A DNA stretch of 64,000 bases from Dehalococcoidia bacterium (GTDB taxonomy: Bacteria > Chloroflexota > Dehalococcoidia > Lucifugimonadales > UBA3495), in assembly GCA_965204905.1 (NCBI GenBank), contig OZ242042.1, forward strand, positions 3,382,153-3,446,152, written 5' to 3'. The stretch's first letter is position 1. The number at the start of each line of letters is the position of its first letter. This document shows, one piece after another, positions 1 to 64,000 of the stretch. The notes under the pieces are model-generated. The model saw only the letters and a list, made by a program, of their open reading frames with translations. It made no database searches and was not told the DNA's origin. Both the position numbers and the translations under genes were made by a program.

Positions 1-2
1 TC

Positions 3-1889
3 AGAACCGTCGCCATCGAAAACACCGGACAGTCCGGCCACACCATTTCCCATCTCGTTCCCGGCGTGGAGTACCGGTTCGTCGTCGGTATCGCCCAGGA
101 CCGCTTCCGGCATCCGCAAGAATGGTCGAGATGGACCGAAGCATTGACCCTCAACCCCGGCCCGCCGGTATGCCCCACGGGCCAAATCACCCCCGCCGAC
201 CGGGCCGCTACCCTCTCCCGATTGATGCAGAACGCCGAGGAGTTCGAGTACGCCGTCGGCAAGCACGGCGGCGCGCTGACGGTCGCGACAACTTCCGGTC
301 CACTCACATTCAACCTGGCCCTTTCCAACGACGCATCCTCGAACGCCGTCCTGGGCTATCTTTTTGAGGGCCTGACCCAAACTTCCTGGCTGACCGACCG
401 TGTGGAGCCGTCCCTGGCAGAGTCCTGGGAACATTCTGACGACGGGCTGACCTGGACCTTCCATCTGCGCGACGCTGTTCGCTGGCACGATGGAACGCCT
501 TTCACCGCCCACGACGTGGATTTCACCTTCAACCGGATTATCTACAACGATGACTTCCGTGCTTACGCCCGCGACACGTTCACCAGTGCGTGGCAAGAAA
601 GACGCATGACCGTGACCGCTCTGGACGATCATACCGTGCAATTTGTCCTTCCCACGCCGTTCGCGCCCTTTCTGCGCGCCATGGGAACGCCAATCTACCC
701 CAAGCACATCCTGGAACCCCGCGTGAACGACGGCACGTTCGCCGACACATGGAGCATTACCGCCGACCCCACCACAGTCATTGGCACTGGCCCCTTCACC
801 ATCGCCAGTTACCAGCCCGGTCAGCGCGTTGTGCTGAACCGCAATCCCGATTACTGGCTCAAAGACGCTGCCGGCAACTCTCTGCCTTACCTGGACCAAA
901 TCGTCCGGGTCATTGTCCACAATGCGGACGACGCGCTTACGCTCTTTCGTAGCGGGCAAACTGACATATACGGAGTGCGGGGCCAGGAGTTTGAAGAGTT
1001 GGCAGCGCTCCGGCAGGATGAAAATTTCTCCATCCACCGCCAGGGACCCGGTTTCGGAACGACCTTCCTGACCTTCAACATGAACCCCGGCGTAAATCCC
1101 GGCACCGGCGAACCCTACGTTGCGCCCGAAAAGCTCAACTGGTTCCAGAACCGCGAATTCCGCCGGGCCGTGGCCCACGTTATCGACAAGGAAACCATCA
1201 TCAGCGAGGTGCAGCACGGTCTCGGCTATCCCCAGTGGTCTTCCATCAGCCCGGCCGCCGGCGACTTCCACAACCCCAACGTCCGCCGTTACGAGTACAG
1301 CGTTGACCGAGCGAATTCCATCCTGGACGATCTGGGCTGGGTTGATACGGATGGCGACGGCATCCGGGAAGACGGCGCGGGCAACCCGATCGAGTTCACA
1401 CTGGCAACCGCGCGGGAGGGTACTCAGGGTCAAAAGATAGGCGCGATAATCCACCGGGGGTTGAGCGACGCCGGCATCGGGGCCACCTACGAATTCCAAG
1501 GGTTCAGGGCGCTGGTCGGTCGCCTGACCGGTTCTTATGATTGGGAAGCCATAACCATCGGGTTTTCCGGTGAATCTGACCCATACAGTGGCATCACTCT
1601 CTGGCACAGCAGCGCGAACCTGCACCTATGGCATCCCAACCAGGCGCAACCGGCCACGGACTGGGAAGCCGAAATCGACGAGCTGTACGTCAAAGCCAGT
1701 CAGGAGCTGGATCACAACCGGCGTGTTGAGCTTTATCATCAGGCTCAAGCAATCGCTGCCGAGAACGTGCCGCTCATCTACACCACCCTGGGCGAGCGGC
1801 TTGCCGCAGTCCGCAACGTGTTCGGCAACACCACTGCCACCCTGTACGGCCTCTACGACACCCGCTACCTCTACCGCACCGACCGGTAG
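3..1889 (+). CDS. ABC transporter substrate-binding protein (family 5, peptide/nickel) with a probable N-terminal fibronectin type III-like domain; 5'-partial
   Basis: The frame is open from base 3 (RTVAIENTGQSGHTISHLVPGVEYRFVV...WSRW), so the gene starts before the window. SBP_bac_5 signature LAESWEHSDDGLTWTFHLRDAVRWHDGTPFTAHDVDFTF and GTGPF motif. Confidence 0.85.
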   Translation, partial: RTVAIENTGQSGHTISHLVPGVEYRFVVGIAQDRFRHPQEWSRWTEALTLNPGPPVCPTGQITPADRAATLSRLMQNAEEFEYAVGKHGGALTVATTSGPLTFNLALSNDASSNAVLGYLFEGLTQTSWLTDRVEPSLAESWEHSDDGLTWTFHLRDAVRWHDGTPFTAHDVDFTFNRIIYNDDFRAYARDTFTSAWQERRMTVTALDDHTVQFVLPTPFAPFLRAMGTPIYPKHILEPRVNDGTFADTWSITADPTTVIGTGPFTIASYQPGQRVVLNRNPDYWLKDAAGNSLPYLDQIVRVIVHNADDALTLFRSGQTDIYGVRGQEFEELAALRQDENFSIHRQGPGFGTTFLTFNMNPGVNPGTGEPYVAPEKLNWFQNREFRRAVAHVIDKETIISEVQHGLGYPQWSSISPAAGDFHNPNVRRYEYSVDRANSILDDLGWVDTDGDGIREDGAGNPIEFTLATAREGTQGQKIGAIIHRGLSDAGIGATYEFQGFRALVGRLTGSYDWEAITIGFSGESDPYSGITLWHSSANLHLWHPNQAQPATDWEAEIDELYVKASQELDHNRRVELYHQAQAIAAENVPLIYTTLGERLAAVRNVFGNTTATLYGLYDTRYLYRTDR

Positions 1890-1954
1890 CAACCCGGGGC
1901 GACCCAAGCCCCTCTCCCATTCGCGCACCCACCGGGGCAGGCAACTCCCGCGAT

Positions 1955-2001
1955 GTCCCCTCTCTTGACGGGAGAGGATTAGAGCCTGCCCCGTACTTGA
2001 T
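1955..2001 (+). repeat. REP/MITE-like palindrome, CCCCTCTC...GGGAGAGG family (degenerate)
   Basis: gtcccctctcttgacgggagaggattagag resembles the copies at 20107-20146 and 36378-36417. Confidence 0.55.
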
Positions 2002-2183
2002 GCAAGGATTACGGACTCAGTTCACCCTGATCTATCAAAGTAACGATATTCGTCCTTATCATAATTACTAACTACGAAAATCATAAATAAATCTCTATAC
2101 ATACCACCTTTATCGTGATAACGTAAGCGAACGAAGCCGAAATCCACTGTAGGAACGGGACTGAATGTACCCACCACCCGGAG

Positions 2184-4073
2184 GTGACGGTTATGTTTCG
2201 CTATCACGCTTTCAAGGGAAACCTCGCGGCGATGGCGCTGGCAGCATTAGCGCTGGCAGTCATAGTCGGCTGCGGAGGCGCCGCCCCCGCAGCGGAAGAG
2301 CAAGAACAAGCAGCGCCGGTGGCTCCCCAGGCATCTACCACCCAGCAGCAATCTCCCACTGAGCCCGCCCAGCAGGCCATGGCAGCAACTACAGCGCCGG
2401 CGCAGCAGGCACAGCCCCAAGTCGCGCCCACGGCCATGCCAGCTGCGACTGAGGCCGCTCCACAGGCAACTGTCATGGAACCGGCGGGCAAGATAACCAT
2501 GGGCCAGGAGGAGATCAACATCTTCAGTGGCCACCCGGCACACTCGGTCAACCCGCAGCTGTTCGTCATATCCACCGCTCCCGTGGTGGAGGGCCTGATG
2601 CAGTGGAACAGCAACCTGGAAGCCGAACCCCTGCTGCTCGACTCCTGGAGCATCTCAGACGACTTCGCGACCTGGACTTTCAATCTTCGCAAGGGTGTGC
2701 AGTTCCACAAGGGATACGGCGAAATGACCGCGGAGGACGTGGTGTATTCCTATTCCCATTGGATCACCAATACCAAGCACGCCCGCGCCAGCGCCCTCCA
2801 GCGATTCTGGGACCACCCGGAGGGCCACGTGGAGATCCTGGACAGCCATACCCTCATGGTCAACACCGGCGAGCCCATGCCCGACGTGATCATGTCCGAG
2901 TTCCACCGTGTCCCATCGGGAATCGCCAGCTGGATCGTCAGCAAGAAGCAGTCGGACGAAATTGGGATCGAAGCTGCCGACAAAGACATCGCTGCCACCG
3001 GTCCCTGGGAAATCGTGGAGCATCGTCCGGCCCAGTACTGGCGGATGAAGGCGGTCCAGGACCACTGGCGACAGACCCCCTTCTTCGCCGAGCTGGAATT
3101 CCAGGAAATCCCCGAGCAATCCACCCGGCTGGCCGGATTCCAGACCGGGCACCTCGACACCTTCGTAATGGCCTTCGACTCCATCCCCCTGGTCCAGGCG
3201 ATGGAAGGGGCCAAGCTGATGATAGTGCCCGACCAGGCCGCCGGCGAGATGCTGCTGCACTTCCACGGGGGGTTGTACTTCAACGTGGGCACTCCCGACC
3301 AGGAAGCCGCCTATGACCCGGACCTGCCCTGGGTATCCGCCAATACGGAAATCGGCTCGCCGGAGTGGGAGCAGGCCAAGAAAGTGCGCCAGGCAATGGT
3401 CAAGGCCATCGACACGCAGACCATTGTGGAAACCCTGTTGCAGGGCTATGCCCAGCGATCGCCGGTAGGCGTAGGCGGCTACAGCTACTCGGCCCATCGG
3501 TTCCCGGACATCCCCATGCTGGAATACGACCTGGAGGCTGCCAAGGCTCTGATGGCCGAAACCGGCTATGCGGAAGAAGGGTTCAGCATCACGCTGGTCC
3601 CGGCCCTGCGCGGCGCGCCCGCTGAGGTCGAAGTCGCCGAGGCCATCGCCGTCATGTGGGAAGACATTGGAATCGACGTGAAGTTGCAGAATTTGCCCTA
3701 CGGCACCTACCGGCCCACGGTCATCGGGCGCACTTTCAACGGCGCCACCAACCACGCCACTTCCCCGTCCAACACTCCCGCCCGACTGTACAACGCATTG
3801 CAGAACCGGGGCAGTTTCATCCGGCACACCCACCCTTACCTGGACGACATCACTATCCGGGCCCAGAGCGCCGTTACCCTGGAAGAGCGCACCAAGCTGG
3901 AGACCGAGACGGGCAAGTTCATGTACGATGAATCCATCTACGCCTCCCTGTACATGTGGAACGCGGTGTGGGCGGTAGGTCCCCGGATCGATGACAAATC
4001 GTGGAGCGAGAACCTGTTCTACGGCGATATCCGCAACATCAACGGCTACGAATGGATCGAACCGCGCCAGTAG
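2184..4073 (+). CDS. ABC transporter substrate-binding lipoprotein (family 5) with a Pro/Ala/Gln-rich linker
   Basis: RBS ggagg; lipobox-like VIVGC; low-complexity APAAEEQEQAAP linker; TWTFNLRKGVQFH and ATGPW motifs. Confidence 0.9.
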   Translation: MTVMFRYHAFKGNLAAMALAALALAVIVGCGGAAPAAEEQEQAAPVAPQASTTQQQSPTEPAQQAMAATTAPAQQAQPQVAPTAMPAATEAAPQATVMEPAGKITMGQEEINIFSGHPAHSVNPQLFVISTAPVVEGLMQWNSNLEAEPLLLDSWSISDDFATWTFNLRKGVQFHKGYGEMTAEDVVYSYSHWITNTKHARASALQRFWDHPEGHVEILDSHTLMVNTGEPMPDVIMSEFHRVPSGIASWIVSKKQSDEIGIEAADKDIAATGPWEIVEHRPAQYWRMKAVQDHWRQTPFFAELEFQEIPEQSTRLAGFQTGHLDTFVMAFDSIPLVQAMEGAKLMIVPDQAAGEMLLHFHGGLYFNVGTPDQEAAYDPDLPWVSANTEIGSPEWEQAKKVRQAMVKAIDTQTIVETLLQGYAQRSPVGVGGYSYSAHRFPDIPMLEYDLEAAKALMAETGYAEEGFSITLVPALRGAPAEVEVAEAIAVMWEDIGIDVKLQNLPYGTYRPTVIGRTFNGATNHATSPSNTPARLYNALQNRGSFIRHTHPYLDDITIRAQSAVTLEERTKLETETGKFMYDESIYASLYMWNAVWAVGPRIDDKSWSENLFYGDIRNINGYEWIEPRQ

Positions 4074-4254
4074 GCAAATCCCCTCTCTCAAAACTGATCT
4101 GATACCTCCGTACCGGACGATTAGGAACCACAGGCCAGGATAGCCTCCGAGCGTTTTACCGCCCATTGCGCCCCTTCACCACGCTGGGTATGATGCTGCC
4201 CAGCGTGCGCCGCCCTACGTAAATCACCTCGGCGGCGGTCCTGGAGGTTCTTCA

Positions 4255-5196
4255 ATGTCCGTGATGGTCACCGGCGGCACCGGATTCATCGGCAACCGCA
4301 TTATCCGCAAGCTCGTCGAGCGTGGCGAAGACGTCGTCTGCTTCGACCTGGCGCCGCCCCGCGCCAACCTGCAACCCTTGATGGACCGTATCTCCATCTA
4401 CCGCGGCGATGTGACCCGCCTGGACCACCTGCTGGAAGCCGTCAACCGCCACAGCGTTGACCGCATCATCCACATGGCCGCCCTGCTCCCGCCGGACACC
4501 GAGGACCGTCCCGCCACCGGCATGGCCGTCAACATTGACGGCTGCAACAACGTCTTCGAAGCCGCCCGCTGGGGCAACATCAAACGTGTCATCTACGCCA
4601 GCAGCATCGCCGTGTACGGCGTCCAGGACACCTTCGGCGACCGACCCCTGATCGAGGACGACCTGCCCGCGCCCATTAACGTGTACGGCATGACCAAGGC
4701 CGTCAACGACTTCGCCGCCGCCCGTTACCGCACGCTGCACGGCCTCGACATCCGCGGCATCCGCATCTGCACCGTGTTCGGACACGGCCGCGTAACCGGC
4801 ATGACGGGCATGATCGGCGGCCTGATGATGTCCCTGCCCGCTATCGGCCAGCCCATCAGCATGGACTTCGACCCCATGGAAGCCTCGCCCATGATCCACG
4901 CCGAAGACGCCGCCGAGATCTTCGTCCGCGCCGCCCTCGCCGACAATCTGAACCACAACATCTACATCAGCGGCGGCGAGCTGGCCACCATCGCCGACGT
5001 GGCCGACATGGTGCGCTCCTATATCCCCGACGCCAGCATCACCACCGGCGACCGGCCCGTGCCCCACGTGTACCTCGTGGATAACAGCCGCATGATGGCC
5101 GACCTCGGCTACGAACTGCCGCCCCTGCGCATGCGCGTCCTCGACCACATCAACGACGCCCGCGCCGAGGCGGGCCTGGAACCCATATCAGGATAA
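4255..5196 (+). CDS. NAD-dependent epimerase/dehydratase (extended SDR)
   Basis: TGGTGFIG Rossmann motif, YGMTK catalytic YxxxK, RBS ggagg. Confidence 0.9.
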   Translation: MSVMVTGGTGFIGNRIIRKLVERGEDVVCFDLAPPRANLQPLMDRISIYRGDVTRLDHLLEAVNRHSVDRIIHMAALLPPDTEDRPATGMAVNIDGCNNVFEAARWGNIKRVIYASSIAVYGVQDTFGDRPLIEDDLPAPINVYGMTKAVNDFAAARYRTLHGLDIRGIRICTVFGHGRVTGMTGMIGGLMMSLPAIGQPISMDFDPMEASPMIHAEDAAEIFVRAALADNLNHNIYISGGELATIADVADMVRSYIPDASITTGDRPVPHVYLVDNSRMMADLGYELPPLRMRVLDHINDARAEAGLEPISG

Positions 5197-5211
5197 GAGC
5201 GTGAATTGATT

Positions 5212-5301
5212 GTCAGAATCAAGATTTACCAGATTGTGGGATTTTCTGGATAACGACTCCAATCCCGGTAATCCTCTGATCTTGAAAAGTCTGATTCCGA
5301 C
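5212..5301. repeat. Imperfect intergenic inverted repeat (possible MITE-like element)
   Basis: gtcagaatcaagat ... atcttg ... ctgattccgac arms with an inner gggatt/aatccc pair; visibly more AT-rich than the flanking genes. Confidence 0.35.
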
Positions 5302-5384
5302 TGCCCCTTTGCTACAATACCGCCAGACCGCTTTATTGATCTGACCAACCATATGCACCCATTCCACCCAGGAGGACAACCATC

Positions 5385-6326
5385 ATGAGCGTTGCCATCG
5401 GCTACGTCCCCGGCGCATTCGGACAGGGAGGCGACGACCCCAACTTCCTCCGCACTCTGGTGGAACTGGGCGACAAATACGAGTACGACTCCATCTGGCT
5501 CAGCGATCGCATTTGCAGCGACCGGTTCAGCCTGGAGCCCATGGTCGCCCTTTCGCTGGTGGCCGGCTACTCTGACCGCCTCAAGTTCGGCACCAGCGTG
5601 CTGGCGCTGCCGTTACGCAACCCCGTGGTCCTTGCCAAGCAGGTGGCCACGCTGGACTGGCTCTCCCAGGGTCGCTTCTTCCCCGCCGTCGGCCTCGGCC
5701 AGGAAGACCCCGACGAGTACGAAGCCTGCGGGGTGCCCAAGGCCGACCGCGCCCGCCGCACCGACGAGGCCATTACCCTCATGCGCCGCCTCTGGGAAGA
5801 GGAAGAGGTCACCCACGAGGGCGAGTTCTTCACCACCCACAACGTATCGGTGACGCCGCGCACCTTCCTCAAGCCCTCGCCGCCGGTGTGGATCGGTGGT
5901 CGCAGTCCGGCTGCGGCCCGTCGCGTGGGGCGCGTCGGCGACGGATGGCTGGTATCCAGCGCCACGCCGGAGGAGGTACGATCGGGACGCGAGATCGTTT
6001 TCGAGACGGCCCAGCAATACGACCGCGATATTGAGGAGGACCACGTCGGCGTGCTGATCGGCTACTACATCTGCGACGACCAGAAGGCGGGTGAGGAGAA
6101 GTCGGAGCAGTTTGTGACCCGGCAGCGGCCCGACGCCCACTTCACCGAGTACTCCGCCGTCGGCACCTCCGAGCAGATCGGCGACTTCATCCAGGACTAC
6201 ATCGACGCCGGCGGGTTCAAGTTCGTCATCCGCCCCCTGTGCGCCGGCACCGAGTCCATGGAGCAGTTGGAGCAGGCCGGCGAGGAAATCCTGCCCCGGT
6301 TCCACGGCCCACTGGGCAGCAAGTAG
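5385..6326 (+). CDS. LLM-class flavin/F420-dependent oxidoreductase
   Basis: DSIWLSD, LKFGTSVLALPLRNPVVLAKQVATLDWLSQGRF and PPVWIGG luciferase-like motifs. Confidence 0.9.
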   Translation: MSVAIGYVPGAFGQGGDDPNFLRTLVELGDKYEYDSIWLSDRICSDRFSLEPMVALSLVAGYSDRLKFGTSVLALPLRNPVVLAKQVATLDWLSQGRFFPAVGLGQEDPDEYEACGVPKADRARRTDEAITLMRRLWEEEEVTHEGEFFTTHNVSVTPRTFLKPSPPVWIGGRSPAAARRVGRVGDGWLVSSATPEEVRSGREIVFETAQQYDRDIEEDHVGVLIGYYICDDQKAGEEKSEQFVTRQRPDAHFTEYSAVGTSEQIGDFIQDYIDAGGFKFVIRPLCAGTESMEQLEQAGEEILPRFHGPLGSK

Positions 6327-6331
6327 GCATA

Positions 6332-7009
6332 CCGGAGGCCGAGCCATGACCACCGCCAAACCCAAGCTCCGCACCGGGACCCGCATGTCCCTGGACGAGT
6401 TCCTTGCCCTCGGCGAAACCGACGAGAGGCTGGAACTGTTTGACGGGGCCCTTTACCTTATGAGCACACCGACCAAAGACCACCAGTTTTTGATGAGGCA
6501 TATCGGGATACATTTCGAGGCATTTCTGGACGACTTCGACATACCACCTTATGAGGTGCATCACGATATAACCACCATTTTGTCTGAAGAATTACAGCGG
6601 GCGGTCGAACCGGATCTGGTGATCATCCTTGCCGGACGAGATGACGTCGGCGGAAGAATATATGTAGAAGGTGTGCCCGACATTGTGGTGGAAATCCTGT
6701 CCACCGACCGCAACCATGATCTGGTGTTCAAACGGCGGATTTACGCCGAAGCAGGCGTCCAGGAGTATTGGATTTTCGACCCGCGCAACAACACCGTGCT
6801 GCCGCTGGAGCTGCGCGGAAACGAGTACATAGAGCGTCCCACACTCACCGCCGCCGATACCCTCACCACGCCGCTGCTGCCCGGCCTGGCAATCCCGCTG
6901 GCCAGCATCTTCCACCACCGTCGCCGCCCGCCCCGGGACGAGTAGATGCGCCGGAGGCCGAGCCATGACCACCGCCAAACCCAAGCTCCGCACCGGGACC
7001 CGCATGTCC
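6332..7009 (+). repeat. 59-bp identical direct repeat (6332-6390 and 6951-7009) covering the RBS and first 15 codons of both Uma2 genes
   Basis: ccggaggccgagccatgaccaccgccaaacccaagctccgcaccgggacccgcatgtcc occurs at both positions. Confidence 0.9.
6346..6945 (+). CDS. Uma2 (DUF820) family PD-(D/E)XK endonuclease-like protein, copy 1
   Basis: LELFDGALY, EPDLV, PDIVVEILS and YAEAGVQEYWIFDP motifs. Confidence 0.9.
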   Translation: MTTAKPKLRTGTRMSLDEFLALGETDERLELFDGALYLMSTPTKDHQFLMRHIGIHFEAFLDDFDIPPYEVHHDITTILSEELQRAVEPDLVIILAGRDDVGGRIYVEGVPDIVVEILSTDRNHDLVFKRRIYAEAGVQEYWIFDPRNNTVLPLELRGNEYIERPTLTAADTLTTPLLPGLAIPLASIFHHRRRPPRDE

Positions 7010-7567
7010 GTCGATGAGTATCTCGCCTTGCCGGAGATCGACGAATACCGCTGGCTGGAACTCGACGACGGAGAACTCTACTTTATGCCCAGACCCAGGC
7101 GCGCCCACCAATTCGTGAAAGATGAACTGGTGGCGCATTTCAAAACCCTCCTGAACAACTCCACCACGCCATTGGCCGAAGTGTATAGCGAACTGGTCAT
7201 CATCATATCGCGGGAATCCGGCCGCATTTTGGTACCAGACTTGTCCATTTTCCTGCGTGCTCCCGGCGATACATCGGATATCAGCGCTCCGGGCAGGATC
7301 CCCGACATCGTGATCGAAATACTTTCCACCGACCGTAATCGCGACCTCGTGCGTAAGCGCCGACTCTACGCTGAAGCCGGCGTCCAGGAGTATTGGATTT
7401 TCGATCCGGTTAGCGACACCGTCTTTCCGCTGGAATTACGTGGCGATACATATGTCGAACATCCCACACTTACCGTCGGAGACACGCTCACCACTCCCCG
7501 CCTGCCGGGCCTGGCGATACCGCTAGCCGATCTGTTCCACCACCGCCAGCGTCCTGGGGACGGATAA
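6965..7567 (+). CDS. Uma2 (DUF820) family endonuclease-like protein, copy 2
   Basis: VPDLSIF, PDIVIEILS, YAEAGVQEYWIFDP; tandem paralogue of 6346-6945. Confidence 0.9.
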   Translation: MTTAKPKLRTGTRMSVDEYLALPEIDEYRWLELDDGELYFMPRPRRAHQFVKDELVAHFKTLLNNSTTPLAEVYSELVIIISRESGRILVPDLSIFLRAPGDTSDISAPGRIPDIVIEILSTDRNRDLVRKRRLYAEAGVQEYWIFDPVSDTVFPLELRGDTYVEHPTLTVGDTLTTPRLPGLAIPLADLFHHRQRPGDG

Positions 7568-7658
7568 CCCGCCGGGTTGCCCGAAGTACCCCGACATACT
7601 ATGATTGCCCGGTCGCTAAATCTCAAAACGCCATCCTGTTGAAAGGAGCAGCCCGCAC

Positions 7659-8630
7659 ATGAAAGCAGCCCAGCTAGTCGCCCCCAAGCGTTGGGAGTTC
7701 ACCGAAGTTGACACGCCGGCCCCGGTTGATGGCCAGGTTCTCGTAAAAATGGAATCCGTCAGCGTCTGCGGTTCCGACATCCGCCACACCTACGGCCCCG
7801 TGCTTGACGAGTCCGAGTACCCCATGGCTCCCTGCAAGGGCGCTCACGAGTTGGCCGGCGTCATCGTGGACAGCAAGACCGACGAGTTCCAGGAAGGCCA
7901 GCGCGTCATCGTAATCCCCTACCCCGGCACCGGCGGCCTCTGCGACTACGTGCTGTCGGAACCGGGCCGCATGGCGCTGCTCCCCGAATACGGCGGCCTG
8001 GACGAATGGGTGATGTGCCAGCCTCCCGGCACCGTGCTCTACTCCTGCCGGCAGATGGGCAGCCCCCTACAGCAGAACATCCTCATCTTCGGCCAGGGCA
8101 GCATCGGACTCAGCTTCACCATGATTCTCTCCCGCATGGGCGCCCGCAACGTGATTGTCGTTGACCCGCTGGACTACCGCCTCGAAAAGTCCAAGCAGAT
8201 GGGTTCCACCCACCGGATCAACCCCGACAAGCAGGACGTTCACGAAGCGGTGATGGAGATCACCAAGGGCGCCGGCCCTGACGTCTGCGTTGAGGCCGCC
8301 GGTTATCCCGACGCGCTGAACGAGTGCTTCCGCCACGTCCGCCAGTTTGGCCAAGTCATCATCTTCGGCATACAGACTGACCACATGGTGCCCATCGAAC
8401 ACAACCTCTGGATGGACAAGCAGCCGCGCATCATCCCCACCACCGGCGCGCGCAGCGGCGATCCCATCAGCCAGATCCAGGACATGGTGGACCTCCGCGA
8501 TCGCGGCTGGGCTGACCCCGCCGAACTGATCACCCACCGCGTCGGCTTCTCGTCTATCCAGAATGCCTACGACATGTACGAGCAGCGCGACGACAACGTC
8601 ATCAAGGTGGTCATGGATATCAACACCTAG
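7659..8630 (+). CDS. Zinc-binding medium-chain dehydrogenase/reductase
   Basis: VSVCGSD and GAHELAG catalytic Zn motifs, GQGSIG NAD motif; the structural-Zn Cys cluster is absent. Confidence 0.88.
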   Translation: MKAAQLVAPKRWEFTEVDTPAPVDGQVLVKMESVSVCGSDIRHTYGPVLDESEYPMAPCKGAHELAGVIVDSKTDEFQEGQRVIVIPYPGTGGLCDYVLSEPGRMALLPEYGGLDEWVMCQPPGTVLYSCRQMGSPLQQNILIFGQGSIGLSFTMILSRMGARNVIVVDPLDYRLEKSKQMGSTHRINPDKQDVHEAVMEITKGAGPDVCVEAAGYPDALNECFRHVRQFGQVIIFGIQTDHMVPIEHNLWMDKQPRIIPTTGARSGDPISQIQDMVDLRDRGWADPAELITHRVGFSSIQNAYDMYEQRDDNVIKVVMDINT

Positions 8631-8662
8631 ACCACTCTTGCCGCGGCACATGCCGCATCATC

Positions 8663-8690
8663 GTAGGGGCGAGGCATGCCTCGCCCCTAC
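8663..8690. repeat. REP-like perfect palindrome, GTAGGGGCG...CGCCCCTAC family
   Basis: gtaggggcgaggca|tgcctcgcccctac is a perfect 28-bp palindrome; relatives at 25243 and 28862. Confidence 0.85.
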
Positions 8691-9764
8691 CGCATTGCCA
8701 ATTCCCCAACCGTGTCAACGCCTCCGGAAACTGCGGCCCTCACGCCAGGCGGACGGGTCCGTTTGGCCCGAGAGAACCTGTGCTTGGCGATGGCCTTGTA
8801 CGCAGCGTCCCACCGGGGTCTGATCACCGCCACTCTCGTGCCCAACCGCGCGGAACTCAACCTCGAAAGCGGGCAGACATTCGACTCCAGCGTCCCGCTC
8901 CAGGTGACGGACCATCGATCCCTGCTGCGCACCACCGGAAACCAGGTCAGGGGCGCTTTCGCCCTGCTGGCGATGCAAACACAGCGCGAGGCCGAAACCG
9001 TGTTCGGCCCCGTTTCACACGTTCCCCCATTCGCCATTGACCAGCCGGACATCGATCTCTGGAATGCCCGTGCGGCCACATATTTGATCGCCCAGAGCGT
9101 GGCCCTGGACCTGATGGCCCCCACCTGGCGCATACCTCCCGAATTCCGCCAAAGCTACGCCATTCCAGATATGGACTTTGCGCTGGACGCCGCCAGCCTG
9201 CACGGGGAGGAAATTCGCTGGGGACACTTCGGCAGTTTGGCGCGCTACCTCGACCTTTCCCTGTTCGTTTCGTACTGTCTCGACGACATCGACATCTCGG
9301 TCGCATTGCAGGCGTCATCTGGAAATTATGGGTTGCTGGGACTGCTGGCGGAACATTTCTCACGGGAAATACCGTCTGCGAGTCCCATCAGCGACGTCGG
9401 CGGCTACGGCAGCGGGTCCGGCCGGCTGCGCCCCTCTGGATCAGTGGCAGCAGACGTTGGCAGCGACGCCCCCGCTGGCTGGATCGCCCCGGACGGCCCG
9501 CTCGAACCGCGCATTACAGTGGCATCCCAGGCCACCGAAATGGGGCCCGTCGATGAATTCGTAGCCGACGCCTGCTCAACCGGGTCCAGGGCTATGAACC
9601 TCGCCGGCGACCTCTACACTTCCTACGCCAACTGGTGCCTTGACCACGGATACCTCGCCCACAGCCAGCGCAAATTCGGCCTCGAACTCCGGGCACGAGG
9701 CTACCAACGTAAGCGTCGCGGCAAGGGGCGCCACTGGTGGATCGGCGTGGAATCCCGCATTTGA
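8676..9764 (+). CDS. Hypothetical protein with a C-terminal P4/D5-primase-type winged-helix domain
   Basis: C-terminus VDEFVADAC...DLYTSYANWCLDHGY...SQRKFGLELRARGYQRKR resembles the C-terminal domain of phage/plasmid primase-helicases. The tracked ATG lies inside the REP, so GTG 8712 is a more likely start. Confidence 0.65.
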   Translation: MPRPYRIANSPTVSTPPETAALTPGGRVRLARENLCLAMALYAASHRGLITATLVPNRAELNLESGQTFDSSVPLQVTDHRSLLRTTGNQVRGAFALLAMQTQREAETVFGPVSHVPPFAIDQPDIDLWNARAATYLIAQSVALDLMAPTWRIPPEFRQSYAIPDMDFALDAASLHGEEIRWGHFGSLARYLDLSLFVSYCLDDIDISVALQASSGNYGLLGLLAEHFSREIPSASPISDVGGYGSGSGRLRPSGSVAADVGSDAPAGWIAPDGPLEPRITVASQATEMGPVDEFVADACSTGSRAMNLAGDLYTSYANWCLDHGYLAHSQRKFGLELRARGYQRKRRGKGRHWWIGVESRI

Positions 9765-9778
9765 CGGCGCTCAGTTTG

Positions 9779-9832
9779 GTTACACAAACGTAACATTGGC
9801 GCAAAACCCGCGTAACACCCCCTCTTCATAAT
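9779..9832 (+). promoter_or_regulatory. Candidate promoter with 11-bp-periodic GTNAC boxes and a -10-like cataat
   Basis: GTTAC-N6-GTAAC-N6-GCAAA-N6-GTAAC at 9779-9816; cataat at 9827-9832. Confidence 0.45.
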
Positions 9833-9885
9833 CTGCTCCATCGAAACGGGCGCTCTCGCCCAATCACCATTGGAGACAGATTGAA

Positions 9886-10035
9886 ATGCTTGCCATAGCC
9901 GCCGGCGCCGCCTTTGTCGGATTGTTCGCTCTCTGGGTTATCGTCCCCCGGTTCATCCTGCGCCGCAACCGAAACGAACCCAACCTTATGGCAATCGTGC
10001 CCCAGGAAGAATTCGCTCCGCAGGCCGCTGATTAG
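9886..10035 (+). CDS. Small single-pass membrane peptide A (49 aa), not in the ORF track
   Basis: MLAIAAGAAFVGLFALWVIVPRFILRRNRNEPNLMAIVPQEEFAPQAAD; RBS ggag; paralogous to 10095-10256. Confidence 0.8.
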   Translation: MLAIAAGAAFVGLFALWVIVPRFILRRNRNEPNLMAIVPQEEFAPQAAD

Positions 10036-10094
10036 CAGCCAATCCCCTGCTACCTGCCAACTAACCATCCAATTACAACGGAGAAACGCCAATC

Positions 10095-10256
10095 ATGCTT
10101 CCCATCGCCGCCGCTGCCGCTTTCGTAGGACTCTTCGCGCTCTGGGTACTCGTGCCCCGGTTCTTCATCCGTCGCAAGCAGGATGAAAACACCGCCGCAG
10201 CGCCGATGCGCCACGAGGACGCGACCGCCCAGCCGGCGCCGTCCCCCGCAGACTAA
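10095..10256 (+). CDS. Small single-pass membrane peptide B (53 aa), not in the ORF track
   Basis: MLPIAAAAAFVGLFALWVLVPRFFIRRKQDENTAAAPMRHEDATAQPAPSPAD; RBS ggag; differences from peptide A in the TM segment are largely at third codon positions. Confidence 0.8.
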   Translation: MLPIAAAAAFVGLFALWVLVPRFFIRRKQDENTAAAPMRHEDATAQPAPSPAD

Positions 10257-10295
10257 GCGCAGCCGGCCCCGCGCCGGCAGACATCGAACCGGACG

Positions 10296-10325
10296 ATCCG
10301 GGGAGAATGAACTCCCCGGATTTTT
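10296..10325 (+). terminator. Rho-independent terminator
   Basis: ATCCGGGGAG-aatgaa-CTCCCCGGAT 10-bp stem followed by a T run. Confidence 0.8.
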
Positions 10326-10412
10326 CATGTCGCCTTCCGCCTTGTGCTCGCCCCTTGATTGATATAATGAACGCTACTTACGCGAGCAAAGCGAGGTGCT
10401 GAACTTACTCCT

Positions 10413-12422
10413 ATGCCACGCACCATTGTCGGTATCGACGTCGGTGGAACCTTCACCGACATTGCCATCCTGGAGGACGGACGACTTTCCGTTCACAAAC
10501 TTCCCTCAACTCCTGCCGACCCTTCCCAGGGCATCACCGCCGGCATCAGCGAAACCAGCGTTGACATCGCCGCCACCGATTTCATCCACGGGAGCACCGT
10601 CGCCACCAACGCCCTCCTAGAGGGCAAGGGCGGCCGCACCGCTCTCGTCACCACCCTCGGATTCGAGGACGTGTTGGAAATCGGACGCCAGAACCGCGCC
10701 GATCTCTACGACCTGTCCATGGAACGGCCCACGCCGCTGTCTCCCTGGCAACTGCGCTTCGGCCTCCCCGAGCGCATCGACTACACCGGCGCCATCCTCG
10801 ACGATCTCACCGCCGAATCCGTCGATGCCCTGCTGTCGCTCTTGCGGGAGGCAGAGGTCGATGGCATCGCCGTGTCGTTCCTTTTTTCCTTCCTCAACCC
10901 CATCCACGAGGAAACCCTGGCCCAACGGCTCGCTGAGCTTCCCAACAGCCCGTTCATCTCCATCTCCTCGAAAATCCTGCCCGAGTTCCGCGAGTATGAG
11001 CGCACCAGCACCGTCGTCGTCAACTCCTACGTCGGCCCGGTGATGGCCCGCTACCTCACGCAGCTGGAATCGGTGCTGGGACGCGGCCTGCGCATCATGC
11101 AGTCTTCCGGCGGCAGCATCACCGCCAGCCTGGCCGCCGAGCAGCCCGTCCGCACCATCCTCAGCGGCCCGGCCGGCGGGGTCGTCGGCGCGTTCTACAC
11201 CGGCGTCCAGGCCGGCTATCCCGACATCATCACCCTGGACATGGGCGGCACCTCCACCGACGTCTCACTGTGTCCGGGGCGCATCAAGGAGACCACCGCC
11301 GCCAACCTCGGCGGCTATCCTGTCAGCGTCCCCATGATCGAGATCCACACCGTCGGCGCCGGCGGCGGCTCCATCGCCCGCGTTGATGCCGGCGGCGCCC
11401 TCGTGGTCGGCCCGCAGTCCGCTGGCGCAGACCCCGGGCCGGCCTGCTATGGTCGCGGCGACCGCATCACCGTCACCGACGCCAACCTGACCCTGGGACG
11501 CCTGCGGCCCGACGGTTTCCTCGGTGGCCGCATGACGCTGGACCTGGAACGCTCCCAGAATCTGCTGGCCGATCTCGCCGGCGGCATCGGCGCGTCCGCC
11601 ACCGATACTGCCCTCGGCATCATCCGCGTCGTCAACTCCAACATGGAGCGCGCCATCCGCGCCATCTCTCTGGAGCGCGGTTACGATCCCCGCGAGTTCA
11701 CGCTGATTCCCTTCGGAGGCGCTGGCCCCATGCACGCCTGCGAGTTGGCCGCCGAGTTGGGCATCCCCCGCGTGCTGGTGCCCGGACACCCCGGCATCCT
11801 GTCCGCCCTGGGCGTCGCAATCGCCGACGTGGTCAAGGATTACTCGCGCACCGTCATGCTGCGCGGCGACGACCTGGACCAGGCCCGGCTCGACACCGAG
11901 TTTCGCGGCATGGAGCAACTGGCCCGCGCCGAACTGCTGGACGAGTCCCTGCCCGCCGACGACATGACGCCCCGGCGTTTTCTCGACGTGCGCTACGTGG
12001 GCCAGTCCTTCGAGCTGACGGTGGATTGCCCGTCCCTGGACGCTCCCGGCAACCTCACCGACTCCATCTCGGGAGATTTCTACGAGGCCCACCTGCAAAG
12101 GTTCGGTTACGCTGACCGCGACCTGCCCATCGAGGTGGTCAACCTCCGCCTCAAGCTGGAACTGTCGGTGGAAAAGCCGGCACTGGAACCAGCGGATTCG
12201 CAGGGCACGGATTCGTCCGCCGCCGCCATCGGTTCCGCCGAGGTCGTCTTCGCCGGCGGCCCGGTCAACACCACGCTCTACGACCGCGATCAGCTGCAAA
12301 CGGGCAATCGCATCGCCGGCCCCGCCCTGCTGCTGCAACTCGACACCACCATAGTCGTACCGCCCGGCTGGAACGGTGAAATCGACCCCTACGGCAACCT
12401 GATTCTGGAGCCGGCCCCGTGA
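10413..12422 (+). CDS. hyuA: Hydantoinase/oxoprolinase family, ATP-dependent subunit A
   Basis: GIDVGGTFTD, HGSTVATNALLE, LSGPAGGV, DMGGTSTD and GAGGGS motifs. Confidence 0.9.
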   Translation: MPRTIVGIDVGGTFTDIAILEDGRLSVHKLPSTPADPSQGITAGISETSVDIAATDFIHGSTVATNALLEGKGGRTALVTTLGFEDVLEIGRQNRADLYDLSMERPTPLSPWQLRFGLPERIDYTGAILDDLTAESVDALLSLLREAEVDGIAVSFLFSFLNPIHEETLAQRLAELPNSPFISISSKILPEFREYERTSTVVVNSYVGPVMARYLTQLESVLGRGLRIMQSSGGSITASLAAEQPVRTILSGPAGGVVGAFYTGVQAGYPDIITLDMGGTSTDVSLCPGRIKETTAANLGGYPVSVPMIEIHTVGAGGGSIARVDAGGALVVGPQSAGADPGPACYGRGDRITVTDANLTLGRLRPDGFLGGRMTLDLERSQNLLADLAGGIGASATDTALGIIRVVNSNMERAIRAISLERGYDPREFTLIPFGGAGPMHACELAAELGIPRVLVPGHPGILSALGVAIADVVKDYSRTVMLRGDDLDQARLDTEFRGMEQLARAELLDESLPADDMTPRRFLDVRYVGQSFELTVDCPSLDAPGNLTDSISGDFYEAHLQRFGYADRDLPIEVVNLRLKLELSVEKPALEPADSQGTDSSAAAIGSAEVVFAGGPVNTTLYDRDQLQTGNRIAGPALLLQLDTTIVVPPGWNGEIDPYGNLILEPAP

Positions 12423-13231
12423 CCACAACGGACATATCCCGCCTTTCCGTCCTGGCTTGCTTCGCCCACCCCGACGACGAGGGCTTTGCGTCCGGCGGCC
12501 TGCTGGCGATGCTGGCGGCCGGCGGCGCCCGCGTTACGCTGGTCTGCGCCACCAACGGCGACCTCGGCGAGATCAGCGACCCGTCCCTGGCAACTCCCGA
12601 GAACCTCTGGCAGGTGCGCAAGCAGGAACTCCGCAACGCCATGTCCATCACCGGCATCAGCGATCTGCGCTTCTTCGACTACCGCGACAGCGGGATGGCT
12701 GGCTGGGATGACAACAACCATCCCAACGCCTACTGCAACGCCGACGATGACCATGTGATCGGCCTGCTGGCCGGCATCATCGCCGAAATCAACCCCCACG
12801 TCGTGCTGACCCACGACCCCAGCGGCGGCTACGGCCATCCCGACCACAAGACCATGTGCGCCCACGCCACCGCCGCCGTGCAACGCGCCTCCGACCCCGA
12901 CGGGTTCACTCCCCTGCTCTACTACGTCTGCTTCCCTCGTGGCGTGTTCCAACGCTGGTGGCAGGAGATGCTCGACCGGGGCATCGAACCGCCCTTCGCC
13001 GTGGACGCCATAGATTCGCTGGGCACGCCCGACGACGAAGTCACCACCACCGTGGACGTGTCGCCCTACGTCGATACCAAGATCGCGTCCCTGAAGTGCC
13101 ACCGCACCCAGATCAGCGACGACGGCCCTTTCTTCCAACTGCCCCCGGACATCATGGCCGGCCTCATGGGCGCCGAATACTACCAACTGGCAGCGCCGCC
13201 GGGAGCGGTGGACCTGCTATCCACTCTATGA
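12419..13231 (+). CDS. PIG-L/LmbE family zinc deacetylase (MshB/Mca-like)
   Basis: AHPDDE and GYGHPDH Zn motifs; the GTG start overlaps the hyuA stop (GTGA). Confidence 0.88.
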   Translation: MTTTDISRLSVLACFAHPDDEGFASGGLLAMLAAGGARVTLVCATNGDLGEISDPSLATPENLWQVRKQELRNAMSITGISDLRFFDYRDSGMAGWDDNNHPNAYCNADDDHVIGLLAGIIAEINPHVVLTHDPSGGYGHPDHKTMCAHATAAVQRASDPDGFTPLLYYVCFPRGVFQRWWQEMLDRGIEPPFAVDAIDSLGTPDDEVTTTVDVSPYVDTKIASLKCHRTQISDDGPFFQLPPDIMAGLMGAEYYQLAAPPGAVDLLSTL

Positions 13232-13256
13232 CCACAAACCTTGCGAGTTAGCCACC

Positions 13257-14864
13257 ATGCCCGTTGACGCCATCAGCCTCGAAGTCTTCAAAAACATGTT
13301 CATCTCCGTATCCGAGGAGATGGGCGTGGCGCTACAGCGCACCAGCTACTCCACCAACATGAAAGAGCGGCAGGACTTCTCCTGCGCGCTGTTCAATCCC
13401 GCCGCCGAAATGGTCGCCCAGGCCGCGCACCAGCCGGTCCACCTGGGCGCGATGCCGGCGTCCGTCCAGGCCGCCCTCAGCACCTTCCCCGACGGCCTCC
13501 AATCCGGCGACATCATCATCCTCAACGACCCCTACCTCGGCGGCTCGCACCTGCCCGACATCACCCTCGTCGCCCCGGCCTATATCGATACCGACGACGG
13601 CCAGGAACTCATCGGCTACGTCAGCAACCGGGGCCATCACTCCGACGTCGGTGGCATGGCCCCCGGCTCCATGCCCCTGTCCACCGAGCTTTACCAGGAG
13701 GGCATGATCATCCCGCCCCTCAAACTCTCCGACGCCGGCCGCATCAACCAGGAACTCATTGCCCTCATCTGCCGCAACTCCCGTACCCCCGACGACCGCC
13801 AGGGCGACCTCGCCGCCCAGATCGCGTCCATCCGCGTCGGAGACATCCGACTCACCGAAATCGCCCAGCGTTACGGTCTCGCCGAAACCCACGAGCACAT
13901 GGCCGCCCTGCTCGATTACTCCGAGCGTCTCACACGCCGGCGCATCACCGAGATCCCCGACGGCACCTACCGCGTCACCGATTACATGGACGACGACGGC
14001 CAGACCGACGAGCCGGTGGCCATCAGCGTCGCCGTAACCGTTGCCGGCGACCGCCTCACCATCGACTTCACCGGCACCGCCGACCACCGACCCGGCTGCA
14101 TCAACGCGCCCCGCGCCGTCACCGTCTCCGCCAGCCTCTACGTCGTCCGCTGCGTCGTGGGCGACGAGGCGCCGGCCAACCAGGGCTGCTTGCGTCCTGT
14201 CGAAGTCATCACCCCACGCGGCAGCCTCGTTGACCCGCTGCCCCAGCGCGGCGTCGCCGGCGGCAACGTCGAGACTTCCCAGCGCATCACCGACGTGCTG
14301 CTCGCCGCCATGAGCCAGGCCCTGCCCGACAAGATTCCGGCGTCGTCCCAGGGCACCATGAACAACATGATCGTCGGCGGACACGACATCTCCCGCGACA
14401 AGCCCTACGTCTATTACGAGACCATCGGCGGCGGCATGGGCGCCCGCCCCGACAAGGACGGCGTGTCCGGCATCCACACCCACATGACCAACACCATGAA
14501 CACCCCCGTCGAGGCCCTGGAGTTCGCCTTCCCCCTGCGCCTGCGCCGCTACGCTCTGCGCCGAGGCTCAGGCGGCGACGGCCTGCACCGTGGCGGCGAC
14601 GGCCTGATCCGCGACGTCGAGTTCCTCAGCCCCGCCCGCGTCACCGTGCTGTCCGAGCGCCGTCGCTACGCGCCTCCCGGCTACCACGGCGGCCACCACG
14701 GCCACCACGGCGAGAACGTCCTGCTCAAGGGCGGCTACGAGGAGGTCCACCTGGCCGGCAAGGAGACCCTGGACGTGGAGGCCGGCGACATCCTCAGCAT
14801 CCGCACCCCGGGCGGCGGCGGGTGGGGCGCGCCCGCCAACGACGACCACAGCCACCACACATAG
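13257..14864 (+). CDS. hyuB: Hydantoinase B/oxoprolinase family subunit
   Basis: ERQDFSCA, PVHLG, NDPYLGGSHLPD, HHSDVGG, THMTNT and TPGGGGWG motifs. Confidence 0.9.
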   Translation: MPVDAISLEVFKNMFISVSEEMGVALQRTSYSTNMKERQDFSCALFNPAAEMVAQAAHQPVHLGAMPASVQAALSTFPDGLQSGDIIILNDPYLGGSHLPDITLVAPAYIDTDDGQELIGYVSNRGHHSDVGGMAPGSMPLSTELYQEGMIIPPLKLSDAGRINQELIALICRNSRTPDDRQGDLAAQIASIRVGDIRLTEIAQRYGLAETHEHMAALLDYSERLTRRRITEIPDGTYRVTDYMDDDGQTDEPVAISVAVTVAGDRLTIDFTGTADHRPGCINAPRAVTVSASLYVVRCVVGDEAPANQGCLRPVEVITPRGSLVDPLPQRGVAGGNVETSQRITDVLLAAMSQALPDKIPASSQGTMNNMIVGGHDISRDKPYVYYETIGGGMGARPDKDGVSGIHTHMTNTMNTPVEALEFAFPLRLRRYALRRGSGGDGLHRGGDGLIRDVEFLSPARVTVLSERRRYAPPGYHGGHHGHHGENVLLKGGYEEVHLAGKETLDVEAGDILSIRTPGGGGWGAPANDDHSHHT

Positions 14865-14870
14865 CAAACC

Positions 14871-15497
14871 CTAGTCCCTGGGCGCGCCCCAGCGGTCGTA
14901 GGAACAGACCTCGTTCAGCGGCAGCCGCGTAACCGGCCCGAAGTTGCCGCGCGGATAGCCGAAGGGCATGCAGTACACGATCTGCGCGGTATCGGGGATG
15001 TTGAACAGCGCGTGTACCCGCTCCTCGACTACAGCGTGCAACGTGGCGATGGTGCCGCCGATCCCGAAGGCCCGCGCCGCCAGCAGCATGTTCTGCGCCG
15101 CCGGTATCACCGAGCCGGCCGCCTGCGCGCCTTTCGACGTGGCGCAGATCAGCACCATCACCGGCGCGTCGCCGATCTCGTTGGCCAGACGCATCGCCGA
15201 GCGCATGGAACTCGGCCCGGGCGGTATGTCCTGTGGCCCCATGATGCCGGCGTCGGCCCGCTTGGCCCACCATGCTTCATGGTAAAGATCGCCAAGCTTG
15301 CGCCGCATCTCCTCGTTCTGCACCACGATGAAGTGCCAGCCCTGGTTGTTGCCGCCGTTGGGCGCGCGGATGGCGGACTGCATGATGTCCTCCATCACGT
15401 CGGCGGGAATCGGGTCGGGCCTGAAGCGGCGGATCGCCCGCTGGGTGAACATTGCCTCTCCCAACGGAATTACGTTCAGACGGTCGGCGGTGGTCAC
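14871..15497 (-). CDS. Nitroreductase family protein (the ORF track gives the wrong strand)
   Basis: The reverse complement reads ggagg..GTG ACC ACC GCC GAC...TQRAIRRF...RAPNGGNNQGWHF...YDRWGAPRD*; the + strand at 14871 is ctagtccc, the reverse complement of the stop. Confidence 0.88.
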   Translation of the reverse strand: MTTADRLNVIPLGEAMFTQRAIRRFRPDPIPADVMEDIMQSAIRAPNGGNNQGWHFIVVQNEEMRRKLGDLYHEAWWAKRADAGIMGPQDIPPGPSSMRSAMRLANEIGDAPVMVLICATSKGAQAAGSVIPAAQNMLLAARAFGIGGTIATLHAVVEERVHALFNIPDTAQIVYCMPFGYPRGNFGPVTRLPLNEVCSYDRWGAPRD

Positions 15498-15627
15498 AGT
15501 GCTACCTCCATGTAGTGGTCTTGGCAAGTTTGAACAGCGCGAGAATCTTACCATAGTGAAATGCCATCCCTTGCTATAATGGCGTGGCCGGCAACCTGCC
15601 AGCAGACCCGCGCCGCGAGGGATTGAT

Positions 15628-16437
15628 ATGAGCGAGACCAACTGCGACCCCCGCGCTCTCAAGGTAGCCCAAGCCCTGCACGAGCGGGAGCAACCCCAGG
15701 CCACCATCTTGTTCGGTTCTCGGGCCCGGGGCGACTACAATGACCGTCGCTCCGACATTGACATCATGCAAGTCAATCCCTACGAGCCGGACCCGGCGTA
15801 CAAGAACCGCGCCACCGAGTGGATTGAGGAAGTTGCCCAAGCTATCTACGGCCGGCCGGTTCCCGTCCAACTGGTCTGGTTCGCCCAGGACGAGTTCCGG
15901 GAGAACAGCCGCTACGTCAACCACGTAACCACCCAGGCCATGCTGGACGGAGTAGTAATGTCCCAAAACCCCGAGGACTACCGCAGCCGCTATGAAGACG
16001 ATTGTGAGGAAACCGAGTACGAGTACCAGTGGACGGACTATGAGAACCGCGTATTCCACGCCGAGTCGCACCTCAGAGTATTCCAAGCTTTATGCGACTT
16101 GGGAGAAAACGATTTGATGATAGGCCAACGGGCTCACTCAACGTTGGAACACGGCATGAAAGCCGTCATCGCCGCCTACGGCGGAACCCATCCCACTACC
16201 CACAACTTGGGGCAACTGCTGGGAAGCGTCCGAAGGGTGGAACGCGGCGCCGACTTGGCCGACTTTGCCCTCAGCATCTCCCCCGACATTTACTCCGAAT
16301 ATGCCGGCGACCAGGAGTACAAATTACAGCGGGACTTCCCGCCGCTCACCGAGCAGCCCGACTACCGAGAGCGTACCGTAGCCAACGCGCAGAGCCTGAT
16401 TGACCGCGCCCGCGCAATTCGTCAAAGCCACGACTGA
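15628..16437 (+). CDS. Fused minimal nucleotidyltransferase (MNT)-HEPN protein, copy 1
   Basis: ILFGSRARGDY...SDIDI MNT motif; C-terminal EHGMKAVI...THNLGQLL HEPN-type motif. Confidence 0.8.
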   Translation: MSETNCDPRALKVAQALHEREQPQATILFGSRARGDYNDRRSDIDIMQVNPYEPDPAYKNRATEWIEEVAQAIYGRPVPVQLVWFAQDEFRENSRYVNHVTTQAMLDGVVMSQNPEDYRSRYEDDCEETEYEYQWTDYENRVFHAESHLRVFQALCDLGENDLMIGQRAHSTLEHGMKAVIAAYGGTHPTTHNLGQLLGSVRRVERGADLADFALSISPDIYSEYAGDQEYKLQRDFPPLTEQPDYRERTVANAQSLIDRARAIRQSHD

Positions 16438-16449
16438 CCGGAGGCCCCT

Positions 16450-17592
16450 TTGACCCAGCAGAACATCACCGACGCCGAACAGGCTTACCGCAGCCTCGGC
16501 GTCACCCCCATCATCAACGCCTCCGGCTCAGTAACCCGGCTCGGCGGCACTCGCACCCGCCCGGAGGTGCTGGAGCAGATGGCCGGCGCATCCCGCGTCA
16601 TGGTCAACATCGACGAGCTGAACCGCAGGGCCGGCGAGGAGATTGCCCGACTGGTCGGCGCCGAGGCCGCCATGGTGTCCAGCGGAGCGGCCGGCGGACT
16701 GCTCTTACAGGCCGCGGCCTGCATCGCCGGCAGCGACCCCGCCCAGATGCACCGCCTGCCCGACACCAACGGCATGAAGAACGAGATCATCATCCAGACC
16801 ATGCACCGGTTCCCCTACGACCATGCCTACCGCGCCGCCGGCGCAAAAATCGTCGAGGTCGGCAACTACCTGTACAGCCATCCGTGGGAAATGGAAGGGG
16901 CCATCAACGAGCGCACCGCCGCCGTCGCCTACTTGTGCGCGCCTTACACCAGCCGCCGTATGCTGCCACTGGACCAGGTGTGCGAGATCGCCCACGCTCA
17001 CGACGTGCCGGTCATCGTGGACGCCGCGTCCATGCTGCCGCCCCGCGCCAACCTGCACCGCTATCTCAACGACGGCGCGGACATGGTGATATTCAGCGGA
17101 GGCAAGGGGGTGCGCGGACCCCAGGGCACCGGCATCCTGTGCGGCCGCGCCGACCTCATCGACGCCGCCCTGGCCAACGCCAGCCCTGCCCAGTTCCTCG
17201 GACGCCCCATGAAAGTTGCCAAGGAGGAGATCCTGGGTCTCGTCACCGCCCTGTCCACGTTCGTGGAGGAGGACGAGGCAGCTGAAATGGCGTTCTACCG
17301 CACCCTGGCGCAGCGGGTGGTGGACAGCCTGGTCGAGGTGCCGGGGCTGCGCGTCACCCTGGAGCACGACGGGTTCAACCACCTGATCCCTACCGCAGTG
17401 CTCAACTTTGGCGGCAACGACTGGTCGGGCCCATCGCCCCGGGAGGTCAGCGCCGCCCTCCAGCAGGGCGACCCGCCCATATTCCTGCAACAACTCGGCC
17501 CGCCCGACGAGTTGATGGTCGATCCCCTGAACCTCACCGAGGACGAGACCGACATCGTAATCCGCCGCCTCCGCGAAATCCTCACCGCGTAG
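16450..17592 (+). CDS. SelA-like PLP-dependent enzyme (DgaE-like family, not canonical SelA)
   Basis: IINASGSVTRLGG, VIVDAAS and FSGGKGVRGPQ PLP-lysine motif; TTG start with ggagg. Confidence 0.75.
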   Translation: MTQQNITDAEQAYRSLGVTPIINASGSVTRLGGTRTRPEVLEQMAGASRVMVNIDELNRRAGEEIARLVGAEAAMVSSGAAGGLLLQAAACIAGSDPAQMHRLPDTNGMKNEIIIQTMHRFPYDHAYRAAGAKIVEVGNYLYSHPWEMEGAINERTAAVAYLCAPYTSRRMLPLDQVCEIAHAHDVPVIVDAASMLPPRANLHRYLNDGADMVIFSGGKGVRGPQGTGILCGRADLIDAALANASPAQFLGRPMKVAKEEILGLVTALSTFVEEDEAAEMAFYRTLAQRVVDSLVEVPGLRVTLEHDGFNHLIPTAVLNFGGNDWSGPSPREVSAALQQGDPPIFLQQLGPPDELMVDPLNLTEDETDIVIRRLREILTA

Positions 17593-17632
17593 GGGCGACG
17601 CGCACCCTTCAGGCTCTATCGCGTACTCACTT

Positions 17633-17725
17633 TGTCATTGCGAGCGCAGCGTGGCAATCTCGTTGCAGCGAGTACCGTCGCTGCGCCAACGAGATTGCTA
17701 CGTCGCTACGCTCCTCGCAATGACA
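17633..17725. repeat. Nested palindromic MITE/REP element, TGTCATTGCGAG...CTCGCAATGACA family
   Basis: 12-bp terminal inverted repeat, inner GCAATCTCGTTG/CAACGAGATTGC and GCAGCGA/TCGCTGC stems; a left-end fragment recurs at 44756-44769. Confidence 0.85.
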
Positions 17726-17755
17726 AGTTTGTGGAAACTGGGTAAGTTTGAGAGC

Positions 17756-18778
17756 CTAGGCTGAAGCGGCAGCACCCACCGTCTCGATGATCAGCCGGGT
17801 CACAGTGTAGGGGTCGCAGTTGGCGTTGGGCCGGCGGTCTTCGATGTAGCCCTTGCCGTCCCGCGCCACCTGCCACGGAATCCGCACCGAGGCGCCCCGG
17901 TCGGACACACCGTAGCGGAATTCGCGGTAGGAGCAAGTCTCGTGCAGGCCGGTCAGCCGCTCCTCAATCCGGTCGCCGTAGTTGGCGATGTGCAGGTCGT
18001 GGCGGGTCTGGAGCGCCTCGGCGGCGGCCACGCAGGCGTCGTAGTCTTCCCGCATCCGGTTGGTGGAGAAGTTGGTGTGCGCCCCGGCGCCGTTCCAGTC
18101 GCCCTTGACGGGTTTGGGGTCCAGCGTGGCGCTGATGCCCCGGCGACCGTCAACGGTTAAAACGTCCTCGCCGATGCGGTACAGCAGCCAGCGGGCCAGC
18201 CAGAGGTGGTCGCCCACCGCCGGCGCGCCGATGGGCCCGATCTGGAATTCCCACTGGGCCGGCATGACCTCGCCGTTGATTCCGGAGAACTCCAATCCGG
18301 CGTACAGGCAGGCGTCCATGTGCTGCTCCACCACCGGCCGACCGAACACTTCGTCGGAACCCACGCCGCAGTAGTATCCGCCCTGGGGCGCGGGGAAACC
18401 GTTGTCCGGCCAGCCCAGCGGCTTGATGCCGTCAAAGAAGGTGTATTCCTGCTCGATGCCGAACCAGAAGTCGAGGGAGGCGTGCTGTTCAGCCGCCGCT
18501 GCGCAGGCCGCCCGGGTGTTGGAGGGGTGCGGCGTCATGTCGGTGAGCAGCACTTCGCACATGACCAGCTTGTGGTTGCCGCCGCGAATCGGGTCGGGAA
18601 CCGTAAGCACCGGGCTCAGCACGCAGTCCGAGTTTTCGCCGGGCGCCTGGTTGGTGCTGGAGCCGTCGAAGCCCCAGATGGGCGGCGCCTCGCCGTCAGG
18701 CACAATCTTCGCCTTGGACCGCATCTTCGCCGTCGGCTGCTGTCCGTCAATCCAAATGTATTCCGCCTTGTAACTCAT
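17756..18778 (-). CDS. glnII: Glutamine synthetase type II
   Basis: AEYIWIDG, WGFDGSST, FGIEQEY, QWEFQIG, DWNGAGAHTNFS and YIEDRRPNANCDPY; 340 aa, GSII length. Confidence 0.92.
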   Translation of the reverse strand: MSYKAEYIWIDGQQPTAKMRSKAKIVPDGEAPPIWGFDGSSTNQAPGENSDCVLSPVLTVPDPIRGGNHKLVMCEVLLTDMTPHPSNTRAACAAAAEQHASLDFWFGIEQEYTFFDGIKPLGWPDNGFPAPQGGYYCGVGSDEVFGRPVVEQHMDACLYAGLEFSGINGEVMPAQWEFQIGPIGAPAVGDHLWLARWLLYRIGEDVLTVDGRRGISATLDPKPVKGDWNGAGAHTNFSTNRMREDYDACVAAAEALQTRHDLHIANYGDRIEERLTGLHETCSYREFRYGVSDRGASVRIPWQVARDGKGYIEDRRPNANCDPYTVTRLIIETVGAAASA

Positions 18779-19022
18779 GGATCAAACCTCGAAATCCAGA
18801 TTTATTTAAGATTGTACCCCAACTTCCCTGCTAAAAGGTTTCATATTTATTTCAAACCGCGCCAAGACTCCCACGAAGCACGCAACTGCCGCGTGTCAAT
18901 CATACCGCAGCGGAAGATACGGCGTCCACCAAAGCACCATCGCGCAGCAGCGCTTCTCCCTTGCCGATTTTCCGCACGGTGGGCTATACTGATTCGCAGT
19001 TTTTTAGGCGGGCGTGAGCGTA

Positions 19023-20102
19023 ATGGCCGACATTTTCGATAAGTTGCAGCCCATTGTGGAGCGGTATCGCGCCATCGAAACCGAGATGGCCCAACCCGAG
19101 GTTGCCGCCGATTACGCTCGTTTGGGCGAACTGAATCGCGAACGCTCCGGCCTCGAAGACCTGGTTGGCATCGACGTGGAGCATCGCAAGCTGGCCGAGG
19201 AGCAGGCCGACCTGCGCGCGCTCATCACCGAGGGCGGCGACCCCGAACTGGTCGAAATGGCCCAGCTCGAACTGGAGGATGTGGAAACCCGTCTCTCCGA
19301 CCTCGCCCAGCGGCTGCGCATCGCCCTCCTGCCTAAGGACCCCAACGACGAGCGCGACGTAATCGTCGAGATCCACGCCGCCGCCGGCGGTCAGGAAGCT
19401 TCACTGTTCGCCTCCGATCTCTACCGCATGTACCAGCGCTATGCTCAGGAGCAGGGCTGGAGCGTCGATATCCTGGATTCCAACCCGTCCGACCTGGGCG
19501 GGTTCAGCCGCATCGCGTTCTCCGTCGATGGCCGCAACGCCTTCAGCAAGCTCAAGTTCGAGGCCGGCGTCCATCGCGTCCAGCGCGTCCCCGAAACCGA
19601 GGCGCAGGGCCGCATCCACACCTCAACCGCCACGGTGGCCGTACTGCCCCAGGCCGATGAAGTCGAGGTCAACATCAAAGAAGACGACCTCCGCATCGAC
19701 ATCTTCCACGCCGGCGGACACGGCGGGCAAAACGTCAACAAGGTCGCCACCGCCGTGCGCATCGTCCACGAGCCTACCGGCATCATGGTCGTCTGTCAGG
19801 ACGAACGCTCGCAGTACAAGAACAAGTCCAAGGCCATGACCATCCTGCGCAGCCGGCTCTACTCCGCCGAGCAGGAGCGCCACCAGGCCGAGATCTCCAG
19901 CAACCGCAAAGCCCAGATCGGCAGCGGCGACCGCAGCGAGAAAATCCGCACCTACAACTACCCCCAGGATCGCATCACCGACCACCGCATCAGCCAGTCC
20001 ATCCACGGGATGCAGCGCCTCATGGACGGTGGCCTCAACGATATTATCGACCGCCTCATCGCCGACGACCAGGAGCGTGGTCTGGCCGCCATCTCATCGT
20101 GA
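19023..20102 (+). CDS. prfA: Peptide chain release factor 1
   Basis: GVHRVQRVPETE (PxT-type), GGQNVNK, RTYNYPQDRITDHR; followed by prmC. Confidence 0.93.
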   Translation: MADIFDKLQPIVERYRAIETEMAQPEVAADYARLGELNRERSGLEDLVGIDVEHRKLAEEQADLRALITEGGDPELVEMAQLELEDVETRLSDLAQRLRIALLPKDPNDERDVIVEIHAAAGGQEASLFASDLYRMYQRYAQEQGWSVDILDSNPSDLGGFSRIAFSVDGRNAFSKLKFEAGVHRVQRVPETEAQGRIHTSTATVAVLPQADEVEVNIKEDDLRIDIFHAGGHGGQNVNKVATAVRIVHEPTGIMVVCQDERSQYKNKSKAMTILRSRLYSAEQERHQAEISSNRKAQIGSGDRSEKIRTYNYPQDRITDHRISQSIHGMQRLMDGGLNDIIDRLIADDQERGLAAISS

Positions 20103-20106
20103 CCTG

Positions 20107-20146
20107 TCCCCTCTCCCTTGATGGGAGAGGGCTAGGGTGAGGGTGA
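20107..20146 (+). repeat. REP-like element, CCCCTCTCCC...GGGAGAGGG.TAGGGTGAGGG family
   Basis: tcccctctcccttgatgggagagggctagggtgagggtga; an inverted copy lies at 36378-36417. Confidence 0.8.
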
Positions 20147-20176
20147 TCCCAGACCTCTGCCGCTTCCCCATCCTTC

Positions 20177-21049
20177 ATGCCCAGCCTACGCGACGTAATC
20201 CAGGCCACCCACCGCACACTGGAATCGGCCGGCATCCCCGATGCCCGGCTGGAGGCCGAAGTCATGGTGATGGACGTCATGCGGATGCCCCGCCAGGCCA
20301 TCTTCGCCGAGCAGGAATCCCAGGTCGGACCCCAGCAGGAGGCCCAACTCGCTGCCATCGTGGAGCGACGCCTTGCCCGCGAGCCTCTGGCCTACATCCT
20401 CAACTACCGCGAGTTCTACGGCGTCAACCTGCTGGTCAACCCGGACGTGCTCATCCCGCGCCCGGAAACCGAAACCCTGGTAGAACACGCCCTGTTCATG
20501 GCGCTCATGGGCATGGAGAGCCGCGAGTTGGTCATCGCCGATGTTGGCACCGGCACCGGCGCCATCGCCGTCAACCTCGCCATCCACCTGCCCGCCGCCC
20601 GCATCTACGCCAGCGACGCCTTTGATCCCACGCTGGACGTGGCCGCCTACAACGTGCGGATGCACAACGTCGCCGACCGCGTCACCCTCCTCAAGGGCGA
20701 CCTGCTGGAATCCCTGCCGGAACCCGTGGACGTGATCGCCGCCAACCTGCCCTACCTGCCCACCGACCGCATACCCACGCTACAGCCGGAAATCCAGTGG
20801 GAGCCGGTGGTGGCCCTGGACGGCGGCCCCGACGGTCTCGACCACGTCCGCCGCCTGATCGCCCAGGCCGCCGAGCCGGACCGACTCAAACCCCACGGCG
20901 TCATCCTGCTGGAAATGGACCCGGAGCAGATGGACGAAGCCCGACGCCTGGCATCGGAAACGTTCCCCAACGCCGAAATCACCGTGGAGCCTGATCTATC
21001 CGGCCGCGACCGAGTGCTATCCGTCAGCCTCGCCGGCGGGTACGACTGA
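20177..21049 (+). CDS. prmC: Release factor glutamine methyltransferase
   Basis: VLIPRPETE, DVGTGTG, ANLPY, EPVVALDGGPDGL; downstream of prfA. Confidence 0.93.
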   Translation: MPSLRDVIQATHRTLESAGIPDARLEAEVMVMDVMRMPRQAIFAEQESQVGPQQEAQLAAIVERRLAREPLAYILNYREFYGVNLLVNPDVLIPRPETETLVEHALFMALMGMESRELVIADVGTGTGAIAVNLAIHLPAARIYASDAFDPTLDVAAYNVRMHNVADRVTLLKGDLLESLPEPVDVIAANLPYLPTDRIPTLQPEIQWEPVVALDGGPDGLDHVRRLIAQAAEPDRLKPHGVILLEMDPEQMDEARRLASETFPNAEITVEPDLSGRDRVLSVSLAGGYD

Positions 21050-21050
21050 A

Positions 21051-21497
21051 TCACCCAATGGCCCGGTTGCTCTGGAGCAGCCAGTTGGCATCCAGTTCCA
21101 GGTCATCGCGGCAGATCTTGATGAAGTCGCCCACGTCGCCGATGTAAGGAGCCTCTCCGCGGCAGCGCCGCAGATACTCCACCACCACCGCCAGGTTCAT
21201 CGCGCCGTTGGCGTCCACGAACGGCGATTCCTGCGCCTCGGCCGCCTCGGTCAACTCCCATCGGCCCGGGCCGGTTCCCTGGTTGTTGAACCAGTCCCGT
21301 TTCAGCACTCCGTCAACGTCTGGTTTCCGGTCTCCCATCGCCAGTTCCACCGCCTGCCACAGTTGGGCGCGCCGTATTGGCTCACCGCGGGTGACCAGCA
21401 CGTCGCGAATGATCTTGCTCGCCATCAGCGTGATGTTGTCGTCGAAGCGGACGGCATAGTCTGAATCGGCATTAGTATCAACGGTAGGGGTTGCCAT
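21051..21497 (-). CDS. Hypothetical protein (148 aa)
   Basis: ATG 21497 with RBS ggag; no family recognised. Confidence 0.6.
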   Translation of the reverse strand: MATPTVDTNADSDYAVRFDDNITLMASKIIRDVLVTRGEPIRRAQLWQAVELAMGDRKPDVDGVLKRDWFNNQGTGPGRWELTEAAEAQESPFVDANGAMNLAVVVEYLRRCRGEAPYIGDVGDFIKICRDDLELDANWLLQSNRAIG

Positions 21498-21593
21498 GTG
21501 TTCTCCTGGGGTTGGGGTGAAGCCTTCATAGTGATGCGCACTGCCGTTGCGCATCACTATCATCAATTATGTTGCCCGATGGCGCGGGCGCCG

Positions 21594-23117
21594 TCAAGAC
21601 AACCCCGTGATCTCCAGCGTCCGTACCTCATCGGCCTCAAAATCCGCCACGCGGATGGCGTGGTTGTTAGTGTCCGCGATGTAGAGCAGCGGCTGCCGGC
21701 CATTCTCGAAAACGGCGAAACTCAGGCCGCTGGGTTCGCTGAACGTCGCCAGCCTGCCCGCGCCGTCGTGGAGGCCCATCGCGCCGGAACCCAACACCGT
21801 CTGCACCGAGCGCATGATCGGCAGCACCTTCTTGATCTTGTGGTTGTAGGTATCGGCGATGAACAGCTCGCCTTCGTGCCACTCGATACCGATGGGATGC
21901 TGCAACCGGACGTTGTGCTCCACACCGTCCCGGTCGCCGAACGCAAACAGGTCGATACCCACCAGCGTCGCCACGCGGCCGGTCACCGGGTCAATGCCGG
22001 CGCTGCGCACGCTGCTGGTCTCGGAGTCCGCGAAGTACAGGATCGGACTGCCGCCCCGGTCGCTGCCCACCACGATGCCGCTGGGCTGGGCCAGCGTCGC
22101 CTGGGCCAACGGCCCGTTGTCGATGTTCTCGCCGCCGGTGCCGGCATGGGGGCATACCATCCCGTCGGACAGCGACAGCCGCCATAGCTGGTGAGTGCCG
22201 GCCATGGCGATGTACAGCACGCCCTCATGATGCGTCAGGTCCCACGGGCTGCTCAGCGCGATCTGCGTTCCCGGGCCGGACGCCCGGCGGTCGTGTCCCT
22301 GCTGCCCCGTGCCGGCAATGGTATCCACCGTGCCGGCGGCAAGGTTCACACGGCGGATGGCGTGGTTCTCGGTGTCGGCCACGTACAGCGTATCCCCCAC
22401 CAACTCCATACCCTGCGGATGGTTGAACGCGGCGTTGGCATAGTCGCCGTCCGCGAAGTCCTCAGCTCCCGACCCGATCACGGCCTGCGTCTGGCCGTCT
22501 AGGTCCGTTACCACAATCCGGTTGTGATTGGTGTCCGCAATGAACAGACGGTTGCCCGGCCCGTCGGCGAGCACCTTGCCGGGAAAAGCCAGCGCGGTTT
22601 CCTCAACGGCCTCCGGCGTAAGGCCCAGATCACGGCGGTCGATCAGCCCCTGCCCGTCAAACTCGGCGACCATCCGCCCGATCAGATCATCAAAGGCTTC
22701 GTAGGGCAGCTCGCCCTCGTGCTTGCCGATTACCTTGCCCTCGGGGTCAACGAACATCAGCGTGGGCCAGGCGCGACAGGCGTACTGCCGCCACACCTCG
22801 AACTCGGCATCGTTGACGATGGGATGTTTCAGCTCGTAGCGTTGGGCGGCCAGCAGCACGTTGTCGGCGTACTTCTCGTTGGGGAACTTGGCGGAGTGGA
22901 CCCCGATGACCACCAGCTCGTCCGCGTACTTCTCTTCCATTTTCCGCAACTGCGGAAACACATGGACGCAGTTGATTCAACAGTAGGTCCAGAAGTCCAG
23001 GATCACCACCTTGCCGCGCAGGTCGGCCATGCTCAGGGGCCGGTCGGTGTTGATCCATTCGACGCTGTCAGGGAAATCCGGCGCGTTCACCGTGCCGGCG
23101 AAAGACTGGGTGGCCAT
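21594..23117 (-). CDS. Thioredoxin-like + NHL-repeat protein (NHLRC2-like), probable selenoprotein (Sec47, TGA at 22977-22979)
   Basis: ggagg-ATG at 23117 reads MATQSFAG...[32 protein letters not shown] in frame with the tracked 21594..22961 ORF. The TGA sits at the second Cys of the family motif DFWTYCCINC. Confidence 0.88.
22937..22965 (-). promoter_or_regulatory. Bacterial SECIS-like hairpin
   Basis: Starts 11 nt after the UGA: CCAU-(GUG bulge)-UUUCCGC-[AGUU]-GCGGAAA-AUGG, with G at loop position 2. Confidence 0.75.
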
Positions 23118-23146
23118 GGGTTAAGCCTCCATTTTCAAATTAGACC

Positions 23147-23195
23147 CGTCATTCCGGCGAAAGTCGCAGATGCGCTTATGGCGTGCCGGAATCCA
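23147..23195 (+). repeat. REP-like element, CGTCATTCC...GGAATCCA family (long variant)
   Basis: cgtcattccggc-[aaagtcgcagatgcgcttatggcgt]-gccggaatcca; shorter relatives in reverse orientation at 47746 and 48824. Confidence 0.7.
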
Positions 23196-23231
23196 GGACG
23201 CAGCGGGCGCCGGCCAGTGTACACGATGACG

Positions 23232-24032
23232 CTAATCGCCGCGTTGTTGGCGCACTTCGCGGGCGCGGTCGATGATGCGTTGCGCGTCGGCAACGGTTCG
23301 CGCCCGGTAGTCGGGCAAGTCGGTTAACCGGGGATGTCGGGGTGGTCCATACACCTGCTCACCGGCGTATTGGGTGTAGACGTCGGGCGACACGCCGAGG
23401 GCATATTCCCGCAGTTCCGAGTCGATTCGCCTGATGTGTCCCAGCAGGTGCCCGATATTGTGGGTGCGTCGGTAGCTCGCCCTGTGGGCTTCCAACAAGG
23501 CTTTCATGGCGTGTTCTAACGTGTTCTGCGCCTGTTGACCAATCGCTAAATCGGCTGCGTTGTTTTCCGCGCCTAATTCGAACATATACAGGTGCGCTTC
23601 AGCATGGCGCAGCCGTTCGTCGTAAGGACTCCAATCGTACTCACACTCGGTTGCCCCATCTTCGTAGCACGAGGAATCGCGCTGATTAGGGTCTTGCGAC
23701 ATGAACACGCCATCCTTCACAGCATTGGTTTCCAGGCTGTTGACGTAGCGACGGTTGTGCCGGAACTCGTCCAGAGTGCGCCAGACCAACTGCACTGGCA
23801 CTTCTCGACCGTAAGCCGAGCGAACTACGCTCTCGACCCACTCGTTAACCGGCCCTTGGGATTCGTCGTCCGGGGCCGTATCACCAAGCAGCATGATGTC
23901 GATGTCCGACCGGTACTCTTCGTAGTCTCCCCGCGCGCGGGAACCGAACAGGATTGTGGCCAACGGTCGTTCCCGTTCGTGCACGGCTTGCGCCACGCTC
24001 AGCGCGCGCGGGTCGCAAGTAGCGGCAGTCAT
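23232..24032 (-). CDS. Fused MNT-HEPN protein, copy 2
   Basis: CDPRAL...ILFGSRARGDYEEYRSDIDI, EHAMKALL...THNIGHLL; colinear with 15628-16437. Confidence 0.8.
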   Translation of the reverse strand: MTAATCDPRALSVAQAVHERERPLATILFGSRARGDYEEYRSDIDIMLLGDTAPDDESQGPVNEWVESVVRSAYGREVPVQLVWRTLDEFRHNRRYVNSLETNAVKDGVFMSQDPNQRDSSCYEDGATECEYDWSPYDERLRHAEAHLYMFELGAENNAADLAIGQQAQNTLEHAMKALLEAHRASYRRTHNIGHLLGHIRRIDSELREYALGVSPDVYTQYAGEQVYGPPRHPRLTDLPDYRARTVADAQRIIDRAREVRQQRGD

Positions 24033-24048
24033 AGCGCCACCCTTATAC

Positions 24049-24573
24049 CTACTGCGGAGGCTGCGACTCGAAGGCCAGGTAGGCGTAGCGCATGAAGATG
24101 GAGCCTACCGGCTCGCCCAGCGGCGCGTTGGCGACCAGCACCGCGATGACGTGCTCCTCGCCCGGCTCGCCTGGCTCTTCCACCAGCACGCGCTTGGCCG
24201 TGTTGTTGCCCGTCACCACGCCGATGTTGCGGTCAATCTTGCCGTCTATGAACACCTCGCCGTAGTTGTCAACGTTGGTCTCAAACCACACGCGGCAGGT
24301 GTTCACGTCCTGGCCCTTGACGGTCTCCGGCATGGTGAACCGCAGCCGGTACCAGGCGAACGTGAATCCGACGGAATAGCGTTTCTGAAAGTCCGCGCCG
24401 CTCTCCCAGCCGGAGTCGTCGTAGTCGGGCAGGCGGGCGTCGCTGCCGCGCTTCTCGGCAACCAGGCCCTGGTTGGGCTCGCCGGGTTCCAGACCCTGCG
24501 CCACGCGCCAGCCGTCGGACTTTATAACGGCCAGGTCCTCTTTCTGTTCAAGGTCAAGTGCTACTCGGGGCAT
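24049..24573 (-). CDS. Hypothetical protein, possible galactose-binding/jelly-roll fold
   Basis: PDYDDSGW...AWYRLRFTMP...VFIDG...VIAVLVAN resembles glycoside hydrolase sugar-binding modules; RBS ggag. Confidence 0.55.
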   Translation of the reverse strand: MPRVALDLEQKEDLAVIKSDGWRVAQGLEPGEPNQGLVAEKRGSDARLPDYDDSGWESGADFQKRYSVGFTFAWYRLRFTMPETVKGQDVNTCRVWFETNVDNYGEVFIDGKIDRNIGVVTGNNTAKRVLVEEPGEPGEEHVIAVLVANAPLGEPVGSIFMRYAYLAFESQPPQ

Positions 24574-24623
24574 GGAGAACTCCTTATCGGATTAGGTGTC
24601 GATTGCGGTGAAAGTAGCAAGTT

Positions 24624-24896
24624 TCAAACCTGCTCCACATGGCTGGGTTTTGCGCGGTACTTCGCTACGATGGCGTCCACAAACGGTTTGAGTACATGCT
24701 CGGCGAGTTCGATACGCACGCCTTCGGCCACGGAACCGTCTTCTTTGTTGTAAAAGACGACCACACCCTTTGCGATTGTTTCGCCCTCCCCGAGCTGTTT
24801 TCCGCTGTCGATCCATAGTGATTGAGTTTCGGGGAAATACTTTACCACCGGTTCAGGTTCAGAAAACTCCTCTGGATTCATTGCTCGTTTTGCCAT
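24624..24896 (-). CDS. Small DUF2283-like protein (putative antitoxin)
   Basis: VKYFPETQSLWID...GVVVFYNKEDGSVAEGVRIE resembles DUF2283; RBS ggagg; overlaps the upstream gene. Confidence 0.55.
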   Translation of the reverse strand: MAKRAMNPEEFSEPEPVVKYFPETQSLWIDSGKQLGEGETIAKGVVVFYNKEDGSVAEGVRIELAEHVLKPFVDAIVAKYRAKPSHVEQV

Positions 24897-25210
24897 GGCC
24901 TTCCTCCGTATCTTTGCGCCAACCTGCGGTCCATGTAAGCGGTGTGAAACAGCCCTGCTTCCGGATCTCCCACGAATACCAACCTTATCCACTGCGAGGC
25001 TGGCTGGACACGACCTACCAGAATCGTCATCCGTGTCCCTCCCCTGTATTCCTCGAATCGTTCGTAAGGTTCGAATATGATTTGCATAACCCATTCAGGA
25101 AGAATATCAGGATGCCTTTCCGTAGCGGAAACCCCGTGCATTTCCGTTTTGGGCAAATCTTCATAGGCTTGACACAATCGACGATATTCTTCTGCCTGAT
25201 TGTACGACAT
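24878..25210 (-). CDS. Hypothetical protein, putative RelE/BrnT-fold toxin partner
   Basis: ERHPDILPEWVMQIIFEP...WIRLVF...FHTAY is typical of the small genes preceding DUF2283. Confidence 0.5.
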   Translation of the reverse strand: MSYNQAEEYRRLCQAYEDLPKTEMHGVSATERHPDILPEWVMQIIFEPYERFEEYRGGTRMTILVGRVQPASQWIRLVFVGDPEAGLFHTAYMDRRLAQRYGGRPWQNEQ

Positions 25211-25242
25211 GGCGACAACCGATCTCAGGCTGACAATCAGAC

Positions 25243-25270
25243 GTAGGAGCGAATGATTATTCGCCCCTAC
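25243..25270. repeat. REP-like palindrome, GTAGGGGCG family
   Basis: gtaggagcgaat-gatt-attcgcccctac. Confidence 0.75.
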
Positions 25271-25275
25271 ACTGT

Positions 25276-25320
25276 TTACGCCTTCAAATGCTACGCAAAG
25301 AACTCCAGAGTCCGCGGCCA
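25276..25320 (-). pseudogene. 45-bp relic of a dienelactone hydrolase 3' end
   Basis: Reads WPRTLEFFA*HLKA*, compared with WPRTLEFFAEHLKA* at the end of 28898-29623. Confidence 0.75.
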
Positions 25321-25382
25321 GCGGCGGTGTTCACCCACGCCGTGGTGGCAAGCGCATCGCTGGTGAGAGCGCGCCTACCTGC

Positions 25383-25733
25383 CTACGCCATCGGTTCCAG
25401 CAAGCCGACGAACCGCTCTACTACATCCAATGCATCGGCGACATCCGCAGCTGAGTCAACGTTCTCGTAAAAGTTGTAATGCAGGTGATTGGCGGCCCGT
25501 AAAAGCCGGGTCAGGCCCATGCTGGGATTTTCGTCGGTCAAACGCCGCACCACCACCCAGATATGCCGGTGGGTCTTGTGTTCCCAGCCTCTGCGGTCGG
25601 CGATGGCCTTGACTATCTGGGCAGTGGCACCCCAGCCTTTTTCGGAAGCCTGCCTGAGGTCGCCCGCCGCCAGTTCCGCCCTGGCCTGCGCCAGCAACTG
25701 CCGGCTTGCCGCTTGGTAAGTCTGCGTCGTCAC
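25383..25733 (-). CDS. PaREP1-family (HEPN-like) protein
   Basis: AELAAGDLRQASEKGWGA...ANHLHYNFYE; GTG start with ggagg. Confidence 0.75.
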   Translation of the reverse strand: MTTQTYQAASRQLLAQARAELAAGDLRQASEKGWGATAQIVKAIADRRGWEHKTHRHIWVVVRRLTDENPSMGLTRLLRAANHLHYNFYENVDSAADVADALDVVERFVGLLEPMA

Positions 25734-26149
25734 GTGTCCTCCGTAACCGTCTGGCAGACAAACATTCCGCGTTGGTATGCCATTGATAGGATTGTAGCAC
25801 ACCGCCCCATCAGCCCACGGCCCAATGACACTTCCACCCTTGCCCACACCCTCCATCCATCCTTACCATTTAACTAGCCAACCACCCAACTCACGCTCAT
25901 GGTGCGGTATGTCCGCCTCTGGCGAGTCGAACCACTAGCCTGTCCAATGTCCAACTCCAATCACCGCTCCCCCAAACCCTCCCACTGGCCCGCCAAAACC
26001 GTCAATATCACCCTCAAAACTGCCCGCGCCACCCCCATTTACCCCCGCGTCGCACCCTGCCGCCCTACTCAAATGACCAGAAATGAGCGGAAATGAGCGG
26101 GATTTCGCCAAAATCGCCACATTCAGACCATCAACCCCGAGGCATTCCC

Positions 26150-26482
26150 ATGACCATCTCCCAAATCCGCAGCCGGATCGACGCCCTCAAGCGCAAGTTC
26201 GCCCCCGAACTCGCCATCCTCAAGCTCCGCCGCATCGCCGATGCCGTCTCCGACGACTGGGACCCTTCCGAGCCTCCCGAACCCGCCGACGTCATCGGGC
26301 GCATCGCCGATGCCGGCTTCCGACTCCCTAGATTTATGTGGCTCCGCCGCTACCTCGATGACATCCGACGCCAGGAGGACGTCCCCGAGCCTGAATCAAT
26401 CGTCCTCCAGTTACTCCCCTGGGCCGACCACAAACGCTACCGCGCCTTCCTCCTCCGGGACCTGCCCGCCACCACACCCTAG
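26150..26482 (+). CDS. Hypothetical protein (110 aa)
   Basis: MTISQIRSRIDALKRKFAPELAILKLRRIA...; preceded by a gaaatgagcg tandem repeat. Confidence 0.55.
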   Translation: MTISQIRSRIDALKRKFAPELAILKLRRIADAVSDDWDPSEPPEPADVIGRIADAGFRLPRFMWLRRYLDDIRRQEDVPEPESIVLQLLPWADHKRYRAFLLRDLPATTP

Positions 26483-26632
26483 CCATGCCATCAAACCGCC
26501 TGAAACGGAACGCCACCGTGACCGAACCCATACATTGCCGGGCGCTGGGCACATGTATAGAATGATCCAACGTTGTCATATTGCCCCGATTCTGTAATTA
26601 TCAACGACAAAACCAATTTGGAGAGTACATCG

Positions 26633-28015
26633 ATGGCGCTCTGGAGACCGGACCCCACGTTTTACCCATCGGCAAGGTTGGCCATGGAGGCTCCGCAGGA
26701 GCGCCTGGCCTACGTTGCCACACTCAACCCCAACTCGGGTGAGCCTGACGCCATGACCGTGGTGGACTGCGACCCCAACTCGGCGTCGTACTCGCAGGTG
26801 GTCCATTCGGTACCCATGCCCTACCTCGACGACGAGTTGCATCACTTCAACTGGAACGCTTGCAGCGCCGCGCTGTGTCCCTCATCGGCGCACCCGCACC
26901 TGGAACGGCGATACCTGGTGGTGCCATCGCTGGCTAACAGCCGCATCTATATCTTGGACACCCAGCCCGACCCGGCCCGTCCGCGCATCGTCAAGACCAT
27001 CGAGGCGGAGGAAGTGCAGCGGGCCGGCTACTCCCGCCCCCACACCGTACACTGTGGCCCCGATGCCATCTACGTCAGCGCATTGGGTTCCGCCGAGGGC
27101 GACCGGCCGGGCGGTATCATGCTCCTGGATCATTACACCTTTGAACCCATCGGCCCGTGGGAACTGGACCGGGGGCCGCAGGAATTGGCCTATGATTTCT
27201 GGTGGCACATCGGCCTGGACACCATGATGACCAGCGAATGGGGCACTCCCGAAATGTTCGAGCACGGCGTCCGGCTTGAGGACGTGGTCGGGCAGAAGTT
27301 CGGCCACATGCTCCATTTCTGGGACATGCGCCGGCGCTCTCACCGCCAGGCCGTTGACCTGGGCGCCCAGCACCAAATGGCGTTGGAGCTGCGACCGGCC
27401 CACAATCCCACCCGTCACTACGGCTTCTGCGGCGTCGTGGTCAGCACCGAAGACCTGTCCGGCTCCATTTTCCTGTGGTACCGGGACGGCGATGACTGGG
27501 CGGCCCGCAAGATCATCTCCATCCCCGCCGAACCGGCCGAAGCCTCCGAACTGCCGCCGGCCCTGCAACCGCTGGTAGCAGTGCCCCCGCTGGTCACCGA
27601 CATCGACCTCTCCGTGGACGACAGGTTCCTCTACGTGTCCTGCTGGGGCACCGGCAAGTTGCTCCAGTACGACGTGTCCGACCCGTTCAACCCGGTGCAG
27701 ACCGGCGAGCTGGAAATGGGCGGCGTGGTCCGCAAGGCGGGCCATCCCAACGGCGCAGCCCTCACCGGCGGCCCGCAGATGGTGGAAATCAGCCGCGACG
27801 GACGCCGGGTCTATCTGACCAACTCGCTGTACTCGTCTTGGGACGACCAGTTCTATCCCGACGGACTGAACGGCTGGCTCTGCCGCATCGACGCCGACCC
27901 CAACGGCGGCATGTCGGTGAACAAGGACTTCTTCGTCGATTACGGCAAGACCCGCAGCCACCAGGTGCGTCTCCAGGGCGGCGACGCATCATCCGACACC
28001 TTCTGTTTCCCGTAG
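26633..28015 (+). CDS. Selenium-binding protein 56 / methanethiol oxidase (SELENBP1-like)
   Basis: DELHHFNWNACS, PHTVHCG, YDFWW, GGPQMVEISRDGRRVYLTNSLYSSWDDQFYP; no signal peptide. Confidence 0.9.
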   Translation: MALWRPDPTFYPSARLAMEAPQERLAYVATLNPNSGEPDAMTVVDCDPNSASYSQVVHSVPMPYLDDELHHFNWNACSAALCPSSAHPHLERRYLVVPSLANSRIYILDTQPDPARPRIVKTIEAEEVQRAGYSRPHTVHCGPDAIYVSALGSAEGDRPGGIMLLDHYTFEPIGPWELDRGPQELAYDFWWHIGLDTMMTSEWGTPEMFEHGVRLEDVVGQKFGHMLHFWDMRRRSHRQAVDLGAQHQMALELRPAHNPTRHYGFCGVVVSTEDLSGSIFLWYRDGDDWAARKIISIPAEPAEASELPPALQPLVAVPPLVTDIDLSVDDRFLYVSCWGTGKLLQYDVSDPFNPVQTGELEMGGVVRKAGHPNGAALTGGPQMVEISRDGRRVYLTNSLYSSWDDQFYPDGLNGWLCRIDADPNGGMSVNKDFFVDYGKTRSHQVRLQGGDASSDTFCFP

Positions 28016-28054
28016 CATTGCCAACAATACAAACTCGGGCCGTCGGTTTCGGCA

Positions 28055-28765
28055 GTGTTGCTGCATGCCCTCATCCCAGACCCGGCGGCCCTGGCCTCGC
28101 TGGGGCCGTGGCTGGGATTGGCGGCGTTGGGAGTGTTCCACGGGTTGAACCCGGGGATGGGCTGGCTGTTCGCGGTGGCCCTGGCCCTGCAACGGCAACG
28201 GCCGTCGCAACTCTGCACGGCCACGGGATACATCGCCGTGGGACACCTGGCGTCGGTGACGGTGGTGCTGGTCGCGCTGGCGCTAGTGGGGGCGTTCCTG
28301 CCGTTGCGATGGGTCCGCATTGCCGCCGGCGCGATCCTGCTGGGGTTCGGCCTGTTTCGACTCGCGCTCTACTACCGCCATCCCAGGTGGGTTGGGATGA
28401 ACGTGGGCGGGCGGGACCTGATCGCGTGGTCGTTCCTGATGGCAACGGCGCACGGGGCCGGGTTGATGCTGGCGCCGGTGGTGCTGTTGCTGACGGGTCC
28501 GGACGCTGCTGCCGGACTGGCCGGCGACCTGGGCGAGCACGGGGGGTTCCTGTCGCTTTCGGACGCGCCAATCTGGTGGCTGGTCGGCCTGCTGATGCAC
28601 ACGGTTGTCATGCTGGCGACCATGCTGGCTACGGCAGCAATCGTGTACTACCGGGTCGGGCTGGCGTTCCTCCGCAGGGGTTGGATCAACCTGGACCTGC
28701 TATGGGCCGGGTCGCTCGTGGCGGCGGGAGTGATCACGCTGGCCTGGGCAATACTGGGCGGCTGA
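28055..28765 (+). CDS. Membrane protein with His motifs, typically adjacent to SBP56
   Basis: FHGLNPGMGWLFAVAL, GHLASV, MATAHGAGLML, MHT; about six hydrophobic segments. Confidence 0.7.
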   Translation: MLLHALIPDPAALASLGPWLGLAALGVFHGLNPGMGWLFAVALALQRQRPSQLCTATGYIAVGHLASVTVVLVALALVGAFLPLRWVRIAAGAILLGFGLFRLALYYRHPRWVGMNVGGRDLIAWSFLMATAHGAGLMLAPVVLLLTGPDAAAGLAGDLGEHGGFLSLSDAPIWWLVGLLMHTVVMLATMLATAAIVYYRVGLAFLRRGWINLDLLWAGSLVAAGVITLAWAILGG

Positions 28766-28861
28766 ACCGACCGACGACCAGGGTTGACTCACCAGTGCCG
28801 TGGGCATCCACTGAGGCCACCCCTCGGAGCCGTTGGCTCCGAGGCGGCACTTGAAAACGAG

Positions 28862-28890
28862 GTAGGGGCGGGTTTGAAACCCGCCCCTAC
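28862..28890. repeat. REP-like palindrome, GTAGGGGCG family
   Basis: gtaggggcgggttt-g-aaacccgcccctac. Confidence 0.85.
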
Positions 28891-28897
28891 AATACCA

Positions 28898-29623
28898 CTA
28901 CGCTTTCAAATGTTCGGCGAAGAACTCCAGCGTCCGCGGCCACGACCGGTCGGCGGCTTCCTTCTGGTAGCGCGGCCCGGTGAAGTCCATGAAGGCATGG
29001 TCGGCGTCGCGGTACACGTAGAACTGGTGCTGCTTGCCCAGGCGGTTCAACTCTTCGTCGAACTTCCGCATATCGTCCTGAGACGGGTTCTCGTCAACCT
29101 CTCCGAAGTGGAACAGCATGGGGCAGTTGATGTTGGCGGCCAGCTCGAAGGGCGGCGTTTCGCCCGCGCCCCAGGTCACCAGCAGGTTCCCGCCATAGTA
29201 CGGAGCGACCGCGTTGATGTGCGGGTTGCTCGCCGCGCCCAGCCATGCAACCCGACCGCCCATGCAGAAACCGGTGATGCCGATGCGGTCGGACACCGCA
29301 TCGTGGTTGCGCAGCCACTCCACGGTGGCATTGATGTCGGCGACGATGTCGGGGTCGCTGAGCACGTCCCAGGGCCGGGGGCGCGGGTCGGCGTTCATCA
29401 CCTCGTCCGAGTTGCGGTGGTACAGGTTGGGTGCGACGGCGGCGTACCCCTCGCCGGCCAGCCGGTCGCAGATGGTGCGGATGAACTCATCCACGCCGCC
29501 GCCGTGCTGCGATACGATTACTGCCGGGTAGGGGGCAGTGAATCCTGCGCTGCTGCTGGGTACGCTGGCGTACATATCCATTTCGCTGCCGTCAACGGTT
29601 AGCTTTTCCCAGAAACTGGCCAT
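28898..29623 (-). CDS. Dienelactone hydrolase family, copy 1
   Basis: GFCMGG nucleophile elbow, D and HAF catalytic residues; RBS ggagg. Confidence 0.9.
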   Translation of the reverse strand: MASFWEKLTVDGSEMDMYASVPSSSAGFTAPYPAVIVSQHGGGVDEFIRTICDRLAGEGYAAVAPNLYHRNSDEVMNADPRPRPWDVLSDPDIVADINATVEWLRNHDAVSDRIGITGFCMGGRVAWLGAASNPHINAVAPYYGGNLLVTWGAGETPPFELAANINCPMLFHFGEVDENPSQDDMRKFDEELNRLGKQHQFYVYRDADHAFMDFTGPRYQKEAADRSWPRTLEFFAEHLKA

Positions 29624-29642
29624 GGTGATACCTCCTGATTGG

Positions 29643-30560
29643 TTAATACCAGTTATAAGTTGCGTTGGGTCTCTGTGACCAGCCACGCTGTCCCGTGCTC
29701 CGCATTGCCGGGCCGAGGGCTGTCATCTGGCGAGTCCACTCCGTAGTGCCGGCATGATGCCACATACCATGTCCAGGGAACACCCATTCCACGTTGAGGG
29801 TAGCGAGCATAGCCATGGTATCCGCTAAAACCTCCCAGGAGTGCATGGTCTGGTCGGGGAAAACGTCAAGCTCGGCGCGACGCTGGTTCCAATGCAACGC
29901 GTCGCCGGTGAACAACAGGCGGTCGTCGATGTGATATGCCACGTGGCCGCTGGTGTGTCCGGGAGCGGGAATGGACAGTACGCCGGGGGCGATAAGGGTA
30001 GTCTCGTGGCCGGCGGTCAAATCCGTAGCCATAGGAGCGGCGTCGGCGTCAGACTCTCCAATCCAGACCCGCGCGCCGTAACGTTCGGCCCAGCGATCAT
30101 AGTCGGCAACGTCGTCGCGGTGGGTGAGCAGGACGTGAGCGACGCCGCCCAGGTCGTCAACGCTGGCGGCCAACCGGCGGGTGAACCGGGGAGAGTCAAT
30201 CAGCAAGTTGCCTTCGGGGCGAGTCACCAGGAAAGAATGCGCGGCGAATGATGCGAGGGCGTTATTGCCCAGCGCGAACACGCTCTCGGTGATGAGATGC
30301 GGAAAAACGCCGGCCGGCCCGGCGGGTTGTACACGATTGCCTATTGACCTGGTGGGGCAGGCGAAGGCAGCGCGCCACATGGCGGCTTCCTGTTCCATAT
30401 CATCGGGTTGACTGATGACAACGGAACGGCCCGAGGCATCCATACCAATCAGGCCGGGAGCCCAGTTACGAGCAGCGTCGCAACGTATGCAACGGGTGTC
30501 CACGAACCACGGGCCGTCAACATTGTCTGGGTGAGATTGATCTATGCGCGGCATCATCAA
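29643..30560 (-). CDS. MBL-fold hydrolase with an N-terminal ferredoxin-like domain
   Basis: CIRCDAA...CP N-domain; LLTHRDDVAD, PGHTSGH, FTGD and FPGHG MBL motifs. Confidence 0.8.
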   Translation of the reverse strand: MMMPRIDQSHPDNVDGPWFVDTRCIRCDAARNWAPGLIGMDASGRSVVISQPDDMEQEAAMWRAAFACPTRSIGNRVQPAGPAGVFPHLITESVFALGNNALASFAAHSFLVTRPEGNLLIDSPRFTRRLAASVDDLGGVAHVLLTHRDDVADYDRWAERYGARVWIGESDADAAPMATDLTAGHETTLIAPGVLSIPAPGHTSGHVAYHIDDRLLFTGDALHWNQRRAELDVFPDQTMHSWEVLADTMAMLATLNVEWVFPGHGMWHHAGTTEWTRQMTALGPAMRSTGQRGWSQRPNATYNWY

Positions 30561-30586
30561 ACTCCATCAATGTCGGGAAACATGTT

Positions 30587-31327
30587 CTAGTCCTTCAGAT
30601 ACTGGGCAAAGAATTCCAGCGTGCGGGGCCAGGACGCGACTGCGGCTGCTTCGTTGTAACGCCCGCCGGCTGGATTCATAAAGGCATGGTCGGCGCCCTG
30701 ATAGGTGTGGAAGGTGTGCTCCTTCTCCAGGCGGGACAGCTCAGCGTCCAGCTTTTTCATGTCTTCCTGCGACGGGTTTGCGTCGATTTCGCCGAAGTGG
30801 AACAGCATCGGACAGTTGATGTTGCCGGCCAGGTCGAAGGGCGGTGTTTGGCCGGCGCCCCAGGTGGTCATCAGGTTGCCGCCGTAGTAGGGCACGACCG
30901 CCTTGAAGTTAGGGTTGCTGGCGGCGGCCAGCCAGGCCACGCGCCCGCCCATACAGAAGCCGGTTACGCCGATGCGCTCGCTCTGCACCGCATCGTGATT
31001 GAGCAGCCAGTCCACCGTAGCGTTGACGTCGGCGACGATATCAGGATCGCTGAGCAACGTGGCGGGGGCCGGACGCGACCCGCCGGCAGCAGACGCGGCG
31101 ATGGCCTCCTCGCTGTGCCGGTGGTACAGGTTGGGCGCGACGGCGGCGTAGCCCTCGCCGGCCAGCCGGTCGCATATCTCCTGGATGAAAGCGTCAACGC
31201 CGGTGGCGTGCTGCGCCACCAGCACCGCGGGAAACGGCGCGCTGAAGCCGGCGCTGCTCGACGGCACGCTGGCGTACATATCCATCTCAGCGCCATTGAC
31301 GGTAATCTTTTCCCAAAAACTTGCCAT
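30587..31327 (-). CDS. Dienelactone hydrolase family, copy 2
   Basis: GFCMGG, HAF; N-terminus nearly identical to copy 1 (MASFWEK.TV.G.EMDMYASVPSSSAGF). Confidence 0.9.
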   Translation of the reverse strand: MASFWEKITVNGAEMDMYASVPSSSAGFSAPFPAVLVAQHATGVDAFIQEICDRLAGEGYAAVAPNLYHRHSEEAIAASAAGGSRPAPATLLSDPDIVADVNATVDWLLNHDAVQSERIGVTGFCMGGRVAWLAAASNPNFKAVVPYYGGNLMTTWGAGQTPPFDLAGNINCPMLFHFGEIDANPSQEDMKKLDAELSRLEKEHTFHTYQGADHAFMNPAGGRYNEAAAVASWPRTLEFFAQYLKD

Positions 31328-31352
31328 GATTTACGCCTCCAATTCAGTTGTC

Positions 31353-31565
31353 CTAGGAGCTATTACGGTTGCCGCGTTCTTCCCACGCGATCTTGAAAAT
31401 CCAGTTCAGGATAGAACTGGAACCCAACAGGATCAAAGCTCCGCCTATCACGCTGAGCGCCGGTACGCCCCGGAATTCAAACAATGGGAGAAAGACCGCA
31501 TCCATGGCAAGAAACACGATACCCAACAGGTACGTCATCCCCCAAGCAATGCAAAGGTTGTTCAT
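31353..31565 (-). CDS. Small two-TM membrane protein (70 aa)
   Basis: MNNLCIAWGMTYLLGIVFLAM...; the ATG overlaps the upstream stop (ATGA). Confidence 0.55.
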   Translation of the reverse strand: MNNLCIAWGMTYLLGIVFLAMDAVFLPLFEFRGVPALSVIGGALILLGSSSILNWIFKIAWEERGNRNSS

Positions 31566-31756
31566 TTCCCCATATCGACGAACAACTTGGCGGCCAGAAC
31601 CGTGATCGCAAAACCGCATAGCCCCAATAGGAGTCCACCGGAAACGGCGCGCAGAATCCCATCTTCCTGGATTGCCGCATAGGTCAATCCAAATATCGAG
31701 AAGGCAACCATGCCACCGATGACCAGCGTCAAGATTCTGACTAACGTCACATTCAT
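31562..31756 (-). CDS. Small two-TM membrane protein (64 aa)
   Basis: Two hydrophobic helices; coupled to 31353-31565. Confidence 0.55.
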   Translation of the reverse strand: MNVTLVRILTLVIGGMVAFSIFGLTYAAIQEDGILRAVSGGLLLGLCGFAITVLAAKLFVDMGK

Positions 31757-31796
31757 AGGGAAACCTCGTGGACTGGGTTTGCCCCGGCGGTAGCGG

Positions 31797-33131
31797 CTAC
31801 ACCAGCCCCTCCGCTCGTACCTCCGCCAGCGTTGCCTCGAAGGCGGCTAGGGTGGCGTCGATGTCGGCCTCGTTGTGGGTGGCGGACACCAGGAAGGCGT
31901 CGCGGCCCATGATGTCGATGCCGTGGTTCTGCAAGGCGCGCTTGATGCCGGTGACCGCAGCGGACCCAGCGGCAGCCTTGATGCGGCGGTTGACGTCGGG
32001 GCCGAACTCGTGGTCAAAGTCGCCATCGGCCAGCGTGAAGTGGATCATGGACGCGATGCCATAGGCGTGGCCGCTGACCTCCATGCGCGTGAACACCTCG
32101 TTGAGGCCGGCCTTGAGCCGGGCGGCCATGGCATCGGCATGCTCGTTGATCGGCTCGGCGGCGATCATTTCCAGGCAGGTTGCGCCGGCCACGGCGGACA
32201 GCGGGTTGCCGTTGAAGGTGCCGGGATGATAGACGCGCTCGGTGTTGTCCCACTCAGGGTCGCCACGCTGGGCGATCATATCGACAATGTCGGCCTTGCC
32301 GCCGACCGCGCCGCCGGGCAGCGCGCCGGCCACGATCTTGGCCATGGTGGTCAGGTCGGGCGTGATGCCGTAGCGCACCTGCGCCCCGCCGGATGAGGCG
32401 CGGAACCCGGTAACCACCTCGTCAAAGATCAGCACCACGCCGTGCTGGTCGCACAACACCCGCAGACCGGCCAGATAGGTCGGCACGTCAAAGGGAAGCT
32501 GGCCGTAGTGGGCGCCCGTGGGTTCCAGGATGATAGCTGCGATGTCGGAATCGCGCGCCATGGCTTGCTCCACGGCGTTCAGGTCGCCGGCGGGGACGAT
32601 GACCATGCTGCCCCAGGACTCGGCGGGTATGCCGGGAGCCGGACGGTCGGAGCCGGCCATGGCGTAGTCGTGCCAGCCGTGGAAGTGGTCCTGCAACTTG
32701 ATGACCTTGTTGCGCCCGGTGTAAGCACGGGCCAACCGCATCGCCATCAGGGTGGCCTCGGTGCCGCTGCTGTGGAAACGGACGCGCTCGACGGCAGGCA
32801 TAAGGTTCATTATCGCCCTGGCCCAGCGCACCTCCTCATCAGTACATGCGCCCAGGTGGGTACCGCGACGGATCTGATCGGCGACGGCATCGGCGATGGC
32901 GGGATGCGAGTGCCCCAGGATCAGCGCGCCGTGGCCGGAAACGTAGTCGATGTACTCGTGGCCGTCCACGTCCCACTTGCGCGGCCCCTGTCCGTGCGTG
33001 ATGTACAGGGGGAAAGGCTCGGCGTAGCGGTTGTCGTGGGTCACGCCGCCGGGGAAGATGCCCACGGCTTCCCGGTAGCGCTCTGCCGAACCGGGGTGAG
33101 TGTCGATGTACTGTTCCAGAATAGTGGGCAT
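31797..33131 (-). CDS. Class III PLP aminotransferase (GSA-aminomutase-like)
   Basis: WDVDGHEYIDY, SSGTEATLMAMRLARAYTG, IFDEVVTGFR, TMAKIVAGALPGG; own ggag RBS before ATG 33131. Confidence 0.9.
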   Translation of the reverse strand: MPTILEQYIDTHPGSAERYREAVGIFPGGVTHDNRYAEPFPLYITHGQGPRKWDVDGHEYIDYVSGHGALILGHSHPAIADAVADQIRRGTHLGACTDEEVRWARAIMNLMPAVERVRFHSSGTEATLMAMRLARAYTGRNKVIKLQDHFHGWHDYAMAGSDRPAPGIPAESWGSMVIVPAGDLNAVEQAMARDSDIAAIILEPTGAHYGQLPFDVPTYLAGLRVLCDQHGVVLIFDEVVTGFRASSGGAQVRYGITPDLTTMAKIVAGALPGGAVGGKADIVDMIAQRGDPEWDNTERVYHPGTFNGNPLSAVAGATCLEMIAAEPINEHADAMAARLKAGLNEVFTRMEVSGHAYGIASMIHFTLADGDFDHEFGPDVNRRIKAAAGSAAVTGIKRALQNHGIDIMGRDAFLVSATHNEADIDATLAAFEATLAEVRAEGLV

Positions 33132-33581
33132 TTTCTTGCTCCCTTGTGCAGGTTTCTTAGAATGTGCAGGCGAATTGTGCTGGATAGAAGCTGCCGCCGC
33201 CTTGATCTGTTCGACTTGCTCAACAGCAACCAGCATACGGACAACTATTTCGCACAGCCTGTTTTCGCTGGCAGCTACCTCGTCTCCACGGAGATAAGCT
33301 TCGATTATGCTCCGCTCTTCATCGTCAAGGCACTGAATCGCATCCGCAGTATCCGCGGGCAGTTCTGCGATGAGTTCAGCCAAAGATAAGGGGCGTCGTT
33401 GCGGAGGTATCTGCGGATTTTCTTCTCGCGGCAAACCAAGAGTATTCCGTGCTGCTTCCTTCAGCATGGCAACGATTCGTACATATTCCTCATTGCTCAC
33501 CGGAGACCATTCACCGCGTTTGAGCGATTCAATGATCTCGCGTTCCTCATCATCAATGTAAGGATAGTCAATGTGTACCAT
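33132..33581 (-). CDS. Antitoxin-like ORF that runs in frame, without a stop, into the aminotransferase
   Basis: ggaggag-ATG 33581; DDEEREIIESLKRGEW...LKEAARNT resembles antitoxins found downstream of BrnT-like toxins; no stop before 33131. Confidence 0.6.
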
Positions 33582-33861
33582 GGCTCCTCCTTGACAATCC
33601 ATACTGGCGCATTCGTCCACCGTCAGGATAGACTGTCACGAACCGAACCGTGTCATCGTCAATTTGATAAAACGGAACAACGTAAAGATATTCTCGCACC
33701 ATCACCAGAAATAAGTGCTGTCCGGGATAGCGCTCCGGGTTATGATTATGAATGGTGGCAATCAGATTGTTCCGATCAATTTCGATGACAATATCCTCAA
33801 ACGCTATCATCCGCTGCCGACGTATCAAGTAATTCTTGTCATCCGACCATGTAAAAATCAT
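33568..33861 (-). CDS. BrnT/DUF4258-like toxin
   Basis: FTWSDDKN...FEDIV...HNPERYPGQHLFLV...YVVPF...TVYP. Confidence 0.7.
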   Translation of the reverse strand: MIFTWSDDKNYLIRRQRMIAFEDIVIEIDRNNLIATIHNHNPERYPGQHLFLVMVREYLYVVPFYQIDDDTVRFVTVYPDGGRMRQYGLSRRSHGTH

Positions 33862-33936
33862 CGACGCACCACACTCACTAACTATGGGTTATCCACACCA
33901 GCGCACAGTGATTCTAGCACAGCACAGGCCCCGCGA

Positions 33937-35253
33937 TTAATCAGACTCCGCCATCAGCTCAGGCGGCTTTTTGATGAACAGGAAGCACGCCCCCGCCGCG
34001 AAAGCGCAGATGGCGCCGGGCACGATGGCGTAGTCGTAGTTTCCGAATCGGTCGGCGACCCACCCGGCGTACACCGGCGACGCCACCAGCGCCCAGGCGT
34101 AGGCGAAGGTGATGTAGCCGCGCAGCGTGGCGAAACGATCGCGCCCGAAGTATTCGCCCAAGGCCGCCCAGACGATGACACCCGCGCCGTCCATCATGCC
34201 CTCGCACAGGATGAAGGCCAGCACCAGCGTGATGCCCACCGCCGTTTGCCAGTCTCCCAGCCACAGAAACAGGTATCCGATCCCCTCAACCGTCAGGCTA
34301 AAGAACATGATGCCTTTCTTGGATATGCGGTCGCCCAGGTATCCCAACGCCAGGCGGGACACGAAGTTGATGAAGGACATGACGCCGATGAGGTTGGCTG
34401 CCATCTGGGTGCTCATGCCCTTGTCGTCAACCAGGATGGGGAACAGGCTCACCAGGATGCCCAGCGTGGCCGTCTGACGCAGGCCGGCTCCCAGCAGCAG
34501 CAGCCAATAAGCCTGCGTCCGCAGCGCTTCCCGCGTCGTGTAGTCGCGGGTCTCTCGCGGCGCGGCAGAGCCCCGGCCGCTCCGTGTCGTCGGCGGTCGG
34601 GTTGCCCCGTCGGGCAGCAGGCCCATGTCCTCGGGCTTGTTGCGGAACCAGATGCACAGGGGCAGCAGGAAAACCGCGTAAAACCCGCCCGACGCGATCA
34701 AGCCCCACCGCAAGCTCGACTTGTCGATCAGCAGGTTCATGGTGGGGATCAGGGCTAACCCGCCCAGGGACGACACCGCCGCCAGGATGGAGATTGCCAG
34801 GGAGCGGCGGCGCTGGAACCACTGGTTCAGTCCCGCGAAGCAGGCGTGCTGGAAAGCCATGCTGTTGCCCAGTGACACCAGGCCCAGGTAGATGAGCGCG
34901 AACCCCCAGAAGCCGGGTAGCCAGAAAGCCATGATCGCGTATCCGACCACGGCGATGAGCAACGAGGGCACCAGCACGGCGCGGTTGCCCCACTTGTCGA
35001 TAAGCCAGCCGGCGACCGGGCCTTCCAGCCCGCCCTCGGCGCGGGCGATGGAGAAGATCAGGTTGGTCTGGGCCTGGGTTATGCCCAACTGGTCCCGGAT
35101 GGGAATGACCAACACGCCGAACCCGCGAAAGAAAATGCCGCTGGCGAAGAAGGACATCACCGAAGTGATGGCCACCATCCACCAGCCGTAGTAGATCCCA
35201 CCGCCCGGCGCCTGTTGCCGCGTCGCGGCGCCTGTGTTGTCTGATACGGCCAC
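33937..35253 (-). CDS. MFS transporter
   Basis: About 12 TM segments; GWLIDKWGNR and GYLGDRISKK motif-A loops. Confidence 0.9.
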   Translation of the reverse strand: MAVSDNTGAATRQQAPGGGIYYGWWMVAITSVMSFFASGIFFRGFGVLVIPIRDQLGITQAQTNLIFSIARAEGGLEGPVAGWLIDKWGNRAVLVPSLLIAVVGYAIMAFWLPGFWGFALIYLGLVSLGNSMAFQHACFAGLNQWFQRRRSLAISILAAVSSLGGLALIPTMNLLIDKSSLRWGLIASGGFYAVFLLPLCIWFRNKPEDMGLLPDGATRPPTTRSGRGSAAPRETRDYTTREALRTQAYWLLLLGAGLRQTATLGILVSLFPILVDDKGMSTQMAANLIGVMSFINFVSRLALGYLGDRISKKGIMFFSLTVEGIGYLFLWLGDWQTAVGITLVLAFILCEGMMDGAGVIVWAALGEYFGRDRFATLRGYITFAYAWALVASPVYAGWVADRFGNYDYAIVPGAICAFAAGACFLFIKKPPELMAESD

Positions 35254-35391
35254 TGATCAGCCTGGCAGTCGCGCAAAAATTCAACCCGCCAGAGGCGGGT
35301 CAGCGCATAACGGCAATCAGTGTACCCGTTGGCCGGAATCGGGGCAAACGGTGGACTGGCCGGTCAGGGCAGTTGGGCTTCCTCGTCCGCT

Positions 35392-35622
35392 TTAGCGCTC
35401 CGTGTGGCCGTTCCGTCTGGCCAGGCCCGCGCCGCCGGCGAAGCCGACTATCGCCCCTACTGCCGTCTTGACCGTCCAGTCTGCTACCTGAACCAGCGAG
35501 TTCTGAGCCGGTGTCAACTGCTCACCTGAGACCGACGCTACCCACACCAAGATACCGCCACCCATCAGCACCAGAGCAAACAAAATGGCCAGTACCGAAA
35601 CGGAGATAGCTATGCCGGTCAC
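35392..35622 (-). CDS. Small two-TM membrane protein (76 aa)
   Basis: GTG start with ggagg, overlapping the upstream TAG by one base. Confidence 0.6.
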   Translation of the reverse strand: MTGIAISVSVLAILFALVLMGGGILVWVASVSGEQLTPAQNSLVQVADWTVKTAVGAIVGFAGGAGLARRNGHTER

Positions 35623-35798
35623 TACGGCGCGGCCTCCGATTGGCCTTCCCCAGAAGGATCAGTCCGAGCCGCCCGTCGAGAAGGTTCCACGACCCAACGC
35701 ATCCATAAGGCCCAGAACAGTAAACCGATCCCGCCCAATAGCAAAATCACGCCGGCAGCCATCATAATAGCCGCGATGATTAGCGGAAAAGATACCAT
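35622..35798 (-). CDS. Small single-TM protein (58 aa), not in the ORF track
   Basis: ggagg-ATG; MVSFPLIIAAIMMAAGVILLLGGIGLLFWALWMRWVVEPSRRAARTDPSGEGQSEAAP. Confidence 0.6.
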   Translation of the reverse strand: MVSFPLIIAAIMMAAGVILLLGGIGLLFWALWMRWVVEPSRRAARTDPSGEGQSEAAP

Positions 35799-35836
35799 CG
35801 CTATTACCTCCTGCGGCCAGCCGTCCTGCCACCATA

Positions 35837-36013
35837 CTATCGTGATTCTAACACATTCAGGTTACAAGACCGCCCAGCACCCACCTTTGGTAGATCCTCC
35901 CGGTTGATAATCCGATGGAAATACGTAGGGCGGTAGCCGAAGGTGCTTGCCCAAGCGTAGATCCGCAGCATCTCCTCGTGGAATTCAATTCCAAGTCCGT
36001 TTATGACCTCATC
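35837..36013 (-). pseudogene. Possible start-less gene fragment
   Basis: Reads DEVINGLGIEFHEEMLRIYAWASTFGYRPTYFHRII..., which is protein-like, but is bounded upstream by an in-frame stop and has no start codon before the protein-like segment. Confidence 0.3.
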
Positions 36014-36377
36014 GGCCTTTCCCGCACCCGACTACACCCGCAGCAGTTGGCAAGAAGCGTAAATCCAGTGCCATAGGGGCAGGTTCCAACATCTGGATTG
36101 CCTGAACGCTGATTTTTGCGATTAGAGGATTTACATGATTACCGGGCGCTGCCTGTGGCGGGCGGCCTGCTAGACAGCGGGGGCGTTTTATCGGGATGGG
36201 CAGGGTTTTGTTTGATGGCGTTGCTCCTTTGATCGGTGGGGGTTTGGTGGATGCTTGATTCGGATGATCGGTAAAGGGTCGGGAGGTTCAGGATCGTCGG
36301 CGCTACGGCCAGAGCGTGGTATGCGATATTGCGTCCTAGACTTCCGCGTGCTGACCGTATTGGTCGATGAGGGATTT

Positions 36378-36417
36378 CCCCCTCACCCTAACCCTCTCCC
36401 GCCAGGGGAGAGGGGAC
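36378..36417 (-). repeat. REP-like element, CCCCTCTCCC family (inverted copy)
   Basis: Reverse complement is gtcccctctcccctggcgggagagggttagggtgagggg, matching 20107-20146. Confidence 0.8.
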
Positions 36418-36716
36418 TTGCGGCCCTCGCGGAGCGGTGGTGACACCCGCCGTACCGGTCTCGGCCATGACGATGAATAGGTCGTCCTCAGGCGCGAGCC
36501 GGCGTTGCATGTAAATCCGACTTGGTTTGACCGTGGTGTTGCGCCGGGGCGCAACGTGAATCCTGAACCTCTGCTGACCCGATTTTGGATTTGGCCGGTG
36601 TCGGGCGTTGGGCCGTGGCCATGGGCCTTTTGCCTGACGTAGAGTATAGTGTAGAGAACGTGTGTACGGTATTGCAAGGGGCGGGTGTCAGTGGTTTGGC
36701 GAGGTGGACTTATCGG

Positions 36717-37106
36717 TCAGGCCGGTTGGGCTTCTTCAATGATTACATCGCCGCCGTCCCAGGCATCCATTGCAATCCGGCTGCCTTCCAGCAGTTCCAT
36801 CCCCAGCAAAGGCTGGTCAATGGACTCAAAGACCTCAACGGCGAGAGTGCGACCGTGCCATCTCACCGACGTTCGGTAGTGTTCGAAATTTTCTTCGCTG
36901 CCGCTGGTGACGATGGCTTGATGCTGGCCCACATGGGTCAGTCCCAGTCCGCTGATGTCCGTTGCTGGAAGCACCAACCATCCGGTAAATCCAGTGTCAA
37001 GGATGACATCGTGCTCCCGATAATCTCCGTTAGCGTCCATCACCGGCAGGGTGATCCATGCTTCCAAGCCTCCCTGTTCGTTGCGCTCGACCCGACCACT
37101 AATCAC
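36717..37106 (-). CDS. Clan AA (retropepsin-like) aspartic protease
   Basis: VILDTGFTGWLVLP catalytic DTG motif and PLLGMELL flap motif. Confidence 0.85.
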   Translation of the reverse strand: MISGRVERNEQGGLEAWITLPVMDANGDYREHDVILDTGFTGWLVLPATDISGLGLTHVGQHQAIVTSGSEENFEHYRTSVRWHGRTLAVEVFESIDQPLLGMELLEGSRIAMDAWDGGDVIIEEAQPA

Positions 37107-37374
37107 GTCGCACCGGCTTGATCATGGGGTGCATCTTGTACGTCACCGGCACATCCACCCATTCGTCCCACGTGTAAGCATCCGGACGCCGCTCACGCAA
37201 CTTCCGAACGGCCTCCAGGTGCCCCTTTAGAGGCCCGTCGGCAATCTCGTAGTCGCCGCTTTTGACGTCGATGACCACGATTTTGCCCTTGTGCTCCGGC
37301 CCCAGGGTAGGGCGGATCTTTTCGTTGTAGATTGCGCGGCCGATAGCCGGCACATCCGCTTTGTTGAACGCCAT
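37099..37374 (-). CDS. Small DUF5678-like partner protein
   Basis: GRAIYNEKIRP...KGKIVVIDVKSGDYEI; overlaps the protease start by 8 nt. Confidence 0.65.
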   Translation of the reverse strand: MAFNKADVPAIGRAIYNEKIRPTLGPEHKGKIVVIDVKSGDYEIADGPLKGHLEAVRKLRERRPDAYTWDEWVDVPVTYKMHPMIKPVRRD

Positions 37375-37460
37375 GATTATCGCTCCGTCCAACATTCTAG
37401 CATGGGGAGACGTCAGCATTGGGGTTGTAACCCGCACAGCAACAGGCGTAGGATGTACCC

Positions 37461-40160
37461 ATGACGCCCGAACATTTCATCGCAACTTGGGACAATACCA
37501 CTCTGAACGAGGAGCAGGGCGCGCAGTCCTGGTTCAACGACCTTTGCGACCTCATCGGCCATCCCAAGCCCCTGGGCGATCTTAACGGCCTGACCTATGC
37601 CTTTGAACATCGCGTCGAAACGGGCAAGGCCGACGCCTACTACGAAAATCATTTCGGCTGGGAGTTCAAGACCCACGAGGGGCAGTTGGACGAGGCCATG
37701 CGCCAGGTGCTTGGCTATTCCATGTACCTGAAAACGCCGCCCCTGCTGGTGGTGTCCGCCTTCAACGTCATCCGCATCCGCACCAACTTTCCCGGCATGG
37801 AAAGCGTACAGCGGGAAATCCGCATCGCCGACCTCGCGGAACCGGACACCCTGGCCGTCGTCCAGCGGATTTTCACCGATCCGGACTGGTTCAACACCGG
37901 CAGGAGCCGCGACGACGTCACCAGGGAAACCGCCGCCCTGTTCCAGGCGGTGAGCAACGACATGGCCCGTTCGGGCTACGGCACTGATCCGTCAAGAATC
38001 CGAGAACTGGCGCAGTACCTCAACCAGATCATATTCTGCCTGTACGCCGAGGACGCCGGGCTGCTGCCCGACGGCGCGTTCACCGGCCTGGTGGTGAACC
38101 AGCGGCGGGAACCGGATCGATTCCGGCAGGGCGCGCGGACACTGTTCGCCGAAATGGATCACGGCGGCCTGTTCGGCCCACAGACCATTGAGCATTTCAA
38201 CGGCGAACTGTTCGCCCACGTTCCCGACGTGACGCTGAACACCGCCGCGCTGGAAAGGCTGGCGGAAGCCGCGACCAAGAACTGGAGCAACATCGAGCCG
38301 TCCATATTCGGCACACTGTTTGAGCGCGCGCTGGGTCTCACCGAGGAACGCGCACCGCTGGGCGCGCACTACACCGGCGAGGCCGACATCCGTCGCGTGG
38401 TTCAGCCGGTCATCATGGACGAACTGCGCCGGGAGTGGGCGGCGGTCAGGGCGGAGGTTGAGGGGGTGGGGCATCTGGAGTCATTCCGCCGTCGCCTCGC
38501 CTCCGTAACCGTCCTCGACCCCGCCTGCGGCAGCGGCAACTTCCTCTACGTGGCCTTGCGCTCCCTGCTGGATTTGGAGCGGGAAGTGATTGACTTCGCC
38601 GCCGCCCGGGGCTGGGCCGACGTCGGCAGGACGCCGCTGGTGAACCCGGCCCAAATGATGGGCCTAGAGGTCAACGAGTACGCGGCGCAACTGGCGAAAA
38701 CCGCCCTGTGGATTGGCTATATCCAGTGGCATCAGGCCAACGGTTTTGCCTACACCAACCGCCCGATACTGGACAACATCGACGGCGTTGAATGTCGGGA
38801 CGCCGCCATTGTTCTCAACGACGCCGGCGAAACTACACGCAAAGCGCAATGGCCCGATGCCGATTACATCATCGGCAACCCGCCGTTTCTGGGCGCAAAG
38901 GATATGCTCACCGAGTTGGGCAACGACTACACCGCTCGTCTGCGCCGGACCTACGCCGCCGAACTGGACGGCGCGGTTGACCTGTGCTGCTACTGGTTTG
39001 AGCAGGCCCGAGCGCAGATTGCCGCGGGCAAGGCCAGGCGCGCCGGCCTGCTGGCGACGCAGGCGATACGGTTCAGCAGCAACCGCCGCACCCTGGAGCG
39101 CATCAAGGAAACCGGCGACATTTTCGCCGCCTACGACGACCTGGAATGGAAACCGGAGGAACCCGGCTCCGCCGCCGTCCACGTGTCCATCGTCTGCTTT
39201 GACGACGGCAGCGAAACCGCAAAAACGCTGAACGGCGGGCCGGCATCCGACATCGACACCCGCCTCACCGACGCTGTGCATCTGGACCGAGCGCAGCCAT
39301 TGCCACAGAACAACGGCATTTGCTTCAGGGGTATCGAGAAAGGCGGCCCACTCGACTTGACGCCGGAACAGGCGTCAATAATGCTGGCCGACAGCAACCC
39401 CAATGGCAAGCCCAACAGCGATGTCCTCAAACGCTACGTCATCGGCAGAGACCTTAACGGCAAGCCACAAGAACGTTGGCTGGTTGACTTTGGCGCTATG
39501 CCCGAATCAGATGCGAAACTATACAACTTGCCATACCAGCATTGTCTAAACTACGTAAAACCAGTTCGAGATAAGAATAAGCGCGAACATCGGAGATTGA
39601 ATTGGTGGTTACTTAACGATGCGACGCCAGCATTGGATGCGGCCCTTGCACCGTTAACGCGGTACATTGGCACCTGTCAGGTGTCCAAGCATCGCTGCTT
39701 CCAGTACATAGATGCCGACAATGCGCCGGATGTAACTATCGTCGCTTTTTGCCGCGAGGATGACTACTTTCTAGGGGTACTGGAAAGCCGTTTCCACAAG
39801 GCTTGGACTGCCGCCATTGGCACACAGTTGCGGGAAAAGGAATCGGGCCGGCGCTACATCATCAGCGAGTGCTTTGAGAAGTTCCCGTTTCCGAGTCCGA
39901 CGGAATCGCAGCGTCAGGCCGTAGCGCAGGCGGCGCGAACCCTGGACGAGCAGCGGCGCAACGTCTGCCAACCCAACGGCAGCTACCGCCGCTCGATGAC
40001 CAGCCTGTACAACGAAAACCCGCCGTGGCTGCAAACCGCCCACGCCGAGCTTGATGCCGCCGTAGCCGACGCCTACGGCTGGCCGGCCGACCTGGCGGAC
40101 GACGAAATACTGCGCCGTTTGGTGCGGCTGAACGTGAGCGGCGGGGCGGGGCGGCCGTAG
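37461..40160 (+). CDS. Type IIG/IIL (MmeI-like) fused restriction-modification enzyme
   Basis: N-terminal ADAY...GWEFK nuclease-like motif, VLDPACGSGNFL motif I, IGNPPF motif IV, C-terminal TRD (GVLESRFHKAW...FEKFPFP). Confidence 0.88.
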   Translation: MTPEHFIATWDNTTLNEEQGAQSWFNDLCDLIGHPKPLGDLNGLTYAFEHRVETGKADAYYENHFGWEFKTHEGQLDEAMRQVLGYSMYLKTPPLLVVSAFNVIRIRTNFPGMESVQREIRIADLAEPDTLAVVQRIFTDPDWFNTGRSRDDVTRETAALFQAVSNDMARSGYGTDPSRIRELAQYLNQIIFCLYAEDAGLLPDGAFTGLVVNQRREPDRFRQGARTLFAEMDHGGLFGPQTIEHFNGELFAHVPDVTLNTAALERLAEAATKNWSNIEPSIFGTLFERALGLTEERAPLGAHYTGEADIRRVVQPVIMDELRREWAAVRAEVEGVGHLESFRRRLASVTVLDPACGSGNFLYVALRSLLDLEREVIDFAAARGWADVGRTPLVNPAQMMGLEVNEYAAQLAKTALWIGYIQWHQANGFAYTNRPILDNIDGVECRDAAIVLNDAGETTRKAQWPDADYIIGNPPFLGAKDMLTELGNDYTARLRRTYAAELDGAVDLCCYWFEQARAQIAAGKARRAGLLATQAIRFSSNRRTLERIKETGDIFAAYDDLEWKPEEPGSAAVHVSIVCFDDGSETAKTLNGGPASDIDTRLTDAVHLDRAQPLPQNNGICFRGIEKGGPLDLTPEQASIMLADSNPNGKPNSDVLKRYVIGRDLNGKPQERWLVDFGAMPESDAKLYNLPYQHCLNYVKPVRDKNKREHRRLNWWLLNDATPALDAALAPLTRYIGTCQVSKHRCFQYIDADNAPDVTIVAFCREDDYFLGVLESRFHKAWTAAIGTQLREKESGRRYIISECFEKFPFPSPTESQRQAVAQAARTLDEQRRNVCQPNGSYRRSMTSLYNENPPWLQTAHAELDAAVADAYGWPADLADDEILRRLVRLNVSGGAGRP

Positions 40161-40218
40161 CCGGGTATAATGGTTGAAAGCAGTCGCAAATGATGCCGAT
40201 GAAATGCGAGATGACGCT

Positions 40219-40605
40219 ATGGCTAATTCCGAAGTGACCGTTGCCGAGTTTTTTGACGACCTGAAGCGTCAACGCCGTGCCGACCCGCCGCAAATGCCGT
40301 CCGCATCAGCGATGATTGAACAGGCAAAAAAAGCCCTGCGCCGGGAGCGGAAGAACGGCCCGGCCCTGCTGTTGGCTGCGGTCAACTACCGCATCGGCGA
40401 GATTGCCCCTGGCGCCAACCCCTGGACGGTCATCAACCGAGTCGCCAAAGCTCGCCAACACGCTGGTATTGCATCGTCATATTCTGCCGTGGTGGAGTTG
40501 AAAGCACAGGCCGATCAACACGGGAGCTACGACCGCGAAGACGCAGAGTTGTGCTACGAGTTGGGCGAAATAGTGCTCTCTCTGCTTGACGAGCACTATG
40601 GCTGA
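40219..40605 (+). CDS. Hypothetical protein A1 of a duplicated two-gene module
   Basis: Aligns with 41145-41531 (LLLAAVNYRIGEI / LLLDALEYRIREI; ELGEIVLSLLDEHYG / DIAEIVICHLDLEYA). Start codon uncertain. Confidence 0.75.
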   Translation: MANSEVTVAEFFDDLKRQRRADPPQMPSASAMIEQAKKALRRERKNGPALLLAAVNYRIGEIAPGANPWTVINRVAKARQHAGIASSYSAVVELKAQADQHGSYDREDAELCYELGEIVLSLLDEHYG

Positions 40606-41029
40606 CCTAGCGGCGGCAGATTACCTCGAATATGCGGAATCGCGGTTGCGCGAAGCAGGCGAACGTGGCGAGAAGGCAATGTCAAACGGCTACGGCCACA
40701 ACCTGGGAGAATTGGCGAAAGTCGCATCGCTGATCTGGGACGGCGTTATGGACGTGCTCTCGGCGCTGACAGCGCTGGACGGCGACACCCCCAACGGACG
40801 CTCATCAGACTTGCGACAGTACGCGCGGCAGATCCTGACCAGGGACGAATACAGCCTATGGCGGGATTTGGCCCGGCTGCATAACTTTCAGCACAAACCG
40901 AACCATCCCGAAACCGTGTTCAGCGCTTCCTGCCGAGGGACAGCTTCCCTGCTGGAATTGTTCAACCAACGGCTGCCGACGCAGCTGCAACTGCCGTCAG
41001 AGTGTTGGGAATGGTTGGCGGGGGTTTAG
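40598..41029 (+). CDS. Hypothetical protein B1, PaREP1/HEPN-like
   Basis: YAESRL...GELAKVASLIWD...ARLHNFQHKP; 8-nt overlap with A1. Confidence 0.75.
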   Translation: MADLAAADYLEYAESRLREAGERGEKAMSNGYGHNLGELAKVASLIWDGVMDVLSALTALDGDTPNGRSSDLRQYARQILTRDEYSLWRDLARLHNFQHKPNHPETVFSASCRGTASLLELFNQRLPTQLQLPSECWEWLAGV

Positions 41030-41144
41030 GGAGTCAAGACGATTTGGCAGGCCGCTCTTGCCAGATGAAAGCGTTGGGTTGGCGCGCGAGTACGATAGAC
41101 GGACGTAACCGACGGTACGGGTTTCTCATTTTGAGGAGTTGGTG

Positions 41145-41531
41145 ATGGTTAGCAATAAGAAATTCCGAGAGAAATTGCAGAAACGGCTGGCCGAAGTACA
41201 ATCGGATCCCACAGAACGCAAGTCCGGCGCGCTGGCCATGCTGGACGCCGCGGAGCAGGCCCATCAACAGGGGCAGCAGAACGCGCCCCGGCTGCTGCTG
41301 GACGCGCTGGAGTATCGCATCCGGGAGATTGACCCCGACCCCGACTCTTGGGCGGCAGCAAAACGCATCGCTATCGAGAAGAATGCCTCCGGTATAAAGT
41401 CCGGCTACTGGGGAGCGATGCTGTTCGAGGAAGACGCTCGGCGTGACGGTTGCTACCACGAGGACGACTGGCGAATGTCCTGGGACATCGCCGAAATCGT
41501 CATCTGCCACCTAGACTTGGAATATGCTTAG
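41145..41531 (+). CDS. Hypothetical protein A2 of the duplicated module
   Basis: RBS gaggag; paralogue of A1. Confidence 0.75.
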   Translation: MVSNKKFREKLQKRLAEVQSDPTERKSGALAMLDAAEQAHQQGQQNAPRLLLDALEYRIREIDPDPDSWAAAKRIAIEKNASGIKSGYWGAMLFEEDARRDGCYHEDDWRMSWDIAEIVICHLDLEYA

Positions 41532-41952
41532 CCTCGCGCCGGCGGATTATGCCGGCTATGCCGAATCGCGCCTGACCGTAGCGTGGCGCCGGTTCGACGC
41601 CACGGAGTCACAACCCTACGCGGAACGACGGGGCGAACTGGCGCAAGTCGCGTCGCTGATTTGGGACGCTACGATAGATCTGGTGTCAGCGTTGGCTTTG
41701 TCGAACGGCGTAAGACTGACTGGCCGGTCGAGCGACATGAGCGATTATGCAAAGCACCAATTGCCGGACATCTACGAGGAGTGGCAAGGCCCGGCCAGGC
41801 TGCACAACTTCCAGCACAAACCCGATCACCCGGAGTCTGGATTTCGGCAATCTTGCCAGTCCGCCGGCGCGCTGCTGCCTATGCTCAACGCAGAGCTGCC
41901 GCCGCATCTACAACTGCCGGCGGACTGCTGGGAATGGCTGGCGGGGGTCTAA
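41524..41952 (+). CDS. Hypothetical protein B2, PaREP1/HEPN-like
   Basis: YAESRL...GELAQVASLIWD...ARLHNFQHKPDHPE...CWEWLAGV; 8-nt overlap with A2. Confidence 0.75.
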   Translation: MLSLAPADYAGYAESRLTVAWRRFDATESQPYAERRGELAQVASLIWDATIDLVSALALSNGVRLTGRSSDMSDYAKHQLPDIYEEWQGPARLHNFQHKPDHPESGFRQSCQSAGALLPMLNAELPPHLQLPADCWEWLAGV

Positions 41953-41998
41953 CTCGCCAAGACATTCACCCGGCTGGACGTCTGCGCGACTCAGTCAA

Positions 41999-43096
41999 AT
42001 GGTTCGCTATATCATCCACGCCGACCTGGACGCTTTCTACGCCGCCGTGGAGCAGCTTGACAATCCCGAGCTGCGCGGCAAGGCGGTGCTGGTCGGCGGC
42101 CGGCCCGAGGGCCGCGGCGTCGTCGCCACCGCATCCTACGAAGCCCGCAAGTTCGGCGTCCACTCGGCCATGCCCATGGCCACGGCGGTGCGGCAGTGTC
42201 CCGAGGGCATCATCGTGCGGCCCCGTTTCGACCGCTACCGCGAGATGTCCGCGCGAATCATGGACATCTTCCGCGACGTTACGCCAATCATCCAGCCGGT
42301 CTCGCTGGACGAAGCCTACCTGGACATCACCGAGGCGTCGGCGCAAACCTCGCCCATCGCCATCGCAATAGACATCAAGAATCGCGTCCGCCACGAAGTC
42401 GGGTTGACCGTCTCCGTAGGGCTGGGAACCGGCAAGTGCGTTGCCAAGATCGCCTCCGATTTCCAGAAGCCCGACGGGTTGGTGGTGGTGCCGGAGGGAG
42501 AGGAAGCGGAGTTCCTCGCCTCACTGCCGGTAAACACGCTGATGGGAGTGGGCCCCAAATCGGCGGCGCGGTTGCGGGACGACGGTATCCACACCATCGG
42601 GCAACTGGCGGCGATGCCCGACAGCTGGTTCACCCGGCGGTTCGGCAAACGCGGCGCGAGCATCAGGGACCGCGCTCGCGGTATCGACGACGAGCCCGTG
42701 CAAACCTCGCGGGAGGCCAAGTCCATCAGCAGCGAGACGACTTTCCCGCAGGATCTGAGCGCAGTCGAGGACATTCGCCCCGTCGTGGAGCGACTGTCGG
42801 GCAGCGTGGCCGATTCGCTCAATCGCAAGGGGCTCACCGGCCGCACCGTTACGGTCAAGATGCGCCTTTCCGATTTCACCACCTTCACCAGGCAGACCAC
42901 CCTTGCGGAACCTACCAACGACAACACTGCCATCCTCGCCACCGCCTGGACCCTGCTGGAACGGGAGATGACGCCCGGCCGGGCCTTCCGGCTGCTGGGC
43001 GTCGGCGTATCCGGCTTTGCGGACGCGGCAGAAAATGATGATCGGGACGCCGCCATCAGGATTACCACGCCTCCGCAACCGCAGTTGCGTTTGTAG
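41999..43096 (+). CDS. dinB: DNA polymerase IV
   Basis: IIHADLDAFYAAVE, SYEARKFGVHSAMP, SLDEAYLD, AKIASDFQKPDG. Confidence 0.93.
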   Translation: MVRYIIHADLDAFYAAVEQLDNPELRGKAVLVGGRPEGRGVVATASYEARKFGVHSAMPMATAVRQCPEGIIVRPRFDRYREMSARIMDIFRDVTPIIQPVSLDEAYLDITEASAQTSPIAIAIDIKNRVRHEVGLTVSVGLGTGKCVAKIASDFQKPDGLVVVPEGEEAEFLASLPVNTLMGVGPKSAARLRDDGIHTIGQLAAMPDSWFTRRFGKRGASIRDRARGIDDEPVQTSREAKSISSETTFPQDLSAVEDIRPVVERLSGSVADSLNRKGLTGRTVTVKMRLSDFTTFTRQTTLAEPTNDNTAILATAWTLLEREMTPGRAFRLLGVGVSGFADAAENDDRDAAIRITTPPQPQLRL

Positions 43097-43165
43097 GGGC
43101 GGCGAGATGCACAGTACAATGCACTCCATCAACGCCGTCGCTGCCACGATTCGGGAGAATCGCTT

Positions 43166-43903
43166 ATGACCACTGTGAAACGTGAAATCCCGCCAGCTTC
43201 CGAAGAGCGATGGACGCCTTATCCCGAATTGCCGCGGGAGCGCAAGGATATGATGCAACTACGGCCCGCCAACTACATTCAGGAGATGTTGCTAAGCATC
43301 CTGACACCGGGCTTCTCATACCACGACCATCCAACCATCTACATCGCCAGCGAAACGCCGATTTACTACGGCGAAAGGGCACCCGGAACGAGCGGCGCCC
43401 TACCCCACGTGATTCCCGACTGCCTGGTGGCCTTTGACGTGGATACTGCGGCCATCTGGGAACGAATCGGCTACGACCCCATACAGAACGGCAAGCCGCC
43501 CGATTTTGTCGTGGAGGTCGCATCCCGGCGAACCTGGCGAAACGACTCCGGGCACAAGCGGAACGTGTACGAGATGGTGGGCGTACCGGAATACTGGCGG
43601 TTTGACCCCACCGGGGGACGGTTCTACGGGCAGGCCATCATCGGCGAGCGGCTGGTCAACGGCCAGTACGAACGGCTACCGATGGTTGAGTACGACGACG
43701 GCAGCGAAGGGGCCACCAGCGCCGTACTGAACCTGAACTTCCGCTGGCGGGAGCGACGGTTCTGGATTCACAACCCCGCTACCGGGGAGGAGTATGAACA
43801 TCCACAAGAAATGGCTGCCCGGCTGGAAGCAGGGAAGGAACGCTTGCAAGCGGAGATCGCTCGACTGGAGGAGGAAAACCGCCGTTTGCGGGGCGAGGGA
43901 TAA
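43166..43903 (+). CDS. Uma2 (DUF820) family protein with a C-terminal coiled coil
   Basis: IPDCLVAF, KPPDFVVEVAS, GVPEYWRFDPTG. Confidence 0.85.
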   Translation: MTTVKREIPPASEERWTPYPELPRERKDMMQLRPANYIQEMLLSILTPGFSYHDHPTIYIASETPIYYGERAPGTSGALPHVIPDCLVAFDVDTAAIWERIGYDPIQNGKPPDFVVEVASRRTWRNDSGHKRNVYEMVGVPEYWRFDPTGGRFYGQAIIGERLVNGQYERLPMVEYDDGSEGATSAVLNLNFRWRERRFWIHNPATGEEYEHPQEMAARLEAGKERLQAEIARLEEENRRLRGEG

Positions 43904-43910
43904 CCGCCGA

Positions 43911-44669
43911 TTACCGGAACAGGTCCTTGTCCGGGTCTCGCACGATGGCGCGGCTGTCGGCGTCCTCCATTCGCTCGTATGGGTAGCCTTTGATCAGCGC
44001 CACCGGCACTCCCAGCAGCTTGCCCGTCACCAGTTCCGCCGTCGCCGCCAACTCGTCGGCCACCGCGATGGTGGTGGTGTGCAGCTCATTGCCGTGAGGG
44101 TCGAACTCGCCCACGTAGCTGATCACCGGGTTGAATCCGGCCACGCCGATGGACACGTTGATCGCCCCGTTGCGCCAGGGCCGGCCGAAAGTATCCGAAA
44201 CCAGCACGGCGGCATCCACGCCCAGGCGTTCGCGGATGGCGTCGCGGATGCGGCGGGCGGATGCGTCCGGGTCAACAGGCAGCAGGCAGATGGCGTTGTC
44301 GCCGGGGATGTTGGAGGCGTCGATGCCGGCGTTGGCGCAGATGTAGCCGTGGTAGGTCTCGCTGATTATCACGCCGCGATCCATCCGCACGACACGGCGG
44401 CTCTCGCGCAGGATCATCTCGGTGTGGCGAGGATCCCGGCGGTGTCCCTCGGTGATCGCCACCGCTAACGGTGACGCTTCCACCTCGTCAATGGTCATCA
44501 CGCGCCCCTCAGCCTTTGAGACGATCTTCTGTGTCACCACCACCACGTCGCCGTCCCCGATGGGCGTGCCCTGGGCAGCGGCGGCGTCAATGATCTGAAC
44601 GGCCAGGTCGTCCCCGGCCTGCACTTCGGGCAGTCCTTCGATTCCAACGGCGCGAATCTCCGGCGGCAT
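43911..44669 (-). CDS. cofE: Coenzyme F420-0:L-glutamate ligase
   Basis: [49 protein letters not shown]. Confidence 0.92.
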
Positions 44670-44881
44670 GGCGCACCTCTCCAGCACGAATGAATGGCTT
44701 GCTCAGCAGTATGGATACCCTGTTGCTACCAGTGTACCATCCGCGCCGCTGTGACTGTCATTGCGAGCGTTCGCCAAGCGGGTACGCAAGAGTGACGATT
44801 ACCTCTTGCCTCTGTGCCGGCCAGCAGTTTATCATCCTGCCATCATCACAGCTCAACGATTTCTGGATCTCTGGTACATCC

Positions 44882-45661
44882 ATGACGAATCCTATAACAG
44901 AGGTCATGCCTATGTCTGACCTTTTCGCCCAAATTGATGCAACTCAAGAAGACGTCGCCACGGATGGGACGCCCAAAAGACGCAAGTCGCCGGCAGGACA
45001 AGCCACCACCCGGTTGGTGCTCTCCGCCCATGTCGGTAACAACGCCGACGTTTTCCCTCAAATACTGAAGCTCCACGTCCCCATGGGATCGAGAATCGCC
45101 GACGTTACCTACGGAAAAGGGTCATTCTGGCGGCAGGTAAGGACAACGGATTACATCCTGCACACGTCTGACATAGCGGATGGCATCGACTGTCGTGAAC
45201 TCCCATACGACGACAATTCGTTAGATTGCGTTGTGCTGGATCCCCCCTACATGGAAGGATTTTATCGGAAGAACGACTCAGAGAAAGCGGGCGGCGGCAC
45301 TCACCAAGCTTTTAGAGACCATTACTCAAACGGGAGCGAGGAACCTGTTTCCAACGGCGCAAAATGGCACGGAGCTGTGCTTGATATGTACAAGCAAGCT
45401 GGTGCCGAATCTCATCGTGTGTTGCGAAACAAGGGCATACTGATCGTCAAGTGCCAAGACGAAGTGAGCGCCAACCGGCAGCATCTAACGCACGTTGAGA
45501 TAATCAACGAATACGTCCAGATGGGGTTTTATTGCAAGGACCTGTTTATCGTGGTCCGGCCCAACAAACCGGGTGTCAGTCGCATCAAGAAACAGAACCA
45601 TGCGCGGAAGAACCATTCCTACTTCCTGGTCTTTGAGAAAGCATCCCTTCGATCCCGCTGA
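44882..45661 (+). CDS. Amino (m6A/m4C) DNA methyltransferase
   Basis: [10 protein letters not shown]-binding-like motif and LDPPY catalytic motif; composition visibly more AT-rich than the host genes. Confidence 0.8.
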
Positions 45662-45673
45662 ACCGGACTATGC

Positions 45674-46489
45674 CTAACTTGTCATCTCATCCAGCAACTC
45701 AAAGAGGTCAGCCCGGAACGGAGGTTGGGGCGGCCATGACACATCCACCATAGTAGCCAGCAAATGCTGCCTTTGGTATTCCGTGTACCGAGAGTATCTG
45801 GACCCAGGCAGATCAGAGTTCTTGGCGAACGAAAAGCGCCATTCATCGCCGAAGGCGAACAAGTTAACCGCCAGAATGTCGAACTCTCCACGCAGCAGGC
45901 AAGTGGTACTCACGGTACTCCCGTCAGGCAACGTTACCTCCCGCCGGTCACTAGCGTCAACTTGGGCTCTGCCAACCCAGCCTTCCGGGGTTCTGCGAAC
46001 TGTAGCAGTCTGGAGAGATTTCGACTCTAGGGTGAACTCTCTTCCTTTGTAAACGGCCACGCGGTCATTGTGGTGAACACGGTCATGGTCATCGTGTTTG
46101 GACACTTCGGAGAACCTTGGGTTCGATAACCAAAGACGTTCCAGCTTCAGCTCGGCCATGTAACCGAGCACCATTCCCCTTAAACTTGGGTTGCTGTCTA
46201 TCAGTTGGGTCAGCTCTTCGTCGGTGAAATTCCATCGGGTCAGTATAGAGCGGATCACGTTCGGCCTATTTCCGCCGATACCGTTGAAAAGACTTCCCGG
46301 TGCAACCCCCAACGCCGATGCCAGCCGCAAAATCGCAGTCAGAGCCGGATTGCGCTCCCCACGCTCAATGCCGCCAATGTACGATCTGTCCAACCCCGCC
46401 GCCTCGGCAAGATTTTCTTGCGTCATTCCAAGAGCCTCGCGCCGATGGCGGACGTTGCACCCAAATATGGGTTTGCCAGAATCGCCCAT
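45674..46489 (-). CDS. XRE/C-protein-type HTH fused to a putative restriction endonuclease
   Basis: Residues 9-70 form an HTH (MTQENLAEAAGLDRSYIGGIERGERNP); the rest has LGYMAE...NDRV...ESKS, compatible with PD-(D/E)XK; convergent with the MTase. Confidence 0.7.
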   Translation of the reverse strand: MGDSGKPIFGCNVRHRREALGMTQENLAEAAGLDRSYIGGIERGERNPALTAILRLASALGVAPGSLFNGIGGNRPNVIRSILTRWNFTDEELTQLIDSNPSLRGMVLGYMAELKLERLWLSNPRFSEVSKHDDHDRVHHNDRVAVYKGREFTLESKSLQTATVRRTPEGWVGRAQVDASDRREVTLPDGSTVSTTCLLRGEFDILAVNLFAFGDEWRFSFAKNSDLPGSRYSRYTEYQRQHLLATMVDVSWPPQPPFRADLFELLDEMTS

Positions 46490-46558
46490 AATCGGGTATT
46501 CTGTTCACGGAAAATGATGATGTCTAGCGACTAATCGTACCATTGGAGGGACACCGCC

Positions 46559-47740
46559 ATGCCTACTTACGACTTGCTCATCAAAGGCGGCACTGTCATT
46601 GACCCGACTGAGGGGCTGCACGGCGCTCTTGATGTTGGCATTGCTGACGGCAAAATCTCGGCCGTCGCCGCCGACCTGCCCGCCGAAGACGCCGCCCGTG
46701 TCGTGGAAGTCGCCGGCAGATACGTGATCCCTGGCCTCATTGACCTCCACACCCACGTGTACGAAGGCGTCAACGGCAACGGCGTGAATGCCGACATCGG
46801 CGGCGTCCGCGCCGGCGTAACCACCATGGTCGATGCTGGCAGCAGCGGCTGCGATACCTACGGCGGCTTCCCGGCTCACATCATCCCCAACAACCATACC
46901 GAGATCATCCCATTCCTCCACATCTGCCGCACCGGGCTGGCCACCACGCCTGACATCTTCGCGCCCAGCAGCATAGACCTGGAGCGCACCGTGCAGGTCG
47001 TGGAGGAGAGCAACGGAACGATTCGCGGCATCAAGGCCCGCATGGTCTCCCCGGCCCTGGAGATCATGGGCATGGAGATGCCCCGCCAAGCCAAGCGCGC
47101 GGCACGCGAAGCCGGCGTCCGCCTCATGGTGCATATCGGCGACACCGAAAAGCGCTACCCCGCTGAGGTCATCCGTGAACTGCTCCCCATCATGGAACCG
47201 GGCGACATCGTGACGCACTTCTTTACCGCCAACCCCGGCGGGGTATTGGACAGCGACGGCAAGCTGGTGCCCGAGGCCCGGGAGGCCCATGAACGCGGTG
47301 TCTGGCTGGACACCGCCCACGGGCGCGCCAACTTCAGCTTCGACATCGGCGAGCGCGTCCTGGATCAGGGCGTAGAACCTCACTGCATCAGCACCGACCT
47401 CACTGTCCCCGGACGCATCCGCACCGTCCACAGCATGACCGAGATGATGACCCGTTTCCTCGCCATGGGCTTCACGCTGGACCGGGTGGTGGAAATGTGT
47501 ACCATCAACCCGGCCCGCGCCATCGGCGAACAAGATCGCCTGGGCAGCCTGGCCATAGGCAAGCAGGCCGATGTATCCGTGCTGGACATCGAAGACGGCG
47601 ACTGGGTGGTGTACGATGTCCTCGGCAACGGCCGGAAATCCGAGCGCGCCGTCATTCCGGTAATGTCGGTCAAGCGCGGCGAGGTGTTCGAGGCCGGTTG
47701 GGGTCCGCGCCCCTGGGGTTGGACTCCCGACAGCGCGTAA
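46559..47740 (+). CDS. Amidohydrolase/deacetylase family metallohydrolase (dihydroorotase-like)
   Basis: PGLIDLHTH, GIKAR, MVHIG, THF and ISTD metal ligands. Confidence 0.88.
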   Translation: MPTYDLLIKGGTVIDPTEGLHGALDVGIADGKISAVAADLPAEDAARVVEVAGRYVIPGLIDLHTHVYEGVNGNGVNADIGGVRAGVTTMVDAGSSGCDTYGGFPAHIIPNNHTEIIPFLHICRTGLATTPDIFAPSSIDLERTVQVVEESNGTIRGIKARMVSPALEIMGMEMPRQAKRAAREAGVRLMVHIGDTEKRYPAEVIRELLPIMEPGDIVTHFFTANPGGVLDSDGKLVPEAREAHERGVWLDTAHGRANFSFDIGERVLDQGVEPHCISTDLTVPGRIRTVHSMTEMMTRFLAMGFTLDRVVEMCTINPARAIGEQDRLGSLAIGKQADVSVLDIEDGDWVVYDVLGNGRKSERAVIPVMSVKRGEVFEAGWGPRPWGWTPDSA

Positions 47741-47745
47741 GGCGC

Positions 47746-47772
47746 TGGATTCCCGCCTTCGCGGGAATGACG
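47746..47772 (-). repeat. REP-like element, CGTCATTCCC...GGGAATCCA family
   Basis: tggattcccgccttcgcgggaatgacg, followed by a partial tandem ggggaatgacgg. Confidence 0.85.
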
Positions 47773-47891
47773 GTAAAGACGGGGAATGACGGAACGGGAT
47801 TTGTCAGCAGGCACTAACAGGATTGCACTGAATGAGTTTTGAAATGCTCTCAAGCTTGAGTGGCACTTACGTAGCGAAAGAGGATATCAAG

Positions 47892-48812
47892 ATGGTTGAA
47901 GTAATCCTCAGTTCCCCTCGCGGATTCTGCGCCGGCGTCGTCCGCGCCATCGACGTGGTCGAGGAATGCCTAGAACGGTTCGGCCCTCCCGTGTACGTCA
48001 AGCATCAGATCGTCCACAACCCCTACGTGGTCGCCGAGCTGGAACGCAAGGGCGCTATCACCGTCGAGGAAGTTGACGAAGTGCCGGAAGGCTCTCTCGT
48101 GGTCTTTTCCGCCCACGGCTCGCCGCCCGAGGATTTCGAGCGCGCCAACGAACGCAACCTTCGCGTCATCGACGCCGTCTGTCCCCTCGTCACCCGCGTC
48201 CACAACGAGGCCAAGAAGTACCACAGGGAGGGCAAACGAGTGCTGTTAGTCGGACACCAGGGCCACCAAGAAGTCCGCGGGACTATGGGGCAAGCGCCCA
48301 TGACGCTGATCAACGACGCTTCGCCCCTTTCCGAGCAGGCCGTCAGCGCCGACCTCGAGTTGCCCGCCGATACCGAGGTCGCCGTCATCACCCAGACCAC
48401 CCTGTCCGTCGGCGACACCGCCAGCGCCATTGGCGCAATCCAGGAGCGTTTCCCGGCCGCAGTCGTGCGCAACGACATCTGCTACGCCACCACCAACCGC
48501 CAGGACGCCGTAACCCAGATGGCCGGCCTGGTTGACGTCGTGCTGGTCATCGGCGCGCAGAACTCGTCGAACTGCAACCGCCTGCGCGAAGTCGCCGAAG
48601 CCAACGGCACACCCGCCTACCTCATCAACGGCCCCGATGAAATCGATCCCGACTGGCTCGTTGGATGCCAGCGCGCTGGAATCACGTCGGGCGCATCCAC
48701 GCCGGAGGTACTGGTCGAAGCCGTGATCAAAGCCCTCCGCCCCGAGCGCGTAACCCTGCTGGAAGGCGCCGAGGAAGACATCACCTTCACGTTGCCGCGG
48801 GAGTTGCGCTAG
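47892..48812 (+). CDS. ispH: 4-hydroxy-3-methylbut-2-enyl diphosphate reductase
   Basis: PRGFCAGV, IVHN, FSAHG, DAVCPLV, ICYATTNRQ, SSNCNRL. Confidence 0.95.
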   Translation: MVEVILSSPRGFCAGVVRAIDVVEECLERFGPPVYVKHQIVHNPYVVAELERKGAITVEEVDEVPEGSLVVFSAHGSPPEDFERANERNLRVIDAVCPLVTRVHNEAKKYHREGKRVLLVGHQGHQEVRGTMGQAPMTLINDASPLSEQAVSADLELPADTEVAVITQTTLSVGDTASAIGAIQERFPAAVVRNDICYATTNRQDAVTQMAGLVDVVLVIGAQNSSNCNRLREVAEANGTPAYLINGPDEIDPDWLVGCQRAGITSGASTPEVLVEAVIKALRPERVTLLEGAEEDITFTLPRELR

Positions 48813-48823
48813 TTAGCAGGTTA

Positions 48824-48850
48824 TGGATTCCCGCCTACGCGGGAATGACG
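48824..48850 (-). repeat. REP-like element, CGTCATTCCC family
   Basis: tggattcccgcctacgcgggaatgacg, one mismatch to 47746-47772. Confidence 0.85.
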
Positions 48851-48860
48851 AGATTGGGCA

Positions 48861-49886
48861 TTACCACTCCGGACGCGGCGGCCGTTCCATCAGCGCGGGT
48901 ATGCACTCCTCCGCCGGCAGCCCCTCGAACAGCACCCGCGACATCAGCCGCGTGATCGGCATATCCACATCCAGCTTTTCCGCCATTTCCAGCGCCGCCA
49001 CCGTGGTGTTCACGCCTTCCGCCACCGCGTCCATGCCGGCCAGGATTTCGTCCAGCGTCCTACCCTTCGCCAGTTCTTCCCCAACCCGCCGGTTGCGACT
49101 CAATGGGCTGCTGCACGTCGCCATCACGTCGCCCAAGCCCGCCAAGCCCGCAAAGGTCATCAGCTGCGCGCCGGCCGCTATCCCCAACCGTCCGATTTCG
49201 CTCAGCCCTCGCGTCACCAGCGCCGCCTTGGCGTTGTCGCCAACGTCCAACCCGTCGGCCATTCCAGCGGCCAGCGCGATGATGTTCTTGAACGATCCGC
49301 ACAACTCCACGCCCACCACGTCGTCGCTGGTGTACACCCGAAACGCCGGCGACATCAGCGTATCCTGCACCATCTCGCGCGACGATTCATCGGATGCTGC
49401 CACCACTGTCAGCGCTGGCTTGCCGGCTATGACTTCACCGGCCAGGTTGGGACCGGACAGCACAGCAAACCGCTCCGGCGGATGATTGGGCAACTCCTCG
49501 GACAACACCTCGCTCATCCTCAGACCGGCAGGGAGCTCCAGCCCCTTCGTAACGCTGAGCACCACCGCATCTGCGGGTACCTGATGTGCAATGCGCCGGA
49601 GATTCTCCCGAAACCGATCGGAAGGCACGGCAATGATCACGAGGCGGGCATCGCGCAGCGTAGTCTTCGGGTCATGCTCAGGGGAAAGGCTGGCCGGAAA
49701 GGACACGCCGGGCAAGCGACGGGTGAGCTCGCCGGCTTGCCGCAGCTCATCGGCCTCGTCTTTGGTGCGACACAACAGGCGGACGGGCACGCCGGCACGA
49801 GCCGTCAGGATGGCCAAGGTGGCGCCCCAAGTGGTGGCGCCGACGACGATCGAGGGTAGATGGCTGGAGGGCAACGGCGGAGACAT
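48861..49886 (-). CDS. gpsA: NAD(P)H-dependent glycerol-3-phosphate dehydrogenase
   Basis: GATTWG, TKGLE, LSGPNLA, KNIIALAAG, DNAKAALVTRG, GLGDVMATC. Confidence 0.93.
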   Translation of the reverse strand: MSPPLPSSHLPSIVVGATTWGATLAILTARAGVPVRLLCRTKDEADELRQAGELTRRLPGVSFPASLSPEHDPKTTLRDARLVIIAVPSDRFRENLRRIAHQVPADAVVLSVTKGLELPAGLRMSEVLSEELPNHPPERFAVLSGPNLAGEVIAGKPALTVVAASDESSREMVQDTLMSPAFRVYTSDDVVGVELCGSFKNIIALAAGMADGLDVGDNAKAALVTRGLSEIGRLGIAAGAQLMTFAGLAGLGDVMATCSSPLSRNRRVGEELAKGRTLDEILAGMDAVAEGVNTTVAALEMAEKLDVDMPITRLMSRVLFEGLPAEECIPALMERPPRPEW

Positions 49887-49940
49887 GCAGAATATATGAA
49901 TCAATATCTTGACGTATCGGTCATAGCAATGTACGCTAAC

Positions 49941-50020
49941 AGCGTCGGGTGCTCCCTAGAGGAGCTTGAAATGGTCAGCCCAGCCCGACATCAAACGCTT
50001 TAGCCCTCTCAACGGAGGGC
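49941..50020 (-). ncRNA. Candidate structured RNA overlapping and following the DUF3800 stop codon
   Basis: Three stems visible: GCCCUC/GAGGGC (50003-50020), GUCGGG/CCCGAC extended by AGCG/GCU, and a nested GCUCC/GGAGC. Confidence 0.5.
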
Positions 50021-50926
50021 ATTTTGTTTGTACTCGTCCCACCAAGTGCGCACTGTACCAACGAGCGGAGATTGATCTGGCCACACTGCGAGGCCATGCA
50101 AATCAGTCCCATCTCTGCTTCGGTAGAAATAGCGGAACATATCCTCAAAATATGGGTATGACGCATCACGATCACGGGAAGCACGATAGACGTTATACGC
50201 GAGTTGGTCTGCCAGCTGGATGCCGTTTGATAATTCACTCCGCGTGAAGAAGGGGTATTCAACAATATTTTGAAAGGTCGGGTTCATGGTAAGTTGAACA
50301 CCGCCCGGCAGATCGTTGGCCGCTGGACGATGGAACTCTTGAATACTTTGGATCGAAGTGAGCCATTTGCCGTCGCGCAATAGAGACGCGTGTTGCAACG
50401 CAACAATCTGGTTGAGGTTTTTGTCGGTGTCATCCACTATAATTAGTGCTTGATGCCTATTATGATACGTCCTCATATAGCTTTGGATTCGCTGGAGCAC
50501 TAGCTCGTATGCTTGCTGATGCAACGTTTTAATCGTTGTTCCGACCGGCAGAGATCGTTTGTCGATAACTGATGCTATCACCACGGCCTTACGCTTCGCT
50601 ATTTGCGCGAAATAAACTTCAGCGATGTTTCGCAACTCATCCGAGGATAGCGCATTCAGGAAGAGACTGTCTTTTTCACGCGCTCTAGGATTACGTAGCC
50701 AGTTCGACTTGACCTCGCACTGGGCAAGGTCAAAGGTTCCTGCGCCGCTTCGCCTCAAACGTTCAGCTAGGGCAAGCTTCAGCCCCGATACTTCCCGTTC
50801 AAACGGTTGCCACTGCCGTTCGTACATACCGACCGCGAGCAGAACATAGATGTGATCCTTCGGTTTTTCAGGCGTGCCGACCGAAGGATCACGCGAACCA
50901 GATTCGTCCAGATAGAAAAAGTACAT
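50009..50926 (-). CDS. DUF3800 family protein (the ORF track gives the wrong strand)
   Basis: The reverse complement reads MYFFYLDESGS...IIVDD...IQLADQLAY; acidic RNase H-like motif set; AT-richer than the flanks. Confidence 0.82.
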   Translation of the reverse strand: MYFFYLDESGSRDPSVGTPEKPKDHIYVLLAVGMYERQWQPFEREVSGLKLALAERLRRSGAGTFDLAQCEVKSNWLRNPRAREKDSLFLNALSSDELRNIAEVYFAQIAKRKAVVIASVIDKRSLPVGTTIKTLHQQAYELVLQRIQSYMRTYHNRHQALIIVDDTDKNLNQIVALQHASLLRDGKWLTSIQSIQEFHRPAANDLPGGVQLTMNPTFQNIVEYPFFTRSELSNGIQLADQLAYNVYRASRDRDASYPYFEDMFRYFYRSRDGTDLHGLAVWPDQSPLVGTVRTWWDEYKQNALR

Positions 50927-50986
50927 GATTGAACTGCGGGCCGGAGACTCAAAGCCGCCGGCCCGCATTGCGCTGTAGATTGCGGT

Positions 50987-52174
50987 CTAGTTATCCGCGC
51001 CCTGCTTGGTGTTGAAGTGCGGCATTACGTCGCTGGCGAACCATTCCAGCTGGTCCATGGAGGCGCTGGTCGGCATACCCATGTTCGTTACGCCGATGTT
51101 GATCTCCTGGAGACCCGGGTACTTCTCCTGCACTTCCATCAACTGCTCGGTGATCCGGTCCGGCGGCCCGACCAGGTACTGACCGGCCGCCACCGACTCT
51201 TCGATGGTGGGCATCTTGAGGCCCTGGGGCACCGGGCGGCCAAACGCATTCAGCGCGTCCAGTTGCTCCTGGGTCAGACCCGCGATGAACCCCAGCGGCC
51301 CGAACATCTTGACCCGTTCTTCCATCCACAGGCGCGCCTGGTCCATGGCCTCTTGTTCAGAGTTGGCAATCTGCACGGAATAGCCGACGGCCAGGCCCTC
51401 GCCCAGCTCCCATTCCTTGCCGTGCTCGGCGTGAATCGCCTGCCAGCGGTGGATCACGTCGTCGCTGGCGCCGCCGGTGGCCGCGCCGCCGCCGATGATT
51501 CCCTTGATGCCCCACTTCGCCATGAAGTTGATGGCCCGGTCGCTGGCCGACACCACCGGCTGCCACCATTCGACCTCGTACTTCGGACGCGGCACCAGGG
51601 TGATTTCCTCCAGGTCATATCCGCGATACGGCACGTTCGGCGGAATGTTGTAGTGCTTGCCGTGATGCGAGAAACTGCGCTGGTTGAACGCTTTCCAGAT
51701 GACCTCAACCTGTTCCTCGAACAGCTCCCGGTTGGCGTTCTGGTCCATGATGGGCGCTCCGAACGCTTCGACCTCGCGGGTGTGATAGCCCCGGCCCACG
51801 CCGAACCGCACCCGTCCATCCGTCAGCCAGTCGGCAGTGGCGTAATCCTCGGCCAGGCGCAGCGGGTTCCACATCGGGTTGATGTTGAAACCGCACCCGA
51901 AGCGCAGGTTCTCGGTCAGGTGCGCCAGATGCACCCACAGCATCAGCAGGTTGGGAATCACCTCGTATCCTTCCCGCTGGAAGTGGTGCTCCGCCGCCCA
52001 GAAGGTGTCGTAGCCCAGGCGATCCATGGCAATGGCGATCTTTTCGGCCTTCTCAATGCCGCCGCCGGCCAGTTCCTCGTCCGAGAGCCAACGGTCGTTG
52101 GCCGGGGTGCCCTGGTAGCCGGGGTTATCCATATCGACGTTGCCGGCCCAAAGGCTGCCAAACTTAGTAATCAT
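50987..52174 (-). CDS. LLM-class flavin-dependent oxidoreductase
   Basis: DTFWAAEHHFQREG, NPLRLAEDYA, FGVGRGY. Confidence 0.9.
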   Translation of the reverse strand: MITKFGSLWAGNVDMDNPGYQGTPANDRWLSDEELAGGGIEKAEKIAIAMDRLGYDTFWAAEHHFQREGYEVIPNLLMLWVHLAHLTENLRFGCGFNINPMWNPLRLAEDYATADWLTDGRVRFGVGRGYHTREVEAFGAPIMDQNANRELFEEQVEVIWKAFNQRSFSHHGKHYNIPPNVPYRGYDLEEITLVPRPKYEVEWWQPVVSASDRAINFMAKWGIKGIIGGGAATGGASDDVIHRWQAIHAEHGKEWELGEGLAVGYSVQIANSEQEAMDQARLWMEERVKMFGPLGFIAGLTQEQLDALNAFGRPVPQGLKMPTIEESVAAGQYLVGPPDRITEQLMEVQEKYPGLQEINIGVTNMGMPTSASMDQLEWFASDVMPHFNTKQGADN

Positions 52175-52261
52175 CTAACGGATTCCTCCTTGTGGGGGGG
52201 TGTGGCAAGTGGTTTGGGTAATGGTAGCGGGTTTTGCGGGTGATGTCAGCCCGGTCGCCGA

Positions 52262-53488
52262 TTACCGCAAGCCGCGGAAGAACTCCCTCATGTCGGCTAC
52301 CAACTCGGCCGGCTTTTCCAGCGCAGCGAAGTGGCCGCCGCTGTCCATCTCGGTCCAACGTTGCACGTTGTAGGTGCGCTCGGCCCACGACCTCGGCGGC
52401 GTGGAAAGCTCCCTGGGGAACACCGCGATGGCGCAGGGCACGTTGATGCGATCATCCGGGCCGAAATACCACGGCGTCCGGCCGTTCTCGTAGTACAGGC
52501 GGGTGCTGGAGTTGATAGTTTGCGTGACCCAGTAGATCATCACCGTGGTCAGCAGGTCGTCTTTGGTGTACACGCTCTCCACGTCGCCGTTGCAGTCGCT
52601 CCAGGTGCGGTACTTCTCCACGATCCACGCGCACAGTCCCACCGGAGAGTCGTTCAGCCCGTAGGCCAGCGTCTGCGGCTTGGTGCCCTGGATGTGCGCG
52701 TAACCGCCTTCGGCTGCCGCCCATGAAACCCGCTGGTCGATCATCGCCAGTTCTTCGTCGGACAGGCCGGCCGCGAAGTCCCGGCGGTAGCCGCCCTGCG
52801 GCGTGCCGATCACCTGCTCCAGCCGCTCGCGCATACTGAGCCCTTGCAGACTCGCGCCCTGGTAAGGGATCGCCTGCGTAACCGACGTGGTGTGAATCCC
52901 CAGCACGTGGTCGGAGTGATGAAACCCCAGCCGCGCCGTAACGCCGGCGCCCCAGTCGCCGCCCTGCGCCGCGTAGCGCGAGTAGCCCAACTCATCGGCC
53001 ATAAGCCTGTCCCACAACTCGGCGATCCTCCGCGTGTTCATCCCACGCTCCCGAGTCTGCGCGCTGAATCCGTACCCCGGCATCGACGGAACGACCACGT
53101 CAAACGAGTCTGCCGGATCCCCGCCGTGGCTGGCCGGGTCCGTCAGCATCGGGATGATCTTGTGCATCTCGTAGATCGATCCCGGCCACCCGTGGGTGAC
53201 AACGATGGGCATGGGATTGGGCCCTTTGCCCTTTTCGTGGATGAAATGGATACCCTGGCCCTCAATGGTGGTGTAAAAGTTGGCAAAAGCGTTCAGGCCG
53301 GCCTCGGCTTTGCGCCAGTCGAAACCGTCGCGCCAGTAGGCGACCAGTTCCTTAATGTAGTCCAGGTTGGACCCGTAATCCCATTCGGCCCCGGGAATCT
53401 CATCCGGCCACCGCACGTGCATCAGCCGGTGCCTCAAGTCCTCCAAAACGTCATCCGAAACCGATATCGTGTAAGGCTGCGCCGCCAT
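52262..53488 (-). CDS. Epoxide hydrolase (microsomal-type, EHN + alpha/beta hydrolase)
   Basis: THGWPGS, PSMPGYGFS, QGGDWG, GGHFAALE. Confidence 0.92.
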   Translation of the reverse strand: MAAQPYTISVSDDVLEDLRHRLMHVRWPDEIPGAEWDYGSNLDYIKELVAYWRDGFDWRKAEAGLNAFANFYTTIEGQGIHFIHEKGKGPNPMPIVVTHGWPGSIYEMHKIIPMLTDPASHGGDPADSFDVVVPSMPGYGFSAQTRERGMNTRRIAELWDRLMADELGYSRYAAQGGDWGAGVTARLGFHHSDHVLGIHTTSVTQAIPYQGASLQGLSMRERLEQVIGTPQGGYRRDFAAGLSDEELAMIDQRVSWAAAEGGYAHIQGTKPQTLAYGLNDSPVGLCAWIVEKYRTWSDCNGDVESVYTKDDLLTTVMIYWVTQTINSSTRLYYENGRTPWYFGPDDRINVPCAIAVFPRELSTPPRSWAERTYNVQRWTEMDSGGHFAALEKPAELVADMREFFRGLR

Positions 53489-53705
53489 ATCTAGCCTCCG
53501 CATCAAATCTGCAATCAAAGCGTCTGTGTTCCGCCCAAACGGACACGTCCGGCAGTTTAGCACAGCCAGAAAAACGCGGGCCGACCGGCTTGCCGTGTTT
53601 ATCAGCAGTCCATCCATGCTGGGTGGAATGATGACAAATTTCTGCGACATTTCACCACTATCGTGAGTAGCAACAAAAAGAACTTCACGAAAGGAGGAGT
53701 GAAAA

Positions 53706-55187
53706 ATGATTCGCAAGAGCAACAAAATGATGAAGCGGACGTTCCTGATCGGGTCGGTCCTGGCGCTCCTGCTCGCCGCGGGGGTACTGATCGGCTGTTC
53801 GGGAGAATCACAGCACAACGAGGCCGGGAATGCCGCTGTAGCCGCCGCATCCGAGCAGGCTAGCGGCGAATCCTCCGGCGAACACGGCCCCGGCGGGGAA
53901 AGCAGCGGTGGCGAAGGCGGCGGCGAGTCCGGCGGCTCCGGCAGAGAAGAGGCCAGCGGCGCGACCCTAGCCCCGGATGCAACCTTCGACTCCGTGCGCG
54001 CCGGCGCTCGCCTGATCCTCAACTACGACGCTGCCGGCAACGCCTTCCAGGGCACCGTGGAGAACACCACTAGCGGCGTTCTGACCAACGTCAGGATCGA
54101 AGTGCACCTGTCCAACGGCACGGAACTCGGCCCCACCACCCCAGTGGATCTGGCCCCCGGCGAGGTGATGAACGTCAACCTGCCCTCGACTCCGGCATCC
54201 TTCACCGGATGGATCGCCCACGCCGAAGTGGGCAGCGGCGGCGAGGGGAGCGGGTCGGGCGGTGAAAGCGGCGGCAGCGAGAGCGGGCCGGATGGTCCTG
54301 AAGGCCCCGAGAGCGGCGGAGCCGGTAGTGAAGCTGCCAGGGAGGCCGCAATGTCCAGCCCCATCACCCCTCTCAATCAGACGTGGAACGGCGTGCTCGG
54401 TGGACTGGCGGTTTCCGCGTGGTACGACGCGACCACCCAGACCGTCCACTCAACCGTCCAAAACACGCTCTCGCAGACGCAATGCTACGTGCAGTCCGAA
54501 CCTCACCTGAAGTCGGGGAACAACACCGTCGGAGAACTGGGACCCGACCAGTTGGGAGACTTGAACCCTGGACAACAGGCGACCTCCAGCATCTCGGTCT
54601 CCAGTGAATCGAATCTCGCGGGAGTTTCCTTCGACGGATACGTCATTCACCTGGAAGTGTTCGACTGCGGCGGCCCCGGCCCGGTACCGCACACGGGAGG
54701 ACAAGGCGCAGAAGGCAGCGGTAGCGAGGGAGCCGGTGGCGAGGGGCACGGTCCCGGCGGCGAGGGCGGCAGTGAAAGCGGCGGTGAGTCCGGCGGCTCT
54801 GGCAGCGAAGAGGGTAGCGGCGCAACCCTGGCCCCCGATGCAACCTTCGACGCCGTTCGCGGCGGCGCACGGCTCATCCTGAACTACGAAGCTGCCAGCA
54901 ACACCTTCCAGGGCACCGTGGCAAACACCACCGGCGACGTCCTGACCAACGTCAGAATCGAAGTGCATCTGTCCAACGGGACGGAACTCGGTCCCACCAC
55001 CCCGGTGGACATGGCCCCCGGCCAGGTGCTGACGGTGAACCTGCCATCGACCGCAACATCCTTCACCGGATGGATCGCCCATGCTGAGGTGGGCAGCGGA
55101 GCCGAGGGCGGCGGTGAGCATGGCAGCGGCGGCAGCGAATCCGGTGGCGAGCACGGCTCTCGCGGCGAAGGCAGCGGCGGCGGCTAG
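53706..55187 (+). CDS. Lipoprotein with three Ig-like (FxLYD-like) repeats and Gly/Ser/Glu/His-rich linkers
   Basis: LIGC lipobox; two near-identical domains (~53946-54238 and ~54807-55099) flank a diverged third; SGEHG/GGEGHG linkers. Confidence 0.75.
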   Translation: MIRKSNKMMKRTFLIGSVLALLLAAGVLIGCSGESQHNEAGNAAVAAASEQASGESSGEHGPGGESSGGEGGGESGGSGREEASGATLAPDATFDSVRAGARLILNYDAAGNAFQGTVENTTSGVLTNVRIEVHLSNGTELGPTTPVDLAPGEVMNVNLPSTPASFTGWIAHAEVGSGGEGSGSGGESGGSESGPDGPEGPESGGAGSEAAREAAMSSPITPLNQTWNGVLGGLAVSAWYDATTQTVHSTVQNTLSQTQCYVQSEPHLKSGNNTVGELGPDQLGDLNPGQQATSSISVSSESNLAGVSFDGYVIHLEVFDCGGPGPVPHTGGQGAEGSGSEGAGGEGHGPGGEGGSESGGESGGSGSEEGSGATLAPDATFDAVRGGARLILNYEAASNTFQGTVANTTGDVLTNVRIEVHLSNGTELGPTTPVDMAPGQVLTVNLPSTATSFTGWIAHAEVGSGAEGGGEHGSGGSESGGEHGSRGEGSGGG

Positions 55188-55320
55188 GCCAAAGTCGGAG
55201 TTGTCCTTGAGAAGGTATTGAACTTTCAAGGGATATAATCTGACCACTACGAGAATCCTGCAAATGGACGCGGTGTCTCATAGAGGCGCCGCGTCCGAGA
55301 TGGTTCCCGGAGGACTGCTG

Positions 55321-55998
55321 ATGGGCGGCACGGTATTGATAATCGAAGACGACACCAGGATCGCCAACTGGGTCAAGGTGTATTTCGAGCGCGCCGGATT
55401 CTCTGCTGAAGTCACTCACGACGGCGAATCCGGCCTGGCCCTGGCCCGCGATCTGGATCCCGACCTGATAATCCTCGACCTCATGCTGCCCCGCCTGGAT
55501 GGCGTGGAACTGTGCAGAATCCTGCGCCGGGAGTCGGACGTTCCGATAATCATGCTGACGGCCAGAGAAGCCACTCCTGAGCGAATCATTGGACTGGATA
55601 GCGGAGCGGACGACTATATCGTCAAGCCTTTTGACCCGGACGAAGTTATCGCGCGGGCTGAGGCCGTGCTTCGTCGCGTCAAGGGCCGAGTCCAGCAGGT
55701 TATGACCGCCGGCAACATCACGCTGAACGAGACTACCGGAATCGTAACCGTCGATGACGAACCCATTTCCCTGAGCCAGGCACAAATTGCCCTGCTATCG
55801 ACGTTCATGCGTCATCCCAACCAGGTGCTCACCCGCGACCAGCTGATAGCGTTGACCTTTAACGACGAATTCGACGGGTTCGACCGGGCCATCGACAACC
55901 AGGTCGCCCGCATGAGAAAGCAGATTAATCGGGACGGCAAACAGCCGATTCAAACCGTTTACGGGGCCGGCTACCGGTTCGTAGTGGAGGACGAATGA
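55321..55998 (+). CDS. OmpR-family response regulator
   Basis: EDD, LDLMLP, KPF, winged helix with TVYGAGYR. Confidence 0.92.
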   Translation: MGGTVLIIEDDTRIANWVKVYFERAGFSAEVTHDGESGLALARDLDPDLIILDLMLPRLDGVELCRILRRESDVPIIMLTAREATPERIIGLDSGADDYIVKPFDPDEVIARAEAVLRRVKGRVQQVMTAGNITLNETTGIVTVDDEPISLSQAQIALLSTFMRHPNQVLTRDQLIALTFNDEFDGFDRAIDNQVARMRKQINRDGKQPIQTVYGAGYRFVVEDE

Positions 55999-57467
55999 TG
56001 TCGCTACGCTGGCGAATCATGGGGGCGACCGTCCTGGTCGTCATTCTCACCGTCCTGACCAGCGTCGGTGTGGGCTACTACGCTACACAGGCGCGCCTGG
56101 GCGTGTTCGTGGACCAGATCGGCGATGACCAGGCAGTCCAGCTAGCCCGAAACCTGAGCCGGGAATACACCGCCGCCGGTGGCTGGGCAACCGTGGACCG
56201 GGCACTTTCCGAGGCCGGATATATTTACGAGGGAATTTCGCGGCGGGAAGGGTCGGAAGAAAGCGAAAGAGGGCATACCGAGGCATTTCACCGGGACCCG
56301 GTGCGAGTCGTCATCGCTGACGCCGACGGAAGTGTGGTGAAAGACAATTTGTCCGTGCTGCCGCCGGGAGCCACCGCGCCCGACCTAGCCGGGCACCGCG
56401 AGACGGTGCTTGATTCAGGTACGAATCAGGCGGTAGGCCACGTTTATGTGGACGTGAACCGGGAGTTCCTTTCCAGCGAGTCCCACGGGTTCCTGAACAC
56501 GCTGCTGTACATCACCCTGATTGGAGGCGTGTTGACCATCGGCATCGCCATACTGCTGGCCGCCTGGCTTTCCAAGCGTATCACAGCGCCGGTGACGGCC
56601 CTGACGGAAGCAACCCAGGCCATCGCCCAGGGGGATACAACCCGGCTGCCGGTAACATCCTCAGACGAATTGGGACAGATGAGCACGGCTTTCAATCGGA
56701 TGACCACCGCTTTAGAGACGCAACGAGAACTCCGCCGGCGGTTGATCAACGACGTTTCTCATGAGCTGAACACGCCCCTCAGCGTCATCCAGCTGGAAGC
56801 GAAAGCGCTGCGCGACGGACTCCAGACGCCTGAAAGCGCGTCCGACCACATCATCCAGGAAGTGGAGAAACTGCACGGCCTCGTAACCGATCTGAACTGG
56901 CTTGCAGAAACCGACCATGGCGAGTTGCGGCTCACCCTGGAATCAACTTCGGTTCACGATCTGCTGTCGGAGGAGGTGGCGCGCTGGCAGCCGCAATCCC
57001 AGGCTCGCCAAATTGAGTTGTCGCTGGAAGTATCCGGCGACCTGCCGGATTTGCCCCTGGACCGGATGCGCATGAGCCAGGCGCTGGGCAATGTCGTGGG
57101 GAACGCCATCCATTGCACCGAGGCCGGCGGAAATATCCTGATTCGGGCAGATGTGGACAACTATGAGACGTTATCCGTCTCGGTAATCGATGACGGGATC
57201 GGCATTGACGCCGCAGACCTTCCCCACGTCTTTGATCGCTTCTACCGCACGGACCGGTCCCGCAGTCATGGAATAGCCGGCACGGGCCTGGGGTTAGCCA
57301 TCACCAGGGCCATAGTCGAAGCGCATGGGGGCGCTATTGCGATAGCCAGCGACGGACTCGGACAAGGCGCCACCGTGACCATTCGCCTTCCCTCGAACGA
57401 GCCAGCGTCATCGCTCTCGACCACGAACTCCGCCGCAAGAACAACGAACACAGCAGCGAATGGGTAG
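55995..57467 (+). CDS. HAMP-domain sensor histidine kinase (BaeS-like)
   Basis: Two TM segments, HAMP, SHELNTPL, DDGIGI, FDRFYR, GTGLGLAI. Confidence 0.92.
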   Translation: MMSLRWRIMGATVLVVILTVLTSVGVGYYATQARLGVFVDQIGDDQAVQLARNLSREYTAAGGWATVDRALSEAGYIYEGISRREGSEESERGHTEAFHRDPVRVVIADADGSVVKDNLSVLPPGATAPDLAGHRETVLDSGTNQAVGHVYVDVNREFLSSESHGFLNTLLYITLIGGVLTIGIAILLAAWLSKRITAPVTALTEATQAIAQGDTTRLPVTSSDELGQMSTAFNRMTTALETQRELRRRLINDVSHELNTPLSVIQLEAKALRDGLQTPESASDHIIQEVEKLHGLVTDLNWLAETDHGELRLTLESTSVHDLLSEEVARWQPQSQARQIELSLEVSGDLPDLPLDRMRMSQALGNVVGNAIHCTEAGGNILIRADVDNYETLSVSVIDDGIGIDAADLPHVFDRFYRTDRSRSHGIAGTGLGLAITRAIVEAHGGAIAIASDGLGQGATVTIRLPSNEPASSLSTTNSAARTTNTAANG

Positions 57468-57474
57468 GATGACG

Positions 57475-58896
57475 TTACTCCCGGCGTTCCGCCCGCAGAG
57501 CGTAGGGCTTGGGCGAGATTGCCAAGCCGAACACTTCAGCCTCGGACAGTGGCTTGCCCTCCGGCGTATCGAAGCGGAGGCGGCGCAACATCCGGGTCAG
57601 GTGGAGCCAGACGGTGGTCTCGGCGAAGCGTCGCCCCGGGCAGCGCCGGTGGCCCGTGCCAAAGGGTATGAAAAAGTTGCCGGTCAGCGCGGCGGCCGGT
57701 GAGCCGTCAGGCTGGGGCAGGAACCGCTCCGGGATGAATTCATCGGGCGAGTCCCAGAAGCGCGGATCATGGTGGATGGAATAGATATTCCCCAACACCT
57801 GCGCTCCCGCCGGCACCAGGTAGCCGCCGACCTCGGTGTCTCTCGTGGCCTGGTGTGGCACCGCCAGGGGGCCGATGGTGCGGTAGCGCATGGACTCGGC
57901 CAAGCAAGCGAAGGTGTAGGGCAGCCGCGTCCGGTCATCCACCGTGGGCAGGGCGTCAGGACCGAGAACCCGGTCCAATTCCTCGTGAACTTTGGCCTGA
58001 ACCTCCGGGCGGTTGGCCAGCAGCAGCAGCGTCCAACTAACAGTCTGCGCCGACGTGTCGGTGCCGGCCAGCAGCAGATCCATGCACAGGTCATTGATCA
58101 TGTCGCTCTCTATTTCGCCGGTTTCCTCCTCGGCCAGCATCACCTCCACCAGGCAGGTGGGCGCCGACAGGTCGAGGCCGGGGCGGTTGCGGGCGCTTTC
58201 CACCAGGGAATCCATGATGGCCGTCCCGATTTCCGACTGCCTGACGGCTTCCTTGAGGGCATTGCTGGGCAGGAACCTCATCAAGGGGATGTAGTCGGCC
58301 AGGTTGGTGGCAGTGGCGTTAGCGAAGATCCAGTTGACGTGTTGGAGCAGCGCGCCCCGCAGTCGCGCAAAATCTCCGGCGCTGTCTTCGTCTCGTCCAA
58401 AGACGGCGCGGAACATCAACTCGGAATTGCTGCGGGCCACCATCACCGGCGGCGAAACCAACTCGCCGGCCTTCCCCATTGCGACCATCTCGTCCACCAG
58501 CCCATCGACTATGCCCTCAATGTAACGCTCGCGGACGTTGTCCAGATTGCGCGCGCTGAGCAACTCGCGGTTGGCGAAGCGCTGCATCTGCCGCCAGCGG
58601 TCGCCATAGGGGGCCAGCACCAGGTCTCTCTGGCTGCTGAGAATATCCATGATCTCGCTGACCCAGCGGTCAGCCAGTTCGGGTCTGCCAAAAGCTTCCT
58701 GCAGAAGGTCCGGGTGGCTGATTATCACCGTCGGCACGTTGCCGAAGCGCAGCAGGCAGACGTCGCCGTAGCGGCGGGCCAGCCGGTCGATGGCCAGATG
58801 AGTATCATGCCGCAGTTCCAGCAGCGAGCCGAATACCGGCAACCCGCGCGGACCCGGAGGCAACTGGTTTGGCAGGGTGGAAGTAACGGCGCTCAT
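57475..58896 (-). CDS. Cytochrome P450
   Basis: PPGPRGLP, AGTDT, ESMR, PERF and FGTGHRRCPG heme motif. Confidence 0.93.
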   Translation of the reverse strand: MSAVTSTLPNQLPPGPRGLPVFGSLLELRHDTHLAIDRLARRYGDVCLLRFGNVPTVIISHPDLLQEAFGRPELADRWVSEIMDILSSQRDLVLAPYGDRWRQMQRFANRELLSARNLDNVRERYIEGIVDGLVDEMVAMGKAGELVSPPVMVARSNSELMFRAVFGRDEDSAGDFARLRGALLQHVNWIFANATATNLADYIPLMRFLPSNALKEAVRQSEIGTAIMDSLVESARNRPGLDLSAPTCLVEVMLAEEETGEIESDMINDLCMDLLLAGTDTSAQTVSWTLLLLANRPEVQAKVHEELDRVLGPDALPTVDDRTRLPYTFACLAESMRYRTIGPLAVPHQATRDTEVGGYLVPAGAQVLGNIYSIHHDPRFWDSPDEFIPERFLPQPDGSPAAALTGNFFIPFGTGHRRCPGRRFAETTVWLHLTRMLRRLRFDTPEGKPLSEAEVFGLAISPKPYALRAERRE

Positions 58897-59043
58897 TTGG
58901 ACTACCTCTTCATGGCGGAGGGATGAACCCTTGAAACTACGGGCCTACCCTTTACACTTTACCAGAGACAACGGCAGGCCAGCAGGATCAATCAATTGAG
59001 AAAATTCCGCTACTTGAGAAATTCCGCCCGGCTCCTGTCACCA

Positions 59044-59760
59044 ATGCTGCGGCGGGTCGTCAGCACACTGCGGGACCTGGCTCCCATCGTCATCGTCATC
59101 GCGGTCTTCCAGTTGGCGGTGCTGCAACAGCCCTTCCCTAACCTGGGCAACGTAATCGTCGGGCTGGTGTGCGTGTGCGTTGGGCTTGGGCTTTTCATTC
59201 AGGGTTTGGAGAGCGGACTGTTCCCCCTGGGCGAGGTGCTGGCGCGGGGATTCGCCAACAAGGGCAGCCTGTGGGCGCTCCTGGCCTTCGCCTTCTGCCT
59301 GGGATTCGGCGCAACCGTCGCCGAGCCGGCCCTGATCGCCGTCGCCGCCGAAGCCGCCGAGGTGGCGTCGGAAACCGGAGCAATCTCCGATAACGATGCG
59401 TCCCGCAATTCCTACGCCCTCGAACTGCGCCTGGTGGTGGCCATATCGGTGGGGCTGGCCATCGTGCTGGGCGTGACCCGCATCCTGAAGGGTTGGCCCA
59501 TCCATTACTTGATCATCGGCGGCTACGTCCTCGTGACCGTGATGACCGTTTTCGCCCCCGCGGAGATCATCGGCGTCGCCTACGATTCCGGCGGCGTCAC
59601 CACCAGCACGATCACCGTTCCGCTGGTCACGGCGTTGGGCGTGGGCCTCGCCACGTCGATCCGGGGGCGCAATCCCATGGTGGACGGTTTCGGCCTGATC
59701 GCCTTCGCCAGCCTCACCCCCATGATCTGCGTCATGGCCTACGGCATGGTTGCCCGATGA
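59044..59760 (+). CDS. DUF1538 family membrane protein
   Basis: [30 protein letters not shown]. Confidence 0.85.
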
Positions 59761-60551
59761 TAGAATTTCTGCACACCCTGCCACCGGCCATTCTGTCCAC
59801 GGTGTTCGACGTGGCGCCCATCGTGGCCGTCCTGACCCTGTTCCAGGTCTTCGTGCTGCGTCGCCGGCTGCCCAACCTGCGCCGGACCCTGGCCGGCCTG
59901 GTGTGCGTCCTGTTGGGGCTGGCCCTGTTCCTGGTCGGTCTGGAAAACGCGCTTTTCCCCATCGGGGAGACCATGGCCTTCCAGCTCACCGCTCATGCCG
60001 CGAACGGAGCGCAGGGCGCAACTGGCGCGGTGGACTGGAGGGACTACCTGCTGGTGTACATCTTTGGCGCAGCCATCGGCTTTGCAACCACGGTCGCGGA
60101 ACCTTCGCTCATCGCCGTGGCCATCAAGGCCCAGGAGGTTTCCGGCGGCACGGTCCGCGCCTGGGGCTTGCGGATTGCGGTGGCCGTGGGGGTGGCCATC
60201 GGCGTGTCCCTGGGCTGCTTCCGCATCGTCACCGGCACTCCCCTGCCCTGGTACATCATCGTCGCCTACGCCATCGTCATCGTGCAGACTTTCCGGTCCA
60301 GCCGCACCATCATACCCCTCGCCTACGATAGCGGCGGCGTCACCACGTCAACCGTCACGGTGCCGGTGGTCGCCGCCCTGGGCCTGGGACTTGCCGCCAG
60401 CATCCCGGGACGCAACCCGCTGATTGACGGATTCGGGCTGATAGCTTTCGCCAGCGTATTTCCCATAATGACCGTCCTGGGTTACGCTATAGTGGCGTCC
60501 TGGTGGGGCCGGAGGAAAACCGCCGACGGTCGGGAGGAGGCAGAGCCATGA
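59757..60551 (+). CDS. DUF1538 family membrane protein, second paralogue
   Basis: [30 protein letters not shown]; ATGA overlap. Confidence 0.85.
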
Positions 60552-60898
60552 GGCTGAAACTGATTGTAGCACTGGTCAACGACGATAAAACCGACGTCGT
60601 CGTGGATGCCGCGCGAGCCGGCGGCGCCACCGGCGCTACCATAATCAGCAGTGTGCGGGGCGAGGGATTGCGGCCGGGGAAAACATTCCTCGGTTTGCGC
60701 CTGGAGGAGATGCGGGACATGGCGTTGTTCCTGGTCCTCGAAACCCGCGCCCGAGACATCCTGGAGCGCATCCAGAACGCCGCAGGTCTCGATACCGAGC
60801 CCGGAGCCGGCATCGCATTCCAACTGGACATTGAAGACGCGGTTGGCCTCCTCACCCAACTGCCCACCATTCAGGAAGAACTGGAACACGACCTATGA
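60548..60898 (+). CDS. PII-like signal transduction protein
   Basis: AARAGGATGATII...RGEG...GAGIAFQLDIE; non-canonical T-loop. Confidence 0.8.
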   Translation: MRLKLIVALVNDDKTDVVVDAARAGGATGATIISSVRGEGLRPGKTFLGLRLEEMRDMALFLVLETRARDILERIQNAAGLDTEPGAGIAFQLDIEDAVGLLTQLPTIQEELEHDL

Positions 60899-61287
60899 AC
60901 GCGCAAAATCCGGTCCGGGTCGGGGACGTAATGGCCCCGGAACTCCACAGCATCGACGGGCTGGCGACGGTAGCCGACGCCATGGCGCTGATGAAGCAGC
61001 ACGGCGTTGAGGCGCTGGTCGTCAACCGGCGCGATGAAACCGACGAAGTTGGCTTGCTGCTGGTCTCCGATGTGGCCCGCGAAATAATTGCTCGCAACCG
61101 TTCGCCCGAACGGGTCAACGTGTACGAGATCATGTCAAAACCGATATTGACCCTGCCCCCGGACATGCTCACGCGCTACGCGGTGCGTCTGCTGGTGCGG
61201 TTCCAGGTCTCGCGCTCCATCGTCGTTGACCGCGACCGCAGCCCCATTGGGTTCGTGACGTTGCACGACCTGGTGATTGGACGATAG
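60895..61287 (+). CDS. Tandem CBS-domain protein
   Basis: Two CBS repeats (VGDVM, VYEIMSKP). Confidence 0.85.
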   Translation: MNAQNPVRVGDVMAPELHSIDGLATVADAMALMKQHGVEALVVNRRDETDEVGLLLVSDVAREIIARNRSPERVNVYEIMSKPILTLPPDMLTRYAVRLLVRFQVSRSIVVDRDRSPIGFVTLHDLVIGR

Positions 61288-61349
61288 CGGCGGGGAAACG
61301 ACTGAATTTACTCCCTCAATTGACTGGTTCGCAGTTTATCCATAACATT

Positions 61350-61366
61350 AGTCAAGTTAGTTGACT
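61350..61366. promoter_or_regulatory. Inverted repeat upstream of the vapBC-like operon (probable autoregulatory operator)
   Basis: AGTCAA-gttag-TTGACT just before the RBS. Confidence 0.5.
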
Positions 61367-61378
61367 GAGGAGAAGCAG

Positions 61379-61612
61379 ATGCTGACGGTAAACGTCCATG
61401 AGGCAAAGACCCACCTCTCGCGCCTGCTGGCGCAGGTTGAGGCCGGCGAGGAGGTGGTCATCGCCCGCAACGGCAAACCGGTGGCCCGCCTGGTGAACGT
61501 CCCAAAGAGTGGCAAACGGCAGTTCGGTTCCATGAAAGGCCTGATCAAGTTTGACGATAGCTTCTTTGATCCCCTGCCGGAGGAAGAATTGAAAGCTTGG
61601 GAAGGCGGGTAA
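61379..61612 (+). CDS. Phd/YefM family antitoxin
   Basis: VNVHEAKTHLSRLL...GEEVVIARNGKPVARL. Confidence 0.9.
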   Translation: MLTVNVHEAKTHLSRLLAQVEAGEEVVIARNGKPVARLVNVPKSGKRQFGSMKGLIKFDDSFFDPLPEEELKAWEGG

Positions 61613-61615
61613 TCC

Positions 61616-62002
61616 GTGCGGTTACTGCCCGACACCCATACGCTCATCTGGTGGTTTGAAGGCAGCAGACGGTTATCCCTGCAGGCCCGCCGAGCGATGG
61701 AGGACGATACCAATGTTATCCTCATCAGCGCGGCGTCCGCCTGGGAAATCACCACCAAGTATTGGCTCGGCAAACTACCGACCGCGGAAGCTCTGGCCCG
61801 GGACGTACCCGGGGCAATAGCCTCCCAGGGCTTCACAGAACTGTCGATAACCGTGGCCGACGCGGTGCGCGCCGGAGCCCTGCCCGGCCCACACCGCGAC
61901 CCCTTTGACCGTATGCTCATCGCGCAGGCCCAGGCGCGCGACCTCGTCCTCGTATCCAACGAGGCACTCTTTGACCGGTACGGAGTTCGCCGCTTGTGGT
62001 GA
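61616..62002 (+). CDS. vapC: VapC/PIN-domain toxin
   Basis: DTHTLIWW, SAWEI, HRDPFDRMLIAQA. Confidence 0.88.
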   Translation: MRLLPDTHTLIWWFEGSRRLSLQARRAMEDDTNVILISAASAWEITTKYWLGKLPTAEALARDVPGAIASQGFTELSITVADAVRAGALPGPHRDPFDRMLIAQAQARDLVLVSNEALFDRYGVRRLW

Positions 62003-62333
62003 ACGCCGTACACGTCTGGACCTCGATTTCCCCCGAGTGGCGGATTATCAGCCAAACCGCCTACAACGGAACGTAAGGAGCCAGGCCAATGACCAATCCG
62101 CAGCGCGCCGGACTCAAAACCGAGCGGATTATTCTGACGCACAACTCGATGCCGCAATACGCTGGCCCAATCCGCAAGGGGGAGAGTTGTGCCGCTGCTT
62201 GTCCTGTGGCGGTCATTTGACAGAAGATCGCTCGCCGCACCATCGTCCTGGACAGCAACGTCATACTCGCCAAGAACCTGAGCGTCTTCTTCTAGCACAG
62301 CGCCGTCTGCTGGGGCAGAAACGATTTAGCCCT

Positions 62334-63677
62334 TCATTCCGGCGGACGGAGGCGGCCTCGCACCTGGCGGATCAGGCTGGCCAGGAATAGCCCTACCAGC
62401 AGGGCCGCCGCCGCTACGACTCCCGGCAGCAGCCAGGGGTAACGCTCAGTGAAAGGCACGACTTCGGACGGGGGCTCAGGAATACCGAACGCGGGGTTGA
62501 CTTCGGGGCTGCCCAGCCGGGCCACTGGCAGGTTTTCGGTGACCAGATAGGGGAACAACTTTTCCAGCTCGTACGACGGCGTGGATGCCGCCAGGTTGCC
62601 GTAGTAGAGGCGATGAGTCTCGCCGGCGCCGGCGGTGAAGACGACCTTGCGGGCGAAACCGCTGGCCATGGGCTTCTCCACGGGGAGGGGCGGATTGTCC
62701 TCGTTGAAGATGGTGACCCGGTAGTAGCGGTATCTGGATTCTCCAAACCGCAGTTCCCGATCATCACCCACGAACCTCGGCGTGTCGAAGTCGTAGAGAA
62801 TTTCACGGGATTGCAGGGGTATCCAGTAGATCGAGTCGTAGCTCCCTTCAAGCGCGACCTCGCGATAGAAGTTTCGGTGTGGAATATCGACGCGGATGCT
62901 ATCGACCGGAAACCCTGCGTGGGATGCCTGCAACACCAGAATCGTCTGCTTGCGTTCGGCGTCTTCGGTTCGTTCTACGATGTTCAGAGGCAGATGGTGG
63001 CGGTGCGGCTCCAGCGTTTCGGCGAAAAGAACTACCGCTCCCTGGACGACCAACGGCTCCTGATCCCCGTCGAAGATTTGAACCCTGAGGAACCTGGCGG
63101 AACTGGACGGGTAAGGCACGCTGGTATCGCTGGCCGAGAAGCCACGCTCGGGTATGGTCACGTTGAAAATCGTTCCGTTCTCCTCCAGGATGCGCCAGTC
63201 TTCGCCATCATCGCTGGCGGACACGGCAACGCGGCGCTGGAAGTTGGCAGACGAGGTCTGAATCTCCACCTCGCTGTGCAGGTCGCCCTCGGATTGCACG
63301 CGCAGGACAAACGACGTGTGGTCGTTGGGGATGTGCCCCAGGTCCTGCATTTTGACCGGAACCGCAGCGCGTCGTTGGTCCCCCGCTTCAATCAGCAGCT
63401 TGTAAGGGATCTCGCGCTCACCGTCGGTATCGGTTGCGGTGAGGCGGACGTCGCCCAGGCCGGGTTGAGCGTGGGCGTAAACCTCCGGGTCCAGCTCTAC
63501 CTCCACCAACTGGCTGTCCGGCAGGTCACCCGGCAGGATGATCGTCTTGAAGAACTGCCATTGTCCATCCGGTGCGTCGGCCCAGGCGTTCGGGACAGCC
63601 AACAGGGCGCCGGCCAGCAGCAGGACGGCAGCGGCGACGGAATACAGCCCGCGCCGGATGTCAGGCCCGCTGCCCAA
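62334..63677 (-). CDS. DUF3999-like exported protein with a C-terminal membrane anchor
   Basis: Signal peptide ending AWA, LGDVRL..EIPY, C-terminal hydrophobic helix; follows a DUF2339-like gene. Confidence 0.7.
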   Translation of the reverse strand: MGSGPDIRRGLYSVAAAVLLLAGALLAVPNAWADAPDGQWQFFKTIILPGDLPDSQLVEVELDPEVYAHAQPGLGDVRLTATDTDGEREIPYKLLIEAGDQRRAAVPVKMQDLGHIPNDHTSFVLRVQSEGDLHSEVEIQTSSANFQRRVAVSASDDGEDWRILEENGTIFNVTIPERGFSASDTSVPYPSSSARFLRVQIFDGDQEPLVVQGAVVLFAETLEPHRHHLPLNIVERTEDAERKQTILVLQASHAGFPVDSIRVDIPHRNFYREVALEGSYDSIYWIPLQSREILYDFDTPRFVGDDRELRFGESRYRYYRVTIFNEDNPPLPVEKPMASGFARKVVFTAGAGETHRLYYGNLAASTPSYELEKLFPYLVTENLPVARLGSPEVNPAFGIPEPPSEVVPFTERYPWLLPGVVAAAALLVGLFLASLIRQVRGRLRPPE

Positions 63678-64000
63678 ACAGGAACCCCCTGACAGCCTGG
63701 CTGTACCGCTGGTAGGCTAATCCCGTACCCAGCATCAGGACGCCCAGCGTGACGAACGCGGCGACGCGGTATTCCCGTTCCAGCAGGAAAACGTCGAACC
63801 CGAACAACTTGACCAGCGGCACCGCCAACAAAGCCATGCCGGCCAGGCGGATGCGGCTGGACTGGCGCACGATGCCCACGCCAATCACCCCGACGGCGTA
63901 CACTGCCCACAGCACGGTCAACGAGAGTTGCTGGGCGCTGAAGGTGTCTGTGCCCAAGTCCTCAGCCCTGGCCTCGAAGTAGTGGACGGCCTCCAGGGTC
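63661..64000 (-). CDS. DUF2339-like membrane protein, 3' end only
   Basis: SLTVLWAVYA...KLFGFDV...YRVAAFVTLG is a DUF2339-type C-terminus; the gene starts beyond the window. Confidence 0.7.
   Translation of the reverse strand, partial: TLEAVHYFEARAEDLGTDTFSAQQLSLTVLWAVYAVGVIGVGIVRQSSRIRLAGMALLAVPLVKLFGFDVFLLEREYRVAAFVTLGVLMLGTGLAYQRYSQAVRGFLFGQRA

Follow-up and report, generated by a model that had tools for sequence, protein, structure and literature searches.

Small membrane proteins that partner transporters are a known kind. KdpF with KdpABC, AcrZ with AcrB, MgtS, MgtR and MgtU with MgtA/B, as well as LucB, are all shorter than about 55 residues, cross the membrane as one helix, are encoded near or co-regulated with their transporter, and stabilise or tune it without being transporters themselves (PMC10710835). 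For the Amt channels, only PII/GlnK is given as a protein regulator in the same review; GlnK is a small, amt-linked nitrogen protein, a soluble trimer of 112-residue subunits that plugs the AmtB channel from the cytoplasm (PMC10710835). In the archaeon Methanosarcina mazei, a 61-residue protein of the nitrogen response, sP36, binds AmtB1 and mediates its inhibition; sP36 is cytoplasmic, goes to the membrane after an ammonium upshift and acts in concert with GlnK1 (PMC10714827). On the side of gene control, the actinobacterial GlnR regulon (amtB, glnA, glnII, nas) depends on an OmpR-family regulator with an atypical receiver domain and on a cis-element of four 5-nt sites (gTnAc / GaAAC, core GTAAC), six bases apart, which reaches the −35 region of the promoters of amt and related genes and is bound by four GlnR protomers at the amtB promoter (PMC10235972).

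Here, we describe a cassette of two small genes, pep1 and pep2, in a 64,000-nt stretch of DNA from a Dehalococcoidia genome (the window). Like the transporter partners listed above, the products are short (49 and 53 residues), have a single helix, and are linked to or co-regulated with a transporter. Unlike them, they have no sequence relationship to KdpF or the others, as no Pfam or NCBIfam model matched, the KdpF models PF09604 and TIGR02115 included. We considered KdpF itself and rejected it, both because there was no profile match and because there is no kdpFABC operon: the neighbours in the window are different genes, and those in relatives are amt and glutamine synthetase (GS) genes. The candidate partner also differs, in that no membrane microprotein partner is given for Amt in the review of small transporter proteins (PMC10710835). 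Compared with GlnK, it is the microprotein genes that occupy the slot next to amt in the amt loci, and the peptide is a membrane helix without similarity to PII. Compared with sP36 as described, the family consists of integral membrane helices and belongs to Chloroflexota.

Results

Organization of the pep1-pep2 cassette

The first gene, pep1 (9886-10035, + strand), is an ORF for a 49-residue microprotein, MLAIAAGAAFVGLFALWVIVPRFILRRNRNEPNLMAIVPQEEFAPQAAD, and the second, pep2 (10095-10256, + strand), is an ORF for a 53-residue paralogue, MLPIAAAAAFVGLFALWVLVPRFFIRRKQDENTAAAPMRHEDATAQPAPSPAD. Both are preceded by a GGAG ribosome-binding site (RBS; 9872-9875 for pep1 and 10080-10083 for pep2, + strand) at a distance of 10-13 nt from the ATG, and a "ggaga" RBS is conserved 8-12 nt 5' of the ATG in the orthologues of the genus. 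The two products share 56% identity across 48 residues (BLASTP E = 1e-16), and their genes are the sole copies in the 4.2-Mb genome. Pep1 is hydrophobic to about residue 20 and has a basic RR at residues 26-27; a variable linker then leads to the acidic C-terminus, EEFAPQAAD, which is conserved. Pep2 has the same helix, an RRK patch, and a tail that ends in PSPAD. With the family alignment as input, AlphaFold2 predicted a single helix at residues 2-27 (pLDDT 84-93) and a disordered tail. By the positive-inside rule, the side of the membrane on which a basic patch lies is the cytoplasmic one. Since the patch follows the helix, the N-terminus is predicted to be outside and the tail in the cytoplasm.

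Both genes are under purifying selection. In pairwise comparisons among 21 orthologues of the genus, dN/dS was 0.61 in the linker, compared with 0.11 over codons 1-27 and 0.07 over the final eight (E[ED]FAPQAAD); the value was 0.16 between pep1 and pep2, and 0.20 across other genera. Over codons 1-27, pep1 and pep2 differ with a pS of 0.47 and a pN of 0.11. Variation in the first 27 codons affects 23 of the 27 third positions, compared with 11 first and 6 second positions. One to four tandem copies, with start codon and RBS kept, are present in 35 of the 36 genomes of the genus, and pep2 is 81-96% identical in nine related genomes. We conclude that pep1 and pep2 are, almost certainly, real genes.

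Upstream of pep1 lies an operator that resembles GlnR boxes, GTTACA / GTAACA / GCAAAA / GTAACA (9779-9817, + strand), with boxes starting at 9779, 9790, 9801 and 9812, that is, with an 11-nt period. The −10 element, "cataat" (9827-9832, + strand), follows 9 nt 3' of the last box. When the 170 nt that precede pep1 were aligned, this block, of pattern GTTACA-n5-GTAACA-n5-GCAAAA-n5-GTAACA, 9 nt, cATAaT, proved near-invariant in all 21 genus loci, the −10 column being conserved as cATAaT/gATAcT. Transcription presumably starts near 9839. Between the −10 element and the RBS, a small 5'-UTR hairpin, GGGCG-ctct-CGCCC (9848-9861, + strand), keeps its GGGC...GCCC stem in the genus alignment while the loop varies. 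No full −35/−10 promoter was found at the cassette by a simple sigma-70 scan, which fits an activator-dependent promoter. At the other end is an intrinsic terminator (10295-10326, + strand; hairpin at 10295-10322) with an 11-bp stem, seven pairs of which are G-C, a 6-nt loop and a T-run. Related loci almost always show an equivalent hairpin and T-run behind the final peptide gene, including those where the next gene is amt or GS. In the window, pep2 has no box operator of its own and is separated from pep1 by only 59 nt, suggesting that the two genes are co-transcribed as one unit; in some relatives a second copy has its own box block, where the spacer is long. A scan for Rfam families returned nothing relevant, and no glutamine riboswitch, in the cassette or in four nitrogen islands.

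A preliminary description of this DNA, made from the sequence alone, had placed here two paralogous ORFs with ggag sites, with differences that are largely synonymous, a cataat −10-like element and a terminator. All of these are borne out by the features above. The promoter-like region that it noted is indeed the cassette's own promoter; what it missed is the four-box operator of GlnR type, common to the amt genes (see below). It also called the operon unannotated, which is true in so far as both ORFs fell below the cutoff of its own track, but pep1 and pep2 are present in NCBI and ENA as gene calls without names.

A family of small membrane proteins in Chloroflexota

When the order was searched with a profile built from the genus peptides, 81 of its 301 sampled genomes, belonging to 34 of 128 genera, had relatives. 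Within the same taxonomic family, the proteins from other genera are of 27-35 residues, with one of 59, and are encoded in one to four tandem copies, nearly all with an RBS; the consensus of these short forms is ME.I.AG.AF.GLF.LWV.LP.K.L.KK. Other orders of Dehalococcoidia have forms of 29-52 residues, in which acidic tails are frequent, and members were also found in nine genomes from other classes of Chloroflexota. Overall, the family ranges from 25 to 59 residues and is single-pass. When 1.84 billion representative proteins were searched exhaustively with a profile, 108 clusters (at 50% identity) matched with E <= 1e-3, almost all of them of 27-80 residues; the rare longer database proteins P0122, P0091 and P0090 look like read-throughs or false positives. 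As judged by these profile matches, the family spans SAR202/Dehalococcoidia and other Chloroflexota classes.

No Pfam or NCBIfam model matched pep1 or pep2 at E <= 1, or five short relatives at E <= 5. The sub-threshold hits in these databases (MPN207a accessory protein, Synerg-CTERM, DUF2970 and ICE pilin-like protein) were discarded as noise, and a derivation of the peptide from Amt or GS, or a fusion to either, was rejected, there being no similarity. Searches of the literature by exact sequence and by keyword gave no published account of the family. Although transporter partners of this size and topology are a known kind, the peptide family, its proposed partner and its regulon in Chloroflexota are undescribed. 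A small-protein family under selection at the protein level and outside any named family had been put forward at the outset, and conservation in relatives had been set beforehand as one of the points on which that idea could fail, along with a match to a described small-protein family. Conservation was found, in 35 of 36 genomes of the genus and 81 of 301 of the order, and no Pfam, NCBIfam or Rfam family matched. The family is therefore real, but its phylum-wide reach and its tie to amt and glutamine synthetase loci had been missed.

Linkage of the peptide genes to amt and glutamine synthetase genes

Outside the genus, an amt gene lies 120-565 nt from the peptide genes, on the same strand, in 19 of 20 loci, and a GS gene is found downstream of the peptide in 16 of the 20. 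The usual island reads amt (~450 aa), peptide gene(s), amt (~405 aa), GS (~334 aa, which we take to be type II, glnII) and glnA (445 aa), sometimes with gltB next. In L113-L118 a GS gene is located 112-300 nt downstream of the peptide gene, and L118 has GS without amt. An amt gene is present within 1.5 kb in 9 of 11 loci from other orders, and the two best loci from other classes show the same link. The transporter that adjoins the peptide in these other orders and classes is always of the Amt484 type (55-60% identity to the amt518 query, as against 30-39% for the Amt406 type).

A further element was seen in L102, L103 and L105-L108, which represent several genera. There, a conserved hairpin, AGTCCATACT...AGTATGGGCT, followed by TTT, is found between the boxed peptide gene and amt405, and the amt405 behind it lacks a strong box site itself. 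This hairpin could function in attenuation or processing.

The arrangement in the genus is different, as none of 21 loci has amt or GS within 6 kb. In the window genome, amt484, amt406 and glnA occupy C1:3363740-3369280 (amt484 itself C1:3367826-3369280, its likely start being the ATG at L146 6187), and the cassette lies some 23 kb downstream of them; there are no peptide copies between amt484 and amt406. The gene found between them, on the opposite strand, is by eye presumably an Uma2 gene (C1:3366958-3367581; L146 3959-4582, + strand), and it sits at the slot held by the peptide genes in other genera. Two further Uma2 genes are located 2-3 kb upstream of the cassette (window 6346-6945 and 6965-7567). 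The cassette may have been relocated by recombination between copies of Uma2. A 334-residue GS, again taken to be type II, encoded at window 17777-18781 (− strand), 85% identical to the GS that follows amt405 in relatives, lies away from the amt-glnA cluster, as the cassette does. The usual bacterial arrangement is an amtB-glnK pair. Two PII matches were found in this genome, a clear one (98 bits) at C1:1724810-1725133 (− strand) and a weak one (38 bits) at window 60557-60847 (+ strand), neither of which adjoins amt.

Within the genus, 19 of 20 loci have the same gene directly before the cassette, for a 362-residue protein (8676-9764, + strand), with downstream genes that depend on the species. 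The last 50-70 residues of this protein (~287-359) weakly match the C-terminal region of P4-primase / Pox_D5 (E of 0.001-0.01) and the rest has no match; the gene is missing from the peptide loci of other genera. Besides it, the neighbours in the window code for a Zn-dependent alcohol dehydrogenase, Uma2, HyuA/B and a PIG-L protein. The downstream genes of the genus loci (HyuA, a hydrolase-like gene and others) are all behind the strong terminator. Genes for immunity, export or modification were searched for near the cassette and none was found.

Co-occurrence of the peptide with an Amt484-type channel

We searched the same sample of 301 genomes of the order with Amt484. The results were bimodal, with orthologues at 56% identity or above (E <= 1e-120 where the match was full-length) and other Amt paralogues at 40-51%. 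Among the 73 genomes that have an orthologue of the Amt484 type, 72 gave a peptide match, as did 9 of the 228 others (Fisher p = 4e-58 with phylogeny ignored, a value that overstates independence because of shared ancestry and because peptide and amt usually form one locus). Three of the nine peptide matches without the Amt484 type are inside long ORFs, and three are in genomes less than 85% complete. Conversely, G057, of the same order, has an Amt484-type orthologue (65% identity) and no detected peptide. Detection of a 27-residue peptide is incomplete, and absences are therefore soft. The genus of the window genome keeps both the Amt484 type and the peptide, though the loci are separated.

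A probable nitrogen-type promoter and candidate regulators

Both strands of the genome, and shuffled sequence for comparison, were scored for the boxes alone (maximum score, 24). The pep1 operator scored 24/24. Only two sites in the genome, and none in shuffled sequence, scored at least 20. The second site (score 20) is 151 nt upstream of amt406, and the amt406 promoter has a TAnnnT hexamer at the same 9-nt spacing as at pep1. Upstream of amt484 there are five phased, weaker boxes, again with the 9-nt spacing to a TAnnnT hexamer. In the 20 loci outside the genus, boxes precede almost every peptide cassette as well as the first amt. The box-only score had replaced a 40-column weight matrix derived from the orthologous promoters, which was overfitted and found only itself; a strict regular expression of the genus motif was also abandoned, as it missed relatives in which alignment shows the same architecture with TTAACA and GtAAAa variants.

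Weaker GTAAC/GCAAC boxes with 11-nt phasing are also present at C1:174131-174190 (+ strand), 48-70 nt upstream of the gene for a 709-residue protein with an N-terminus resembling a molybdopterin oxidoreductase of the assimilatory nitrate-reductase type. Judging by these boxes, the gene is likely a further member of the regulon of pep1 and pep2.

When read against the actinobacterial consensus, the pep1 operator becomes GTTAC-n6-GTAAC-n6-GCAAA-n6-GTAAC (9779-9816), with both the geometry and the core of the GlnR element. We found 14 Trans_reg_C matches in the genome. Two OmpR-family proteins (224 and 233 residues) with degenerate receiver domains have the GlnR structures 8HIG, 8HIH and 8HML as their best PDB matches (E = 2e-33 and 1e-26); these GlnR-like regulators are encoded at C1:3003311-3004200 (233 residues) and C1:4066531-4066755 (224 residues). 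In their receiver domains the acidic pocket is replaced, for example by VLLLGDGWD. In the recognition helix of both, GGTRTVDVHIRRLR, the equivalents of R186, T187, V190, H191, R193, R194 and R196, the GlnR residues that contact the GTAAC site (PMC10235972), are all identical, whereas RegX3 and the ordinary response regulators of the genome differ at these contact positions. Box-like sites 167 nt upstream of the gene for the 233-residue protein suggest that this gene is autoregulated. No paper that links GlnR to Dehalococcoidia was found in the literature searched.

The operator design is common to the cassette and to both amt genes, which suggests that the peptides are part of a nitrogen-limitation regulon, and we consider it probable, from the boxes and the regulators that could read them, that this regulon is GlnR-like. 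By analogy with Actinobacteria, one of the GlnR-like proteins would be the one that binds the boxes, and it would act as an activator. The likeness to the actinobacterial regulon extends to the four GTAAC-core sites that reach the −35 region and to a regulator with an atypical receiver. The regulon described here differs in belonging to Chloroflexota and in including a microprotein gene, which was not previously described as a GlnR target.

Discussion

Based on promoter type, linkage and co-occurrence, we propose that pep1 and pep2 code for nitrogen-regulated membrane microproteins that act on the Amt484-type channel, and we assign to this reading a probability of about 0.6. Under nitrogen limitation, the cassette would be induced alongside the amt genes, through the predicted binding of a GlnR-like regulator of the OmpR family to four GTWACA boxes that overlap the −35 region. 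The peptide would then insert in the membrane beside the Amt484-type channel, with its helix at about residues 2-27, its N-terminus outside and its basic patch and disordered acidic tail inside the cell, and is predicted to modulate the assembly, stability or gating of the channel. Since the cassette of the genus is about 23 kb from amt, the peptide would act in trans. This separation from amt, with an unrelated 362-residue gene as the steady neighbour, counts against the proposal. That the peptide interacts with Amt is something we infer from where its genes lie, and the gene context fits both a peptide that binds Amt and one with another useful role under nitrogen limitation. Regulation of a transporter had been one of the functions suggested in the preliminary description, and the amt linkage and the co-occurrence favour it; regulation of a kinase or of a respiratory complex, suggested alongside, finds no support in the gene context.

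It is also conceivable, though we hold this more specific version only tentatively, that the Amt484-type channel has in the microprotein a subunit or regulator dedicated to it, a helix that is supplied in trans and packs on the Amt trimer. The end of the microprotein inside the cell, which is basic in the short forms and has an acidic tail here, would serve to control the channel or to bring in a factor from the cytoplasm. The microprotein would then hold the slot of the amt-linked GlnK, which is the regulatory slot in most other bacteria.

The strongest competitor of an action on Amt is that the peptides are nitrogen-regulated but have another target. They could tether or tune GS, provide feedback to a sensor or regulator, or adapt the membrane to starvation, with the acidic tail as a dock. 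Many loci have GS immediately after the peptide gene (at 112-300 nt in L113-L118, of which L118 lacks amt), which would be in line with a role of this sort, as would the strong purifying selection on the tail in the genus (dN/dS of 0.07) and the position of the cassette away from amt in the genus. However, both linkage and co-occurrence are tightest with a single Amt clade, and the peptide tracks the Amt484 type whereas GS is near-universal. Moreover, the 27-residue forms are essentially devoid of a cytoplasmic tail on which a soluble enzyme could dock. We regard a target other than Amt as a serious but distinctly less probable explanation.

Much less probable is a cis-acting role, in which the ORFs would be leader peptides that control read-through of the terminator into amt and glnA. 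This idea draws on several relatives in which the sole box promoter available to amt405 or GS is upstream of the peptide gene, with a hairpin and T-run in between, and on the conservation of the hairpin sequence across genera (L102, L103, L105-L108). In the genus, however, the cassette is not followed by any nitrogen-related gene, and what lies downstream varies by species. What selection preserves is the amino-acid sequence of a membrane helix, not a handful of regulatory codons; each tandem copy comes with its own promoter and terminator; and amt406 of the window genome has a box site of its own and no peptide gene before it. Thus, the terminator after the cassette, the lack of a nitrogen gene next to it in the genus and the selection on the helix all point to a trans-acting product rather than to a leader peptide.

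A slightly poorer account still is that the peptides damage membranes, as type I toxins or bacteriocins do, a possibility also raised by the preliminary description. Pep1 and pep2 resemble Hok, TisB, Ibs and Fst in size, in having one hydrophobic helix and in their basic residues, and they occur in tandem copies and belong to no named family. Type I toxins are typically strain-variable. The peptide genes, in contrast, are conserved across orders and throughout the phylum in one metabolic locus, under strong purifying selection, with a nitrogen-type activator promoter upstream and with no genes for immunity, export or modification nearby. There is also no antisense RNA signal: a consensus scan of both strands between 9500 and 10600, which is weak evidence, found no promoter-like site, and on the minus strand only a weak terminator-like hairpin inside pep2. 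We consider a toxin very improbable. Lastly, chance intergenic reading frames, for which only the small size of the ORFs speaks, are hardly credible given the paralogy, the presence in 35 of 36 genomes of the genus, the kept start codon and RBS, and a dN/dS of about 0.1.

Ammonium channels are among the best-studied transporters. If the microproteins act on the Amt484-type channel as we propose, a membrane microprotein tied to one Amt clade across a phylum would be a new type of partner for these channels, and a function would be provided for more than 100 nameless small-protein clusters in metagenomes. SAR202/Dehalococcoidia, which are uncultured, abound in the deep ocean and in sponges. The boxes described here suggest that control of the GlnR type, so far described in Actinobacteria, operates in these bacteria as well. 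Together with the GTAAC boxes, an action of the peptides on Amt would mean that nitrogen control in Chloroflexota combines a master regulator of the GlnR type with a membrane microprotein as effector.

Follow-up and report, generated by a model that had tools for sequence, protein, structure and literature searches.

We found that a gene on the reverse strand of a 64,000-nucleotide stretch of Dehalococcoidia DNA (contig OZ242042.1 of assembly GCA_965204905.1, positions 3,382,153 to 3,446,152, hereafter the window) very probably encodes a two-domain selenoprotein of the NHLRC2/SOQ1 family, which would be decoded by SelB with the help of a bacterial SECIS (bSECIS) element and would use selenocysteine 47 (Sec47) as its attacking residue. 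Judged from sequence comparison, this is the best explanation of the data as a whole. The in-frame TGA at the active site is almost certainly read as selenocysteine, as the first-pass annotation of the window had proposed. This reading is supported by the selenocysteine (Sec) machinery of the host, by the alternation of TGA with Cys codons among orthologues and by the fit of the downstream hairpin to the bSECIS model.

The reading frame starts at the ATG at 23117-23115, from which 46 sense codons, the last of them encoding DFWTYC, lead to the TGA at 22979-22977. Beyond this codon the frame stays open to 21596-21594. The ribosome-binding site, the start codon, the 46 codons, the position of the TGA and the total length of 507 aa were all found as first annotated. 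The list of open reading frames contains only a 455-aa GTG ORF and a 46-aa ORF (22977..23117) at this locus. The first of these had been taken for a truncated gene, which was borne out, as the frame extends 5′ through the TGA to the ATG. In 154 of 176 orthologues, ATG is the best-placed start codon, mostly 42-50 codons ahead of the column that contains Sec or Cys. According to the translation, the N-terminus has neither a signal peptide nor a hydrophobic stretch, and the protein is therefore presumably cytoplasmic. The features of the gene are listed in Table 1.

Table 1. Features of the predicted selenoprotein gene and its mRNA hairpin (window coordinates)
Feature	Position	Strand	Details and basis
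Complete predicted selenoprotein gene	21594..23117	(-)	507 codons plus TGA stop 21596-21594; Trx-like domain and NHL beta-propeller; translated with TGA=U
Shine-Dalgarno sequence GGAGG	23126..23130	(-)	8 nt 5′ of ATG 23117-23115; direct sequence reading
Thioredoxin-like (TlpA/ResA/DipZ-type) domain, aa ~13-145	22683..23081	(-)	Pfam; cis-Pro loop A-W-P-T kept
Six-bladed NHL-repeat beta-propeller, aa ~175-506	21600..22595	(-)	Pfam NHL 4.4e-19
In-frame UGA, predicted Sec47, N-terminal (attacking) residue of the UxxC redox centre	22977..22979	(-)	Column comparison; aligns with SOQ1 C431
Redox motif C46-U47-I48-N49-C50, corresponding to CC(I/V)NC of the NHLRC2/SOQ1 family	22968..22982	(-)	
Truncated 455-aa GTG ORF, reported by ORF finders and public pipelines instead of the real gene	21594..22961	(-)	
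Conserved bSECIS core (predicted)	22941..22958	(-)	5′ arm UUUCCGC 22958-22952, loop AGUU 22951-22948, 3′ arm GCGGAAA 22947-22941
Extended hairpin	22936..22966	(-)	Lower stem UCCAU 22966-22962 / AUGGA 22940-22936, GUG bulge 22961-22959; RNAfold MFE

The same truncation is found in public records. When the best 120 matches in the public protein collection were inspected, all but one Cys form covered at most 90% of the query, and nearly all close relatives among them were fragments of 442-456 aa without the active site. The public homologues that we examined begin immediately beyond the active site, some of them at MFPQLRK, as anticipated by the earlier suggestion that standard pipelines would split or truncate the gene. 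Such truncated records carry names like "alkyl hydroperoxide reductase" or "YncE". No NCBIfam model attained its cut-off for the 507-aa protein.

Pfam searches with the full-length translation placed Thioredoxin_8 (2e-14), AhpC-TSA (1.6e-10) and Redoxin (7.6e-8) at aa 13-138. The scores for PF00578 (41.5 bits against a cut-off of 26) and PF08534 (32.7 bits against 26.6) were above threshold. Furthermore, the protein could be aligned over almost its whole length to the lumenal Trx-like/NHL part of Arabidopsis SOQ1 (7djj, aa 11-506, E 7e-128) and to human NHLRC2 (6gc1, aa 10-502, E 6e-116). The propeller was also aligned with SOQ1 (7djm, aa 174-506, E 2e-78) and NHLRC2 (6g7w, E 6e-69). Together with the Pfam matches, these full-length alignments agree with the initial description of a thioredoxin-NHL protein that combines a UxxC redox centre with a beta-propeller. 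The alignment of both domains, the CC(I/V)NC motif and the cis-Pro place the protein in the NHLRC2/SOQ1 family.

The likeness to SOQ1 (7DJJ/7DJK) is closest around the redox centre, where DFWTYC[C/U]INC is identical, and the two proteins also share the WPT cis-Pro loop and the six-bladed NHL propeller. The motif DFWTYCCINC, which had been given for this family, could be confirmed in the SOQ1 alignment, and CCINC was confirmed for NHLRC2. SOQ1 differs in having Cys (C431) where the bacterial protein is predicted to have Sec47, and only SOQ1 contains a HAD domain at its N-terminus, a transmembrane helix and, at its C-terminus, an nDsbD-like domain. Human NHLRC2 (6GC1/6G7W) shares the CCINC motif and can be aligned in both its Trx-like and NHL parts, whereas it has Cys90 in place of Sec and a further beta-stranded domain at its C-terminus. 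In its structure, helix alpha1 has CCINC at its N-terminal end, with the motif oriented towards the cleft next to the propeller; the equivalent cis-Pro163 was described as well, and the paper describes no Sec form (PMC6107167).

The alignment to SOQ1 stops at residue 514 of the 667 residues of the SOQ1 chain, leaving no counterpart of its C-terminal domain. The protein has no beta-stranded (nDsbD-like) domain with a Cys pair at its C-terminus, and the 171-aa ORF located downstream of the gene shows no similarity to the C-terminal domain of SOQ1 or NHLRC2. From these alignments, we regard the protein as an orthologue-grade relative of SOQ1 and NHLRC2 that belongs to a bacterial subgroup without the C-terminal domain. 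Bacterial NHLRC2 homologues, some of them from Chloroflexi, have been reported before; most lack the C-terminal domain and they are probable orthologues (PMC6107167). Among structures, the closest stand-alone relative of the Trx-like domain is the C-terminal Trx-like domain of Mycobacterium tuberculosis DipZ (2HYX, E 1.6e-23 over aa 11-169 of the window protein), which has the motif SCINC (PMC6107167). Unlike the protein encoded in the window, it is a periplasmic domain of a membrane electron transporter and has neither a propeller nor Sec. When the TGA is translated as U, the comparisons showed the UxxC centre on an intact TlpA/DipZ-type fold adjoining the propeller.

To compare the codon at the active site, whole genomes were searched for orthologues with stops read through. 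An orthologue was found in all 24 other genomes of the same genus, each with an in-frame TGA, and five more families of the order also have orthologues with an in-frame TGA. When 400 genomes of the phylum were sampled, another 82 genomes turned out to contain an orthologue, the majority with one TGA and a minority with none, and a scan of named genomes added 80 more loci. The query column was mapped onto every locus by read-through blastp, as plain motif regexes miss about 20 loci with variant motifs. Of the resulting 176 loci (147 distinct proteins), 127 have TGA in this column and the other 49 have TGC or TGT. No TAA, TAG or other sense codon was found at this position in any of them. The alternation of Cys and TGA codons, suggested earlier as a point to check in homologues, is thus strict. 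The terminal stop of the 127 Sec forms varies (TGA in 49, TAG in 41 and TAA in 37). Among the motifs of the tallied loci, we counted CUINC 45 times, CUVNC 18 times, GUINC four times and CUIDC once; the Cys forms have CCINC, GCINC or GCVNC.

As one base separates TGA from TGC or TGT, the in-frame codon might in principle reflect a pseudogene or a sequencing or assembly error. The 127 TGA loci correspond to 119 distinct proteins from separate species genomes of at least three phyla, and such conservation makes a sequencing error untenable. Moreover, the frame is otherwise intact and under purifying selection. We consider an error or a pseudogene to be vanishingly improbable.

The region upstream of the TGA was compared among the 25 same-genus loci. 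Over 40 codons, the variable columns at codon positions 1, 2 and 3 number 16, 5 and 30, and the matching downstream figure is 12, 6 and 36. This similar pattern indicates that the upstream region is translated in the same frame as the downstream one. It bears on the possibility that the TGA is a genuine stop, in which case the locus would encode a 46-aa peptide and, starting at GTG 22961 or a nearby ATG, a second protein that combines the propeller with a headless thioredoxin domain. Such a product would miss strand beta1 and the entire CxxC of the Trx fold. It would also leave unexplained why the homology to SOQ1 and NHLRC2 is unbroken across the TGA, why conservation of the 46 upstream codons follows the frame, with variation at third positions, and why the codon alternates with those for Cys only. 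On the other hand, it is the truncated form that appears in the ORF list and in all close public records. In addition, some termination product is probably present alongside the full-length protein, because Sec decoding is never fully efficient. Taken together, we judge a genuine stop to be highly unlikely and read the codon as Sec47.

We then turned to the RNA downstream of the UGA. RNAfold predicted an extended stem that begins 11 nt after the UGA and consists of CCAU/AUGG (plus a U:A pair) and UUUCCGC/GCGGAAA, with a GUG bulge between them and an AGUU loop. The core 7-bp stem begins 18 nt and the loop 25 nt after the UGA. Taken alone, the single-sequence fold of 66 nt is unremarkable (-19 kcal/mol, z = -1.9, equalled by 9 of 200 shuffles), and we therefore relied on comparative evidence for the hairpin. 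In 28 diverse Sec-form sequences, 94.9% of the cells in the 7-bp stem are paired. Compensatory changes were observed in four of the seven pairs, with 21 double-change cells; for instance, U-A is replaced by C-G or G-C, and G-C by C-G in LGK variants. The covariation score was reached by none of 500 shuffles, and sliding the partner by 1-3 nt lowered the pairing to 35-68%. Furthermore, of the third positions in the six hairpin codons, only one of six varies among members of the genus, compared to six of six just upstream and 36 of 40 downstream. These frozen third codon positions show that selection acts on the RNA of the hairpin.

The hairpin follows the Sec form. In three phyla, the Sec forms keep its 7-bp stem and loop and show covariation, and the hairpin is missing from nearly all Cys forms examined. 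Where Sec forms have PQLR(K/R), the Cys forms carry PDLK(K/R)LE or another sequence, and those from about nine other phyla have PDLKK and no hairpin. The mean MFE is -12.7 kcal/mol for Sec forms versus -8.7 kcal/mol for Cys forms (p = 2e-4). One exception was noted, a Chthonomonadia locus (L199) that has the TGA but lacks the hairpin.

In the published bSECIS model, the loop has 3-9 nt with a G in its first two positions, the upper stem has 4-16 bp, the distance from UGA to loop is 16-37 nt and the MFE is at most -7.5 kcal/mol (PMC13188914 Fig. 2). The candidate element agrees with all these constraints, having a 4-nt AGUU loop with G in second position, a stem of 7 bp and 25 nt to the loop. 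Its MFE is -14.2 kcal/mol in the window and -9.3 kcal/mol where the 7-bp stem forms alone. A SECIS-type hairpin just 3′ of the UGA with a G early in its loop, as described in the first-pass annotation, is therefore in accordance with both the published model and the covariation. The same annotation had described an 11-bp stem with a 3-nt bulge and an AGUU loop starting 11 nt after the UGA. RNAfold reproduced this fold, but the lower 4-5 bp are not conserved beyond the closest relatives of the window, and below the 7-bp core the folds differ. We thus rejected the whole bulged stem as the SECIS element and restrict the element to the 7-bp upper stem and its loop.

The host genome (4.23 Mb, 62% GC, 2 contigs) encodes the full set of selA, selB, selC and selD, each above its curated cut-off, so that all four components named earlier as a check on Sec decoding were recovered. 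Both ARAGORN and Rfam RF01852 (66.4 bits, gathering score 47) detected one tRNA-Sec. The selA, selB and selD genes scored 557, 365 and 370 bits, respectively. The selD gene itself contains an in-frame TGA within the motif HCAGUAAK and is a selenoprotein gene too. Of the 59 genomes with the TGA form, 58 have selA, the exception being a 160-contig MAG with 93% completeness. This co-occurrence is consistent with Sec decoding but only weakly discriminating, because selA was also found in 17 of the 20 genomes with the Cys form.

TGA is the commonest ordinary stop of the host, ending 813 of the 2052 ATG-ORFs that span 300 aa or more, and RF2 is present (448 bits against a cut-off of 370). The genetic code of the host is therefore standard, which ruled out a code reassignment. 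Downstream RNA structures can stimulate stop-codon read-through in general, and the UGA might accordingly be read by a near-cognate Trp or Cys tRNA, or under a reassigned code, with the hairpin merely slowing termination. Apart from the use of TGA as a normal stop together with RF2, this explanation has to accommodate that the site falls exactly on the redox Cys column, that the hairpin conforms to the bSECIS model in its loop G and its spacing, and that the Sec machinery is complete, with selA in nearly every TGA-form genome. We regard it as very improbable and favour insertion of Sec by the dedicated machinery.

The decoding mechanism would be entirely conventional for a bacterial selenoprotein. 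From the sequence and comparative data, SelB together with Sec-tRNA(Sec) is expected to bind the mRNA hairpin UUUCCGC-AGUU-GCGGAAA 18 nt downstream of UGA47, and selenocysteine would be inserted at this codon in place of termination. In the protein, Sec47 would stand in for the attacking Cys of the CxxC motif (C431 in SOQ1 and C90 in NHLRC2), with Cys50 as the resolving residue. We infer the catalytic scheme of the bacterial protein by analogy. The selenolate would attack an oxidised substrate bound in the cleft between Trx domain and propeller, a Sec47-Cys50 selenenylsulfide would form, and re-reduction would presumably be carried out by the thioredoxin system of the cell.

It has previously been shown that the redox-active pair of SOQ1 is C431-C434 within C430-C431-I-N-C434 (Em -274 mV), that this Trx-like pair hands electrons to a second Cys pair located in the C-terminal domain, and that the C-terminal domain acts as a methionine sulfoxide reductase on the lipocalin LCNP (bioRxiv 10.1101/2024.11.01.621559). 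In the insulin reduction assay, neither NHLRC2 nor SOQ1 showed activity (PMC6107167; bioRxiv 10.1101/2024.11.01.621559). Since the bacterial protein has no C-terminal relay domain, it would either act on its substrate directly or hand electrons to a separate partner.

The genes around the locus were inspected as well. From the opposite strand, prfA and prmC converge on the gene, and its upstream neighbour is a nucleotidyltransferase/HEPN module. For the downstream 171-aa ORF, searches of Pfam and PDB gave no match, and its synteny is confined to the genus. No functional link between the neighbouring genes and the selenoprotein gene was found, in agreement with the reported lack of conserved gene neighbours of bacterial NHLRC2 homologues (PMC6107167). 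A gene for SBP56 located 3.5 kb away was considered as a possible link to selenium, and we found no evidence for such a link, as SBP56 proteins are methanethiol-oxidase-type enzymes.

The Sec form dominates in Chloroflexota. It was also found, with the same hairpin core CCGC-AGUU-GCGG, at 4 loci of Methylomirabilota/Rokubacteria and 2 loci of Fervidibacter. The nearest named relatives of the protein come from uncultured Chloroflexota/Dehalococcoidia MAGs, and proteins from SAR202, Lake Baikal and ALOHA Dehalococcoidia show about 60-65% identity. Cys forms are present in Acidobacteriota, Planctomycetota (anammox), Verrucomicrobiota, Latescibacterota, Zixibacteria, Binatia and some Chloroflexota.

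A full-text literature search returned nothing relevant that links NHLRC2 or SOQ1 with selenocysteine, or NHL with a selenoprotein. The terms NHL, NHLRC2, SOQ1, propeller and DipZ are absent from the 2006 bacterial selenoproteome and 2008 GOS papers, and likewise from the 2016 ISME J survey, from deep-Sep 2025 and from a 2026 review that offers an "updated, extensive catalog" of selenoproteins. The Sec form of NHLRC2/SOQ1 thus appears to be uncatalogued by name. The catalogued entries closest to it are UxxC selenoproteins of the 'Prx-like / Redoxin family' (representative sequences WP_010940744.1, HEU0032618.1 and MGB1650493.1). These share the UxxC on a TlpA/redoxin-type fold, for which the window protein passes the PF00578 and PF08534 cut-offs, as well as decoding by SelB and a bSECIS element. 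They differ in that no NHL propeller is mentioned for them, a distinction that is drawn from the catalogue text only. Generic "redoxin UxxC" entries, for example short metagenomic reads of the Trx-like domain, could hide members of the Sec NHLRC2/SOQ1 family.

On balance, we lean slightly towards the view that the Sec form of NHLRC2/SOQ1 is a selenoprotein family unnamed in the literature. It would be the predominant form in Chloroflexota (SAR202, other Dehalococcoidia and Anaerolineae-type lineages) and a single homologous SECIS would connect it with the Sec forms that Methylomirabilota and Fervidibacter share. As Sec is used almost solely at catalytic redox positions, its presence would mark Cys90 of NHLRC2 and Cys431 of SOQ1 as the catalytic nucleophile. 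As part of the same view, the enzyme without the C-terminal domain would be a stand-alone reductase with its substrate in the Trx-propeller cleft.

Human NHLRC2 is mutated in FINCA disease, and its biochemical function in humans is undefined; the Sec form would provide a pointer to its catalytic residue. The function of SOQ1 has been proposed only recently, and the bacterial Sec enzyme, which would be more reactive, may be a place to seek the substrate. With respect to annotation, a family-specific rule would repair the truncated records, a fix that spans more than 100 genomes. For ecology, the finding would give SAR202 and other Chloroflexota of marine, sponge-associated and soil habitats an additional, widespread selenoprotein.

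Finally, the distribution of the two forms was mapped on a FastTree phylogeny of the 147 proteins. Nine changes between Sec and Cys are needed, at least five of which are forced by well-supported branches, and the labels are strongly clustered on the tree (none of 500 shuffles was as low). Repeated exchange of Sec and Cys is typical of bacterial selenoproteins. When it occurs again and again at one residue, it constitutes strong natural evidence that the CxxC is a working redox catalyst. One public Cys form retains MHVFPQLRK and looks like a recent conversion from Sec to Cys.

The source genome's own selD (C1:2053185-2054102, outside the window), which scores 370 bits against TIGR00476, carries an in-frame TGA in its N-terminal motif (LSHCAG-U-AAKL) and is a selenoprotein in its own right.

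Among the relatives of the NHLRC2/SOQ1-family selenoprotein gene, the public 497-aa protein P0111 is a Cys form (58% identity). Its CCINC stands alongside a retained MHVFPQLRK, the peptide that is dictated by the SECIS hairpin, and P0111 looks like a recent Sec-to-Cys conversion. We also found a TGA in the Sec/Cys column at L199, an orthologous locus in a Chthonomonadia MAG (JBGPOG010000029.1), where the motif reads DFWTFG-U-VNC. The sequence past this TGA resembles that of Cys forms (IIPDLKRLE) and the SECIS hairpin is absent downstream of it (MFE -5.7 kcal/mol). The locus could use a SECIS of another kind; alternatively, its TGA could be a nonsense mutation of recent origin or a mistake in the assembly. 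Furthermore, another Chloroflexota genome, G259, harbours two copies of the Sec form (C157:31139-32608 and C157:37861-39330), which have identical scores. The two copies are separated by 5 kb and face in opposite directions, so that the pair is either the product of duplication with inversion or an artefact of the assembly.

The genes surrounding the selenoprotein gene are listed below.

Genes neighbouring the selenoprotein gene
Feature	Position	Strand	Remarks
prfA (RF1; PCRF + RF-1 domains) and prmC (release-factor methyltransferase)	19014-21049	+	
171-aa ORF	21051-21566	-	28 nt past selenoprotein stop
Fused nucleotidyltransferase + HEPN protein	23232-24032	-	266 aa; directly upstream of selenoprotein gene
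PaREP1-family gene	25383-25856		
SBP56 (56-kDa selenium-binding protein/methanethiol-oxidase family)	26573-28015	+	480 aa; 623 bits

No evidence was found for a functional tie between SBP56, 3.5 kb away, and the selenoprotein gene. The nucleotidyltransferase-HEPN fusion is an MNT/HEPN-type toxin-antitoxin-like module, syntenic in about 18 relatives within the genus. The 171-aa ORF, for which searches for Pfam and PDB matches returned none, probably starts at an internal ATG (MATPTVD...). Its synteny is conserved only inside the genus (55-86% identity), and together with the short distance from the selenoprotein stop this suggests that the two may be co-transcribed. prfA and prmC run convergently towards the selenoprotein gene, and the synteny of prmC is order-wide.

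Follow-up and report, generated by a model that had tools for sequence, protein, structure and literature searches.

Coupled gene pairs encoding far-diverged PaREP1/HEPN-type proteins in a marine and sponge-associated Dehalococcoidia genus, with a possible toxin-antitoxin-like role

To our knowledge, the PaREP1 family has a name but no assigned function within the HEPN superfamily, has been regarded as archaeal and is without experimental data. Its close comparators among the described systems are the HepT/MntA (HEPN/MNT) type VII toxin-antitoxin systems (PDB 5yep, 7bxo, 7ae9) and the classical type II systems, such as VapBC and the DUF433/COG2442-PIN pairs, whereby DUF433 is a predicted DNA-binding antitoxin domain. 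The structure 2q00 is listed as a PaREP1/8 structure, and the same paper mentions only “tandem repeats” (Anantharaman 2013, PMC3710099). Archaeal paREP1-RHH fusions combine a HEPN domain of PaREP1 type with a DNA-binding domain typical of antitoxins, and have been taken to connect PaREP1 with antitoxins (Makarova et al. 2009, PMC2701414).

The present analysis concerns four small genes, A1, B1, A2 and B2, in a stretch of 64,000 nucleotides from a Dehalococcoidia bacterium (contig OZ242042.1), referred to here as the window. The initial annotation described an A1-B1-A2-B2 arrangement of diverged paralogues with a common 8-nt overlap in both pairs, and this layout was recovered, with four open reading frames on the plus strand. 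A1 (40219..40605, 128 aa) encodes a “partner-type” protein of clade I, which is PaREP1-like and all-helical as well as acidic and non-catalytic, and A2 (41145..41531, 128 aa) a partner-type protein of clade III. B1 (40598..41029, 143 aa) encodes a HEPN-T/PaREP1-like protein with W47 and L94-H95-N96-F97-Q98-H99, while B2 (41524..41952, 142 aa) is of the His-bearing type and belongs to clade III. The longest open reading frame of A1 begins with TTG and spans 40174-40605, but alignment with orthologues beginning MA(N/T)xE places the likely start at the ATG at 40219; for A2, the longest frame is 41139-41531 and the likely start is the ATG at 41145, 6 nt upstream of which lies GAGGAG (41133-41138). 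The overlap reads ATGGCTGA in A1/B1 (40598-40605) and ATGCTTAG in A2/B2 (41524-41531), and 19 of the 22 pairs compared, from the source genome and others, retain it. A1 and A2 share 34% identity over 109 aa (E 1e-20), B1 and B2 53% over 143 aa (E 2e-51). Since dN/dS between orthologues is 0.06-0.34 for both the A and the B genes, they are considered real and under selection, and by this measure the family is under purifying selection. We interpret A1-B1 and A2-B2 as two cognate copies of one self-contained module, whose two genes are translationally coupled.

A -10-like hexamer, TATAAT (40166..40171, plus strand), read from the sequence 6 nt past the stop codon of the preceding restriction-modification gene, is possibly the module's own putative promoter, and TATAAT or TATGAT also occurs upstream of A in the related loci L003, L047 and L049. 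A consensus scan of the plus strand revealed neither a full -35/-10 promoter nor a terminator. The Rfam search gave no match, and the 115-nt spacer between the pairs (41030..41144, plus strand) contains no plus-strand terminator-like site, promoter-like site or Rfam match. Apart from the similarity between the B1 and B2 coding sequences, the repeat search detected nothing, and in particular no flanking repeats suggestive of a transposable cassette.

No model in the Pfam, NCBIfam and PADLOC scans matched A or B, and PF05942, the PaREP1 model with a gathering score of 24.4 bits, matched none of A1, B1, A2 and B2 even at E <= 1. The minus-strand gene at 25383..25856, with which the B proteins had initially been compared, is a bona fide PaREP1 gene (PF05942, E 1.8e-16, 60.5 bits), and both GDLRQASEKGWGA and HLHYNFYE are present in its reading frame. 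An iterated HMM seeded with this protein reached B2 only at E 0.057, and hhalign of the B profile against this single sequence gave E 0.085, which is too weak by itself. The link between B and PaREP1 is convincing only when profiles of same-genome paralogues and controls are included: one hhalign comparison with same-genome PaREP1 profiles gave 6e-4 for B and 2e-4 for A, and when two classes of profile were used, A matched the upstream-partner PaREP1-like profile (E 2e-5, 97 columns) and B the downstream-type PaREP1 profile (E 1.7e-4, 89 columns), as opposed to 0.067 and 0.012 in the crossed comparisons of A and B with the opposite class and 0.07-0.99 in the reversed and shuffled controls. Between A and B, hhalign found no detectable similarity (E 0.28), and PDB sequence searches with the A profile, the B profile and the window PaREP1 protein returned nothing beyond chance matches, the targets being designed repeat proteins and one ETF subunit. 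On profile evidence, the link of A and B to the PaREP1 family is real but remote.

Foldseek comparison of AF2 models, which had been proposed as a check, recovered a HEPN-like fold for B and a PaREP1 structure for A. The B1 model (pLDDT 95.5) has helices at 2-29 and 33-60, an insert at 69-85 and further helices at 88-99 and 105-124. This corresponds to the up-down bundle of four helices, with an insert separating the second from the third, by which the HEPN superfamily is recognised. In the PDB, the B1 model best matches HEPN proteins from different families (2hsb, 1ufb, 7ae9, 7bxo, 1wol, 1o3u, 5yep; probability up to 0.97, TM 0.5-0.62), and those of the all-helical A2 model (pLDDT 92.3) are 2q00/2jpu (probability 1.00, TM 0.59-0.65). 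The E-values are weak (0.2-4, and 0.4-4 for the B matches), as is usual for small helical bundles. We consider the fold and family assignment fairly secure: both proteins are small helical bundles and very diverged members of the PaREP1/HEPN-T branch within the HEPN superfamily, they look like remote paralogues sharing a single fold, and it is likely that together they form a PaREP1/HEPN-type heteropair.

The conserved residues distinguish the two proteins. GELA(K/Q)VASLIWD and ARLHNFQHKP(N/D)HPE, noticed at the outset as shared by the B proteins, are indeed present in both B1 and B2. In the wide B family, W47 and L94-H95 are invariant and N96, Q98 and H99 near-invariant, with the tryptophan in the context W-D/S/G/K-A/G. 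The suggested resemblance of B to PaREP1/HEPN proteins, borne out by the HEPN structures among the Foldseek matches, extends to these residues, as hhalign places W47 on the tryptophan of the PaREP1 WGA and L94-H95 on the PaREP1 LH, so that H95 and not H99 is equated with the PaREP1 histidine. B1 and B2 read R93-LHNFQ-H99 (Rx5H), and R93 occurs in at least 90% of close homologues, but in the wider B family it varies (Q/M/W/A) while H99 is near-invariant, so that across this wider family the arginine of the Rx4-6H motif is not conserved. The PaREP1 signature, with a kept histidine, a non-conserved arginine and W-G-A in helix 2, was found in B and not in A. A has no universally conserved histidine and nothing of the W47/L94-H95/N96/Q98/H99 pattern of B, the LH position being occupied by E95; together with the 2q00/2jpu match and the match to the upstream-partner class, this agrees with the earlier suggestion of a degenerate HEPN-fold partner. 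The median pI is 5.1 for A versus 6.4 for B, which is near-neutral and not basic, and no recognisable DNA-binding domain was found in A. By these features, B would be an “active-looking” type with the PaREP1-type tryptophan and L-H motif extended to LHNxQH, and A an acidic, degenerate “partner” type without a universally conserved catalytic residue.

The source genome contains 33 Pfam-level PaREP1 genes, and the genomes of the genus contain 7-82 each. Among those of the source genome, we identified at least nine coupled pairs with overlapping start and stop in which the upstream gene is a degenerate partner and the downstream gene bears the histidine; A fits the upstream and B the downstream type. 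Since ordinary PaREP1 genes show this layout so repeatedly, A-B represents a far-diverged branch of a lineage-specific expansion. The anatomy fits the two-gene, coupled, toxin-antitoxin-style module originally suggested. This module is not wholly new, as it belongs to a named family, of which it is a diverged offshoot and which has undergone a huge expansion in the genus. One related upstream partner (C1:264898-265503) carries a fusion to DUF433. The locus reveals far-diverged PaREP1 relatives in bacteria that are invisible to Pfam, and these come in fixed pairs whose degenerate and His-bearing members co-evolve.

The family is tiny and patchy within one marine/sponge Dehalococcoidia genus. 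Pairs are present in 12 of the 41 genomes searched (the source genome and 40 relatives) with 0-5 copies per genome; most of the searched genomes of the genus have no B gene and hence no pair. The source genome carries five pairs in four chromosomal places, and G006 three copies in tandem. A lies directly upstream of B in all 23 B genes of the fetched loci, and the A and B trees are congruent, indicating that the pairs were inherited as cognate units. The same trees do not agree with the initial view of a tandem duplication followed by local diversification: pairs 1 and 2 fall into different old clades in both, the closest relative of A2 being the copy between proB and proA, and a recent tandem duplication was ruled out. 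The same clade is found in different chromosomal slots, and most copies occupy conserved slots inside housekeeping gene clusters, where they look long resident and not freshly mobile; no match to A-B was found in the phage and plasmid collections. B-like domains fused to ankyrin repeats occur alone, without an upstream A, which means that the absence of A need not make a B-type domain lethal.

The gene preceding the module (37461..40160, plus strand, 899 aa), which does not belong to it, is MmeI-like (Pfam MmeI_Mtase 2.8e-33, MmeI_hel 4e-11; PADLOC REase_MTase_IIG 4.8e-229), so that the position behind a type IIG restriction-modification (RM) gene is confirmed. This RM-A-B adjacency, which is found in four related genomes, among them L049, L002 (decayed) and L001 (RM gene split), could be taken to mean that A-B is an anti-phage abortive-infection or defence effector in a defence island, functionally tied to the type IIG enzyme; HEPN-T genes have been reported to cluster with R-M operons (PMC3710099), and the window also contains a Uma2 nuclease-like gene and a second methylase. 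However, the four RM-linked loci are one orthologous block and not independent events, a single pair suffices behind the RM gene in L049, and the RM gene is broken in L001 and L002, with the locus decayed in L002. The expected enrichment of homologues near defence genes was not observed, as a restriction gene adjoins only one of the five chromosomal slots found across genomes, in the source genome only the place in the window. The other four, with secF on one side and a Zn-ADH gene on the other, between proB and proA, between two dehydrogenase genes and beside an hpaB-like gene, have no defence neighbour, and membership of the pairs in an RM operon was ruled out by these slots without an RM gene. 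PADLOC, another check proposed for the module, left A and B unmatched, with no family of PADLOC-DB 2.0 found for A1, B1, A2 or B2 at E <= 1. The RM neighbour is an accident of one insertion site and not a partner, the link of A-B to defence is weak, and a role as defence effector is improbable. On the other side lies a dinB-like (DNA polymerase IV) gene (41996..43096, plus strand), named on the basis of its N-terminal sequence. None of 13 relatives of the genus has A or B within 1.5 kb upstream of dinB, and in 6 of these 13 a cofE-like gene lies directly upstream of it. The location of pairs between genes of one operon in the same orientation might suggest subunits or chaperones of the host operons (proBA, secDF, dehydrogenases), a reading already disfavoured and hardly credible, given that these operons are mutually unrelated, that the same clade occurs in different slots and that most searched genomes of the genus have no B gene.

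As a whole, the data are best explained by PaREP1/HEPN-type pairs that form a toxin-antitoxin-like conflict module, to which we assign a probability of roughly 45%. The genes are co-directional, coupled, strictly co-occurring, accessory and multi-copy, as expected of type II toxin-antitoxin pairs, and A-B is probably a selfish module of this genus. In the predicted function, which is tentative and somewhat short of even odds, B would be the effector, acting on RNA like other HEPN proteins and probably as a dimer, and A a neutralising paralogue produced at a fixed ratio via the coupling. Binding of A would hold B in an inactive state, in the simplest case through an A-B heterodimer that replaces the B-B dimer, and loss of A would release B. 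The antitoxin role is given to A because it is acidic and lies upstream, because one related upstream partner is fused to DUF433 and because archaeal paREP1-RHH fusions point to antitoxins. Observations that count against such a module are the near-neutral B, the Rx4-6H arginine that is not conserved in the wider B family, the missing DNA-binding domain of A and the lone ankyrin-fused B-like domains, as well as the long-resident housekeeping slots, the lack of phage and plasmid copies, the silence of PADLOC and the weak Foldseek E-values. Several of these would fit a harmless heterodimer of A and B with RNA or a nucleotide as its ligand, serving regulation or stress adaptation, with neither toxin nor addiction, resembling non-catalytic HEPN domains such as MtlR and the substrate-binding domains of nucleotidyltransferases. 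The non-conserved arginine, the non-basic B, the ankyrin fusions without A and the stability of copies in the same housekeeping slots of several genomes all speak for it, and HEPN domains without the motif may be mere RNA binders (Anantharaman 2013, PMC3710099). We nevertheless regard it as rather unlikely, as the patchy presence with 0-5 copies in one genus, the paralogue expansion, the tandem arrays and the decay of the L002 locus are habits of accessory conflict genes, and the invariant histidine with near-invariant N, Q and H on one helix suggests chemistry over plain binding. If the pairs were harmless, they would be one more orphan paralogue expansion.

A more specific form of the toxin-antitoxin-like reading is that PaREP1-type heteropairs including A-B constitute a class whose antitoxins are paralogues of their toxins that have lost catalytic activity. 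In such “subunit poisoning”, which we consider unlikely, the A-B heterodimer would displace the B-B dimer that builds the composite HEPN active site. If this were true, the dozens of cognate pairs per genome would form an insulated network in marine/sponge Dehalococcoidia comparable to mycobacterial VapBC, A-B would open a way to understanding what the entire PaREP1 family does, and neutralisation by a dead paralogue would be a principle not found described in the literature searched. No degenerate or inactive HEPN partner turned up in a full-text search of the literature, and the fixed heteropair of a degenerate partner and a His type with an 8-nt overlap is not described in PMC3710099 or PMC2701414.

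Compared with the known systems, A-B is closest to PaREP1/PaREP8 (PF05942; “HEPN-T (Parep1/8)”, structure 2q00/2jpu), with which A and B share the small all-helical proteins of about 120-145 aa, the many, tandem copies per genome without an MNT partner and the match to same-genome PaREP1 profiles, A additionally having 2q00 as its best structural match. B shares the kept HEPN-motif histidine, the non-conserved arginine and W-[GDS]-A in helix 2. Unlike PaREP1/PaREP8, A and B fall below the Pfam model, the B motif is LHNxQH instead of LHxNFY, and the pairs occur in Dehalococcoidia, whereas PaREP1/PaREP8 was described from hyperthermophilic archaea. HepT/MntA is likewise a two-gene, multi-copy, accessory system with a HEPN protein as presumed effector, and the B model matches HepT structures. 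However, no MNT gene flanks the loci examined, the canonical Rx4H is not conserved in B, and A is not a nucleotidyltransferase (it is all-helical and PaREP1-like, with no NTase match), which excludes neutralisation by AMPylation. In contrast to the paREP1-RHH fusions, which hint at an antitoxin-side role for some PaREP1 domains, A is unfused, and the fusion partner in the source genome is DUF433, in a different pair. A-B differs from classical type II systems in that A has no detectable DNA-binding domain, and from usual toxin-antitoxin pairs in that its two proteins seem to be distantly related paralogues with a common fold. Like the classical type II systems, A-B has a small acidic upstream gene overlapping a downstream effector gene, and its pairs are cognate, co-diverging, multi-copy and patchy, with DUF433 carried by one related upstream partner.

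Four co-directional ORFs occupy positions 40174-41952 of the window in the order A1, B1, A2, B2, each upstream partner (A) being followed by a downstream, His-bearing type (B). The arrangement described in the initial annotation, with diverged A and B paralogues and a common overlap, was confirmed by the ORFs, their identities and the junctions: identity is 34% between A1 and A2 (E 1e-20) and 53% between B1 and B2 (E 2e-51), and the start of each B gene lies on the stop of its A gene in an 8-nt overlap, ATGGCTGA at 40598-40605 and ATGCTTAG at 41524-41531. Comparison with aligned orthologues makes ATG 40219 (128 aa), not TTG 40174, the most likely start of A1, and ATG 41145, with GAGGAG in front, that of A2. 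The upstream neighbour of A1 is an MmeI-like type IIG restriction-modification (RM) enzyme gene (37461-40160), whose stop codon is followed by a TATAAT hexamer (40166-40171); similar hexamers lie upstream of A in other genomes, and the promoter scan found no complete promoter consensus. Just upstream of the RM gene, two overlapping small ORFs of 129 and 112 aa (36717-37437, minus strand) gave no Pfam match, the first containing a DTGF-type motif that we take to be reminiscent of retropepsin-like aspartic proteases.

Protein searches yielded 67 clusters of B and 45 of A at 90% identity, with only 35 representatives at 50% identity among 1.84 billion proteins, and the named sources are without exception Dehalococcoidia/Chloroflexi MAGs or marine and sponge metagenomes. 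In the fetched loci, A lies directly upstream of B for 23 of 23 B genes, and the 8-nt overlap is kept in 19 of the 22 distinct pairs. The dN/dS values between orthologues range from 0.06 to 0.34 for A and B alike, and both trees contain the same clades, which indicates that each A is passed on with its cognate B and that the two diverge jointly. Twelve genomes among the window genome and 40 relatives carry the family, with zero to five copies per genome and, in one case, three pairs in tandem. Strict pairing and coupling, co-divergence, purifying selection and an accessory multi-copy distribution are established. In other genomes, the secF site contains arrays of three pairs (L005 4725-7273, equal to G006 C5:1390154-1392261) and two pairs (L013 7589-9275); one sub-clade within these arrays has a 2-3-nt gap instead of the 8-nt overlap.

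The genome carrying the window contains five pairs, two of them in the window and the others between secF and a Zn-ADH gene, between proB and proA, and beside an hpaB-like gene. Orthologous pairs occupy the same slots in other genomes, in which a further slot lies between two dehydrogenase genes. Window pair 1 is a member of clade I, together with secF-slot pairs of other genomes, and pair 2 shares its clade with the proB/proA copy; the tandem duplication proposed earlier is therefore ruled out as a local event by the A and B trees, the two pairs being distinct paralogues of old origin that have come to lie next to each other. No A or B gene was found within 1.5 kb upstream of dinB in any of 13 relatives of the genus, and on a related contig (L049) this RM gene precedes just one A-B pair and then dinB, so that the block of RM gene and pairs is regarded as an accessory insertion. 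In 6 of the 13 relatives (L051-L063), dinB has a cofE-like gene immediately upstream in the same orientation; in the window (dinB-cofE region 41996-44687), cofE (43911-44687) follows dinB on the other strand, and a Uma2-family gene (43166-43903) separates the two. This difference suggests a local inversion or insertion, which would have introduced the RM gene and both pairs as well. At L002 (OZ241987.1, 2078-6384), all of the orthologous RM-A-B block is in decay, with a frameshift near residue 671 of the MmeI-like gene, a GAA-to-TAA nonsense codon in A and, in B, a TTG in place of ATG together with the loss of seven residues from the last core helix.

Pfam and NCBIfam models matched neither A nor B. 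AlphaFold2 models based on the family alignments are confident and all-helical for B (pLDDT 95.5) and A (pLDDT 92.3), and Foldseek bore out the suggested HEPN-like fold. The best PDB matches of B are HEPN proteins (2hsb, 1ufb, 7ae9, 7bxo, 6m6w, 5yep, 1wol, 1o3u) with a probability of up to 0.97 and TM of 0.5-0.62, but weak E values of 0.4-4; 7ae9, 7bxo, 6m6w and 5yep are HepT toxins. Those of A are 2q00 and 2jpu (probability 1.00, TM 0.59-0.65), of which 2q00 is given as the structure of PaREP1/8 in PMC3710099. Invariant positions in the wider B family are W47, L94, H95, W139 and L140; N96, Q98 and H99 are nearly invariant, and R93 is not conserved, a pattern that agrees with what PMC3710099 says of PaREP1/8 ('lacks R but H is conserved'). 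The conserved helical core of A comprises PxLLLxA..R, DxW, Y and E, and its family alignment contains no universal histidine. In P0112, P0113 and P0120, distant B-like domains keeping QLHNIQHR form fusions with ankyrin repeats at the C terminus (Ank_2 up to 1.4e-39); such genes, at L064 3183-4253 and L065 3090-4103 (both minus strand) in the same genus, are solitary and lack an A-like gene upstream.

The gene at 25383-25856 (minus strand), used for comparison, is a genuine PaREP1 gene (PF05942, a HEPN-superfamily branch) by its Pfam match, as had been proposed, and adjoins a full-length SBP56 selenium-binding-protein homologue (26573-28015, plus strand, Pfam 4.4e-187). This 'archaeal' family shows a massive lineage-specific expansion (e.g., at 264539-265503, 941349-942409, 3081923-3082923, 3648202-3649457 and 3672047-3673005 of contig C1), with 33 PF05942 matches in the window genome and 7-82 in each other genome of the genus, and most of the other genera searched in the order lack it. 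An iterated HMM search seeded with the window PaREP1 collected 65 ORFs in the window genome, many of them coupled two by two. At least nine such pairs combine an upstream gene devoid of the WGA and LH motifs with a downstream gene that has both, mostly with a 4-nt overlap; the reverse order was not found in this genome. Since these pairs are paralogues of each other, they are not independent events. In one upstream partner (C1:264898-265503, minus strand), a degenerate PaREP1-like domain is fused to DUF433 (Pfam 8.1e-20), which is predicted to be a DNA-binding domain of antitoxins. At the level of sequence profiles, the relationship is reciprocal: A matched the upstream partners (E 2e-5, probability 77%, 97 columns) and B the downstream His-bearing genes (E 1.7e-4, 89 columns), as opposed to E 0.067 for A with the downstream genes and 0.012 for B with the upstream partners, and reversed and column-shuffled control templates gave E 0.07-0.99 in 36 of 36 runs. 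W47 aligned with the W of WGA and L94-H95 with LH, which upholds the likeness of B to PaREP1 noticed earlier; the profile and structure matches of A and its lack of a universal histidine likewise support its proposed role as a degenerate HEPN-fold partner. Fold class and remote PaREP1 homology are established.

Our leading but tentative reading, with a probability of about 0.4-0.45, is a toxin-antitoxin-like module in which B would act on RNA through its His motif, like other HEPN proteins (PMC3710099), and A, the antitoxin-like partner, would bind and silence it. The upstream position and acidic nature of A and the DUF433 fusion of a related upstream partner argue for this role, as do archaeal paREP1-RHH fusions, earlier interpreted as a link to antitoxins (PMC2701414). 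However, no DNA-binding domain was detected in A, B is not basic and does not conserve the canonical arginine, many copies are stably resident within housekeeping clusters, and the ankyrin-fused B-like domains occur with no A upstream. That A and B form a harmless heterodimeric binder, a reading without any toxin, is somewhat less probable. The type IIG RM gene is indeed the neighbour of the window pairs, but the expected proximity of homologues to defence genes did not hold as a rule, as a restriction gene borders only one of the five slots. PADLOC, suggested as a check, matched neither A nor B. In general, A-B is not a defence-island module, and it is improbable that it serves defence together with the RM gene.

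A fixed heteropair of a degenerate and an active protein is described in neither PMC3710099 nor PMC2701414, and a full-text literature search on degenerate or inactive HEPN partners gave no relevant result; tandem repeats are the only PaREP1 arrangement mentioned in PMC3710099, and titles and abstracts of the literature mentioning PaREP1 report no experiment on its function. PaREP1/PaREP8 is the closest family to A and B, yet both fail its Pfam model and are thus placed in a new, remote sub-branch of it. Compared with HepT/MntA, the A-B pair would work differently, since A, unlike MntA, is not a nucleotidyltransferase.
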